This document shows positions 1-45,803 of a stretch of 45,803 nucleotides of DNA, piece after piece. Numbering within the stretch: the stretch's first letter is position 1; each line of letters starts with the position of its first letter. The translations under genes and the position numbers were made by a program. The DNA is from a virus (lineage: Duplodnaviria > Caudoviricetes): positions 1 through 45,803 of IMG/VR virus record IMGVR_UViG_3300020686_000006; one strand, given 5' to 3'. The notes below the pieces were generated by a model, which had not been told where the DNA came from, did no database searches, and worked only from the letters and a program-made list of their open reading frames with translations.

Positions 1-42
1 ACACCCCGCTAATAATATAGTCAATAAAACGCATATTCTCAT
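1..42 (-). CDS. Lipoprotein, 5' fragment (possible o-spanin); runs off the window edge
   Basis: Not in ORF track. ATG at 42 overlaps the TGA of the upstream gene (ATGA). Reads MRICVLLTILLAGC, a signal peptide ending in an LAGC lipobox. Confidence 0.65.
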   Translation of the reverse strand, partial: MRICVLLTILLAGC

Positions 43-239
43 TGGTTACTCTTGTCTCGTTGGGTTTCAAGTTCTTTCTTCAGCTTCTCAATTCTCTTTA
101 AATCTGCCGCCATCAGAATTCTCTCTTGGTGAATGTCCATGTACATGAACCCAATGACGGGGAGTACAAGAACAAACAAGAACGCCAACACTATGATGAT
201 AATCACATACCCCCATGTGTCACTCGATTTATTGCCCAC
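39..239 (-). CDS. Single-pass membrane protein with C-terminal coiled coil (possible i-spanin-like)
   Basis: Hydrophobic stretch VIIIIVLAFLFVLVLPVIGF followed by heptad-like LKRIEKLKKELE. Start uncertain (GTG 239 with AGGA upstream, or GTG 206); ORF track gives 302. Confidence 0.6.
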   Translation of the reverse strand: MGNKSSDTWGYVIIIIVLAFLFVLVLPVIGFMYMDIHQERILMAADLKRIEKLKKELETQRDKSNQ

Positions 240-910
240 ATCAATCCTGCTATGTAAATTGATACAAAAACTACCGCTACTGTGCAAGCACTTAAAAACC
301 AAGCTTGGTTAGCTAATTCCCTTGCGTCTGCCTCCTTTTGAGCTTTTTTTCTAATCTCTGCTTTCCGTGCAATTTCTTGTTTACTTTTCACTGACCCGAT
401 CATGTCATTGACTCGGGAGTAAAGGTCTTTTAACTCTGGGGGAACATGATAAATCATGTATTCCGTCAAGTTTACTCTCATATCTTCCAGTTGGGTTTTA
501 GCCATGACCAGCCGAATAGCTGTCTCATAGGTATCCCCATCTGGGTCAAAAATCTTTTCTATCCTCTCTTCTTCAGTATGGATTGCATCCGAACAGGCTT
601 TGTAGTTTTTAAAAAACGCAACTAACTGATCTCCAATCTCCGTGTAAAGTGCTTGCTCGTCAAACTTTACCTTTTGTTTCTTGCTAGGTTGAGCTGCTTC
701 TTTAGCAGCTGTTTCCTTTTGTTTTGGTTCTGAGAACAGACTTGTGATCCATCCCCATATTCCAGTTACTTCCTTACCAATCTGTTTTACTTCATTGACA
801 GTTTTTTGGACATCTTTTACTAACGCTTTGCCCTCGTTGTACATTGAGCATAGTTCTTTAACCCCCGCAAATGCGGCGTTGGCAGCTTGGAAAAGAAGTA
901 TAAACTCAAT
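203..910 (-). CDS. Coiled-coil protein with C-terminal transmembrane anchor
   Basis: ORF track 203..844; frame stays open upstream to an ATT at 910 (IEFILLFQAANAAFAGVKELCS) preceded by AAGAG. C-terminal TM WFLSACTVAVVFVSIYIAGLMWAI. Confidence 0.7.
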   Translation of the reverse strand: MEFILLFQAANAAFAGVKELCSMYNEGKALVKDVQKTVNEVKQIGKEVTGIWGWITSLFSEPKQKETAAKEAAQPSKKQKVKFDEQALYTEIGDQLVAFFKNYKACSDAIHTEEERIEKIFDPDGDTYETAIRLVMAKTQLEDMRVNLTEYMIYHVPPELKDLYSRVNDMIGSVKSKQEIARKAEIRKKAQKEADARELANQAWFLSACTVAVVFVSIYIAGLMWAINRVTHGGM

Positions 911-919
911 GGTTAACTC

Positions 920-1096
920 TTATGTTTCTATGAATCGTAGCAAAACTACGACCACGGCAATTACGATACCCGCAACCATCTGGTGGACTGGGGTCAAGGG
1001 TAGTTCAAATAGGAAACCTTGCAATACTGAGAGTACTGCAATCACTAAAGCCCATTGAACCTGCTTTGATTTTAGGGTTGTGATGAGTGTGTTCAT
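920..1096 (-). CDS. Small two-TM membrane protein, holin-like (58 aa)
   Basis: Not in ORF track. AAGGA SD then MNTLITTLKSKQVQWALVIAVLSVLQGFLFELPLTPVHQMVAGIVIAVVVVLLRFIET*; two hydrophobic segments. Confidence 0.65.
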   Translation of the reverse strand: MNTLITTLKSKQVQWALVIAVLSVLQGFLFELPLTPVHQMVAGIVIAVVVVLLRFIET

Positions 1097-1105
1097 GGTA
1101 AATCC

Positions 1106-1771
1106 TTAAAAGAAAGCAGTCACATAAATAACGCCAGAACCACCTGCGCCACCATTGTTAGCACCTGAACCTGCCGTACCTCCGTTTCCACCCGTTCCAA
1201 CAGAGTAAGAATATGTTGCAGATGGGGATGTAATATAAGCTTCTATATAACCTCCAGAACCACCTCCACAACCTGAACCGCCTGTTGTACCTGCGGCAGT
1301 ACCACCCCCACCGCCACCAGAACCAGAATTAGTTGCTCCTGCTTGACCTGATCCACCACCGACACCACCACCTGCGCCACCAAAAGCAGAAGACCCACCG
1401 TTTCCACCTGTGTTATATCCTGCATTAACTGTGTAATCTAAACCACCGCCACCAATTGCTCCTGTTAAAGATATTCCAGTAGCAGGCGAATTTATTGTTG
1501 CAGTACCTCCAGCACCTCCAGACCCTGCGCCAGAAGTATTTCCATAAGCACCACCATTGGCAGTTAAAAGAGATGTACCAAATGTTGTCGCACCACCTGA
1601 AGTACCAGTAGTAGAAGAGTTTCCTCCAGAACCACCTCCCCCACCACCAACCATCTTAACAAGAAGGTAAGAACAATTAGAAGGAGTTGTGTATGTACCG
1701 CTACTACTTGTAAGTACCGTTACTTGCGGTGACGATGACATCATCGCACCTTGAACCTTGGTCAGAGACAT
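1106..1771 (-). CDS. Glycine-rich tail fibre/virion-associated protein
   Basis: GGGGGG and GGxGG repeats, 'GTYTTPS..LLVKMVGGGGGG' and 'YSYSVGTGG..GGSGVIYV' typical of phage glycine-rich domains; lies in the tail gene cluster. Confidence 0.75.
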   Translation of the reverse strand: MSLTKVQGAMMSSSPQVTVLTSSSGTYTTPSNCSYLLVKMVGGGGGGSGGNSSTTGTSGGATTFGTSLLTANGGAYGNTSGAGSGGAGGTATINSPATGISLTGAIGGGGLDYTVNAGYNTGGNGGSSAFGGAGGGVGGGSGQAGATNSGSGGGGGGTAAGTTGGSGCGGGSGGYIEAYITSPSATYSYSVGTGGNGGTAGSGANNGGAGGSGVIYVTAFF

Positions 1772-1772
1772 A

Positions 1773-2024
1773 TTACACCTTTGCTTGTGATGCTACTTGA
1801 GCTTGATAGGCAGAGATTACATCTGTAGTCCATACTGCTTCGCAAATAGCCTTTACTTTAGCATCCTGAGTGCTTACGTCTTCACCAGGGGTCAATACCC
1901 ACCTAGAGAAGTTACGAGCTATTTCATTGCCAGAGTCTGTTATAACCTGAGCTTGGCGTACTTGTACAACACCGTTCTCTAGGACTTCGATGCGATCTAT
2001 TGTGGTTGTTGATGCGAGTGTCAT
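1773..2024 (-). CDS. Small tail-fibre-associated hypothetical protein
   Basis: 83 aa, tightly packed in the tail operon with AAGGA SD; motifs IDRIEVLENGVVQVR and AVWT. Confidence 0.75.
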   Translation of the reverse strand: MTLASTTTIDRIEVLENGVVQVRQAQVITDSGNEIARNFSRWVLTPGEDVSTQDAKVKAICEAVWTTDVISAYQAQVASQAKV

Positions 2025-2033
2025 GGTGATTCC

Positions 2034-2543
2034 TTAGAATGATGCTTGGTATGTTGCAGTTAAAATAATTCTTTGCCCACTTAATTGAGCGTAAGTTCTA
2101 TTGCCTCCAGTATCATCAACTAATCGTATATCAATATAATTAGTATTGTTGTATACAAGATATGTGCTATTAAAAGGATTGGTGTTTGAACCATTATAGT
2201 AAGCTAAAGTAGCGCCACTAAACATACTTGTCAAAACAGTAAAAGGTAATCCGCTTATTTGAGCGCTTGCGTTACTAGAATTAGAGCTAAAAGTTACATC
2301 GCACATAATATAAACTAGTCTGCCAACTTTTGTATAAGAAGTATTAACAGAACTAAATGTTACTCCACTTCCTCCTGTTGAAACTGGTGTCCAAGTCCCT
2401 GTCTCATAGTCATTCTGAGTTGTTGAAGTAGGACTAGCAGTTGTATTTGTATTGTTAAATACAATTCCTCCATTTGCAACAGGAATTACTATGTTGCCAC
2501 TTGAATTGACAAGGCTTGCTAAGTATTGTGCGTTTGTTGCCAT
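2034..2543 (-). CDS. Tail fibre-like protein (DYETGTWTP / YTKVGR C-terminal domain)
   Basis: Ser/Thr/Asn-rich; DYETGTWTP..YTKVGRLV..ISGLPF pattern of phage fibre tip domains. Confidence 0.75.
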   Translation of the reverse strand: MATNAQYLASLVNSSGNIVIPVANGGIVFNNTNTTASPTSTTQNDYETGTWTPVSTGGSGVTFSSVNTSYTKVGRLVYIMCDVTFSSNSSNASAQISGLPFTVLTSMFSGATLAYYNGSNTNPFNSTYLVYNNTNYIDIRLVDDTGGNRTYAQLSGQRIILTATYQASF

Positions 2544-2552
2544 TGTTGATCC

Positions 2553-3566
2553 TTAAAAATTGGCAAAATATGTAAGCGTGAAACTATAACCTTGTGCACC
2601 ACTGGATGTAACTGAAGCACTGGGAATGTATAAACCAATAGTATTTGGTTGTCCACTTGAATTATCAATTACTTGCCCAGGAATATTATTTCCACTTGTA
2701 TTTGCAACTACTCCAGTTGATGGGTCTACATTAAAAGCACTTGCAAAAGGTAAATTAATAATCACATAAGTTAAAGTGCTTGAACTTGTTACAGTACCTG
2801 ATACATTAGAACTTATTGTTACTTGTCTTCCTATTTTTGTGTAATAAGAACTATTGTACGTTACTGAAGTAATATTTGAAGAAGCCGAAGTTGTTGGAGT
2901 CCAAGTACCTGTCTCATAATCATTTAAAGTACTATTATTTATTACTCCAGAATTGGAGTTGTTAAACACAATACCGTTTGTGCCAGATGCAAAGCTCAGG
3001 TTACCTGAGATAGTAGGCGTTACTAGCGTTAAGCTAGAAGCTAGGTTACTCGACCCCACACTACCCGCAGTATTAGGTATAGCATTAAGCACAGAGCTAA
3101 CCAGGAAGCTCTCGACTATTACCGTATCTCCAGATGCCGCTCCACTTGCCAGTACTACCGTAGTTCCATTAGATGCCGTGTAGTCAGATGTAGGGGTTAG
3201 CAGTACACCGTTTCTGTATACGTTAATAAACCCAACTGTGTAGCTAGGAGGCGTAAAGGTTGTCTGTGATGCAGTTGCAGTAAAGGTTGTTACTGTTCTG
3301 TATGCAGTTGTTGTTACTCCAGATGCAGGGATGCCTAAATACCTTGCAGAGATATTACCTGTACCCGTTGGGGGTGCTTGGGTGAATGTAAGGGTTGTAC
3401 CAACTACAGAGTAGGTTGATGGGTCTTGTAGTACCCCTGATACGGCAACCAGTACAGATGCTGTGTTAGCAGGAGCCACAGACATTGTAAAGATTTTGGT
3501 TGAGTTATCTCCGCTGAACGTATCAACTAGAAACGCACTCTGGATTAATGGATTGCCGATGTACAT
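2553..3566 (-). CDS. Modular tail fibre-like protein
   Basis: N-terminal MYIGN..FSGD..FT beta modules, VYRNGVLL..DYTA module, C-terminal DYETGTWTP..YTKIGRQV..LPF domain. Confidence 0.75.
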   Translation of the reverse strand: MYIGNPLIQSAFLVDTFSGDNSTKIFTMSVAPANTASVLVAVSGVLQDPSTYSVVGTTLTFTQAPPTGTGNISARYLGIPASGVTTTAYRTVTTFTATASQTTFTPPSYTVGFINVYRNGVLLTPTSDYTASNGTTVVLASGAASGDTVIVESFLVSSVLNAIPNTAGSVGSSNLASSLTLVTPTISGNLSFASGTNGIVFNNSNSGVINNSTLNDYETGTWTPTTSASSNITSVTYNSSYYTKIGRQVTISSNVSGTVTSSSTLTYVIINLPFASAFNVDPSTGVVANTSGNNIPGQVIDNSSGQPNTIGLYIPSASVTSSGAQGYSFTLTYFANF

Positions 3567-3569
3567 TTT

Positions 3570-3749
3570 TTATCCTATTGATTTAGGAGGTGTTGGGTTT
3601 GCAACAATTTGACCGTTTTGCAGAATGTATTGACCGCTAATTAACTGGTCGTATTGGGCATCATTTAATTCAATTGCCCCTTGTTGTAAAGGATAGTTAT
3701 CTTCACGAATCTCTGTCACACCATCTTGACGTACTATTGCGTATTTCAT
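3570..3749 (-). CDS. Small hypothetical protein (59 aa), possible fibre assembly factor
   Basis: Not in ORF track. MKYAIVRQDGVTEIREDNYPLQQGAIELNDAQYDQLISGQYILQNGQIVANPTPPKSIG*; ATGA overlap with the upstream gene and exactly fills the gap. Confidence 0.65.
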   Translation of the reverse strand: MKYAIVRQDGVTEIREDNYPLQQGAIELNDAQYDQLISGQYILQNGQIVANPTPPKSIG

Positions 3750-4240
3750 CTTCTTCTCCTTGCCATAATTTGACCAAATGCTGTTGCTGTAGATACAGTA
3801 AACTGAGCATATCCAATTAAATAATAAGTTGTGGTAGAAGAAATTGATACTCTAAGCGTTGGAACTACAAATGAAATAACATTGTTTAGAACTAAACCAG
3901 ATGCTCCATAAGAGAATCTAGTCTCTTGTTCATAAGAAGAACTTAAAGTATCAGATGTTGTACTTATACCTCCTGCTGCGGCAATAAAATTGGTTGTAGA
4001 TGCGTTATTGATTCCTACCGAACCAAATATATCCCAGTCCCCAGCAGTAAGAGAAATGCTGGTAATTGTTTTTCCTGTAAATGCGCCTGTTGCTGTTGAA
4101 AGTGAAACTGCTGAACCTACTGCAACAGTTGAAGATATATATTCACCAACAGTACCCGCACTAGCATTACTACCGTCAGTAACCCCAGTTAATACTAATG
4201 GGCTTGTTAACCCCGTCTGATCAATCGTGCTTAGTGGCAT
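3746..4240 (-). CDS. Tail/virion-associated protein
   Basis: 'DGSNASAGTVGEYISS..ITSISLTAGDWDI..ISSTTTYYL..ARR' beta-rich domain of the kind seen at phage fibre C-termini. Confidence 0.7.
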   Translation of the reverse strand: MPLSTIDQTGLTSPLVLTGVTDGSNASAGTVGEYISSTVAVGSAVSLSTATGAFTGKTITSISLTAGDWDIFGSVGINNASTTNFIAAAGGISTTSDTLSSSYEQETRFSYGASGLVLNNVISFVVPTLRVSISSTTTYYLIGYAQFTVSTATAFGQIMARRRR

Positions 4241-4382
4241 CTTCTACCTCTTTAGGCTTTTGTTGTTCTTGCACTTCTCTAGTAATAGCATCTATGAGTT
4301 GTCTAACTTCCCTGTGAGGTTGGTTATCTAGATACTGCATGAGTCCGTTGAATACCTGTGCTGAGAGTTTGATTTGTTCCAT
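4221..4382 (-). CDS. Small helical hypothetical protein (53 aa)
   Basis: Not in ORF track. MEQIKLSAQVFNGLMQYLDNQPHREVRQLIDAITREVQEQQKPKEVEDATKHD*; starts 2 nt after the fibre stop. Confidence 0.65.
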   Translation of the reverse strand: MEQIKLSAQVFNGLMQYLDNQPHREVRQLIDAITREVQEQQKPKEVEDATKHD

Positions 4383-4383
4383 T

Positions 4384-5946
4384 TTAGAATCCTTCTATGT
4401 TGGCGGCTTTGAGTTTACTAGACATTTCTTGAATTGCTTTTACAAGCACTGTAACCATTCGACCATAATCAACGCCTTGGTGGGCTTCGTTTCCATTTGC
4501 ATCAACAGCATCTTTTTCACCTGTGACAACCAATGGAATAATTGCCTGAACTTCATGTGCAAGAAAGCCAATCTCATTTTTACCTACATGAATCCCAGAC
4601 TCTTCACCTTTTTGATATGACGCATCTTTTATCTTATATGAAATCGGTCTTAATTGATTTACTTGAGTTAAAGCACCGTCTGGATAATTAACAACATTTT
4701 CTTTGATGCGGTAATCTGATGCGTTTGTATAAGAACCAGAATACAAAGCAGGATATGTGTTATTCCATATGAAACCTGTAGTACCGCTAGTGGTAACAAT
4801 TCCAATTCTTACATCAGTAGTGGCTGTCGTTGATGAATTGTGTTGACCAATGCCCCATAGTGGACCCAAGTCGTTTCCTACAAATACTGGAAACCCAGGT
4901 TGCCCCGAAGCAGGATAGTTAAAGTTAACAAAACAAGTTGATACAACACCTCCACTTATGTTTCCGGTTCCTGGTATAAAAACAGAACCTTTAAGATAAG
5001 CGGGAGCACTTCCTGAACCAACAATAAATGTACCACTATTATCTAGTGTCATTCCTGTTGTCCAAGTTAATGCAGTACCTGCACTACCTGAAGCCGCATA
5101 GCCCCATGTAGTTGTGCCGTTTGCATTACCAACATCAAACCTAGCTGCCGCACCCGTGGCTTGGTATTTCCAACCAGAGTTATAGTAAGCATTGGCAACT
5201 ATGCCCATAGAACCATTAGCGTTAGACCATAAAGAGCTTCCTGCGTCATAAACAGATAATGACTTACCAGTATTCCATGTTGAAGGAGTAACTCCTAATC
5301 CAAAGTTACCATTAACATCAATAATAGCCGCATCGGTCGCACCACTATTGACTACAAAGTGGATTGGATTATTGCCGTATGTACCCAGAACTAAGTCTGT
5401 TGATGCGGATGCTAAATATGTATACCCTGCCTGGCTGAACGACCCTGTCCCAGAGAATCCAGAACTGTTGATACCAAACTCACCGTAATTTGTTGTGGAT
5501 GTACCGTTATTGTTTGATACGTTAAAGTTGGTTGAAGCATTAGCACCAGAACTCAAGTTTTGTAAGATTATCTGGTTGTAGCTATTGACGTTAGATGCAA
5601 ACGTCTGGAGAATACCTGTATCCGTATAGCCAATCGTAGAACCGACAAAGACTGGTCCTGCTACCTGATATGAGCCTGTAGGAACAATCGTTTGTGTGAT
5701 TAAACTCGTGTACTCAACCCAGATGTTATTTGTTCCGCTTGGGGGCGCAGAGCTAAATGTGATTGTGTTACCAGATACTGTGTACGCTGATCCAGGATTC
5801 TGATCTACATTAGCTACATTAACAATCATCTGATATACAGACGCTACTGGGCGAGACAGCGTGAACGCAGTCGTGCTTGCATTACCGCTGAAGAAATCTA
5901 CCTGCGGTGTAAACCCTTGGGTTATGACGGTGTTGCCAATGTACAT
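4384..5946 (-). CDS. Tail fibre with C-terminal intramolecular chaperone (peptidase S74)
   Basis: C-terminal SDYRIKENV..LRPISY..GFLAHEVQ..VDYGRMVTVLVKAIQEM, the S74 autocleavage chaperone signature; N-terminus paralogous to 2553..3566. Confidence 0.88.
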   Translation of the reverse strand: MYIGNTVITQGFTPQVDFFSGNASTTAFTLSRPVASVYQMIVNVANVDQNPGSAYTVSGNTITFSSAPPSGTNNIWVEYTSLITQTIVPTGSYQVAGPVFVGSTIGYTDTGILQTFASNVNSYNQIILQNLSSGANASTNFNVSNNNGTSTTNYGEFGINSSGFSGTGSFSQAGYTYLASASTDLVLGTYGNNPIHFVVNSGATDAAIIDVNGNFGLGVTPSTWNTGKSLSVYDAGSSLWSNANGSMGIVANAYYNSGWKYQATGAAARFDVGNANGTTTWGYAASGSAGTALTWTTGMTLDNSGTFIVGSGSAPAYLKGSVFIPGTGNISGGVVSTCFVNFNYPASGQPGFPVFVGNDLGPLWGIGQHNSSTTATTDVRIGIVTTSGTTGFIWNNTYPALYSGSYTNASDYRIKENVVNYPDGALTQVNQLRPISYKIKDASYQKGEESGIHVGKNEIGFLAHEVQAIIPLVVTGEKDAVDANGNEAHQGVDYGRMVTVLVKAIQEMSSKLKAANIEGF

Positions 5947-5947
5947 A

Positions 5948-6274
5948 TTAGGTTATCTGTAAAACGGATAAAACAGCATCCATAGAACTTGCAGTTCCAG
6001 AGACAACGGTGAAAGCATCGCCAGTATTGAGAACCACCTTACCATCCCCGCCAAACAAAGCTAAAGAACCTCCTACAGGGATAGTCGCACTATTGACCAG
6101 GTAATAGTTAGTAGCTGAAGCAGTGATGTACACGCTTGCTGTAATCGGGCTAGATGTGGTGTTAGCCAATGTCAGTCCAATCGCTGTGGTCTGCGTTGCA
6201 GACGCGGCAGTGACAAGCACAACCGGGGTTGTACCTACTGACTTTGAGACGTACCGTGTAAATGTATTTGCCAT
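5948..6274 (-). CDS. Small beta-rich virion protein
   Basis: 108 aa, MANTF..IGLTLAN..IPVGGSL..KVVLNTGD..SMDAVLSVL; in the tail operon. Confidence 0.75.
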   Translation of the reverse strand: MANTFTRYVSKSVGTTPVVLVTAASATQTTAIGLTLANTTSSPITASVYITASATNYYLVNSATIPVGGSLALFGGDGKVVLNTGDAFTVVSGTASSMDAVLSVLQIT

Positions 6275-6277
6275 GTT

Positions 6278-6961
6278 TTATCCTAAAGCTATGCTCATTG
6301 CGACTGCCGTTCCAGCCGGATCGACTTGAAGATTTGATTGTGCCCCAGAGATTGTCGTTGCTCCTGTACCGCCGTATGCTAACGGTAGGCCACCTGACCC
6401 CCACTGAACGTTGTTTGGCATAAAGGCATAACCAGCCCACCCACCAGTGGCTGTAGCATTAGACGTAGAGTAGAAGTACCCCGCTGCACCAGTTACCCCA
6501 ACAGCAAGAGTATTACCACCACTGTCTTGAATAGTTACGCTACCTGTAGAGTCATTGTCGATGATGTACGCTGTACCTACAGGAATAGTTGTCTCATCAG
6601 GCAACTTAACAGTTTGATTAGAAGTACCTTTGAAGTTTTGAATATATGTTGACGCAACAGTCATAGTGGTTGTGCCACCAGAAGTTGTTACTGCTGTATA
6701 TCCAGGAGAATCGTTGTTATACGAGACGTTTCCATTAGCATCTTTAGCAACTAATCCACTTGCTGCATTAAGCGCATTAGCTAGGGCTGTAGCAACACCA
6801 GTACCAGGAGTTACTTGAGCGATTGCAGTTAGACCAGCAAGAACAGTATTAAGATTAATAAAGTTAGTATCAACTTGGGTATTTGATAGGGGCGAACCTA
6901 TTACGGTAGCCCCCGTACCCGCAGTCGATCTTGTACTTATCGTTGTTGCTAATCCGGTCAT
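6278..6961 (-). CDS. Tail/virion protein
   Basis: N-terminal GSPLSNTQVDTNFINL anchor motif, LPLAYGGTGATT motif, C-terminal AVAMSIALG; Gly/Thr/Ala-rich. Confidence 0.75.
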   Translation of the reverse strand: MTGLATTISTRSTAGTGATVIGSPLSNTQVDTNFINLNTVLAGLTAIAQVTPGTGVATALANALNAASGLVAKDANGNVSYNNDSPGYTAVTTSGGTTTMTVASTYIQNFKGTSNQTVKLPDETTIPVGTAYIIDNDSTGSVTIQDSGGNTLAVGVTGAAGYFYSTSNATATGGWAGYAFMPNNVQWGSGGLPLAYGGTGATTISGAQSNLQVDPAGTAVAMSIALG

Positions 6962-6970
6962 AACTTATCC

Positions 6971-7417
6971 TTAGCTAATTGTGATAGCCCAAGTGATTGA
7001 CATAGAATCTAGTGCGCCTTTATTGACCACAGAAAAAACTGTATGAGCAAGCATAGTTCCTGCACTTGAGGCGTTAAAAATACCAGCTTCGGTTACAGCA
7101 CCTGTACCAACACCAGCGCCTAAAGTACATACGTATGTACCTGTTGTGCCTGTATATGTATTACTTGTATTAGCAGTGCGTGAACCAGAAATCTCAGCGC
7201 CAAGTGTCGTATCACCAACAGCAGCTGCTGTAGTACTGGTGCCAACAGACATATAGTTCATCACGGTTTGACTTGTATCAAACATACGGGAAACTATAAA
7301 CTGCTTACCAACAGTAGTCACCAAGTTAGACTGAGTCTGTTCCTTGATTTTCCCATCGGGGCCAAATAGTTCGACAGTAACTAAACCAGTTACTTTAATT
7401 GTTTCTTCGTTAATCAT
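6971..7417 (-). CDS. Virion structural protein (tail collar-like)
   Basis: NLVTTVGK..GTSTTAA..DTTL..TEAGIFNA..GTML..VNK..ITW pattern found in phage tail-associated proteins. Confidence 0.75.
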   Translation of the reverse strand: MINEETIKVTGLVTVELFGPDGKIKEQTQSNLVTTVGKQFIVSRMFDTSQTVMNYMSVGTSTTAAAVGDTTLGAEISGSRTANTSNTYTGTTGTYVCTLGAGVGTGAVTEAGIFNASSAGTMLAHTVFSVVNKGALDSMSITWAITIS

Positions 7418-7426
7418 AATAACCCC

Positions 7427-8434
7427 TTAAGAAAATGTTGCGTAAGTTCCGACATAATCAGCAGCAAAATACGTAATGTCGCAATACCCTTGAGAAATCA
7501 ACGAGCCTGTACTTGACGTTGATGCTGAATCTGAAAATGCCTTACTTACTGTCTGGCTGTAATTATCGCCTGAAACTGCCGAATCAGCAAAGGGTTTGCT
7601 AAGTAATTTAGCAAGTGATTCACCAGCCGTGAAAGAATCGGAAAGAACCTTTGTGTATGCTCTGGCTAATTGCTCAGTTGCTGTAGCCGAATCTGCCAGT
7701 CCTTTGGTATTGGAGAAATGCAAAATCTCAGAGCTGACAACCACATCGCTTCGAGTATCGGCAAATGTCCAAGTCAGACCTTGGTAAATACTTGTATCTA
7801 TCGCCGTAACTGCGTCTGAAAAAGACTTGGTAAGCAACTTTCTAGCAGAGTCTGTTGGCGTAACTGGGTCAGCCCAGGTGTAAGTTCCTGTGTAATCAGC
7901 AGCAAAATATGTCGGATCAGCGTAACTCTCTACAAGAACATTAACTGAACCAGCCTCGTAGTAAATCTTAAGGAAGTTTTTAGCTAAAGACTCTGAGGAA
8001 GTAACGCTATCAGCAACCCCTTTCTTGGGTAACTTGCTAAAGTTATCAGATGTAGCAACAGAGTCAGCGTAATTTCTACGGTACTGCCAAACAGTAGTAA
8101 TCGTGTCATTAGCAGTTGCCATCTCGGTCAACTGCTTAACAAACGTCATCCTAGTGACTTCGTAATCCGATACAGATACAGAATCAGTGTAATTACGATA
8201 AAAATGCAAGCTAACGACTGTAGAGTCAGATACAACAACTGCATCAGGGAAGTATTTAAACCGACCAGAAGAGTCTGTAATTGTTGTAGCTACAAGCTCA
8301 ATATACTGGATTTGAGCTACTGGAAGCGTGTAAGAAACATTAGCAACAGGAGATACGTAAGTCGCCGTAGCCAAAGGGCTTACGAACGAAACACTTACTG
8401 ATAGGGCTTCCCCATTGCTAGTTGAATTAAGCAT
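7427..8434 (-). CDS. Repeat-rich virion/tail protein
   Basis: Tandem ~19-aa repeats K-x-(L/F/V)-(A/S)-D-S and a twice-repeated TYFAADY motif. Confidence 0.7.
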   Translation of the reverse strand: MLNSTSNGEALSVSVSFVSPLATATYVSPVANVSYTLPVAQIQYIELVATTITDSSGRFKYFPDAVVVSDSTVVSLHFYRNYTDSVSVSDYEVTRMTFVKQLTEMATANDTITTVWQYRRNYADSVATSDNFSKLPKKGVADSVTSSESLAKNFLKIYYEAGSVNVLVESYADPTYFAADYTGTYTWADPVTPTDSARKLLTKSFSDAVTAIDTSIYQGLTWTFADTRSDVVVSSEILHFSNTKGLADSATATEQLARAYTKVLSDSFTAGESLAKLLSKPFADSAVSGDNYSQTVSKAFSDSASTSSTGSLISQGYCDITYFAADYVGTYATFS

Positions 8435-8766
8435 TAAAACTCAGCTTTTAACTGGAACTTTAAGGTTTGATAAACTGTCTGGACTGTACCATTTGCGTAC
8501 GTAATTACGATCTCTCCCTCATAGCTACCAGGAGTGCCTGCAAACATAGCTGGTGTAGAAGCTGGGAAAAAAGCAATTTGCCCCGCAGCACCGTTTGTAA
8601 CTACCCCAGGGGCAGTAGCTTGAAGTGTTGTTGACCCAACAGGGCGTATTTTTAAAACAACAGATGCCCCTGTCAGACCGACTGGATTCCCAGTTGTCTG
8701 GTCAGTAATCGTACAAACAATCGTTGGCCCTGTGTCGTTTTGGACAACTTTAATGATATTGCTCAT
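8434..8766 (-). CDS. BppU N-terminal-like Ig-fold virion protein
   Basis: IKVVQNDTGP..TITD..PVGLTGASV..G.I..GSYEGEIVITY.NG..QTV pattern; ATG 8766 overlaps the upstream stop. Confidence 0.65.
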   Translation of the reverse strand: MSNIIKVVQNDTGPTIVCTITDQTTGNPVGLTGASVVLKIRPVGSTTLQATAPGVVTNGAAGQIAFFPASTPAMFAGTPGSYEGEIVITYANGTVQTVYQTLKFQLKAEF

Positions 8767-9434
8767 GTCCACCTCTGGAATTCAATATTGACAGCAGCAC
8801 GAGTTAAGCCACGGTTAACTCTTTCCCTAACCTCGTTTGTTGCGTCAAAGAAACGTTTTCTGTAGTCCATTGCTGCTTTAGGATCGTAATACGGCTGACC
8901 TGGAGTGCCATAAAGGCGTGATCTTGCGCCAAAACAAATCTGCTCTAAGAAATGCTCGTAAATAGGGTACGCAACAGTTGTAGACACCCTAGTCGGCGCT
9001 TTAGCTACCAACACCTGCATGGGTGTTAATGGGTTAGTAAATGATGGCCTGGGCACGATATTCATCACATGGTTTCTACGTCGGTAGAAATAATATGGCT
9101 GTCCCTGCATTGTCTGCCAGTCGTTGGCTCTGTAAATTTTTGTAAGTTGCTCGACTGACTTGGGTATCAATAGTACGTCACCGTACCAGGCTTCAATAAT
9201 ATCGACTACCGTATATGTACCGTCTATATATTGCCCAAGATCATACCAATCAATATTAGCTATAGGCGTAATATTACTTACGTTTTCTTGAAGATACCTA
9301 GTCTTTTCGCAAAACTCAATTGTTGCATTTCTAATAGCTTGAGTAACCACGAGTTCAGGCACATCAGGCAAATACGGGATAAGCTCTGACATAAAGAGGT
9401 CGTAACTGACTTCTGTATCTTCATAAAAACTCAT
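8763..9434 (-). CDS. Head-tail adaptor / tail tubular-like protein
   Basis: PDVP..AIRNATIEFCEKT..I..GA..RL..PGQPY..P..A..Y..F; downstream of the capsid in a podovirus-like layout. Confidence 0.65.
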   Translation of the reverse strand: MSFYEDTEVSYDLFMSELIPYLPDVPELVVTQAIRNATIEFCEKTRYLQENVSNITPIANIDWYDLGQYIDGTYTVVDIIEAWYGDVLLIPKSVEQLTKIYRANDWQTMQGQPYYFYRRRNHVMNIVPRPSFTNPLTPMQVLVAKAPTRVSTTVAYPIYEHFLEQICFGARSRLYGTPGQPYYDPKAAMDYRKRFFDATNEVRERVNRGLTRAAVNIEFQRWT

Positions 9435-10114
9435 GAATCAGTTCCTCTAACAGCAGGATTACGTACGCCAAGAGCATTGTCAGGTGCAACTTCTTTCTCT
9501 GACTTGTCTTTGACAGCGATAGCAGCAGTAAATGTAGACAAATACAACTGCGCAAGTTGAAGACCTGGTGCATATTCAGCATCTTTGCTACATGCTCTAT
9601 ACATTATGTAGTCAAGAAGAGCAGATGCGAACACATCAAAAATCGGGATAACTTGGCTAAGCGTCAAGTTGGTAGGCTGTTGGGAATAATTTAACTCAAT
9701 GTATTGACCGCCTATCTGGGGCGGATAAACATAGAAAGCCATTTGGTCTTCTATGTCATAAATAAAATTCTTTACTTCTGCAGTCGCTGTATCTGTATGC
9801 CAGTAAGGATTGAAAGAATCCATGACTTCACGAGAGATTACACGGATAGCACGACCAGGAGTTGCGCCGTCAGAACCCATATTTCTATGAACACGAAGCA
9901 ACATCCACCCATCGCTAGGTATGGATTGCCTTGTGCCAGCAACAAGCTGGACATTAGATATCTTAGAGGTAGCATTTGGCTGCATCGTCACAATTTGACG
10001 AAGGCCATCATTTAACCACCCTAAAAGCTCGGCAGAAGTCCACCGTACGTTAGCGACGTCCGTTAACTGCAGTGCTGCATTATTAACAATGGTTTGCGCT
10101 GTAATAGTTCCCAT
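9431..10114 (-). CDS. Head-tail adaptor-like virion protein (DUF6682-like)
   Basis: L.D...VRWT..ELL.WLNDG..LVAGTRQSIP..FYVYPP..ALLDYIMYRACSKDAEY pattern; position after the capsid genes. Confidence 0.7.
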   Translation of the reverse strand: MGTITAQTIVNNAALQLTDVANVRWTSAELLGWLNDGLRQIVTMQPNATSKISNVQLVAGTRQSIPSDGWMLLRVHRNMGSDGATPGRAIRVISREVMDSFNPYWHTDTATAEVKNFIYDIEDQMAFYVYPPQIGGQYIELNYSQQPTNLTLSQVIPIFDVFASALLDYIMYRACSKDAEYAPGLQLAQLYLSTFTAAIAVKDKSEKEVAPDNALGVRNPAVRGTDS

Positions 10115-10130
10115 AAATCCTCATAGGAAA

Positions 10131-10151
10131 GTAGGGGCACAAGGCCCCTAC
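10131..10151 (-). terminator. Intergenic GC-rich hairpin (terminator/processing site)
   Basis: GTAGGGGC-N5-GCCCCTAC, 8-bp stem, followed on the minus strand by TTT just after the 10155 stop. Confidence 0.5.
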
Positions 10152-10154
10152 AGA

Positions 10155-10598
10155 TTAGCCAGCGTGTGCTGCGAACCAAGTCAGTCCATCTGATGTGATG
10201 AACGTTGTTGATTTGACTGTTGTGATACCGAATGGTAAGTTTGCTGTACCGTAGTTAATTGTTCCGCCAAGAGGGGGATAAACCAACAAAGTATTAGCAC
10301 CATTGTTGAATACAGTAATAAAAGCAGAACCTTGGTTCGTCAATTGAGCTGTATTGAATGTAGTACCAACAGTATTGAAGTGAGCAATATCATTTACGAT
10401 CTGATATGGCTGACCTGCTCCGCCTGTAAGCGCTGTAACTGCAGTTGTAGAAGTTTGGCTTGTACCACTTCCAGTTACTGTAGCTGTTTGTGAGTTTGCA
10501 GTGCTTAAAACAATTGGGCCGCTATAGTCACCGCCAGAAACCTGAGCTGCTGTATTAGACCATTCGCCGACGCTAACAAGTTTTATTTGTGATGTCAT
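10155..10598 (-). CDS. Putative capsid decoration / minor virion protein
   Basis: Immediately after the MCP; Thr/Gly/Ser-rich beta protein; ATG 10598 with AGGTG SD (ORF-track start 10646 lies inside the terminator). Confidence 0.6.
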   Translation of the reverse strand: MTSQIKLVSVGEWSNTAAQVSGGDYSGPIVLSTANSQTATVTGSGTSQTSTTAVTALTGGAGQPYQIVNDIAHFNTVGTTFNTAQLTNQGSAFITVFNNGANTLLVYPPLGGTINYGTANLPFGITTVKSTTFITSDGLTWFAAHAG

Positions 10599-10623
10599 TT
10601 TTTCACCTATTAATTTGGGTTGG

Positions 10624-10648
10624 AAAGAACGGGGCCGAAGCCCCATTC
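10624..10648 (-). terminator. Rho-independent terminator after the major capsid gene
   Basis: Minus strand GAATGGGGC-TTCG-GCCCCGTTC-TTT; cUUCGg tetraloop; short U-tail suggests partial readthrough. Confidence 0.7.
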
Positions 10649-10653
10649 ATCTA

Positions 10654-11673
10654 TTAGCCTGCTGCTACCAACAAAGCCAAACCGTTAGGTTGAGTAACTT
10701 GAGTACCATAAACATTCAAGCCACGAACCAATGTACCGAAATCATTGGGGTTCTGTAAGCTCTCAACTTTAGCAATTTGTGATGCAAAAGTGATTGCAGA
10801 CTTATGTCCAGCAATGATAGCGTGACGCTTTAATGCACTGGCTTCAGTTCCAGTAGAACCGTTGGGGTTTGTCCAAGCGTTACCTGCTGTACCTCTTGGT
10901 ACTAAGTTAGACACATAAACAGTGAAACGGTCGATCATACCGATCTTGCCATTACGGAGAATAGAAGAAGCATCACCCATAAACTGAGCCTGAGCCAAGT
11001 TAGATTGCATGAGGATTTGACGCTCTGTAGGAGTAATGATTAACCAACGATCTGTCTCAGGAACATTAGACTCGTCCAATACGCTTGACAAAGCTGTGAT
11101 GCTTTGGAGAATATTAGAAGCTGTCAAAGTTACAGGAGCCAAGTCAGTACCTAGGTTGAAAGCACCAGAAATAGCACCAGCTGTAGCTCCTTGGTTAGCA
11201 GCTGCACCTTGGTTGAAGTTTGTGTACAGAACGTCTTTGTCGATCTGAATCTTCATTTGCATAGAAGCGTCATTGGTGAACATGTCCATCAATTTTGGCT
11301 TTGATTGGAGTTCAAGAACGTTGTTAACGTTAACACCGAAGTACTTACCATGATTGATAGTCAAAGTAATCGTGTTTGGAGCTGGAACGTCATAGTTCAA
11401 AGACTGACCAACACTATAAGAATAGATGTTGATTGTTGGGATTGTATTGATAATCACGGTATCACCCATACCAGTGATATCGCCTTGCCAATCAGTATTA
11501 GCGATTTCGCCGAAAACTGTAGCTGCGTAGAATTTCTGAGCTAATTTACCAGACCAAAGGGCTGGAATAAATGAACCAGAATAGGCTGTGCCTGAGTAGG
11601 CAACCTGACCAGCGGGGCTGTTAAAGCCACCAGAGTTAATGGGATAGGCTGCTGCTGCGGTAATTGTTGACAT
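10654..11673 (-). CDS. Major capsid protein (P22-like coat, HK97 fold)
   Basis: 339 aa; FIPALWSGKL..NTDWQGDI..GDTVII..LTI..KYF..LDE.NVP..RWLII..GKIG.IDRF.VY.SN..F..LVRGLNVYG; follows scaffold, followed by a terminator. Confidence 0.9.
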   Translation of the reverse strand: MSTITAAAAYPINSGGFNSPAGQVAYSGTAYSGSFIPALWSGKLAQKFYAATVFGEIANTDWQGDITGMGDTVIINTIPTINIYSYSVGQSLNYDVPAPNTITLTINHGKYFGVNVNNVLELQSKPKLMDMFTNDASMQMKIQIDKDVLYTNFNQGAAANQGATAGAISGAFNLGTDLAPVTLTASNILQSITALSSVLDESNVPETDRWLIITPTERQILMQSNLAQAQFMGDASSILRNGKIGMIDRFTVYVSNLVPRGTAGNAWTNPNGSTGTEASALKRHAIIAGHKSAITFASQIAKVESLQNPNDFGTLVRGLNVYGTQVTQPNGLALLVAAG

Positions 11674-11724
11674 GATTTACATCCTTTAAAAAACAAATTG
11701 TGGGATGCAACCAATGTGGGTGTA

Positions 11725-12690
11725 CTATCTTATACGACCTTCAGCAATGGCTGCATGGATATCTCTTTCCATTTGAGCCGCTTGAGTTTCGTCCAACATA
11801 CCCCTTCTCCAGTCTTCGTAAAATTGCGTTATTTGGTTTTGATCCCAAACAGGCTTACTATCTGAAGTAGCAGGTGGTGGCGAATTTTTCGAGCGAGTCG
11901 GTGCTACTTGACGCTGAAGCTGTTGCTGTCTAGTCTGTTGGGTTTGCTGCGCAGGTGCTAATGTGGCTTTATATTGTTTGAAAATATTAGCCGTACGGGT
12001 TACATCCAAGTTCTCAAACGCATTATTAAGTGCTACTTGTCTTGGTAGGCCATAGATCGGATCGACTTCAGCTAACCAGGATAAAAACCCTTGGTCAACA
12101 TTCATTGCTTCCCAATCAGGAACTTGCTGTGCTAATCCGGAAAAGAGGCGGTCTTTATCAGATACCACTTGTCTTTCACTAACATTACCAAGTTTGCCTT
12201 GTAACTCTTCAATCTTAGCGGTCAACTGAGCTTCACGATTTCGGAAATCCGATACCTTGGCTTCAGTAGCCCTGTCAATCAAATCCAACAAATCAGGCCC
12301 AAAGGCTTCTTTGTCTTGTTCAGTGATAAGAGACTTAACGGTAGCTTGAGCAGGTGCTTGCTGTTGTGTTTTAGCTACAGCATTTTCTGCAATGAGCTGC
12401 TGGAGTTGTCCATTCATCTCACGCACTTGCGCATGTAGCCTAGGTACTTCAGCGTCGTACATTCCTTTTAAAGTTAGGTACTTGCGTTCCCATACTTCTT
12501 CAGAAACTGCTGGCTTCTGTTCTGTCTCTTGCGAAACGGTTTGCTGCGGTTCTGGATTAGGAGCTGGCGGATCGTTTGGTGGTGGATCATTTGGTGTAGT
12601 CTCCGGGGTTTGCCCGGTCTGCCCATTTAACTGTGCTACCAACGCATCTGCTGCGTCAACTTGTTCTTGAACTGCTTTTGGCAATGCCAT
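11725..12690 (-). CDS. Scaffolding protein
   Basis: MALPK..Pro/Gln-rich linker..WERKYLTLKGMYDAEVPRL, coiled coils, C-terminal I.AA..EGR; directly upstream of the MCP with AAGGAG SD. Confidence 0.75.
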   Translation of the reverse strand: MALPKAVQEQVDAADALVAQLNGQTGQTPETTPNDPPPNDPPAPNPEPQQTVSQETEQKPAVSEEVWERKYLTLKGMYDAEVPRLHAQVREMNGQLQQLIAENAVAKTQQQAPAQATVKSLITEQDKEAFGPDLLDLIDRATEAKVSDFRNREAQLTAKIEELQGKLGNVSERQVVSDKDRLFSGLAQQVPDWEAMNVDQGFLSWLAEVDPIYGLPRQVALNNAFENLDVTRTANIFKQYKATLAPAQQTQQTRQQQLQRQVAPTRSKNSPPPATSDSKPVWDQNQITQFYEDWRRGMLDETQAAQMERDIHAAIAEGRIR

Positions 12691-12702
12691 TTCTATCTCC
12701 TT

Positions 12703-12828
12703 CGCTCCGACTACGCTTCAGAACTCCGCCTTGACGGTCTGTTCATATTCGCTTACGGTCTGCTACTTGGTTTAAATTTTGGTTTGTGACTCTGTGCTCC
12801 GACTTAACGGTCTGCTCAAGGTCTGCGG
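12703..12828 (-). promoter_or_regulatory. Repeated RNA stem-loop motif in the scaffold 5' leader
   Basis: Minus strand has CAGACC four times and CGGAG three times, forming stem-AGA-CCG...CGG-A-stem units ending at the SD. Confidence 0.55.
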
Positions 12829-13049
12829 GTTTTTGCTAGTAAATTACCAGCATCCTCAATGTACCCAAGGATTTCCTTGAGTTCTAAGCTTCGGCCTTGC
12901 AACCTAGACTTCATTGATTCATTCTGCTCGATTGAAAGATTCTCTAAAGTTTCTAACCTTCGAGCTTTTAAGAATTCTAACAGAGGTTTCATCTCTTCGG
13001 AACGTAGCAGTGAAAAACATCTTGCTACTCGCTCGTCAATGCGAACCAC
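12816..13049 (-). CDS. Small portal-associated protein (Bbp19-like position)
   Basis: 77 aa helical, RLQGR motif, between portal and scaffold. Confidence 0.7.
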   Translation of the reverse strand: MVRIDERVARCFSLLRSEEMKPLLEFLKARRLETLENLSIEQNESMKSRLQGRSLELKEILGYIEDAGNLLAKTRRP

Positions 13050-13292
13050 TTACTTTGACATTCCGTCTGTTTGGGCTTCTTCAACGTGGTACTCTTTTCC
13101 ACCACGCTTACCGAGTTCAAAGTTGCCGCCGTCTTTACCGCCAGCGCCTTCAGACTTGGAGCCTTTAGACATACCATCACCGTGGGTGGTTTCTTGAGTT
13201 AGCTCTTTACCTTCACCTTCGCTTTTACGCATAGGTTTGTAATCGCCCTTGACGTTTTCTTCAGAAAAACCTTTTTTCTCGTTAACTTTCAT
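13050..13292 (-). CDS. Hypothetical disordered Gly/Lys/Glu-rich protein
   Basis: 80 aa, AAAGGAG SD, internal repeat DGMSK twice. Confidence 0.7.
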   Translation of the reverse strand: MKVNEKKGFSEENVKGDYKPMRKSEGEGKELTQETTHGDGMSKGSKSEGAGGKDGGNFELGKRGGKEYHVEEAQTDGMSK

Positions 13293-13312
13293 TTAAATAC
13301 TCCTTTGTGTGA

Positions 13313-13340
13313 ATTATCTACGATGAACGAAGTTTGTCAA
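13313..13340 (-). promoter_or_regulatory. Putative sigma70 promoter for the scaffold/capsid operon
   Basis: Minus strand TTGACA (13340-13335), 16-nt spacer, GATAAT (13318-13313); overlaps the portal stop codon. Confidence 0.5.
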
Positions 13341-15469
13341 CTACCAACCCCGGCTTGAGGCGCAAAGTTGTTAGCTACTGGCGCTCCGTTCATCAATTGA
13401 GCACCCATAGTGGGTTTGGGAGGCGTACCGCCCGCTTGTGCCTGGCCCATCTGCTGGGCCATAGCTGCTTGTTGTTCGGCTTGCTGTTGAGCTTGTTGGT
13501 TAGCCATTTTCTGTTTAATGATCTCAACAGGCGGCACAATTTTATCAGGGTTAAGTTCCAGTTGCTTAGCCATTTGGCGTAAAAGCTCCGCAATTCCGTC
13601 CATGCCAACAACTTGTTCAACCACTGGGCTTTGAAGCGCCATTTGCAAGAACTGAGCTTGACGCTGAGCAGCTTGCTCTTTAACCATGATGGCTTCAGCA
13701 CCGTGAGCACGTACGTTAACGTCGCCCTTCAAGTCTGGATCATCTCCGTACCTCATGTTGTAGAAGTACAACCTGTCGATGGCTGGCTCAAGAACATTCT
13801 TGTCGATATTGCCTACAACTTGCTTGATAGACTTACCAGCGTTGCCCATAAGCATAGACATACCAGTTGCTGTTCTACCCGCACCGCCCGAAGCACTATC
13901 TCCAGTCATATAGCGTGGAATACCTGTGTACTCATCTGCTAAAACGGAAAACTTCTCGTAGACTTCCATGAGTTCAGCAGCTAACGAATTAGGCTGGAAG
14001 AACTGCATCGGAGGAGCAGAACCTGCAAGTGGGTCGCTAGTAACCTGCCAAATCTTCCAAGGGAACATCTGCGTTAAGTTTTCACCCTGGGGTAGACGAT
14101 CTACGTTGTAAACAACCTGAGGGCCAGATGCAATAGACAAGTTATTGACTAAAGACCTTGCAGCAGCGTTACAGACGTCCTGGGTATCTCTGGCTAGGTC
14201 AGCTACTGAATTGCCCCAAAAAGCCCCTGGAATCTCTTCGTAAGACGCTTTAAAGTATGGTTTACGACCAAGTGGATCAGGATTGATAACAGCTTTAATA
14301 ACCCAATTACCAACAGTCCATACTTCTACAGGGTAATCAAGAAGAGCGTCTGGAACTTCTTCGTCGTCCATTCCCCAGTCAAGCAATAGTTGTCCTTGTA
14401 CATTTCCCCAAAACTGAAGCGCATCAATCAACTCAGACGGGTTTTGCTGAACGCCCATTGTTGACTTACCTTCAGCAGCGGCCTTGTTCATGTCAACGTA
14501 AATCCAGTCACGTAGACCGCCTTTACCGTATTCTTCTAAAACGCCCCTGATTGCTCCGTCGCTGTAGCCTTCTACGCCAAGCAAAGCAACTAGGTCTCCC
14601 CTGTGAAGCTTATGTCTCTCGATTAAGTAGCCGTCGTCAATGTAGGACGAGTCAGCAGCTGGATAAATATTAAACGGGTCAACTCTTTCCCACTCAAGGG
14701 TTAACTCATCTTTAATGTCAAGAACGTAATCTTTGCCTTTCCTAACCCATTCCATTTTAGGCTTTTTGCGAACAACAGGCCCTTTTAAGATCGCACTTGG
14801 GAAGGTAACAATATCATCAATGAATTCTGTAAACGCTTTTACCCAGTTGCCCTGCGACAGCTGGTCTTCCATCTTAACTTCCATGCGCTCACATGTGCGC
14901 CATGCAACATCCTTCATATGCGACATAGCCGCATCTTTCATCTCAAGCAAACGCTCACGTACTTGTTGATCTGTAGGAGGCTGACCGCTTAGGTAGAGCT
15001 GTTTAATCTCTTGCTCAGCTTGTTGAATAATATTCTCAACCTCGTTAGGCGGTAGGTCTGGTATCGGGCTTGGCTCTATTGTCCAAGGTTTATCTTCTGA
15101 TGCTTGTAGTAATGTATCTTTTAGCCAGCTCGATGCAGCCCTGCATTTGTTGGCTGTAAGCATCATGTATATCGTTGAGCTTCCCTGCTCACGCAACTGA
15201 GCTAATTTATCGGGATCATATTCACCTCTACGCTGGCGAACACTTTGAAGCATCTTATTTTCTGCAGTCTGTTGCTTTGCAAGCATCGCTGCTGTCCATT
15301 TCATCTTGACATAACTTGCAAGACTACGGACTAAGGTTGAAGAGTTCTCTATCTGCGCTTTCGCTCGCTCTTCTTGCTGAATAGCTTTTAATGACTTAAT
15401 GTTTACTAGCCCGCCGTAGTTCACAGAACCCGGCGCAGCTGAATTAGTCATGTTTAAACCTAATTGCAT
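13337..15469 (-). CDS. Portal protein
   Basis: 710 aa right after TerL; ERVDPFNIYP, PGAFWG.SV, GAGRTATGMSMLM motifs and Gln-rich C-terminal barrel typical of P22-like portals. Confidence 0.88.
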   Translation of the reverse strand: MQLGLNMTNSAAPGSVNYGGLVNIKSLKAIQQEERAKAQIENSSTLVRSLASYVKMKWTAAMLAKQQTAENKMLQSVRQRRGEYDPDKLAQLREQGSSTIYMMLTANKCRAASSWLKDTLLQASEDKPWTIEPSPIPDLPPNEVENIIQQAEQEIKQLYLSGQPPTDQQVRERLLEMKDAAMSHMKDVAWRTCERMEVKMEDQLSQGNWVKAFTEFIDDIVTFPSAILKGPVVRKKPKMEWVRKGKDYVLDIKDELTLEWERVDPFNIYPAADSSYIDDGYLIERHKLHRGDLVALLGVEGYSDGAIRGVLEEYGKGGLRDWIYVDMNKAAAEGKSTMGVQQNPSELIDALQFWGNVQGQLLLDWGMDDEEVPDALLDYPVEVWTVGNWVIKAVINPDPLGRKPYFKASYEEIPGAFWGNSVADLARDTQDVCNAAARSLVNNLSIASGPQVVYNVDRLPQGENLTQMFPWKIWQVTSDPLAGSAPPMQFFQPNSLAAELMEVYEKFSVLADEYTGIPRYMTGDSASGGAGRTATGMSMLMGNAGKSIKQVVGNIDKNVLEPAIDRLYFYNMRYGDDPDLKGDVNVRAHGAEAIMVKEQAAQRQAQFLQMALQSPVVEQVVGMDGIAELLRQMAKQLELNPDKIVPPVEIIKQKMANQQAQQQAEQQAAMAQQMGQAQAGGTPPKPTMGAQLMNGAPVANNFAPQAGVGS

Positions 15470-15470
15470 A

Positions 15471-16871
15471 TTAATTCCATACGTAAGGTACTTTGTGAAC
15501 TTTCACCGCCTTCTTCTCCCATGCGTCGCCGTTAACATTTCCGTCGGCATGTAGACAAGCATACTGATGAGCATCAGCAATGTGTGAGTGCGAATTTTTC
15601 TCCGGCTTGTCGTCAGCTTCGCCGTTTTGTCGTATTTTATACCTATACCCGCCTCTTAGTGCAGGAATTAAATGTACACAACTCGGATCAATCAGATGAC
15701 CAGGCTTGCCGTCAACCGTTCGAGTGAGGAATTTATCAACTGCGTTCACCCTTGCAACAACGCTGTTTGACTTGGCTGAAATGACTCTAAACCCCTCGGC
15801 TTTCAAAATATCAAAGACGCTTTTCTCATCTGTCTGCGCCCGCTGACTACCTGCCGGGTCTCCGATGATTAGCACATTCATACCAGGAAACTTGTTGGCA
15901 AGCAGCGGTTTTAGCTTCTCTCTACTAAACCGTAAAATGCCCATACCTTCTGAAACAATGTCTGCAAACGTAAGTAATCTACCCTGCATGTCTACCTGAT
16001 TTATGGTGCAAGCTGGAGTTAACCCGAAGTCCATTCCAATAATTAACGGGTGGGTCGCAAGTTTTATATGAGTCAGTGGTTTTTTAGCAACATGGATATC
16101 TCTATCAAACGAACCAAACACAGGTTGACCACTTAAAGATTTACCAAACTTACCATGAACGTATACGTCAATCCAGTCGTCTGACTTGCCTTCACACAGA
16201 TTTTCGTAATACCCATCGGGCAAAAACTCAACCCAGTCAGCTTCTTGCGATAGCCCTGATGGCTGTATTGTCACGTGCATGTTGCTTGCAGGATCAGCAA
16301 GTAATTTTTCCCAAAACGTATCAGCGTCCGGTGGGTTAGTAGCTCCCCACACTTTGTGAACCTGCTTGCCGTTATCATCACAGGCTCCAACACCGTTCAT
16401 GGTTTTGTCAGGATATCTACCTAGACGACCCGTTAGGGCATTGTAAATATCAGGATTTATTTCCCTGAACTCATCCATAACTCCGAAAGTAAGCTGTAGA
16501 GATAACAAGCGCCGTACATCATTAGCATCATCCAGCCCCCTGAAAAGAATCTCACACTCTACGTCGTTGAACTTGAGCAAAAATTTACTGTTCGTCTTCT
16601 CTAAGATACCTGCTTCCCCGTCTGGAAACCATTTTAAAAAATCAGGGATTGTCGTATCCCATAGCATCTGACGAGTATTACGAATGACAGCGCACCGACT
16701 GCGGCGTATGCCGTCACTACCAGCTTTAATTTTTGCTGCTTCATAGCTGATCTTAATTAATGAAGCCGTTGTTTTTGTCGAACCAACGGGGCCAACAACG
16801 AAGTTAGCAGACTTCTCACTGGTTAAGAACGGTACAACTGAAGGGCTTGGTGTGTAGACTAGGTTAGCCAT
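15471..16871 (-). CDS. terL: Terminase large subunit
   Basis: Walker A GPVGSTKTT, Walker B GVMDE, ATNPP coupling motif, RNase H-like IGMDFG..GDPAG..HIADAHQY. Confidence 0.93.
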   Translation of the reverse strand: MANLVYTPSPSVVPFLTSEKSANFVVGPVGSTKTTASLIKISYEAAKIKAGSDGIRRSRCAVIRNTRQMLWDTTIPDFLKWFPDGEAGILEKTNSKFLLKFNDVECEILFRGLDDANDVRRLLSLQLTFGVMDEFREINPDIYNALTGRLGRYPDKTMNGVGACDDNGKQVHKVWGATNPPDADTFWEKLLADPASNMHVTIQPSGLSQEADWVEFLPDGYYENLCEGKSDDWIDVYVHGKFGKSLSGQPVFGSFDRDIHVAKKPLTHIKLATHPLIIGMDFGLTPACTINQVDMQGRLLTFADIVSEGMGILRFSREKLKPLLANKFPGMNVLIIGDPAGSQRAQTDEKSVFDILKAEGFRVISAKSNSVVARVNAVDKFLTRTVDGKPGHLIDPSCVHLIPALRGGYRYKIRQNGEADDKPEKNSHSHIADAHQYACLHADGNVNGDAWEKKAVKVHKVPYVWN

Positions 16872-17382
16872 CTATTGTTACAGGCTGTGAACCTTTGGGT
16901 ATATTGATCGTAATACTAAACTGTGGTTTGCCGTCCCCAGCACTAGCTTCTTTCTTAGGCGCTTTGATCCCTGCAATCTCAACGAGCGAGTTAAGCACTG
17001 CTTGCTTTTGAAGAATAGTACTGTCTGTACCTATGGTTTGCTTGAATAACTCATTCATCAACTGATCTGCCATAAGGCCAGCTTTAAGCCTAAACGTAAC
17101 GCCTTCTTTCTCAAACTGCGCACGTTGATTTTGAACCGCACTAATGAACGGCCCCCACTGAGAGATTTGCTCCCAGCGTTCATCAGTCAAGCCTAAGCGT
17201 CTTGCAATATCGGCCGGATTCTCCAACCCTGCAGCACACTCCCACACCAACTGGGGCGGGACATCCAACGTTACATGAGGCTTACTAATGTCTGCTGGAA
17301 GCGCAAACTCGTAGTTATCTAAAAACCTAGATAGATCGTCTTCATCCATTTTGCTTTGGTTTTGAATTAGCAAGGAATCCAT
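16864..17382 (-). CDS. Putative terminase small subunit
   Basis: Overlaps the TerL start; HTH-like PADIARRLGL, helical middle, C-terminal FSITINI strand; AGGAG SD. Confidence 0.65.
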   Translation of the reverse strand: MDSLLIQNQSKMDEDDLSRFLDNYEFALPADISKPHVTLDVPPQLVWECAAGLENPADIARRLGLTDERWEQISQWGPFISAVQNQRAQFEKEGVTFRLKAGLMADQLMNELFKQTIGTDSTILQKQAVLNSLVEIAGIKAPKKEASAGDGKPQFSITINIPKGSQPVTIDG

Positions 17383-17488
17383 TTAGCGCTCTCCTCATTA
17401 ATTCCGACATCGTCAGTCCAGTTTCTTCAGACTGCTTACGCAGCTCAATGATAAGAGGCTCAGGTAAATAAAAGTTGTATCGTTTCAT
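17342..17488 (-). CDS. Ribbon-helix-helix (CopG-like) DNA-binding protein (48 aa)
   Basis: Not in ORF track. MKRYNFYLPEPLIIELRKQSEETGLTMSELMRRALNGFL: alternating beta strand, helix, G-x-(T/S)-x-S-E-L turn, helix. Confidence 0.75.
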   Translation of the reverse strand: MKRYNFYLPEPLIIELRKQSEETGLTMSELMRRALNGFLANSKPKQNG

Positions 17489-17734
17489 TTAGCATTTCCA
17501 AGCTTTGAGAGACTTATTAATCCTTGAATCAGGATCATTCTTCTTCTCTGTACCAGTCAGCTTCTTTTTCATTCCTTCCATACGAGCACAGAAAGAATCT
17601 TTGCGTGGGCCGCCTTCTGGTTGTGGTGGTTTAAGGTTGTGACCTTCTTTTTTAGCAGAGGCTCTCCCCTTGGCGTTTAGACCGCCGTTAGGATTTTTGC
17701 CTTCCTTGCGTTGCCAAGCGGGAGTTGTAGCCAT
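17489..17734 (-). CDS. Small basic conserved phage protein (DUF6321-like)
   Basis: PAWQRKEGKNPNGGLNAKGRAS..RKDSFCARM..SRINKSL.AWKC. Confidence 0.75.
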   Translation of the reverse strand: MATTPAWQRKEGKNPNGGLNAKGRASAKKEGHNLKPPQPEGGPRKDSFCARMEGMKKKLTGTEKKNDPDSRINKSLKAWKC

Positions 17735-17916
17735 TATTTTTTCCTTAGTTTACCTAGTGTTTCTGCTAGACGAGCTTCCTTGCCTTCTTTACCAGGCTTC
17801 TTAGCCGCCGCTTCAAGCTTAGCTTTAGGAATCTTTTTACCTTCGGGTACTCCAAGTTTTTCATGCAAAGCCCCTTTGTTTTTTGTTGCACCAGCGATCC
17901 AATTTTTTGTAGCCAT
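17734..17916 (-). CDS. Small lysine-rich protein
   Basis: NWIAGA..KGALH.KLGVP.GKKIP..RLAETL; coupled to its neighbours. Confidence 0.75.
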   Translation of the reverse strand: MATKNWIAGATKNKGALHEKLGVPEGKKIPKAKLEAAAKKPGKEGKEARLAETLGKLRKK

Positions 17917-17918
17917 GA

Positions 17919-18140
17919 TTACTTTCCTTTCTTAGCGTACATTGCAGGAGACTCTTTACCAGACTTAAGTCGTTTAGCTTCAGCCATCAAAGTTTTAGAA
18001 GAGGCTTTCTCGCCTTCACCCTTTTCACCTTTAACGTACTGCTTTGGTGTTATTTTACCTTTGCGTACATCTTTAGCTTCTGTCATCTCTTCACGCTTGG
18101 TCTCTTTACCTTTGAATATTTTTTTCAGATTGGTAGCCAT
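17919..18140 (-). CDS. Small lysine-rich protein, first gene of the late operon
   Basis: ATG 18140 with GGAGG SD; internal duplication (KGKITPKQY / SGKESPAMY). Confidence 0.7.
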   Translation of the reverse strand: MATNLKKIFKGKETKREEMTEAKDVRKGKITPKQYVKGEKGEGEKASSKTLMAEAKRLKSGKESPAMYAKKGK

Positions 18141-18221
18141 GTCATCCTCCTGTGATAAAAGTTGTATTATCATACACAACGCAACGTTTTTGTTGTTTTT
18201 AATTTTTTCCGGAGAAAAATT

Positions 18222-18482
18222 ATGCTAGACCTTATCGAGACAATGCTGCGTGAATTTCGTGTATTTTCCCAAGATTTTTATACTTTTCGTGACCAAATGC
18301 AAGCATTTATTGACTCCCAGTCTGCGGTTACTGATGCTGTGGCTCCTGCTGTTGCTGATCCCGTTCCTGCCGTGGCTGCTTCAGAGCCTACTCCAGCTCC
18401 AACTGTCGAGCCAACCCCATCTGTTGTAGACAATGTTGCTACTGCTGATACTGTAACTATTGAAGTTACCCCAAGCGCTTAA
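18222..18482 (+). CDS. Hypothetical protein: N-terminal helix plus Ala/Pro/Val/Thr-rich tail
   Basis: ATG 18222 with GGAG SD; followed by its own terminator. Confidence 0.7.
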   Translation: MLDLIETMLREFRVFSQDFYTFRDQMQAFIDSQSAVTDAVAPAVADPVPAVAASEPTPAPTVEPTPSVVDNVATADTVTIEVTPSA

Positions 18483-18503
18483 GTCTTAGACAATTTAGTG
18501 CTG

Positions 18504-18524
18504 CCCACTTCGGTGGGTTTTTTT
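18504..18524 (+). terminator. Rho-independent terminator
   Basis: CCCAC-TTCG-GTGGG followed by T7. Confidence 0.85.
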
Positions 18525-18677
18525 ATGGGCGCTCGGTATTTGTTGTGGCTAATATACACAACATGTAAAAATTTGACCTTGCGATGTGTGAAACGGATAA
18601 GGTGGGGGGCGGCGTGTCATGGGCGTGTCCCTCTCCCTCTCCCCTGCTGTCGTTTGTCGGGTAGAAACCATTAGTGT

Positions 18678-19001
18678 AGGGACGATCGTGTCTCTCGCTT
18701 CAAGCTCATTAAATTGGCGACGTGTTTATATTTGTGCGGTACTTCGTGCCTTTGCCTTAGTGCATCAGGTCAAGTGTCGAGAACATGGGTATATTTGCGT
18801 GAAGTTTAATCATTAAAAATTCGACTCTCGGATGTGGCTAATGCGTGTGCATTTTCGTCCCGAGCGCTCTTTGTAGGTGAGCGTGAGCTAACTACCGATA
18901 TTACCCTTGCATCATCTAAACCCCTAGGGGCATGGTGTAAACACACACGGCAAAGTGTGGCAAGGGGATTTTAATGTGTGTCTTAATCCTAGGATACACA
19001 T
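18678..19001 (+). ncRNA. Candidate large structured RNA / early leader
   Basis: More than ten mutually compatible helices including long-range pairings, with many G-U pairs valid only on the + strand (see findings). Confidence 0.55.
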
Positions 19002-19030
19002 ACACAATCAATTTACTTAAGGGGAAACTC

Positions 19031-19438
19031 ATGGAAAATAATCAGCTCACAATTATCGACGTAGATGCAACTTACTCATTGTCGGTTAAAAAGCCCGAGA
19101 AAGTCGGTTCGCTATCAATGCTTATCGCCTTCGGTGATTCGACTAGCCGTAAGGGTGTAGCCGAAGATCTTTTAACTCGCCAATACTTAAGTGGTACTTA
19201 TCGTCCCGTACTTCGTGACCTTGGCAATAATTTGCTTAACTCTAAAACAATCGTATTCTTTCCCGAGATTACCGAATCTGGTGCATTGAATAAAACCCGC
19301 TTTATTGACGCATGTAAACGCCTCTATAACGCATTGAACAATGGTAAAGAGTTAAAAGGTAAAAAGGCTTTTTACTTCGGATTCTTAAAGCATGTAGTTG
19401 AAACTGCTACTGTTCGTGAAACTGTTCTTGAGGCTTAA
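19031..19438 (+). CDS. Hypothetical early protein
   Basis: ATG 19031 with AAGGGG SD (ORF-track start 18974 is buried in a hairpin). Confidence 0.75.
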   Translation: MENNQLTIIDVDATYSLSVKKPEKVGSLSMLIAFGDSTSRKGVAEDLLTRQYLSGTYRPVLRDLGNNLLNSKTIVFFPEITESGALNKTRFIDACKRLYNALNNGKELKGKKAFYFGFLKHVVETATVRETVLEA

Positions 19439-19502
19439 ATTAATCTATCCTAGTCACGATATTAAACTGACTAACACTTAACAACTTATTGAGGATTTTA
19501 TT

Positions 19503-19718
19503 ATGCGAGTACATTTATTGCCTAAGGGTGTAAGTATTGCACCATTGCCTAGTTTAGTTAAGATTGAACCTGTAAGCAAACTCCAAGGTGGTTTACCGCC
19601 TGTGCCGTATCGTTCAGCTAATCGTGCTATTGTCGGATTTCATAAGCGTTCAATCGTTCGGTGGTCAGCGTACACCAAGTCGGTTCGTGCCCCATCAGCG
19701 CCAAAAATCATACGATAA
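19503..19718 (+). CDS. Hypothetical basic protein
   Basis: GAGG SD, 71 aa. Confidence 0.55.
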   Translation: MRVHLLPKGVSIAPLPSLVKIEPVSKLQGGLPPVPYRSANRAIVGFHKRSIVRWSAYTKSVRAPSAPKIIR

Positions 19719-19720
19719 AT

Positions 19721-20050
19721 GAATATTCCAGTGTATTCTTATAGAATAAATAAGAGAATATTTGAAATGTGTTGATTCTATTAGGTTTTTTGGTATGAAT
19801 ATTCCAATATTCCAATATTCTATACAAATACATACATATATACATTTATGTGTCGGTCTAATCGGATGATGAAATGCGGATACATATAATCCATTACATA
19901 CATCACACACGAAAGTCGTCTGACCCTTTTCAAAACTTGGAATATTGGAATATTCAAAATCCGAATTCTCAAGATGCCCTATTCATGGGGCTTTCCGTGT
20001 AAGTAATCACTCACGAGAATATTCCAGCCCTAAAAATCATTGGAATATTC
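19721..20050. repeat. AT-rich cluster of GAATATTCC(A) direct and inverted repeats; putative replication origin
   Basis: Copies at 19721, 19756 (degenerate), 19797-19821 (three in tandem), 19937-19955 (inverted), 20017 and 20041 (inverted) in a non-coding AT-rich gap. Confidence 0.7.
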
Positions 20051-20173
20051 ACCCCATCGAATTCTTTAATCTCACTCCTGCTATGCAGGAGTATACAAGT
20101 CAATTTCCCTGTTGTCAACTGGCTTGTATCTTTTCAACGACAACAATCCAAACTTACTTACGGAGCACCTATC

Positions 20174-20365
20174 ATGGCTTTAAATTACTTAACCCTACGC
20201 ATAGACAACCCCGAAAAAGCTGACATTGACTACGACTTTGAGGAGTTCGTGATCGACTTTCCCGAGATGGCGGACTACATCATGGAGGAGGAACGCCACT
20301 TTACTTGTTATCTCAACCAGTTAACCATGCCCCATAACGCATTGAATTGGAGGAATTATGTTTGA
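20174..20365 (+). CDS. Hypothetical acidic protein
   Basis: GGAG SD, 63 aa. Confidence 0.7.
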   Translation: MALNYLTLRIDNPEKADIDYDFEEFVIDFPEMADYIMEEERHFTCYLNQLTMPHNALNWRNYV

Positions 20366-20534
20366 AAAAGTAATACAAATTAATTATGTCGGATTGACTG
20401 CGCTATCGTCGATGATGATGTGTGCGGGTGCATGGAATCAGACAAGCTACGCATTAATTAACCAAGCCTTATTGGCTTTTGGTGCGTTCATCTTTGGAAT
20501 AGTAACTGCAAAGGCGGTCAATCATGGAGACTAA
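20358..20534 (+). CDS. Small two-TM membrane protein (58 aa)
   Basis: Not in ORF track. GGAGG SD; MFEKVIQINYVGLTALSSMMMCAGAWNQTSYALINQALLAFGAFIFGIVTAKAVNHGD*. Confidence 0.6.
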   Translation: MFEKVIQINYVGLTALSSMMMCAGAWNQTSYALINQALLAFGAFIFGIVTAKAVNHGD

Positions 20535-20712
20535 ACCCACAATAACTGTACAAGTTAAACCTGTATACGGGAATGTCCTAATATATCCTGTGTGTACAAA
20601 CGCTACACTATTTGCAAACCTAACCAAGACTAAAACACTGAGCAAAGCAAACCTAAAGGATATCGAATCCCTTGGGTATGAGGTAATTAAACAACCATTC
20701 ACTGGGGAGTAA
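20524..20712 (+). CDS. Conserved small phage protein
   Basis: VQVKPVYG..IYPVC..A.LFA.L..TKTL....LGY pattern common in phage early regions. Confidence 0.75.
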   Translation: METKPTITVQVKPVYGNVLIYPVCTNATLFANLTKTKTLSKANLKDIESLGYEVIKQPFTGE

Positions 20713-20713
20713 C

Positions 20714-20932
20714 ATGGAAGATTATCACTTACCTATCTGTACCAAATGCTATGCAGTAAGGGTAGAACCACATCGGGCTAAGATGCTACGACCAACTTGT
20801 ATGTCGTGCGGTGAAGTACTTGCCAAGGAGGTTAAGCGTACAGTTGTGCCCATGCACAAATCAAACTATCTACTCATTACAGATTTAAATGATCTTAAGG
20901 GTATCAACAACAAAGGAGGTAACTTTAGATGA
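20714..20932 (+). CDS. Small zinc-finger protein
   Basis: CTKC..CMSC followed by VVPMHKSNY..DLKGINNKGG; GGGGAG SD. Confidence 0.75.
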   Translation: MEDYHLPICTKCYAVRVEPHRAKMLRPTCMSCGEVLAKEVKRTVVPMHKSNYLLITDLNDLKGINNKGGNFR

Positions 20933-21105
20933 TTAAAACATTTAACGTATATATAAGCGAGACGTATTCAGGGTATGTAACTATTGAGGCTGACAACCCT
21001 GAGCAAGCAGAGGAGTTGGTGCGGGATAAGCTAGTAAACGGAGACATCAACCCAATGGAGGAGTTTGACGGAGACACAATGATTGAGGTAACTTTAGATG
21101 ATTGA
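20929..21105 (+). CDS. DpnD/PcfM-like small protein (58 aa)
   Basis: Not in ORF track. GGAGG SD; MIKTFNVYISETYSGYVTIEADNPEQAEELV matches the K-F-x-V-x-I-x-E-T..V-x-I-E-A..A pattern. Confidence 0.65.
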   Translation: MIKTFNVYISETYSGYVTIEADNPEQAEELVRDKLVNGDINPMEEFDGDTMIEVTLDD

Positions 21106-21229
21106 GTTAATGCAGGACTACAACTATAAATTGTTCGCATGGTTTGCATCTCGACTTGATGCACGTCGCCTTATAAGGGAGAACTGTGCGAGGATTCACC
21201 TATCACGAACCAACGGAGTCAGACCATGA
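21098..21229 (+). CDS. Small hypothetical protein (43 aa)
   Basis: Not in ORF track. GAGG SD; MIELMQDYNYKLFAWFASRLDARRLIRE..; ATGA overlap with the next gene. Confidence 0.6.
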   Translation: MIELMQDYNYKLFAWFASRLDARRLIRENCARIHLSRTNGVRP

Positions 21230-21432
21230 AGTCAAACTATAAACGCTACACCGTCGCAGGTGTTGGTGGTATTAATTGTAGATGTTGTGTCTCTTATGGT
21301 GCAAAACCTACATATAAGAAGCAAGCCAAGCGTAGATTCAACGAATCAATCCAACAACTAATCCTTAAGGAGATCGCAGATGGAGACAAGCCAACTAAAT
21401 CTATGGGTAGAAATACCATTGAAAGTGACTAA
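21226..21432 (+). CDS. Small basic protein with CxCC motif
   Basis: GVGGINCRCC then Lys/Arg-rich helix; GGAG SD. Confidence 0.65.
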   Translation: MKSNYKRYTVAGVGGINCRCCVSYGAKPTYKKQAKRRFNESIQQLILKEIADGDKPTKSMGRNTIESD

Positions 21433-21434
21433 AA

Positions 21435-21536
21435 ATGAAACTATTTAAAGAAAAACTAATTCACTTTTCGATCAACCTATTATTGACTGTGGTATTTATT
21501 GGCATAGTCATGAGAATCATCTGGCTCATATCCTGA
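21435..21536 (+). CDS. Possible single-TM microprotein (33 aa)
   Basis: Not in ORF track. MKLFKEKLIHFSINLLLTVVFIGIVMRIIWLIS*. Confidence 0.45.
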   Translation: MKLFKEKLIHFSINLLLTVVFIGIVMRIIWLIS

Positions 21537-21645
21537 GCTAGTCAGTAACTAATTAAGATGAACATAAGCATAGAACTTATGAGTATAGAGAGGTGCTAGG
21601 GTTTTCCCTAGTACGAAATTCCCAAACTAACTAACGGAGTAATCC

Positions 21646-22650
21646 ATGAAATATTCAGATATTGAGCGTTCAGTCAAAGCCAACTTTGCCAAGGGTAATT
21701 TACTTGTACCCTACATCGTGGGTAAACCAGGTGGTGGTAAGTCATCCCTTGCCCGTGCAATTGTCAAGTCACTTGGCATCAAACCCGAGAGAGTTGTGGA
21801 GTTTAATCCATCACTTCGTGACCCAGTGGATATCATGGGTATACCTAGAACCGATGCGGATGTAGCCAAGTGGGTTCCGATGCCTGAGTTTTACCGTATT
21901 CGTGACGATGGTATCAATGAGCCGTGTGCGTTAATCATCGAGGAGTTAAGCGATGCGCCTATACCGATGCAAAATCCCATGTGTCGTGTCATCCTTGATC
22001 GTTGTGCGGGTGAGCTTAAACTACATCCTAAACTGTACATCATTGCATCAGGTAATCGTACCGAGGACAAGTCAGGTGCTAATCGTATGAGTACCAAACT
22101 GGGCAATCGTATGCAGACTTTAGTGTTCGACGAGAACCTAGACGACTGGTGTGCGTGGGCATTGGAGTCTAACATCGCAGTCGAGATGATTCAGTTTCTT
22201 AGGTTCAGACCTAACCTATTGTCCGACTTTGACCCCAACCGCAGTATCAACCCGACACCAAGATCGTGGGAGATGGCAAACCAAGTGGATACCGAGTTGC
22301 CTAGTGATCTTTACTTCTCCAACATTGCAGGTTGTGTGGGTGAGGGTGCGGCGGCTGAGTATACAGGGTTCAAGCGTATCTATGAGGGACTACCTGATAT
22401 CGACGGCATCTTACTCAACCCAAGCAAGGCGCAAGTACCGACCGACCCAGCGATATTGTTTGCGTTGACTGGTGCTTTGGCTCATAAGTGTAGTAAGGAT
22501 AACTTCGATAGAGTTACCGAGTACATCGACAGATTACCAAGTGACTTCCAAGTTATGTGTATCTATGATGCTCAGAAAATCAAGCCTGAGATTCGCAATA
22601 CCAAGGCGTTCATCGCATGGTCTGTTAAAAATGCTAGTGTGTTAATGTAA
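21646..22650 (+). CDS. AAA+ ATPase (MoxR-like / AAA_5)
   Basis: Walker A GKPGGGKS, Walker B variant LIIEE, sensor I ASGN, L.NR arginine finger, PTPRSWE sensor II. Confidence 0.88.
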   Translation: MKYSDIERSVKANFAKGNLLVPYIVGKPGGGKSSLARAIVKSLGIKPERVVEFNPSLRDPVDIMGIPRTDADVAKWVPMPEFYRIRDDGINEPCALIIEELSDAPIPMQNPMCRVILDRCAGELKLHPKLYIIASGNRTEDKSGANRMSTKLGNRMQTLVFDENLDDWCAWALESNIAVEMIQFLRFRPNLLSDFDPNRSINPTPRSWEMANQVDTELPSDLYFSNIAGCVGEGAAAEYTGFKRIYEGLPDIDGILLNPSKAQVPTDPAILFALTGALAHKCSKDNFDRVTEYIDRLPSDFQVMCIYDAQKIKPEIRNTKAFIAWSVKNASVLM

Positions 22651-22671
22651 TTTACTTAAGGAGATACCAAC

Positions 22672-23583
22672 ATGAATTTAAATCTTACAACCCTTGCATC
22701 CAAGGCGATGCTAGTCAAGCTGACAACAAGGCGGGCTAACCTAACCAAGCGTGACATGGTAGCCGAGGAATACCTTCAAGCCGAGCTAGGGGATACGGCG
22801 TTCATTGTGAATAAGAAACTATTCCGTGACCCGATGAATCCAATCAATCAAATCATGAGTAAGGCAGGGGAGGTGTACACCTATCACAAACAAAACACAT
22901 TAGCGTACATTGACAAGGGGCCTCGACTGTTACCTAATGCAAGGTACTTCGACTATACGACTGAGATGCGTAACCGTATCTCTGAGGTGGATGCAATGAT
23001 GGCTTTGCATATGCCTAACTACGACAAGTATGTACAGCTTGATGTGTCGCATCGTATAGCTCAGGATAGTGGTAAGGCTAAACCAAGTAAGTATATAGCA
23101 CCGAGTGCGGATGATTACCCAACGGCTGAAGCGTTTGAGCGTGGCATGGGGCACGACATTAGATTCACACCACTACCCGAGGCTAAACACTTCTTATTCG
23201 ATATCTCAGACGAGGACTTGAAAGCGTTCGAGGATTCGATGAGTGCCGTTCAGGCTCAGGCTAGGGCGGAGGTCATTAGGAAAATGCTCACACCATTACA
23301 ACACTTGGTGGACAAACTCAACAAGCCTATTGGAACTGAGGGTGCGATCTTTAGGGATAGTGCAATCGAGAATGTCATCGAGGGCTTGGAGATGGCGCAG
23401 AAACTTAACATAGACAATGATGAGGAAGTTAATGGTATAGCAGATGTACTGCGCAGTGCAGTCGGTGTGTTCTCCAATAACGGCGATGTGCTTAGGGAGT
23501 CTCCAATCGTTCGTGAGAATACTGCTAAGAAGTTAGACGAGATAGCCAAGCAGATGGGGTTCTTATACGGAGGTAATCAATGA
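22672..23583 (+). CDS. Helical conserved phage protein (DUF3150-like)
   Basis: LASKAMLV.L..KKL..G.RLLP..DYPT..F.PLP..IFRDS.IEN..LN..LR.S..R; between the AAA+ and vWA genes. Confidence 0.6.
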   Translation: MNLNLTTLASKAMLVKLTTRRANLTKRDMVAEEYLQAELGDTAFIVNKKLFRDPMNPINQIMSKAGEVYTYHKQNTLAYIDKGPRLLPNARYFDYTTEMRNRISEVDAMMALHMPNYDKYVQLDVSHRIAQDSGKAKPSKYIAPSADDYPTAEAFERGMGHDIRFTPLPEAKHFLFDISDEDLKAFEDSMSAVQAQARAEVIRKMLTPLQHLVDKLNKPIGTEGAIFRDSAIENVIEGLEMAQKLNIDNDEEVNGIADVLRSAVGVFSNNGDVLRESPIVRENTAKKLDEIAKQMGFLYGGNQ

Positions 23584-23786
23584 TTGAACTGAGTGCGTTA
23601 GAGGTAGTGCTACTGATCGCAGTAGTAGGGTTGTTGTTCTATAACTATAAGTTGTACAACGATAACAGGGAAATGTGTCGTCATCTCGCTTTGGTAACAA
23701 GAACAATAAGCGCCCTAGCGGATGGCGAGGCATCAGTTAAAAGAAACGCCGATGGCGATGTGCAAGTAAACTTAAGGAGAGAGTAA
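23580..23786 (+). CDS. Small single-TM protein
   Basis: VVLLIAVVGLLFY; GGAGG SD; ATGA overlap. Confidence 0.7.
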   Translation: MIELSALEVVLLIAVVGLLFYNYKLYNDNREMCRHLALVTRTISALADGEASVKRNADGDVQVNLRRE

Positions 23787-23787
23787 C

Positions 23788-24933
23788 ATGGCAACACCAA
23801 GTAAGATGGACAAAGCGAAAGCTCAGATTGTCCTAGATCAACCGTTCTTTGCATCAATACTGCTAAGGCGTAAGCTAGTCGAGACCGATAAAATACCAAC
23901 GCTTGCGGTCAACCAAGCAGGGACTATCTATTACAACAATGAGTTTACCGAGAAGTTACCAGTACCACAGTTAGTGTGGGGCTTATGTCATGAGGTACTT
24001 CATGTGGTCGGTCAACATGCTAGTCGGCGTGGGCATCGCAACCCCAAAAAGTGGAACTATGCAGGTGACGCATGGATTAACGACACACTAGATGATGCAG
24101 GCATCGGTGAGCGTATACCGCAGACAGTCAACATGCCAGGCTCTAAAGACGATACAGTCGAGAACATCTACAACGCACTACCCGAACAAGATGGTAACGA
24201 TGACGGCAAAGGTGACTTTGGTCAACCAGGTGGTAGTAACGACGGCTTAGGTGATGACATCATCGAAGGCGGTGACGATGGCAATCCAATGACTGAGGAT
24301 GAGAAGCGTGAGATCGAAGGTCAGATCAAGGTAGAGATAGCCGAGGCAGCTCAAGCCGCTAAGATGCGTGGTAAGTTGTCAGGTCGTTTACAAGATATGG
24401 TTACTAGCATCTTGGATGTTAAGACTCCTTGGCATGAGATACTTGAGAAACATATGGTGTCTCAAGTTAAGCAAGGTCAGACATGGCGACGAGCTAATCG
24501 TAGGTATCAGGATGTATATTTACCAAGTACAGACAAGTTACCGCAAATGGGAGAACTTGTGATACAAGTCGATGTATCTGGATCTATCAGTAAGCAAGAG
24601 TTAGATCACTACAACGGACATTTACAACGCATCATCGAGCAGTGCAGACCTGATAAGACTCATGTTCTTTATACGGACACCGAGGTTGTGCGTCATGATG
24701 AGTTTGATTGTGGTGAAGAGTTTCACCTATCATTCTTTTCTGGCGGTGGGACTGACATGCCTGCGGGCTTTAAGTATTGTGCCGAGCATGGTATTCAACC
24801 TGATGTGTTCGTGTGCTTAACTGATGGCTATACCGACTTTGGTGAACCGCAAGACTATCCAATCGTATGGTGTATTAGTTCAGACATGGAAGCAACTCAT
24901 GGTGAGAACATTCACTTTGAATTAGCTGAGTGA
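23788..24933 (+). CDS. DUF2201-type HExxH metallopeptidase fused to a vWA-like domain
   Basis: PFF..HEVLH..WNYAGDAWIN, acidic linker, MIDAS elements DVSGS, GGGT and LTDGY. Confidence 0.88.
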   Translation: MATPSKMDKAKAQIVLDQPFFASILLRRKLVETDKIPTLAVNQAGTIYYNNEFTEKLPVPQLVWGLCHEVLHVVGQHASRRGHRNPKKWNYAGDAWINDTLDDAGIGERIPQTVNMPGSKDDTVENIYNALPEQDGNDDGKGDFGQPGGSNDGLGDDIIEGGDDGNPMTEDEKREIEGQIKVEIAEAAQAAKMRGKLSGRLQDMVTSILDVKTPWHEILEKHMVSQVKQGQTWRRANRRYQDVYLPSTDKLPQMGELVIQVDVSGSISKQELDHYNGHLQRIIEQCRPDKTHVLYTDTEVVRHDEFDCGEEFHLSFFSGGGTDMPAGFKYCAEHGIQPDVFVCLTDGYTDFGEPQDYPIVWCISSDMEATHGENIHFELAE

Positions 24934-24938
24934 GGGAT

Positions 24939-24963
24939 GGGGGCAATGCCCCCTATTAATTAA
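24939..24963. repeat. 25-bp hairpin-containing element, copy 1 (inverted copy at 36378-36402)
   Basis: GGGGGCAATGCCCCCTATTAATTAA; 24/25 identical to the reverse complement of copy 2. Confidence 0.7.
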
Positions 24964-24978
24964 CTAAAGGAGATATTT

Positions 24979-25854
24979 ATGACAACATCTATTTGGAAAA
25001 ATGTATTTACTTATGAAGCGTGTAAAGCAACATTTGCTAGGCGAAAGAAAGGCTCAACAACCAAGGCAGTTATGCGTGGTTCACAACTAAGGTATGACGA
25101 AGCTAAAGATGAATACATAGTGTCCCTTGCATACTATCGTAATGACCTAATAGACTTGGCATCCGTTAACAAAGACAACATAGCAACTGTACTTAGTACA
25201 GGCGATACGATCAGTCATCGCAACAGACTATCAGCTATCTTTAAATGGGAAGTGTATTCGGATTTATCTAATCACCGAACCAATGTAAACCATGTTCGTA
25301 TGAGGACTAAGAAATACAAATGGCACAACCCCAGCGGAGATAAATGGGAACGAGTATTGTGCGCTACTATGCCTGGTGTCCCTTTTAACTTGGAGAATAT
25401 CCCATGCAATGTAGGTACTCAGTTCTTAATGACTGATGAGGGTGATGTTAAAGATGTAGTCAACTACAAGGGTGACTTCAAGAAGTTAATAACTAAAAAG
25501 GCAGTAGCTGATGCTAGACAAACTTTAGCCAAGGTACGCAAGGTTGTTATGGTTATGCTTAAGATGGGTTCGTTCGATGAGGCAATCAAAACTGCTATGA
25601 CTAGAAGCTATGTTAAGTGGGACGAGAGCGCAATCGAGCGAATCATCGCAATGCCTAACGATGTGACTGGCTATGAGGCAGAGCAGGCGATACAGTATGC
25701 GCTATGCAACATGAACATCCCTTGGCGTATAACACTTGAGGACTTAAGACCAAAAGTATTTGAGACTGCTATGAAGTTACTGCGTGAAGCGTATTACTCA
25801 ACAGTAGATGGTTGTTATGAATATGTGGATACATCATGTACGACAAAGAACTAA
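24979..25854 (+). CDS. Hypothetical protein
   Basis: 291-aa ORF with AAGGAG SD; no motif recognised. Confidence 0.8.
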   Translation: MTTSIWKNVFTYEACKATFARRKKGSTTKAVMRGSQLRYDEAKDEYIVSLAYYRNDLIDLASVNKDNIATVLSTGDTISHRNRLSAIFKWEVYSDLSNHRTNVNHVRMRTKKYKWHNPSGDKWERVLCATMPGVPFNLENIPCNVGTQFLMTDEGDVKDVVNYKGDFKKLITKKAVADARQTLAKVRKVVMVMLKMGSFDEAIKTAMTRSYVKWDESAIERIIAMPNDVTGYEAEQAIQYALCNMNIPWRITLEDLRPKVFETAMKLLREAYYSTVDGCYEYVDTSCTTKN

Positions 25855-26387
25855 TAGAAAAGTATCGAGACATTAATGTTAAGCATGATGAATGGAGTGA
25901 GTGGGTAATTACTCCGTTCAAGGAAGCCATGCTAGATATTGGTGTAGATGTTGATAGCGTATTATGGTCTGGGTTTTACAGCCAAGGCGATGGTGCGTGT
26001 TTTACTGGTTCAATATACGATTGGGGTAAGTACCTATTGCACCTAGGATACAACAACCCTATACTAATCCAAACGGCGACGGACGAATGGTACTTTAAAG
26101 TTTATCATGCTAATAGATATTACCACCACAAATCGGTAAACTATGACAACGAGATATTCCTACCTGACAATCCGTACAACGAGGAGACAGATGCTTTAAG
26201 GCATGACGCATGGATAAACACCATGCAACAGTTCGACCTATTGATGTTAGAGCAAGACATCATTAGGGATTTGGAAGACCACATGAAGGAGGTATACAAG
26301 AAACTGCAAGAAGGTTATGAGTATTTAACAAGTGATGAGATGGTTATTGATTTTATTAAACACAACTTACTAGAAGAGGAAATTTAA
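25836..26387 (+). CDS. Conserved acidic phage protein (SGFxSQGDGACF family)
   Basis: IEKYRDINV..WSGFYSQGDGACF..Y.H..YEYLTSDE. Confidence 0.75.
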   Translation: MYDKELIEKYRDINVKHDEWSEWVITPFKEAMLDIGVDVDSVLWSGFYSQGDGACFTGSIYDWGKYLLHLGYNNPILIQTATDEWYFKVYHANRYYHHKSVNYDNEIFLPDNPYNEETDALRHDAWINTMQQFDLLMLEQDIIRDLEDHMKEVYKKLQEGYEYLTSDEMVIDFIKHNLLEEEI

Positions 26388-26388
26388 A

Positions 26389-27063
26389 ATGGCTTATGTA
26401 TCAATATCAAGAGATTTAATTAACGATATCAAGAAAGGCATGAACAACATGTGTAGTGCTGAGGCTGAGTCGTATCCCGAGGCTACTCAAAGTGTATTAG
26501 TAGATTCGTTCGATGATCGTGTGATGGAGCTATTGTGGGGTGAAGATAAGGCAATCATGTCATCCATTCCTGTTAGCTTTACACATCAAGTATCGTCAAT
26601 CAGAGTTAACTTAATTGTGCCTAATGAAGACGGTACAGTAAGTGATTCATGGAAGAGTAGAACAGAGTTTTACATCAAACCAAACGCAGGCGTTTTTGTT
26701 GCTCCTAATCGTGAGAGTAATCCAACTGAACTAACAATTAATTCATTGGCAATAGATGACCCATTCGTTAAAGAGTGGATGGATTATAAAATTATAATTC
26801 GTGACATTAATCTTAAGTGGGATAAGTTAACAAGACAAGTTACCACATTCATTGAGGGTTGTAAGTCACTTAATGAAGCTCTTAAGTTATGGCCTGATGT
26901 TAGGTTGTATATTCCAATCAAGTACATGGAGCGTATAGAGAAGAAGGTTGAGAAGAGCAACGCAGTATCATCTAGCGCAGTAGACGCACTTAAAAATATC
27001 GACACAGACTTTGCAGTTGGTGCAGTGGTTGGTGCTCGTATGGCGATGGCAGGTAACAAATAA
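26389..27063 (+). CDS. Nmad5-like protein
   Basis: N-terminal V.IS..L...I and C-terminal SLNEALKLWP..IP resemble nucleotide-modification-associated domain 5 (by eye). Confidence 0.5.
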   Translation: MAYVSISRDLINDIKKGMNNMCSAEAESYPEATQSVLVDSFDDRVMELLWGEDKAIMSSIPVSFTHQVSSIRVNLIVPNEDGTVSDSWKSRTEFYIKPNAGVFVAPNRESNPTELTINSLAIDDPFVKEWMDYKIIIRDINLKWDKLTRQVTTFIEGCKSLNEALKLWPDVRLYIPIKYMERIEKKVEKSNAVSSSAVDALKNIDTDFAVGAVVGARMAMAGNK

Positions 27064-27206
27064 TGATACACGACCCAACGCTTAGTTACGCTTTGAATGA
27101 TCTCCACCTTCGGGTGGATGAACTAGAGAAACGCTTGGCTCGTATCGAGTCAAGACTTGTGCAACTTATGATTCACTTAGGAGCAGACCCGCATGGCAAA
27201 AATTAA
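27063..27206 (+). CDS. Small coiled-coil protein (47 aa)
   Basis: Not in ORF track. TAATG coupling; ..LEKRLARIESRLVQLMIHLGADP. Confidence 0.6.
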   Translation: MIHDPTLSYALNDLHLRVDELEKRLARIESRLVQLMIHLGADPHGKN

Positions 27207-27492
27207 TTCACCTATCACGGCTAATAGCTACCAAGTCGGTGGCGAACATTACACAAATAAAGGTATCCAACCTTGGGATGCTATGGCGGCTTGGATGTCG
27301 CCTGATGAGTTCGAGGGCTTCATTCGTGGTAATGCAATCAAGTACCTAGCAAGATACAAAGACAAGGAAGGTTTAAAAGATGTTCTCAAAGCACAACATT
27401 ATGTCGCTAAGTTGGTGGAACTCATTACGCCACAAGCCCCAGTTAAAAGAGGACGAGGTAGACCGCTTGCTAAAGCGGGTAAACGGAGGTGA
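27193..27492 (+). CDS. DUF3310 (SaV-like / T7 gp1.7-like) protein with C-terminal AT-hook
   Basis: QVGGEHY..IQPWD..GF..GNAIKYLARY..K....D..KA.HY; KRGRGRP tail. Confidence 0.85.
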   Translation: MAKINSPITANSYQVGGEHYTNKGIQPWDAMAAWMSPDEFEGFIRGNAIKYLARYKDKEGLKDVLKAQHYVAKLVELITPQAPVKRGRGRPLAKAGKRR

Positions 27493-27493
27493 T

Positions 27494-27763
27494 ATGAGCG
27501 TACTAAACACAAACACAGCAACTTCGTACAAAATAGCGCAAAGCCCCACATCTTATGACATAAACACTATGACAAATAGGATAGCACCTACGAACAGACA
27601 AATGATTAGCGTAGATATAGAGAAAGTTGAGAATGGTTTCATCTTAATATCTCATAGGCTAATGACTGAATCAAAGACATTCCAGTGGATAGCTAAAGAT
27701 ATAGATGAACTCAGAGATTTGATTACCGCTGAGATGGTAGACAAAGTATTGAAGGGGGAATGA
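27494..27763 (+). CDS. Hypothetical protein
   Basis: ATG 27494 with GGAGG SD; IEKVENGFI motif. Confidence 0.7.
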   Translation: MSVLNTNTATSYKIAQSPTSYDINTMTNRIAPTNRQMISVDIEKVENGFILISHRLMTESKTFQWIAKDIDELRDLITAEMVDKVLKGE

Positions 27764-28146
27764 TGAGTTCAATGACAGGCATAGTTAACCCAGTAAACAC
27801 GTGGTGTTTGTCTAACGGAAGCACCGCCGATGGAATATGTACTAGGTATGATGTTAACCCAACGGCTCTTTATTCCTTTTGTAATGCAGTTGTTAGTGAG
27901 TTTGGTACGTTAAGAGTTGAATCTAAGGCTGAAAAGGACAAACTGTTTAACGTTATATCTAGGCATGAGCTTGAGATGAATCGTATGACAGACCTTATTA
28001 GAGAAATCAATGCGAAGTATGTAGAACACCAGGAGTTTTTTAAATGGATGATCGAGACGAACAACCCCATATACCAGGAATACTTGAGACACACTACGGT
28101 ATTACAGATTATGAAGGCATCGCAGGAGAAAGAAGCGAAGGAATGA
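27760..28146 (+). CDS. Hypothetical protein
   Basis: ATGA-coupled ORF, 128 aa. Confidence 0.7.
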   Translation: MMSSMTGIVNPVNTWCLSNGSTADGICTRYDVNPTALYSFCNAVVSEFGTLRVESKAEKDKLFNVISRHELEMNRMTDLIREINAKYVEHQEFFKWMIETNNPIYQEYLRHTTVLQIMKASQEKEAKE

Positions 28147-28373
28147 TTGAGGTATCCCCGAAGATAGTTCCGTACAACACAGGCAAGGTATTGATTGGTT
28201 GCAACTATTACCCACATGTTAACTACCACAACGAGGATCAAGACTGGGTGCAAGAGATTCTACTTGGCATTGAGCGCAGTAGGCTTGAGGATAATCTGTT
28301 TGTTGTTGTCATGTATGCACTTGGTATATACACTGTGCTTGGTCTTTTAACAAGGAGTTGGTATGAATCTTAG
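28143..28373 (+). CDS. Small membrane protein
   Basis: ATG 28143; VPYNTGKV.IG..Y..DQDWVQ..LL and a C-terminal TM. Confidence 0.7.
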   Translation: MIEVSPKIVPYNTGKVLIGCNYYPHVNYHNEDQDWVQEILLGIERSRLEDNLFVVVMYALGIYTVLGLLTRSWYES

Positions 28374-28524
28374 CCAAGGCAAATTAGCGGATGGTCTTAT
28401 CGACGAAATGCTAGAACTAATTCACAAGTACGACGAAACGCTTTACATGGCAACAGTTATTGGATGCGTGGAGTTAGTAAGGCAACAGTTAATCAATGAT
28501 GCTATGGGGGAAGATGATGACTAA
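28363..28524 (+). CDS. Small acidic helical protein (53 aa)
   Basis: Not in ORF track. AAGGAG SD; MNLSQGKLADGLIDEMLELIHKYDETLYMATVIGCVELVRQQLI.. Confidence 0.65.
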   Translation: MNLSQGKLADGLIDEMLELIHKYDETLYMATVIGCVELVRQQLINDAMGEDDD

Positions 28525-28960
28525 AGAAGAAATAATTGAATTGGCTAGAGAGGCTGGGGGTTACTATTCTAAAAAATATCCTGATGAATGGCGTTTGGAT
28601 GATGAGGATTTAGTACGTTTTGCCAAACTGATAGCAGAAAAATCAAAGCAAGAGCAGGATGAGCCTTCGGCAACATTGATTGAGCACTACGCATTTACGG
28701 ATGGTATTGTGCGTTTTGACGGAGTGGAAAACATGGAGCAGTTACCTGTGGGGACAAAGCTCTACACCAAACCACAATACCGCAAACCTTTGACGGATGA
28801 CGAATTTTTGGAATTGTTATTGCGCAAGGGTAACTCTGAACTTCTCCACTACACAACTTTTGTTGGAGGCTCAATTCAGATGCAAGGGAAAATTGGATTG
28901 TTAAAAAGTGCCAAGGTTATTAAAGAATTTATTGAAGAATGTTACGGAATAAAGGAGTAA
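28514..28960 (+). CDS. Hypothetical mosaic protein
   Basis: MTKEEIIELAREAG..L.RFAKL, LPVGTKLYT.P, RKPLTDDE and E..YGIKE micro-modules. Confidence 0.7.
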   Translation: MMTKEEIIELAREAGGYYSKKYPDEWRLDDEDLVRFAKLIAEKSKQEQDEPSATLIEHYAFTDGIVRFDGVENMEQLPVGTKLYTKPQYRKPLTDDEFLELLLRKGNSELLHYTTFVGGSIQMQGKIGLLKSAKVIKEFIEECYGIKE

Positions 28961-28963
28961 CAC

Positions 28964-29149
28964 ATGAGTGAGAAACTGAAACTAACAGTGATCCCTTCTT
29001 CAGATCAAAGAGCTATGAGCAATGATTTGATGGACGAAATACGAGACATTATTAGAGCCCCCAAGTATGACCATTTAACCATTGGGCAGTTAATCGGGAC
29101 GCTTGAAATGTTAAAGATGCACTACTGGAAAACTACCATAGAGGAGTAA
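28964..29149 (+). CDS. Small helical protein
   Basis: AAGGAG SD; KYD..LIGTLEMLK resembles 28363..28524. Confidence 0.7.
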   Translation: MSEKLKLTVIPSSDQRAMSNDLMDEIRDIIRAPKYDHLTIGQLIGTLEMLKMHYWKTTIEE

Positions 29150-29152
29150 GAC

Positions 29153-29530
29153 ATGGATAAACAATGCTCAAGTTGCGGAGGGTTTTGCGGTAAATACTGC
29201 CAACGAGAAAACATCAAGCAAGAACAGGATTACGGCAGTTTACACGACGTTATGCACCAAGCGGCATGGGATGTAGCAATCCCAGTTGCAGAGGGAGACA
29301 TCCGAGCATTAAATCACCGCATTCATAAACTTGAAGGTGAGTTAGTTTGCCTAAATACCGTATCACCAATCAAAGAATGGGTAGGGTTGACTGATGAAGA
29401 TATAGAAAATTGTTTTGACGAGAGTTGTCATCTTAAGGTTGTTGACCCCAAAGGTGGAATCAAAGGAAGTGTAAATATATTTGAAGTAGGCAGAGCGATA
29501 GTACAACTATGCAAGGAGCGCAACACATGA
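29153..29530 (+). CDS. Hypothetical protein with N-terminal Cys cluster
   Basis: CSSCGGFCGKYC; KEWVGLTDEDI..RAI..KERNT module. Confidence 0.7.
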   Translation: MDKQCSSCGGFCGKYCQRENIKQEQDYGSLHDVMHQAAWDVAIPVAEGDIRALNHRIHKLEGELVCLNTVSPIKEWVGLTDEDIENCFDESCHLKVVDPKGGIKGSVNIFEVGRAIVQLCKERNT

Positions 29531-29652
29531 ATGAAGTACTCGAATATCTATTGCTGATGGCTATTCTTGGAGTAGCCGCTGTGTGGATAACTGCAGTCTT
29601 TTGCTTTATGGTTTATTTATTAGGAGTCTATGATGCCGAGACCAAAGAGTGA
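29527..29652 (+). CDS. Possible single-TM microprotein (41 aa)
   Basis: Not in ORF track. AAGGAG SD, ATGA overlap; YLLLMAILGVAAVWITAVFCFMVYLLG. Confidence 0.55.
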   Translation: MNEVLEYLLLMAILGVAAVWITAVFCFMVYLLGVYDAETKE

Positions 29653-29842
29653 CATCACAGGTGGCGTATATGTAGGTATGCGCATGAGCTTTAGGCAACG
29701 AGATATGTTCAATGACCTTGGAGGAACCGCATGGCTAAGAAAATACCTAGATCGACAGCTACTCCAAGAGGAGATACAACTTGGCCTTTCCCCAGGAAAC
29801 TTCTTACTGAACCCCCCAAACGACAACCAAAAAAGAAAGTAG
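29630..29842 (+). CDS. Small putative DNA-binding protein (RHH-like)
   Basis: MPRPKS..VGMRMS..F..LGG..WLRKYL. Confidence 0.6.
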   Translation: MMPRPKSDITGGVYVGMRMSFRQRDMFNDLGGTAWLRKYLDRQLLQEEIQLGLSPGNFLLNPPNDNQKRK

Positions 29843-29877
29843 ATACAGAGCAGTATGAAAGGGCGGTATTCTAAACT

Positions 29878-29965
29878 GGGAGTGCATTTGGTCGTTCGAC
29901 TCGATGGGGCAGAAACAAGGAAAATTCCCCATGTCCGACATCCTGCATTGCCTTGTTAACCTCCC
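29878..29965. ncRNA. Candidate pseudoknotted RNA upstream of the DNA polymerase
   Basis: Five nested helices plus a 7-bp loop-to-flank pairing AACAAGG/CCTTGTT in the intergenic gap. Confidence 0.5.
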
Positions 29966-29986
29966 TCCTCATTCTACTAAAACAAA

Positions 29987-31840
29987 ATGAACAACATTAT
30001 TACACTTGATTTCGAGACCTTTTATTCCAAAGAGTTTGGTCTTAAGAAATACACAACAGAAGCATACATCCGTGACCCACAGTTTGAAGTCATAGGGTTT
30101 GCGTACAAGGTCAACGACGGCAGTTCTAAATGGGTAAGCGGAGACGAGGCGTCGCTGCAGCGGGCTTTACTTGCCCTTCAAATCCACAACAGTTATTTGG
30201 TTTGTCATAACATGGCGTTTGACGGAGCAATCCTAGCGTGGAAGTTCGGCATCATCCCTAAGTACTATATAGATACCCTCTCAATGGCACGACCAGTTAC
30301 AGGTCAATCGGTAGGTGGTTCGCTTGCGGCACTGGCTAAGAAGTTCATGATCGGCGAGAAGGGTACGGAAGTCGTCAATGCTCTTGGTAAACGGCGAGAA
30401 GACTTTACCCCCGAGGAACTAGCAAGGTACGGCGAGTACTGCAAGAACGATGTGGACATTACATACACACTTTATCACATACTTAAACAGTTCAACCCGC
30501 CCAAGGAGATGTATATACAAGACCTGATGTTGCGTATGTATACCGACCCTGTATTGGTACTGGACAAAGACATTTTGGTTAACCATTTGCACGATGTACA
30601 GAACAAAAAAGTTCGCTTGATGGCTAAGATAGATCAGACAATAGGGCGTGAAAGTCTTATGTCTAACCCGAAATTTGCCGAAATTCTGCGAAAAATGGGC
30701 GTAGAACCCCCCATGAAAGTGTCTGCTCGTACAGGAAAGGAGGCTTATGCGTTCAGCAAAACGGACACGGAGTTCACCAAATTACTGGAGCATCCTGACC
30801 AACTCGTTCAGGCAGTGGTTAGCGCAAGGCTTGGGGTTAAGTCAACGATTGAAGAGACTCGTACCGAATCTTTTCTTGAAATAGCAAATCGTGGCAAATT
30901 ACCTATCATGCTTAATTACTGGGGTGCGCATACAGGTCGTGCGTCTGGTGGCGATAAGATGAATCTACAAAATCTCCCTCGTGGTGGCAAGTTGCGTGAG
31001 GCTATTACAGTACCTGAAGGTCATGTCATTGTTGCGTGTGACTCTGCTCAGATCGAGGCAAGAGTAGTTGCGTGGTTAGCCAATGAACCGTTCTTACTCC
31101 AAGGCTTTACTGAGAACCGAGACATCTATTCTGACTTTGCCTCCACAGTCTATGGTCGCACGATAACTAAAGCTGACAAGGTTGAGAGGTTTGTTGGTAA
31201 GACTTGTATTCTTGGTCTTGGTTACGGCATGGGTGCTGAGAAGTTTAAGAATACTCTAAAGGTCGGTATGGGCGGTATCAGTTTGGACATCGAGCTAGAC
31301 GAAGCCAAGCGAATCGTAACGCTATACAGAAGGCAATACTCCAAAATCGCCGAGCTATGGAATGTATTTAACCGAATCTTAGAGGGCATGGCAAATGGGC
31401 TGGAGCGTGAGTTCCATCATGGGCAAGGCATACTCCTGACGTTCGACAACAGTGGTGTTAAGCTACCAAACCATACCATGATAAGGTATCCCAATTTAGT
31501 CAAGACACCTGACGGATTCCAATACGACAACCGTTATGGGGCTACGAAGATATACGGCGGTAAGTTTGTTGAGAATGTCGTGCAAGGACTAGCTAAGATT
31601 GTTGTGTTTGAGCAAATGGCAAAAATAGATCAAGATATGCGTAAAAGAGATAGTCAAGGCGGTCGTTTTAAGGTAGCATTGACAGTTCATGACGAGGTTG
31701 TTTGTGTCGTTCCCAAGTCCGAGGAGGAGTGGGCTACGAACTTAATGCTATGGAGAATGAAGCAGGCCCCCAGCTGGTGTCCGACTTTGCCTCTAAGCTG
31801 TGAAGCTGCGTCTGGTTTAAATTATGCGGAGTGTAAATGA
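29987..31840 (+). CDS. polA: DNA polymerase family A with 3'-5' exonuclease
   Basis: Exo I DFET, Exo II HNMAFD, Exo III YCKND; TGR..NLQN, motif A DSAQIEAR, motif B RFVGKTCILGLGYG, motif C VHDE. Confidence 0.95.
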   Translation: MNNIITLDFETFYSKEFGLKKYTTEAYIRDPQFEVIGFAYKVNDGSSKWVSGDEASLQRALLALQIHNSYLVCHNMAFDGAILAWKFGIIPKYYIDTLSMARPVTGQSVGGSLAALAKKFMIGEKGTEVVNALGKRREDFTPEELARYGEYCKNDVDITYTLYHILKQFNPPKEMYIQDLMLRMYTDPVLVLDKDILVNHLHDVQNKKVRLMAKIDQTIGRESLMSNPKFAEILRKMGVEPPMKVSARTGKEAYAFSKTDTEFTKLLEHPDQLVQAVVSARLGVKSTIEETRTESFLEIANRGKLPIMLNYWGAHTGRASGGDKMNLQNLPRGGKLREAITVPEGHVIVACDSAQIEARVVAWLANEPFLLQGFTENRDIYSDFASTVYGRTITKADKVERFVGKTCILGLGYGMGAEKFKNTLKVGMGGISLDIELDEAKRIVTLYRRQYSKIAELWNVFNRILEGMANGLEREFHHGQGILLTFDNSGVKLPNHTMIRYPNLVKTPDGFQYDNRYGATKIYGGKFVENVVQGLAKIVVFEQMAKIDQDMRKRDSQGGRFKVALTVHDEVVCVVPKSEEEWATNLMLWRMKQAPSWCPTLPLSCEAASGLNYAECK

Positions 31841-32109
31841 TGCCTACGTTACCAAAACAATGGAGTCATTGGCTAGCAGATAGTCATCTCAGAGACACTA
31901 GCCCAACAAAGAAGTACAAAGGTCTTTTCTTTAAAGGTAGAGGACGAGTGTGGCGTGTGGTTGCAGATACATTACAGGTAAGTGAGCCTTATGCGTCTTT
32001 CGATAGATGGGCAAACAGTTATGTAGGTTCTGTCCCTATTCCACAAACAAGAGACGAGTTTCGTGTAGCAATTGATAGCCTTTTAGTGATGACTTGGAAT
32101 CAAAAATGA
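31837..32109 (+). CDS. Hypothetical protein
   Basis: ATGA-coupled, 90 aa, Trp-rich. Confidence 0.65.
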   Translation: MMPTLPKQWSHWLADSHLRDTSPTKKYKGLFFKGRGRVWRVVADTLQVSEPYASFDRWANSYVGSVPIPQTRDEFRVAIDSLLVMTWNQK

Positions 32110-32759
32110 TAATACCCGCTTGGACTTACTCACAACTGAGTACCTTTGAGACATGCCCGAAGAAGTTCTACCATGCTAGGGTAGCCAAGGATTTCCCTGA
32201 GCCTCCTACTGAGGCAACCATATGGGGTGAGAAAGTTCATACTGCTATGGAGCATAGGATTCTAAATAAAACGCCGTTACCCGAGGGTATGTCCCAATGG
32301 GAAAACATAGCAAAGAAAATAGATAATCTGCGTGGGGAGAAATTCTGTGAAATTCAAATGGCAGTTGATAAAAATTTTCAGCCTGCTCCTTGGGGTAACG
32401 CTTGGAGTCGTGGCATTGCGGATGTGGTTGTCAAGCACGATGATCGAGTTGCAATACTCGACCATAAGACAGGAAAGAGAAAGCCAACTGAGCAGCTTAT
32501 GCTTTACGCAGGTTACGCTTTTGCAACTTATCCCGAAGTCAATGTGGTTTCCACAGGATTCATATGGCTTAAAGAGAAAAAGATTGACTCACAGGTATTT
32601 ACAAGGCGTGAAGTGCCAATGATATGGCAAGAGTTTGTGCCTCGTGTAGCCAAGTTAGAGAGAGCGTATGAGACAGGTAAATGGATTGAACGCCCATCGG
32701 GTTTATGTAATGGATGGTGCGCAGTTAAATCTTGTAAATTTTACAAAGACAAAAGATGA
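32106..32759 (+). CDS. PD-(D/E)XK exonuclease (Cas4/RecB-like)
   Basis: WTYSQL..FETCP, G..VH..ME, GIAD..ILDHKTGK..QLMLY, C-terminal C.GWC...C (four Cys, possible Fe-S cluster). Confidence 0.85.
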   Translation: MIIPAWTYSQLSTFETCPKKFYHARVAKDFPEPPTEATIWGEKVHTAMEHRILNKTPLPEGMSQWENIAKKIDNLRGEKFCEIQMAVDKNFQPAPWGNAWSRGIADVVVKHDDRVAILDHKTGKRKPTEQLMLYAGYAFATYPEVNVVSTGFIWLKEKKIDSQVFTRREVPMIWQEFVPRVAKLERAYETGKWIERPSGLCNGWCAVKSCKFYKDKR

Positions 32760-32855
32760 ACGATAAAGATATCCAAATGCTTTTAATTGGTATCGGCATT
32801 AGATTATTTGCGGCGGTCGTTTTAGCAATAGCGACAGCCTTTTCGGAGATGAAAG

Positions 32856-33158
32856 ATGGCGAGAACACCTGAAGGTAGAGTTAAAGATGATGTTAAGAAG
32901 AGGTTAAAGCAACACGATATATGGTATTTCTGCCCGATGCAAAACGGATTCGGTGTAGTTGGAATACCTGATTTTATTTGTTGCGTTAATGGACACTTCT
33001 TGGCGATAGAGACCAAAGCTCCTGGTAAAGCTAATAACACCACTCCAAACCAAGACAGGGTTATTAAAGAAATTAGGGAACATTGGGGAACAGTACTCAT
33101 CATCGACGATGTTGAGATTTTAGATATGTATATTAAGGGGTTGAAAGATGGCAAATAA
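32856..33158 (+). CDS. VRR-NUC nuclease (Holliday junction resolvase-like)
   Basis: TPEGRVK..GIPDFICC..G.FLAIETKAPG..T..Q. Confidence 0.88.
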   Translation: MARTPEGRVKDDVKKRLKQHDIWYFCPMQNGFGVVGIPDFICCVNGHFLAIETKAPGKANNTTPNQDRVIKEIREHWGTVLIIDDVEILDMYIKGLKDGK

Positions 33159-33432
33159 AGGTGGGCCTAAAAAGGCAGCTTACGACAAGGCATACGAATC
33201 TACACCTGCTCACATTAAAGAGCGTGAAGAGCGTAACAAAGCTCGTGCAATTATGATTAAAGAAGGTCGTGCCAAGAAGGGCGATGGCAAAGACATTGAC
33301 CATATCAAGATGCTTGATGCAGGCGGTAAAAATGTAGCGAAGAATCTACGAGCAGTGCCTGCTAAGACCAACAGAAGTTGGAGAGATGACCACGGCAAAA
33401 TATACGGCGACAACAAAAGCACCAAAAAATGA
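33148..33432 (+). CDS. HNH-like small basic protein
   Basis: R..RNKAR..GDGKDIDHIK.L..GG.N...NLR....NRS. Confidence 0.75.
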   Translation: MANKGGPKKAAYDKAYESTPAHIKEREERNKARAIMIKEGRAKKGDGKDIDHIKMLDAGGKNVAKNLRAVPAKTNRSWRDDHGKIYGDNKSTKK

Positions 33433-34994
33433 TCGTCAGACAAGATAAAAAAGCGTTAATTTATAAATTACGCAACCCCTCTAGGATAACAACTGTTGTG
33501 CCAACTGCAAGGTTAGTGCAACACAAAGGCGATACGCTAGTCGCTGTGCCCCATCGTCCTGATGAGGTTAAAGTACTACGCAACTTGGGGTTTGATGCGC
33601 CTGACCCGATGTCCTACTATTACAAATGGCCTGGTAGGTTTAAGCCGTTCGATGCTCAAGTAACGACGGCTAACTTTTTGTCTATGAACGACCGAGCCTT
33701 TTGTCTTAACAGTATGGGACTAGGTAAAACAGTTACATCGCTATGGTCTTACGACTATATGCGTGAGATTAAGTTAGTTAAGAAAGCGTTAATCATTTGT
33801 CCACTCTCCACGATGGAGCGTACTTGGGCTGATGAAGTATGGCGGACTTTCCCCCATCTCGAATGTGCAGTACTGTATGGTTCAAGAGCAAGAAGAATTA
33901 AGTTACTCAACCAAAATGTTGACATTTATATTATTAACACCGATGGAATCAAAACTATTGAGCGTGAACTCGCCGACAGGGAAGACATTGACCTTATTAT
34001 TGTCGATGAGATTGCCATGTTCCGCAATGCAGGAACTGACAGATGGAAAACCCTTAACAGTATATGCAATAAACAATCTCCAAGAAGAGTGTGGGGACTC
34101 ACAGGCGCTCCTATACCGCATCAACCAACAGATGCTTGGGCGCAGTGTCGTATTATTCGACCTACAAACCCAGATGTACCTAAATACTATTCAAAGTTCA
34201 GAGACATGGTGATGAGGCAGATAACTCAGTTTATCTGGGTTCCTCGTGAAGATGCTGTTCAAACTGTACAACGCTGTATGCAACCTGCTATTCGCTTTGC
34301 ATTAGATGACTGTATAGACTTGCCCGAGCAGATTATTACGCATCGTGAGATCGAGATGTCGCCTGAACAAAAGACTGCATATAAAGCAATGCTTGAGAAG
34401 TTACTTGCTGAATACGATGGAGGTGAAGTACTCGCAGTCAACGAAGCAGTTAAAGCCAACAAGTTAATCCAAATTGCTTGTGGTGTTGCTTACGATAAAC
34501 AAGGTGGTGAAATCTATATCCCTAATAAACCTCGCATGGATGCACTAAAGGAAATCATTGAGGAGTCCGAGGGTAAAGTATTGGTATTCGTTCCACTTAC
34601 AGGAGTGTTAAAGTTTGTAGCAGATGAACTCTCCGCCATTTGGCCTACCGCTATGGTGTATGGGGATGTGCCCAAAGCACAACGAGACGACATCTTTAGT
34701 AATTTCCAAGAGACGATAGACCCTCATGTAATTGTCGCTAACCCGACAACTATGAGTCATGGACTAACATTAACTAAAGCTACCACAATCATATGGTTTG
34801 CTCCAATACATAGCAACGATGTTTATATTCAAGCCAATGCTCGAGTTCGCAGACCTGGGCAGACTAAAACGACAGTGATTGCTCACATCGCAGGAAGCGG
34901 TGTAGAACAAAAGATTTATAAAAGGCTCGAGAAAAAAGAAGCCTTACAGGGGTCACTACTAAATATCATCAAAGAGGAGCAAGAATTAGTATAA
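33429..34994 (+). CDS. SNF2-like SF2 helicase
   Basis: PFDAQ, MGLGKT, IICP, IIVDEIA, LTGAP, HGLTLT, QANARVRRPGQ. Confidence 0.92.
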   Translation: MIVRQDKKALIYKLRNPSRITTVVPTARLVQHKGDTLVAVPHRPDEVKVLRNLGFDAPDPMSYYYKWPGRFKPFDAQVTTANFLSMNDRAFCLNSMGLGKTVTSLWSYDYMREIKLVKKALIICPLSTMERTWADEVWRTFPHLECAVLYGSRARRIKLLNQNVDIYIINTDGIKTIERELADREDIDLIIVDEIAMFRNAGTDRWKTLNSICNKQSPRRVWGLTGAPIPHQPTDAWAQCRIIRPTNPDVPKYYSKFRDMVMRQITQFIWVPREDAVQTVQRCMQPAIRFALDDCIDLPEQIITHREIEMSPEQKTAYKAMLEKLLAEYDGGEVLAVNEAVKANKLIQIACGVAYDKQGGEIYIPNKPRMDALKEIIEESEGKVLVFVPLTGVLKFVADELSAIWPTAMVYGDVPKAQRDDIFSNFQETIDPHVIVANPTTMSHGLTLTKATTIIWFAPIHSNDVYIQANARVRRPGQTKTTVIAHIAGSGVEQKIYKRLEKKEALQGSLLNIIKEEQELV

Positions 34995-35053
34995 ACCCCT
35001 ATCGCAAACAGGTGCAAATCTGTTAACCTTAACCCCCCTCAAGGAAATTAACC

Positions 35054-35434
35054 ATGAAACTTTCAGAACTGGTACAAAAGTACATTGAACTAAGAGATAA
35101 AAAAGCAGAATACAAAGCCGAGTATGAGGCCAAGGTATCGAAACTAGAAGTGGTATTAGAAAAGATAGAAGGCACGTTGCTGAAGACTTTCGATTCAGCA
35201 GGAATGGACTCGATTAAAACCGAGTTTGGAACTGCTTATACCACTACAAAAACAAGCGCATCTGTGGCAGATAAAGATGCGTTCATGACACATGTGAAGT
35301 CCAATGAAGATTGGCAACTCATGGAAATTCGTTGTTCTAAAACAGCCGTTGAGCAATACAAGGCGGAACACGATGACTTACCCCCAGGAGTCACCTGGAG
35401 AGCAGAACGTGCGGTTAACATCCGTCGTTCTTAA
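35054..35434 (+). CDS. Coiled-coil replication-region protein
   Basis: LVQKYIELRD coiled coil, SIKTEFGTAY, PPGV; directly upstream of the SSB-like gene. Confidence 0.75.
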   Translation: MKLSELVQKYIELRDKKAEYKAEYEAKVSKLEVVLEKIEGTLLKTFDSAGMDSIKTEFGTAYTTTKTSASVADKDAFMTHVKSNEDWQLMEIRCSKTAVEQYKAEHDDLPPGVTWRAERAVNIRRS

Positions 35435-35457
35435 TTTAACCCTAATGGAGAATCACG

Positions 35458-36381
35458 ATGAGTAATATCATCCCTTTCGATGGCGACAATTTGCCAGCTT
35501 ATTTGAAGACTGCTAACGCATCAGAGACCAACGCCGACTTGATGGCACACGCTGGGGGTGGATTTCCCATCATCAGTATCAAGGGCAAAGTGTTCACTCT
35601 TGTAAAAGATGGTGAGCGTACTGTGTTAACCAAAGAGGTTGACGGCGAGAAGATCGCTGCACCTAGCATTGACGTAGTACTTTTGAAAGTTAACAAAGGC
35701 ACATCCAAAGTTTGGTATGCTGGTGGATACGATGAGAACGCAGAAAATAAAAAGCCTGATTGCTTTAGTAATGACGGCATCAGACCCGATGCTCAAGTTG
35801 AGAATCCTAAGTCAAAGACTTGTGCGCTTTGCCCTAACAATCAGTGGGGTTCTAAGATTAGTGACAATGGTTCTAAAGGTAAGGCTTGCCAAGATTCAGT
35901 TCGTATGGCTGTTGCAACTGCTGACCGTATCAATGAACCACACCTACTTCGTATCCCACCTGCATCTATTCGTGCTCTTGGAGAGTTGGGTAAAGTACTT
36001 GAAAAGCGTGGCGGTAAACGCTTGGCTTACAACATGGTGCTTACTCGTGTCGGGTTTGTCATGGAAGAGGCTACACCGAAACTAACATTTAAAGCTGTTG
36101 GTTTACTTGACGACGCATCTTATGCTCAAGTCCAAGAGGTGATTGCAACGGATACAGTACAACAGATTCTTGGCTTATCATTCATGAACGTGGGTGCACC
36201 TGTCGCTCAGGAAGAGGAAGAGATTCCAACAGTGACAGTAACTAAAGCTGAGGAGCCAAAAGTTGAGAAACCAAAACCTATTGAGAAGCCTAAGGCGGTT
36301 AAGAAGGTTGAACCTAAACCCGAGCCTATGGAAGTTGAAGTACCTGAATTAAATCTTGACGATTTAAACTTCGACGATTAA
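35458..36381 (+). CDS. Putative single-stranded DNA-binding / annealing protein
   Basis: ISIKGK.F, P.C.S.DG..P, C..CP..QWGS, GKAC; low-complexity linker and acidic tail LNLDDLNFDD. Confidence 0.65.
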   Translation: MSNIIPFDGDNLPAYLKTANASETNADLMAHAGGGFPIISIKGKVFTLVKDGERTVLTKEVDGEKIAAPSIDVVLLKVNKGTSKVWYAGGYDENAENKKPDCFSNDGIRPDAQVENPKSKTCALCPNNQWGSKISDNGSKGKACQDSVRMAVATADRINEPHLLRIPPASIRALGELGKVLEKRGGKRLAYNMVLTRVGFVMEEATPKLTFKAVGLLDDASYAQVQEVIATDTVQQILGLSFMNVGAPVAQEEEEIPTVTVTKAEEPKVEKPKPIEKPKAVKKVEPKPEPMEVEVPELNLDDLNFDD

Positions 36382-36402
36382 TTAATAGGGGGCACTGCCC
36401 CC
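36378..36402. repeat. 25-bp hairpin-containing element, copy 2 (inverted)
   Basis: TTAATTAATAGGGGGCACTGCCCCC. Confidence 0.7.
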
Positions 36403-36418
36403 TTCTCAAAGGAATATC

Positions 36419-36670
36419 ATGAGCTATCAAATTGAACAGAAAAAAGTCATCGGCGTTGTTACTGAATGTAACTTTGCGTTGGACGGTAAAGGATTCAACC
36501 ACGGTGAGGTTATCCTAGGGCTTGCTGAACTTATGGGCAGAATTATCGTTGAGACATCAGAGACGTCTATACAAGCGAAAGATTTGGCAAAAGTAGCAGT
36601 TGACCATCTTAACAACACAATTAAGATTGGCGCTCAAGCAACAGGGAAAAGTAACATATTGACGAGTTGA
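36419..36670 (+). CDS. Hypothetical protein
   Basis: 83 aa, AAGGA SD, helical. Confidence 0.75.
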   Translation: MSYQIEQKKVIGVVTECNFALDGKGFNHGEVILGLAELMGRIIVETSETSIQAKDLAKVAVDHLNNTIKIGAQATGKSNILTS

Positions 36671-36671
36671 C

Positions 36672-39632
36672 ATGAATACTTTAACCTTTTTACAAACTAT
36701 ATTGCCTGAGGATGGCTACAAGTTTGTTGGGTTGAGTAGAGTAGGACAGACAGGGATTGCCCATAAGGCATACGCATCCTTGGAAGATATGGCTAAAGCT
36801 ATTGAGTCCTACAACAAACAATCTAATCTGACTGTATATCACGCATGTTGCTCTTATAAAGAGCCAAGTTACTTAGTCGAAGGCAACCCGAAACCCAAGT
36901 ATCGAGGTGAACCTAACTGGCTAAAGACTAAGTCCTTTTGGGCTGATATTGACTGCGGTCAATCCAAACACGATGAGGGTAAGGGCTACCTTACTAAAAC
37001 AGATGCAGCTAAAGCAATTATTAGATTCTGCCATAGCAATGGATTTCCTAAACCAATGCTTGTCGATAGCGGTGGTGGTCTGCATTGCTATTGGCCTTTA
37101 TCAAAACCAATCGGGCCGAAATCGTGGAGAACGATGGCTTCAGGTTTTAAGTCAGTACTGGCTTCTGCTGGGCTTCTTGTTGATCCTACCCGCACTGCTG
37201 ATCTATCTTCTATCCTCCGTCCTGTTGGTACATTTAACCGAAAGCCTGACAGAGAAATTAAAGAAGTGGTGGTCAAACAAGTAGGGGAAGTTGTATCTCC
37301 TCAGGTGTTCAACAATGCTTTACAGAAGGCAATCTCCAAATATAATGCGGTTGTTCACGCCCCAAGTAGTTTCCAATCGTCGGGTTTAAACGATGATCTT
37401 CTTGCTCACGCAGCACAGAGCATTGAGTGCTCTGCCGATGAAGTAGCCAATCATTGCCAACAAGTTGGGAAGATGCGTGACACCAAAGGAGATGTTGACT
37501 ATGAATCATGGCGAGGAATTGTCGGGATTATCAAACACTGTGTGGAAGGTTATGATCTTGCAGTTGAATGGTCATCGCAGCGTTCCGAAACTGGACATTC
37601 AAATACAGATGTTTTTACAAGGTACGAGAGTTGGAGTTCAGGCCCTGCGACATGTGAATATTTTAAAAAGTGCAACCCCTCGGGCTGTGCAGGTTGTGTT
37701 AACGAAGGAAAAGTTAAATCACCTATCATGCTCGGGCGCATCATCCCAATCGCCAAAGAAAAAGTTGTAGAAGTTATTGACGAAGTTGAGCAGGAAGTTG
37801 AGACAGTAGTACCAGCGTTACCTGAAAGCTATGTATACGATCATGGTCGTATGGTTAGATTTATTAAAGACAAAGATGGCATCAATCAACCTTACTCATT
37901 TAGCCAATCACTCTTTTACCCCATCCAAAGAATACGTAAATCTGATGGCTCGTTTGCGTTCACAATTAGGATGCACTTGCCCGATAAACGAGTTAGAGAC
38001 TTTGAGGTTGATACCTCTAGCCTTGCATCATCAACCGACATGCTTAAGGCACTCTCAAAATATGAACTAATGCCAACTAATAACAAGGACGCTTCTATGC
38101 ACATGACTGCATATATTCGTGACTCCGTTCATAAGTTGATGGCGGAGCAAAGAGAAACCGATACCCTTACATCCTTTGGATGGCGTGACGATATGAGTGG
38201 GTTCTTGCTTGGAGACCGCTTGTACCATAAGGATGGTTCTGTTCGTAAAGTCTTTATTGGCGGCGGTGCAGCAGATCATAGAGCTACATACCCACTACCA
38301 AGAGGAACGCTTGCCAAGTATTCACAGGCGGTTAACTTCATATACAACAGGGCTAATAGTGAAGCGGCTCAATACGTTTTCTGCAATGTATTCGGTTCGC
38401 TATTAGTTCCTTTTGGGGAAGATAGCTACAACGGCGCATTAGTATCAATTAACAGCGGTGATTCAGGTAAAGGTAAAACTTCTGTATGGAGAGCCGCACT
38501 TTACGGTCTAGCAGACGCAAACAAACTAATATACGCAGGTAAAGACGGTGCAACTCGTAACGCTCGGTGGGCTATCGTTGGTGTACACAAAAACATTCCT
38601 GTTGTGTTTGATGAGATGACAGATATGGACGCTGCTGAGTTATCCACGTTCGCTTACACAGTATCCCAAGGTACGGATAGAGCTAGACTAACAAGCGCAG
38701 GCGGTAAAGTCGGGTTTGCTGAGCAACATACTTGGAAAGCTGTGGTTGGTGTAACTGCCAACGAAGACATGCACTCCAAACTAGCATCGCACAATGCCAA
38801 TACTCAGGCTGAAGCCGTTCGTATGATCGGGATTAACTTTGCTAAATACAATGTCCCAATAATTGACCCTTCTAAAGATGTATCAGATGCGATTGATGTG
38901 ATGCGTGAGAACTGGGGTAATGCAGGCGATATATTTGTTAGGTATATTGTTCAACACCAACAGGAGGTCAAAGACCTATATGCCAAGATAGAGAATCAGT
39001 TATCTGTAATCCTACCTGAGTCTGAGTATAGGTTCTTTAGAGGTCATGCAGCCTGTACTTTAACTGCGGCTAAGATACTTATCGACCATAGTATTGTAGA
39101 TTTTAACTACCAAGGTCTAGTAGACTTCTGCGGTAGGATGTTGACTGACCTAACAAGCACCGTAACAACTTCCAATATGACTAACCCAGGTGATGCGATC
39201 AGTCGTATGATTCGGGAATTGTCTCAACGGTTTATCGTTACTTATGAATACAGAGACTTACGCACAGACGCTAGAGGGCCTGAGGATTCTATTTCTCGCC
39301 CCAATGGAGCAGTTGCAGGTCGCCGTGTTCTTGGTAGTAAAACTTATACAGACCCCAAGTATGTTGGCAAGCTGTACATTGCTAAGAAAGAATTCTTGGA
39401 TTGGTGTGCTAAGAACCGTATGGAGCCTAAGAAACTAACTGAATATGCTAGTTCGCATGGTTGGCTGGTTCCAATGACAGACAAGTTTAATATGGGTAGG
39501 GGGACGGCTTTATCGACAGGTAGCTGTTCTGTCTTAGTATTAGACTACTCCGCTATGGAGGGTGCTGTTGAAAAGACCAGTGGGCCAATGCTTGCCTCCG
39601 TGACCGATATTGCGTTATCATCTAACGGCTAA
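36672..39632 (+). CDS. Primase-helicase fusion (RepB'/AEP-like primase, PriCT-like, DUF927 ATPase)
   Basis: WADID and VDSGGGLHCYW primase motifs, ILRPVGTFN; Y.SW..WS PriCT-like region; C..C..C..C cluster; FGW, Walker A SGDSGKGKT, Walker B VVFDE. Confidence 0.85.
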   Translation: MNTLTFLQTILPEDGYKFVGLSRVGQTGIAHKAYASLEDMAKAIESYNKQSNLTVYHACCSYKEPSYLVEGNPKPKYRGEPNWLKTKSFWADIDCGQSKHDEGKGYLTKTDAAKAIIRFCHSNGFPKPMLVDSGGGLHCYWPLSKPIGPKSWRTMASGFKSVLASAGLLVDPTRTADLSSILRPVGTFNRKPDREIKEVVVKQVGEVVSPQVFNNALQKAISKYNAVVHAPSSFQSSGLNDDLLAHAAQSIECSADEVANHCQQVGKMRDTKGDVDYESWRGIVGIIKHCVEGYDLAVEWSSQRSETGHSNTDVFTRYESWSSGPATCEYFKKCNPSGCAGCVNEGKVKSPIMLGRIIPIAKEKVVEVIDEVEQEVETVVPALPESYVYDHGRMVRFIKDKDGINQPYSFSQSLFYPIQRIRKSDGSFAFTIRMHLPDKRVRDFEVDTSSLASSTDMLKALSKYELMPTNNKDASMHMTAYIRDSVHKLMAEQRETDTLTSFGWRDDMSGFLLGDRLYHKDGSVRKVFIGGGAADHRATYPLPRGTLAKYSQAVNFIYNRANSEAAQYVFCNVFGSLLVPFGEDSYNGALVSINSGDSGKGKTSVWRAALYGLADANKLIYAGKDGATRNARWAIVGVHKNIPVVFDEMTDMDAAELSTFAYTVSQGTDRARLTSAGGKVGFAEQHTWKAVVGVTANEDMHSKLASHNANTQAEAVRMIGINFAKYNVPIIDPSKDVSDAIDVMRENWGNAGDIFVRYIVQHQQEVKDLYAKIENQLSVILPESEYRFFRGHAACTLTAAKILIDHSIVDFNYQGLVDFCGRMLTDLTSTVTTSNMTNPGDAISRMIRELSQRFIVTYEYRDLRTDARGPEDSISRPNGAVAGRRVLGSKTYTDPKYVGKLYIAKKEFLDWCAKNRMEPKKLTEYASSHGWLVPMTDKFNMGRGTALSTGSCSVLVLDYSAMEGAVEKTSGPMLASVTDIALSSNG

Positions 39633-39659
39633 CAGTTGCCGTTAGCGCCTAAGAGGGTT

Positions 39660-39695
39660 CCCCCTGAGGTCTTAACTGGCTTCAGGGGGTTTTTT
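39660..39695 (+). terminator. Rho-independent terminator at the convergence of the two arms
   Basis: CCCCCTGAGGTC-TTAACT-GGCTTCAGGGGG (12 bp including 2 G-U) followed by T6. Confidence 0.85.
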
Positions 39696-39933
39696 ATTTC
39701 CCTTGAATAAGCTGGTCAATTTTTGCTTCAAGCCTATTAAAGCGTTGGTCAATGTGGTCTGTAATTCTAACAATTTCTGAATTGGTGACATATTCACGAG
39801 CGATCTCCTCTCTAGTGCGGTTTAACAAAATCTCAAGTCGTTTGAGTTCTGCAAACTTCTCTTTCAGAAAAAATGTAATCAGCCCTGTTGCTAGCGTTAA
39901 TCCGGCTGACCATATCGTATTTAAGTCCATCAT
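39694..39933 (-). CDS. Small N-terminal TM plus coiled-coil protein
   Basis: IWSAGLTLATGLITFFL then LLNRTREEIAREYVT..RFNRLEAKIDQL; ATGA-coupled to the giant gene. Confidence 0.75.
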   Translation of the reverse strand: MMDLNTIWSAGLTLATGLITFFLKEKFAELKRLEILLNRTREEIAREYVTNSEIVRITDHIDQRFNRLEAKIDQLIQGK

Positions 39934-42900
39934 ACACCCATCGTGGCTAAAAATTGTTTATTTTGTTTAGAAGATTCTACCCCATTGACTACTGAATTTT
40001 CACGCTTCTTAGCTGCCATTGGTGCTTTTAACAACTCCGATAGCGGTTGGCGTTTGTACCCATTAGCCACACGAGATTCTTCCATGCGTTTGAATTCTTC
40101 ACGAGCGTTAGACATAGCTTTATAGTCGCTAGCTCTAGCTGCTTTTACATACTCACCTTTGATCTCGGTCAATCTTGCTTCGTACTCTTTATCGTATTCT
40201 GCTTTAACTTTCTGAGCAAATTGTTGGTGTGTAATTTGGTTAGTTGGTAATCCAACAAGCTGGGAAGCTGCGGTCAATATTCCTACATCTTGGGGCTTCA
40301 TAACCAAGTCCCCATTGCGCATAGTCATACCTTCTTCTGCGAACCTTACAGCTTTAAGTATATTGGCAATACCATTAGGCATAGCCATTTCAATACCTTT
40401 GTAGTAATTACCTTGGTTAACCAACTGATACGCATCGGCAAACTTCTCTGCGAGGTTAAGCGATGGGCCAAGAATAGCTAGTGCAGTTTGTTCTACACCT
40501 GTACGGCTAGTTAAATCGGGAACTACATACCCACCAAATGGAGACGCAACGTTTTCCATAGAGAGCTTTTTACCTAAAGACTCCCATCCAACTGCACCAG
40601 TTACACCCCTTAAAAGCAAATCAGCCGCTACTGGATTACCAATTAGTTTACGTAACTTGTACTCAGGGTCATCAGGCTCGTCAGGTGAACCAAACATCTT
40701 CAATGTTAAGAACATTAACTGAGATACAAACGGTACACCAAGTGCTCCACCAACTACTGCCATCTGAGCTGATATAAACGCAAGGGTCTTGCGGGCAACC
40801 ATACGCTCTTCTTTACTTGCGCTGTTAAAGCTAGAGTGAATTAACTTGCCCAGCATGGAGAGCTGAATAATTTGGAACCTACGGAACTGACCAATAATTT
40901 GACCAGTTACGCCTTTGAGTGCTCTTGGAGTGTTAAAACTATCGTAAGAACCATGTGTATCTGATACAACATCGGATGCGTATTGGATTGCAGCTTCGGT
41001 ACTGGTATTACCATACCGCTCTAAGTATCCACGGTACGCCGCAATAGCCGCCACAGAACGGTTTATTGCTTCAATGCGGTTGGTAATGCCTTGCATTTTG
41101 TACATGACTTTACCAAATACACCTTGCTCATGTGAACGTGCTTTGAACTCGGAGTCCATACCAATATCAATTTTACCCATGCCGACCAAACGCTCCAGCA
41201 TGGCACGTACATCTGCAGGTGCTTTGCTAAAGTCAACATGGTTATTTACATCCTTAAAATTAAAGATGTCTTTGATTTTGGCAATATCGTCATATGCACG
41301 GGCAATATGCCTTGTGGCATTAGCGTAGCCAATTCGACCAGCTAGGTAGGGTAAAGATATAGCACCAGTCTGCAACATCTGTTGGAGGTAGAAAGCAGGG
41401 CTAAATGTCAGCGACCAAATGTGGTTCATCTGATTGAGAGTTTTAGCAAGAACACTTGGTGTTTTGTAGTCCATACTTTGGGTATGGCGGTTAATCAACT
41501 CATTAAAGTAAGGCATAGCCTCACCACGGTTGCGTCTAGCTTCTTCACGCATCTTATCAATAGAGTCATTGATAGCGTCATTGTGTTTCATGGTCGCCAA
41601 GAAGTGAGCATCGGCACGACCTGCTGTTGCCAAGTTACGCATCATGTTGGAGTCATATCCAGCAATCTTCTTTTGTTGAAGCGTAAACTTCTTAGCACTA
41701 TTTTGAGCCACAGTCATGAGGTACAAGTTACCAATCATGTTATCAAATGCTTTATATTCAGGAGACCCTTTGTCTTCTGTTTGGCGCTTCATTAAGTTAC
41801 GAAGTCTAGCTACTGCAAGGTGCATATCAGAGCCACCAGTGTAAGATGCCTCAGTCTCTTTTGGAGAAGCTTCAACATGGTCGTAGTGTCCAGTAGCTGC
41901 AAGGTTATTAGCGATTGCTTTAGCTTCGCCGATTGTGTCTGCAAACTGAACGACGTAATGCGTTGGGTTAGACTGGTTCTCGTCCATCCAAATCTTAGCG
42001 GAGTTAGTTGTTCCAACTACACCATGATTACCAACAGGGGCTGCGTTTTCGCCTTTTAGGATATCTTCGTAGGCTTGGTATTCAGCAGACTTAGCCACGA
42101 CAAGGTAGTTGCCGTAACGAGCCAGGTGTCCGTAAGGAACGGATGGGTCAAGCTCCACTATCTTAGACATAGCCGCTTTTTTATCTGCGGCGACCTGTGC
42201 TTCATCGTTTGGTATTCCAAGAGCAAGTCGCTCGGCTTCTGCAAATTCACGGTTTACAGCTTCTTTGGCAGCAATCTGTTTTGCTATTAATGCTTGATAG
42301 CCATGTTCAAAATAATTCTTAATTACCTCTTGCCCCTCAGAGGAGAACGCTTTAAACCGTTTGACCAAGTCGTCATCCATAAGGTCGTATATCAGCGTTG
42401 TACCGATGCGGTGTTCTTCGGGCATATAGCCCCACTTACCGAGCATCACAGAGTCTTCGATAAACTTGTTTACGCTACTAGCACCAGTACCTTTTTCTTC
42501 GCCTTCAAGAGCATCATGTGCTGTTAAGATTTTGTCGATGCGGTTGTTCCACTTAGCTACGTCAGCTTGACGAGCATACTGGCTGGTTAAATACCTAGCC
42601 GCAGATGGCATATGCTTGGTAGCAAACTTAACAATATCTTCAGTAATTGCAGACTTAAGAACTATATCTTTAGCCGCACCAAACTTGTTGTGGAGCTGGC
42701 TTACTAATCCATTAACTATGACCTTAGTTGGTTTTTGTAGATTAGGTGGTAAACCATCTATTGTTTTTTCTATCCGTTGTTGGGTTCTGTTTTCCCTGAG
42801 ACGAACGGCAACTTGGCTCCTTTGAAGTTGTCCTGACTCAACATCCCCTGTTTTTTGGGTAATGTTCGGATTAACTTTCGTCTTGCCGCTATTCGCTTTG

Positions 42901-45803
42901 TTAAGTCCATACTTTGTTTTTTCGACATCGTCATATATTTTCTCCATAAAATCTGCCACATTAGGCAGATGCTCTTCTAAAAAGTCACGACCTAATGAAG
43001 TATTGTACGACGCCCATAACTGAGCAAACAACTCTTCTCTAATAGAGTCCCCATCCATATTTGGGTTTTGTTTTCTATCAAATGGGTATACCAAATGCTG
43101 AGACAACTCACTATTAGGTTCTGCTAAATAGTGCTCGTGTACCTCTTTAATAATATTCCCCATAGGGATAATCTTGTTGTTCTTAACGGCAACATTGAAC
43201 TCAGGCAAACTGGAAAATATGCCACCCATACCAGAGCCAAGATCATCTATGGCATGTCCAATCTCGTGGTGTGTTGTCCACTCAGTATTTATAGCATCGT
43301 GCAAACTGCCAACTCTAAAGACAATAGCATTTTGCCCGTTGATTTGCATAAAAGCACCATCCCAAGGTACTTCATCGTCAGTTACATACCAAGCTTCAAC
43401 AGCGTCAAGTACATGAGCCATTCCCCTATTTTCATAGTGAGAGAAAGCTCGAGCAATGCCCGGATACTTTTGGTCAAGTTCAGATAAAGACTTTTCATCC
43501 GCTACAAAAGTATTATTATCTTCATCAAGTAAAGTCATTGACCTTGGGTTTTTAAGGAAGTTAACCTTTTCTTCTTTGCCAACCACAACTCGAGTTTGTA
43601 AATTTTTATTGGCATTTGGTACAGTAGTTGTAATTGTTTGTGTAACAGGGTTTACCGATCTGCGGTTAATATCTGTAGCCTTAGTGGCTTCGCCATTAAT
43701 AAAGTTCATGACGTTGTTGTCTTTATCAGGAACTATAAATATAGTAGCTCCGTCCAACTCGTTCTCATGTTCTTTAAGTAACTTACCAAAAGTGGCTTTA
43801 TCCACGTTGATACAACCAAAAGAATACCTAGAGTTTTGTGCTCCAGGTTCTTTAAGCGCTTGCAGGCGCTTTGGTGCATCTGGAAGATGCGTATATACAG
43901 AATGTAGATAAGTTGTAAAGTATTGGTTTTTTGTATCTGGGTCTGTCTCTACTGATCCAAACACGGTATCAAAATCATAGCCTTCAGTACTTGAGGTATG
44001 AGTGCGCTTAACCATTGTCCTAAGGCCAGCTGGAGTAATCTTATTAGCATCAAGGTTGTTATCGCCTTTAGCAAAATCGCCAAAGCTTTTTGCTAGTAAT
44101 ACTTTGCTCTTTAAAAGTAGTGTTCCATCTGGGTTAAACACAAACTGCATTGCAGTTGGCTTATCCGTAATCAAAAATAGCTTGTTTGACTTAATTAAAT
44201 CATCTTTGATTGCTGGGTAAAGAACTTCATACGCCCGTTTTGCCTGCGCAGACATATCTTTAGCAGCTTCCACAGGAACAGGTTGTGTTACTTCAACAGT
44301 TCTTGTTTGCGTAATTGGTACAGTTATTGGGATTGGTTGCGATAAGAAACTTGGATTAAATACCAACGCTACGGCTAGTACCCCTTCGGATACTGCTTTA
44401 ATAATGTCACGGACTGCACCAGCTACGGCTGTTGCACCTTTGTTTATATAAGCGACAACATCGTCTCTTACCTTAGCGGCAAACTCAGCGGTTCCACGCT
44501 TAACGCCGTAGAACTTTTCTAAACGGCTAGTCTGACCTTCCGTCAGCTTTTCAATATGCGGGGTTAGTAGTTCTTCAGTAACAGAAGTAACAGGTGGTGT
44601 TGTACTCTCTTTGGCAGTGGTAGGCTGCTCAGAAACCTCAGAAGTTTTATTCTGTGTGGCTTCTTTATTAAGTTTAACAAGCTCTGCACGAACGTCACTA
44701 GGTGTCCAGTTATCTTTGCCATAGTCAATGAAAGTCTCTCGTTGGTCTTTAGTTAGTTCCGCAAACTTTGGCGCACCAGGGATAGTGTCTGCAACTTTAT
44801 TCCAAGACTCTTCCGCCAACTCAACATCAGTTTTAATAACTGTGGGTTCTACCTTTTTCTGCTCGCTTGGCTTTTCACTGGTTTTTTCGGTGCTACTTTG
44901 TTTGGTAGATTTTTTGGATTCGGCGTTTCCTTTGCCCACCTTTTTGCTACTTTGGGCTGGTTTGCGAACATTTCCCTCATCTGTGCTTTGCTCTTGAACG
45001 GCATTTTCTTCCTCTCCTTCTTCATTGTTAGTTACAACTACTCCACTATTCTTATCCCAAGTGGCTTGCTTTTTGCCGTACTCAGCCCAAGCGGCTTTAA
45101 TTTTCTCATCTAAGTCTTTACGGCGTGGGTCTTTTTCGGGTAAAGCATCTCGTTCTTTGGTGAGCTTTTCTATCTTGTCAAAAGTGGCCTTCGATAAAGA
45201 CTCCACTGCCCCTTGGCTACCGCCTGCTTCTGCGATAGTTCCCATAGACTGGCCTTCTTTTTCTTCGCCAGAACCGTAAATCTCATCAGATAAAAGTTTG
45301 CTTCTATCGCCCTCTTGATTGCCACCTTCCAGTTCTTCCGCAAGAGACTGTGGTTCATCTGTTGTCTCATATCTAGTAGCGTATAGACCTGCTAATTGCT
45401 GCTCCCCAATACCATCAGGAAACTCTGCAGACCTATAGTTCTCGGCTTCCCTAACAACTGTTTTCGCTAAGTCTGGGTTTGTAACAACATACTCGCTTGT
45501 CTTTGGGTCTAATTTAATACCAAGGCGTTCAAGTTGTTTTTCAACTGTTGATACATTAAGTCCAGTTAACCGGGCGATATCGGCTTGTTTTAGTTGCTCA
45601 AGTAAACTTAAACGAACTAGCTCAACACGTGTTTTAGCGTCAACCGCATTATTTCTATTGGTAAGTGGCGCTAATGCTTTTTCAAGCAGCTCACTAATTA
45701 TTTCAATTCGGCGGGCGCTTGGGATGTGTGAGAGGTCTGTGGAGTAGTATGCTGGCGGGCTAGGTGGTACATTTTGCTGATCCACTGTGGCCTGACTGGC
45801 TTG
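39930..45803 (-). CDS. Large polyvalent / internal virion (ejection-type) protein, 5'-truncated; HTH, L,D-transpeptidase-like, zincin and PLxRFG-like regions
   Basis: Frame open to the window end. HTH-like QADIARLTGLNVSTVEKQL; TDK..ITPAG..LHSV..SFGCINV; HEIGH..EELFAQ; PYGHLARYGNY followed by a long helical C-terminus. Confidence 0.8.
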   Translation of the reverse strand, partial: QASQATVDQQNVPPSPPAYYSTDLSHIPSARRIEIISELLEKALAPLTNRNNAVDAKTRVELVRLSLLEQLKQADIARLTGLNVSTVEKQLERLGIKLDPKTSEYVVTNPDLAKTVVREAENYRSAEFPDGIGEQQLAGLYATRYETTDEPQSLAEELEGGNQEGDRSKLLSDEIYGSGEEKEGQSMGTIAEAGGSQGAVESLSKATFDKIEKLTKERDALPEKDPRRKDLDEKIKAAWAEYGKKQATWDKNSGVVVTNNEEGEEENAVQEQSTDEGNVRKPAQSSKKVGKGNAESKKSTKQSSTEKTSEKPSEQKKVEPTVIKTDVELAEESWNKVADTIPGAPKFAELTKDQRETFIDYGKDNWTPSDVRAELVKLNKEATQNKTSEVSEQPTTAKESTTPPVTSVTEELLTPHIEKLTEGQTSRLEKFYGVKRGTAEFAAKVRDDVVAYINKGATAVAGAVRDIIKAVSEGVLAVALVFNPSFLSQPIPITVPITQTRTVEVTQPVPVEAAKDMSAQAKRAYEVLYPAIKDDLIKSNKLFLITDKPTAMQFVFNPDGTLLLKSKVLLAKSFGDFAKGDNNLDANKITPAGLRTMVKRTHTSSTEGYDFDTVFGSVETDPDTKNQYFTTYLHSVYTHLPDAPKRLQALKEPGAQNSRYSFGCINVDKATFGKLLKEHENELDGATIFIVPDKDNNVMNFINGEATKATDINRRSVNPVTQTITTTVPNANKNLQTRVVVGKEEKVNFLKNPRSMTLLDEDNNTFVADEKSLSELDQKYPGIARAFSHYENRGMAHVLDAVEAWYVTDDEVPWDGAFMQINGQNAIVFRVGSLHDAINTEWTTHHEIGHAIDDLGSGMGGIFSSLPEFNVAVKNNKIIPMGNIIKEVHEHYLAEPNSELSQHLVYPFDRKQNPNMDGDSIREELFAQLWASYNTSLGRDFLEEHLPNVADFMEKIYDDVEKTKYGLNKANSGKTKVNPNITQKTGDVESGQLQRSQVAVRLRENRTQQRIEKTIDGLPPNLQKPTKVIVNGLVSQLHNKFGAAKDIVLKSAITEDIVKFATKHMPSAARYLTSQYARQADVAKWNNRIDKILTAHDALEGEEKGTGASSVNKFIEDSVMLGKWGYMPEEHRIGTTLIYDLMDDDLVKRFKAFSSEGQEVIKNYFEHGYQALIAKQIAAKEAVNREFAEAERLALGIPNDEAQVAADKKAAMSKIVELDPSVPYGHLARYGNYLVVAKSAEYQAYEDILKGENAAPVGNHGVVGTTNSAKIWMDENQSNPTHYVVQFADTIGEAKAIANNLAATGHYDHVEASPKETEASYTGGSDMHLAVARLRNLMKRQTEDKGSPEYKAFDNMIGNLYLMTVAQNSAKKFTLQQKKIAGYDSNMMRNLATAGRADAHFLATMKHNDAINDSIDKMREEARRNRGEAMPYFNELINRHTQSMDYKTPSVLAKTLNQMNHIWSLTFSPAFYLQQMLQTGAISLPYLAGRIGYANATRHIARAYDDIAKIKDIFNFKDVNNHVDFSKAPADVRAMLERLVGMGKIDIGMDSEFKARSHEQGVFGKVMYKMQGITNRIEAINRSVAAIAAYRGYLERYGNTSTEAAIQYASDVVSDTHGSYDSFNTPRALKGVTGQIIGQFRRFQIIQLSMLGKLIHSSFNSASKEERMVARKTLAFISAQMAVVGGALGVPFVSQLMFLTLKMFGSPDEPDDPEYKLRKLIGNPVAADLLLRGVTGAVGWESLGKKLSMENVASPFGGYVVPDLTSRTGVEQTALAILGPSLNLAEKFADAYQLVNQGNYYKGIEMAMPNGIANILKAVRFAEEGMTMRNGDLVMKPQDVGILTAASQLVGLPTNQITHQQFAQKVKAEYDKEYEARLTEIKGEYVKAARASDYKAMSNAREEFKRMEESRVANGYKRQPLSELLKAPMAAKKRENSVVNGVESSKQNKQFLATMGV

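Follow-up and report, generated by a model that had tools for sequence, protein, structure and literature searches.

The early genes of about 50 related phages are headed by a modular RNA leader that, judged from its sequence features, likely works like an rRNA antitermination leader while carrying a new RNA fold. We analysed it in a 45,803-nt stretch of phage DNA (IMG/VR record IMGVR_UViG_3300020686_000006; this whole stretch is called the window). The modules follow one another as an AUCG-loop hairpin, a boxA site, a long rod, a second boxA site, zero to two swappable hairpins, a three-way junction, a hairpin and a ribosome-binding site, and a G/C-rich block and then a 22-nt element precede the first hairpin (Table 1). 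The motifs keep their order and spacing among relatives, the first hairpin, rod, junction and final hairpin covary, and the 5′ signals match those of the rRNA operons of one bacterial family.

Table 1 Features of the leader region in the window, in order of position.
Feature	Position	Strand	Remarks
G-rich/C-rich block	18560–18650	.	conserved upstream of the leader, outside the RNA fold; matched in 57/61 relatives
22-nt element, TTGT-N8-WACC-N6	18654–18675	+	directly before the hairpin; 36 matches in leaders
5′ hairpin with AUCG loop (boxB-like)	18678–18695	+	loop same as in the rRNA leaders of one bacterial family
boxA-like site 1	18704–18715	+	decayed in the window, perfect in many relatives
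Rod, long and imperfect, ~36–40 bp	18720–18800	+	between the boxA sites; length kept, sequence varies
boxA-like site 2	18808–18821	+	best-kept leader motif; present in 36/51 leaders
Swappable middle module	18822–18895	+	two predicted hairpins in the window; the number in relatives varies from 0 to 2
Three-way junction	18900–18970	+	closing helix 18904–18910/18960–18966
12-bp hairpin	18974–19001	+	precedes the ribosome-binding site and lacks a U tract
Ribosome-binding site	19019–19024	+	ahead of the first early gene
First early gene	19031–19438	+	135 aa; start position common to relatives

Genome context and sample of relatives

The structural genes of this phage contig lie on the minus strand up to 18179, and the plus strand carries small early genes and replication genes from 19031 to 39632, with a giant virion-type gene beyond. 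The structured stretch occupies the gap just 5′ of the first early gene (ATG at 19031). Across the group the leader is untranslated, 350–600 nt long, and heads about 20 kb of same-strand genes. No lysogeny genes were seen within the window, and the plus strand showed no clear intrinsic terminator before 39660. The first early protein had no PHROG or Pfam family, Atlas matches below 0.9 and fold matches with Z of at most 6.3.

The named phage collection gave only one terminator-sized match to the region, and the closest terminase of a named phage had 41% identity at best. IMG/VR contained 218 stretches with a related terminase, of which 80 were retained, most at 85–90% identity. Upstream DNA was sufficient in 61 relatives, and the region was matched in 57 of them; 51 stretches, the window included, offered 400 nt or more of leader.

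The 22-nt element has one copy in the window and occurs singly or in tandem per genome, at this site only. It is tandem in some relatives (40–50-nt spacing) and replaced by other sequence types in others, and these types resemble a family of protein-specific sites. The element is likely a promoter or activator site and does not follow the sigma-70 consensus. No sigma-70-like site was found on the plus strand in 17800–21700, and an rRNA-type sigma-70 promoter is absent upstream, whereas host leaders show TTGACA-17-TAGAAT-like sites. The RNA start was placed near G18676 only because the hairpin stems begin there. The giant virion protein (39930–45785, minus strand) has a sigma-region-4-like helix-turn-helix, below the cut-off and kept in four genomes; that this might read the 22-nt element is only a lead. 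No T7-type or virion RNA polymerase was recognised in five related records, a search whose controls gave no signal, and no polymerase motif or family was found in three full-length giant virion proteins.

Several neighbouring features were recorded. Among 57 related contigs, seven break off within the G/C-rich block or shortly behind it (38–116 nt in), and we suspect that the block is a genome end, a packaging site or a sequencing drop-out. In 13 of 33 relatives the strand of the structural genes carries, back to back with the leader, an Atu_At1 match (RF02496, described from Rhizobiales) of 68–85 bits, which exceeds the threshold (L027:2607–2713, L029:2012–2118, L047:4592–4697 and 10 more loci); at this position the window has a short ORF and a terminator (18222–18518). 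A near-consensus sigma-70 promoter (11/12) on the minus strand at 20118–20090 is aimed back at the leader and structural genes, and the AT-rich repeat region adjoining it (19720–20050) may be a replication origin.

Folding energy and covariation

The initial annotation had described a single structured RNA of about 325 nt, selected as RNA on the plus strand. The 324-nt stretch had a folding z-score of −2.48 on the plus and −0.09 on the minus strand; 2 of 25 other 324-nt windows attained −2.5 or lower, so that energy alone is modest evidence. By part, the junction (−2.55) and the final hairpin (−4.92) stood out, and the rod (−0.11) and the middle (0.03) did not. The structured RNA is real and its selection on the plus strand holds, but several helices proposed for it are not, and in place of one fold we found a string of independent modules.

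All the arms that had been named are present in the sequence where they were placed. The first hairpin (AGGGAC/GTCTCT), the junction (CCCTTGC/GCAAGGG), the final hairpin and GCCT/AGGT in the 18748/18767 register were confirmed by covariation, whereas TTAAATT/AGTTTAA, CGTGTTT/GAACATG, ATATTTG/CAAGTGT and GGTAC/GTGCC were not supported by relatives. In eight diverged relatives 61% of cells were paired under the earlier 5′ structure versus 79% under the minimum-energy register, whose core (18731–18755/18762–18789) pairs almost throughout in them. Two changes in near-identical genomes (18809 A>T and 18783 A>C) break two of the earlier helices and leave the rod intact. The proposed long-range AGCTCA/TGAGCT helix had a pairing probability of 0.01 and no compensatory change; a five-base version is possible in few leaders, likewise without such change. 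As a whole, the earlier structure lay 11 kcal/mol above the minimum (−88.2 versus −99.5 kcal/mol), and its helices, which relatives do not keep, had absorbed both boxA motifs, which were overlooked.

The rod core of 21 pairs was paired in 91.6% of cells, with double changes at 16 of the 21 (17 sequences, minimum-energy register). In the 3′ module, comprising the junction and the final hairpin, 98.7% of cells in 15 sequences were paired and 20 of 31 pairs showed changes in both partners, values that neither any of 500 shuffles nor any slid control approached. Taken as a 13-pair helix, the final hairpin was 99% paired, with double changes at six pairs. Kinship of the sequences can inflate these counts. 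The AUCG hairpin covaries with a freely varying stem sequence: stems of 4–10 bp with changed sequence occur in 31 of 32 distinct leaders, and the 32nd, L012, was mis-anchored there and also has the hairpin. A coding role for ORF 18619..18816 (65 codons) was rejected, as the frame there is not conserved, being open in 4 of 30 relatives, one of them near-identical.

Two boxA-like sites flank the rod

Site 1 reads a perfect GYTCTTTAANA in 14 of 57 loci, which is the exact E. coli boxA consensus given in PMC5725501. Scored with a profile of 61 host rRNA boxA contexts, site 1 of the window reached 7.1, a value attained by 40 of 91,582 window sites, and site 2 reached 14.9, against a host 10th percentile of 13.6, ranking second among the same sites. 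The host 10th percentile was reached by site 1 in 15 and by site 2 in 25 of 32 distinct leaders; site 1 was decayed or absent in the other 17. The working boxA of the window would be site 2. The top-scoring boxA-like word in the window lies elsewhere, at 2548–2561 on the plus strand, at a gene junction and antisense to tail genes, and is probably there by chance.

Site 2 mostly reads GATCATTAAMAATT, and its invariance in the 3′ half is partly circular, since the selection pattern fixes that half. With a looser boxA pattern, at least 52 of 77 matches in 1.41 Mb of loci were these leader sites. By the pattern used, 15 of 51 leaders had no match at site 2 (L015 being a near miss); in most of these the non-coding sequence is of another kind and the first gene, phrog_1448, is unrelated. 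The two sites are 95–111 nt apart in 31 of 32 leaders (the 32nd being mis-anchored) and 123–137 nt apart in three further leaders. The cleanest test came from L173, L403 and L404, because these were retrieved through the junction alone and boxA was absent from the query: all carry the hairpin and both boxA sites. Predicted pairing was 0.53 and 0.39 at the boxA sites versus 0.69 in the rod, and site 1 of the window is paired in the minimum-energy fold (0.87). The boxA words are the best-kept sequence of the leader, and the helices surrounding them turn over.

The 5′ signals match the rRNA leaders of one bacterial family

Site 2 of the window departs from the consensus at position 2 and, with an A, at position 6. 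In the lambda/E. coli system a transversion at boxA position 2, 5 or 6 cuts NusB:NusE binding, as described in PMC3177189. Since an A at position 6 should hurt binding, we examined real rRNA leaders. Ten of 401 genomes across the order matched a pattern with a non-T position 6, and nine of these matches sit 137–198 nt before the 16S start. In the betaproteobacterial family of one of these genomes, which we take to be Comamonadaceae-like, the pattern was matched by 96 of 151 genomes, and each of the four bases occurred at position 6; among the remaining 55, 24 had a leader anchor and showed further boxA variants. The start of site 2 in the window, AATCATTAA, occurs among the rRNA leader variants of this family (L372), and in two host operons the spacer boxA is identical to phage site 2 over 13–15 nt. 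Among host leaders, the AUCG 5′ hairpin was present in 31 of 37 whose boxA is non-T and in 8 of 22 whose boxA has T there. The AUCG hairpin and the A-at-6 boxA recur together in the rRNA leaders of one family, which argues that the phage copies the signals of that lineage. From the same motifs, the host would belong to this betaproteobacterial family, where the evidence that the departures at positions 2 and 6 are tolerated is the natural variation of its rRNA leaders.

Every base is seen at position 6, alongside the AUCG 5′ hairpin, in bacterial loci L337–L401 and L253–L268, and NusB of this family may have a changed pocket. Fluviibacter, with one binned 5-kb contig carrying a close terminase, was rejected as host: in the 24 of 25 loci of its family that could be read, the rRNA boxA carries T at position 6 without exception.

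In a blastn comparison of 32 leaders with five host operons we found only boxA and scattered 13–14-nt matches no better than chance; boxC and a leader–trailer helix were not found in the phage leaders in the same comparison, nor was rRNA- or tRNA-derived cargo found in the leaders. A conserved loop of the middle hairpins, UGGGUGAAG(U/C) (L050, L028, L019, L074 and others), equals a stretch near the 16S 3′ end, and GGGTGAAGTC is found at the corresponding 16S 3′ place. This match is too short to be called 16S mimicry.

The middle module and the three-way junction

The middle module is about 14, 43 or 80 nt long, and the arms present in the window have no diverged homologue. Past its closing helix, the junction has one arm bearing an internal loop, then a linker reading UAAA, then a second arm whose cap is a GGCAAA loop. 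The internal loop resembles what we take to be a GNRA tetraloop receptor. Receptor classes of this kind are named in PMC11571812. The junction model found further members, with nine distinct matches paired in 98.9% of cells, a figure fitted to the model and including some near-copies of training rows. The receptor arm is shortened to a small hairpin in five members (L042, L051, L057, L036 and L052), and two of these leaders (L036 and L052) have the junction without boxA. A junction-model scan of 100 loci taken with a loose pattern scored only two, the rest being mostly chance, and in further loose pattern scans every true match fell within this phage family, one pattern having no matches.

The junction is an independent module, because it is found both in leaders that have boxA and in others that lack it, and ahead of unlike first proteins; it is a well-supported new three-way-junction RNA family. 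As a guess, junction and final hairpin might protect or present the 5′ end of the first mRNA. A role as binding site of the first protein is unlikely: three protein families accompany the junction, and it is absent from some leaders with the family found in the window.

Leader types are exchanged between near-identical phages

On the terminase tree, five leader types required 14 changes, and sisters only 0.015 changes per site from their fork carry different types. This scatter indicates that the leader and first gene form an exchangeable cassette for which boxA is one solution among several. With 15 of 51 leaders free of site 2 and types swapped between near-identical phages, boxA is not needed group-wide.

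Long-type leaders carry 320–490 nt of other non-coding sequence after site 2 (L012, L015, L026, L027, L040, L043, L048, L055, L056, L058, L060, L063, L066, L068 and L085). Words recur among them: the loop of one hairpin reads GAAAUAG(A/U)CGA(A/G)G, other loops look like anticodon loops, and a further segment reads ACUG...GGUAAGAAUCC; the extra sequence gave no Rfam or tRNA match. A boxA-free family of leaders always precedes a phrog_1448 gene (L014, L018, L029, L031, L037, L047, L049, L059 and L067) and is likely another uncatalogued structured RNA.

Proposed function of the leader

It is fairly probable that the leader, built like the start of an rRNA operon, loads host Nus factors and, with no need for an N protein of the phage, allows read-through of itself and of the ~20-kb early region. 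The transcript would start at about G18676 and be made by host RNA polymerase; boxA would bind host NusB:S10, the other Nus factors would join on the polymerase, and the polymerase so modified would pass the leader and early region without Rho termination. A long untranslated leader followed by ~20 kb of genes with no clear terminator until 39660 is a place where a read-through signal would pay. The rRNA antitermination complex of bacteria is described as depending on boxA, which is both necessary and sufficient for it (PMC10250234). This element loads NusB:S10 into a Rho-resistant complex with NusA, NusG, SuhB and S4, and rRNA operons have one box set after the promoter and another before 23S (PMC10250234, PMC13753749, PMC12360218, PMC10931766). 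According to PMC5725501, boxA works with bacterial but not with T7 polymerase, and it can also repress, as at suhB.

The initial annotation had supposed an antiterminator, for which the direction was right; it had thought of a put-like, factor-independent type, and the evidence favours the type using boxA and host Nus factors.

An extension of the Nus-loading reading, tentative and rather doubtful, is that the leader is a miniature rRNA operon with host-tuned leader- and spacer-type boxA sites, in which the ribosome-building transcription complex would fold and process swappable structured RNAs while NusB:S10 is drawn from host rRNA genes. It would cover both the three-way junction here and the longer RNAs in relatives.

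Two other readings appear unlikely, and to a similar degree. By the first, the leader would be set free as a small RNA in large amounts; its boxA pair, brought together at the foot of the rod, would soak up NusB:S10 and throttle host rRNA synthesis, and the downstream modules would be trans-acting anti-defence cargo. Host-interaction modules are often exchanged as cassettes. The swapping of leader and first gene would fit such a decoy, as would the additional non-coding sequence of the long types and the upkeep of two sites at a kept distance where one suffices for antitermination; however, no terminator was found that would end the RNA before the first gene, site 1 is lost or decayed in about half of the distinct leaders (17 of 32), and a location right after the likely start suits a cis-acting loading site.

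By the second, the structures act without Nus factors, either as a put-like antiterminator or as an RNase III-processed, 5′-stabilised leader as in T7 early RNA, with the boxA words as leftovers of rRNA origin. A long imperfect rod and a 12–13-bp hairpin before the ribosome-binding site would suit this reading, and the junction does occur in the two boxA-free leaders L036 and L052. For a minimal RNase III substrate, PMC1540722 gives 34 nt. Against it, the boxA words are better kept than the helices around them, the rod keeps length rather than sequence, and Rfam gave no match.

It is considerably less probable that boxA serves here as a suhB-like brake, with bound Nus factors keeping the first gene from being translated and provoking Rho termination, so that early expression would follow the host's supply of free NusB:S10. 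In enterobacteria, suhB and a toxin gene have been shown to be repressed in this way, and the effect extends to boxA sites some way from the start codon (PMC5725501). In the phages, site 2 lies 155–490 nt before the start codon with folded modules between, and the order of hairpin and boxA at the 5′ end is copied from rRNA leaders and unlike suhB.

That the junction is a riboswitch aptamer or a ribozyme controlling the first gene is very improbable: a compact junction with a receptor-like loop and a GGCAAA cap directly before the expression signals would suit it, and there is a superficial likeness to c-di-GMP-I parts, but few bases are invariant (UAAAC, AA), the receptor arm can be cut to a short hairpin, no alternative fold or terminator was found, and neither the c-di-GMP-I riboswitch nor small ribozymes gave an Rfam match up to E 10 over 18300–19200.

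Relation to known RNAs

The closest known system is the rRNA antitermination leader (boxB-boxA-boxC with NusA, B, E and G, SuhB and S4, and a second boxA before 23S). Shared with it are a 5′ hairpin followed by boxA, the two boxA sites, the AUCG loop and boxA spelling of one betaproteobacterial family, and the long untranslated RNA after them. The phage leader differs in having no boxC, leader–trailer helix, rRNA sequence or sigma-70 consensus promoter, in the ~100 nt and the rod between its sites, and in the new junction and protein genes that follow. Without boxC or rRNA and with another promoter, it is not a member of the rRNA antitermination leader class.

boxA also occurs outside rRNA operons before CRISPR arrays and suhB, likewise with no phage protein (PMC13753749); these are host loci with one site, suhB being repressed, whereas the phages have tandem sites in a multi-module RNA. 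The lambdoid nut site (boxA-boxB, N protein) is likewise a phage early transcript with boxA for host NusB:S10. In our leaders, by contrast, the hairpin precedes boxA and has an AUCG loop; no nut-type boxB stem-loop was found closely after boxA, the sequence after each site being variable, and no N-type antiterminator family was recognised among 59 and 29 scanned proteins, many of them small early ones without a family. HK022 put is a factor-independent, two-stemmed RNA. It likewise heads a phage early operon as a structured RNA, but in the present leaders it is the boxA words that are conserved.

LOOT RNA (RF03000) has in common a CUAAAC...GCAUGG internal loop followed by an A-rich linker. It scored 19.2 bits against a gathering score of 46.4, its other helices do not align, and it had no match in 33 relatives; the comparison was with its Rfam model and helices. 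At gathering score Rfam gave nothing in the window, in agreement with the initial annotation, which had not recognised the family, and in 33 relatives only Atu_At1 on the other strand. The phage RNA catalogue of PMC10690425 gave no motif match in the supplementary files covered, and may list the junction elsewhere. The literature searched, in which subscription journals were thinly covered, yielded no report of a phage outside the lambdoid group with a boxA leader of the rRNA type.

Implications

Antitermination in phages is known through phage proteins (N, Q) or the factor-free put RNA. If the proposed function is true, the leader would represent a third route: it would imitate the rRNA loading signal of the host, including a loop and spelling specific to one family, and at the onset of infection it would require no protein of the phage's own. 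The rRNA leaders matched here indicate, from natural variation, that one bacterial family has relaxed boxA position 6, a critical base in E. coli, and the match of boxA and hairpin offers a means of assigning hosts to uncultured phages. The hypervariable site ahead of the early genes adds a new three-way-junction RNA family and several uncatalogued modules.
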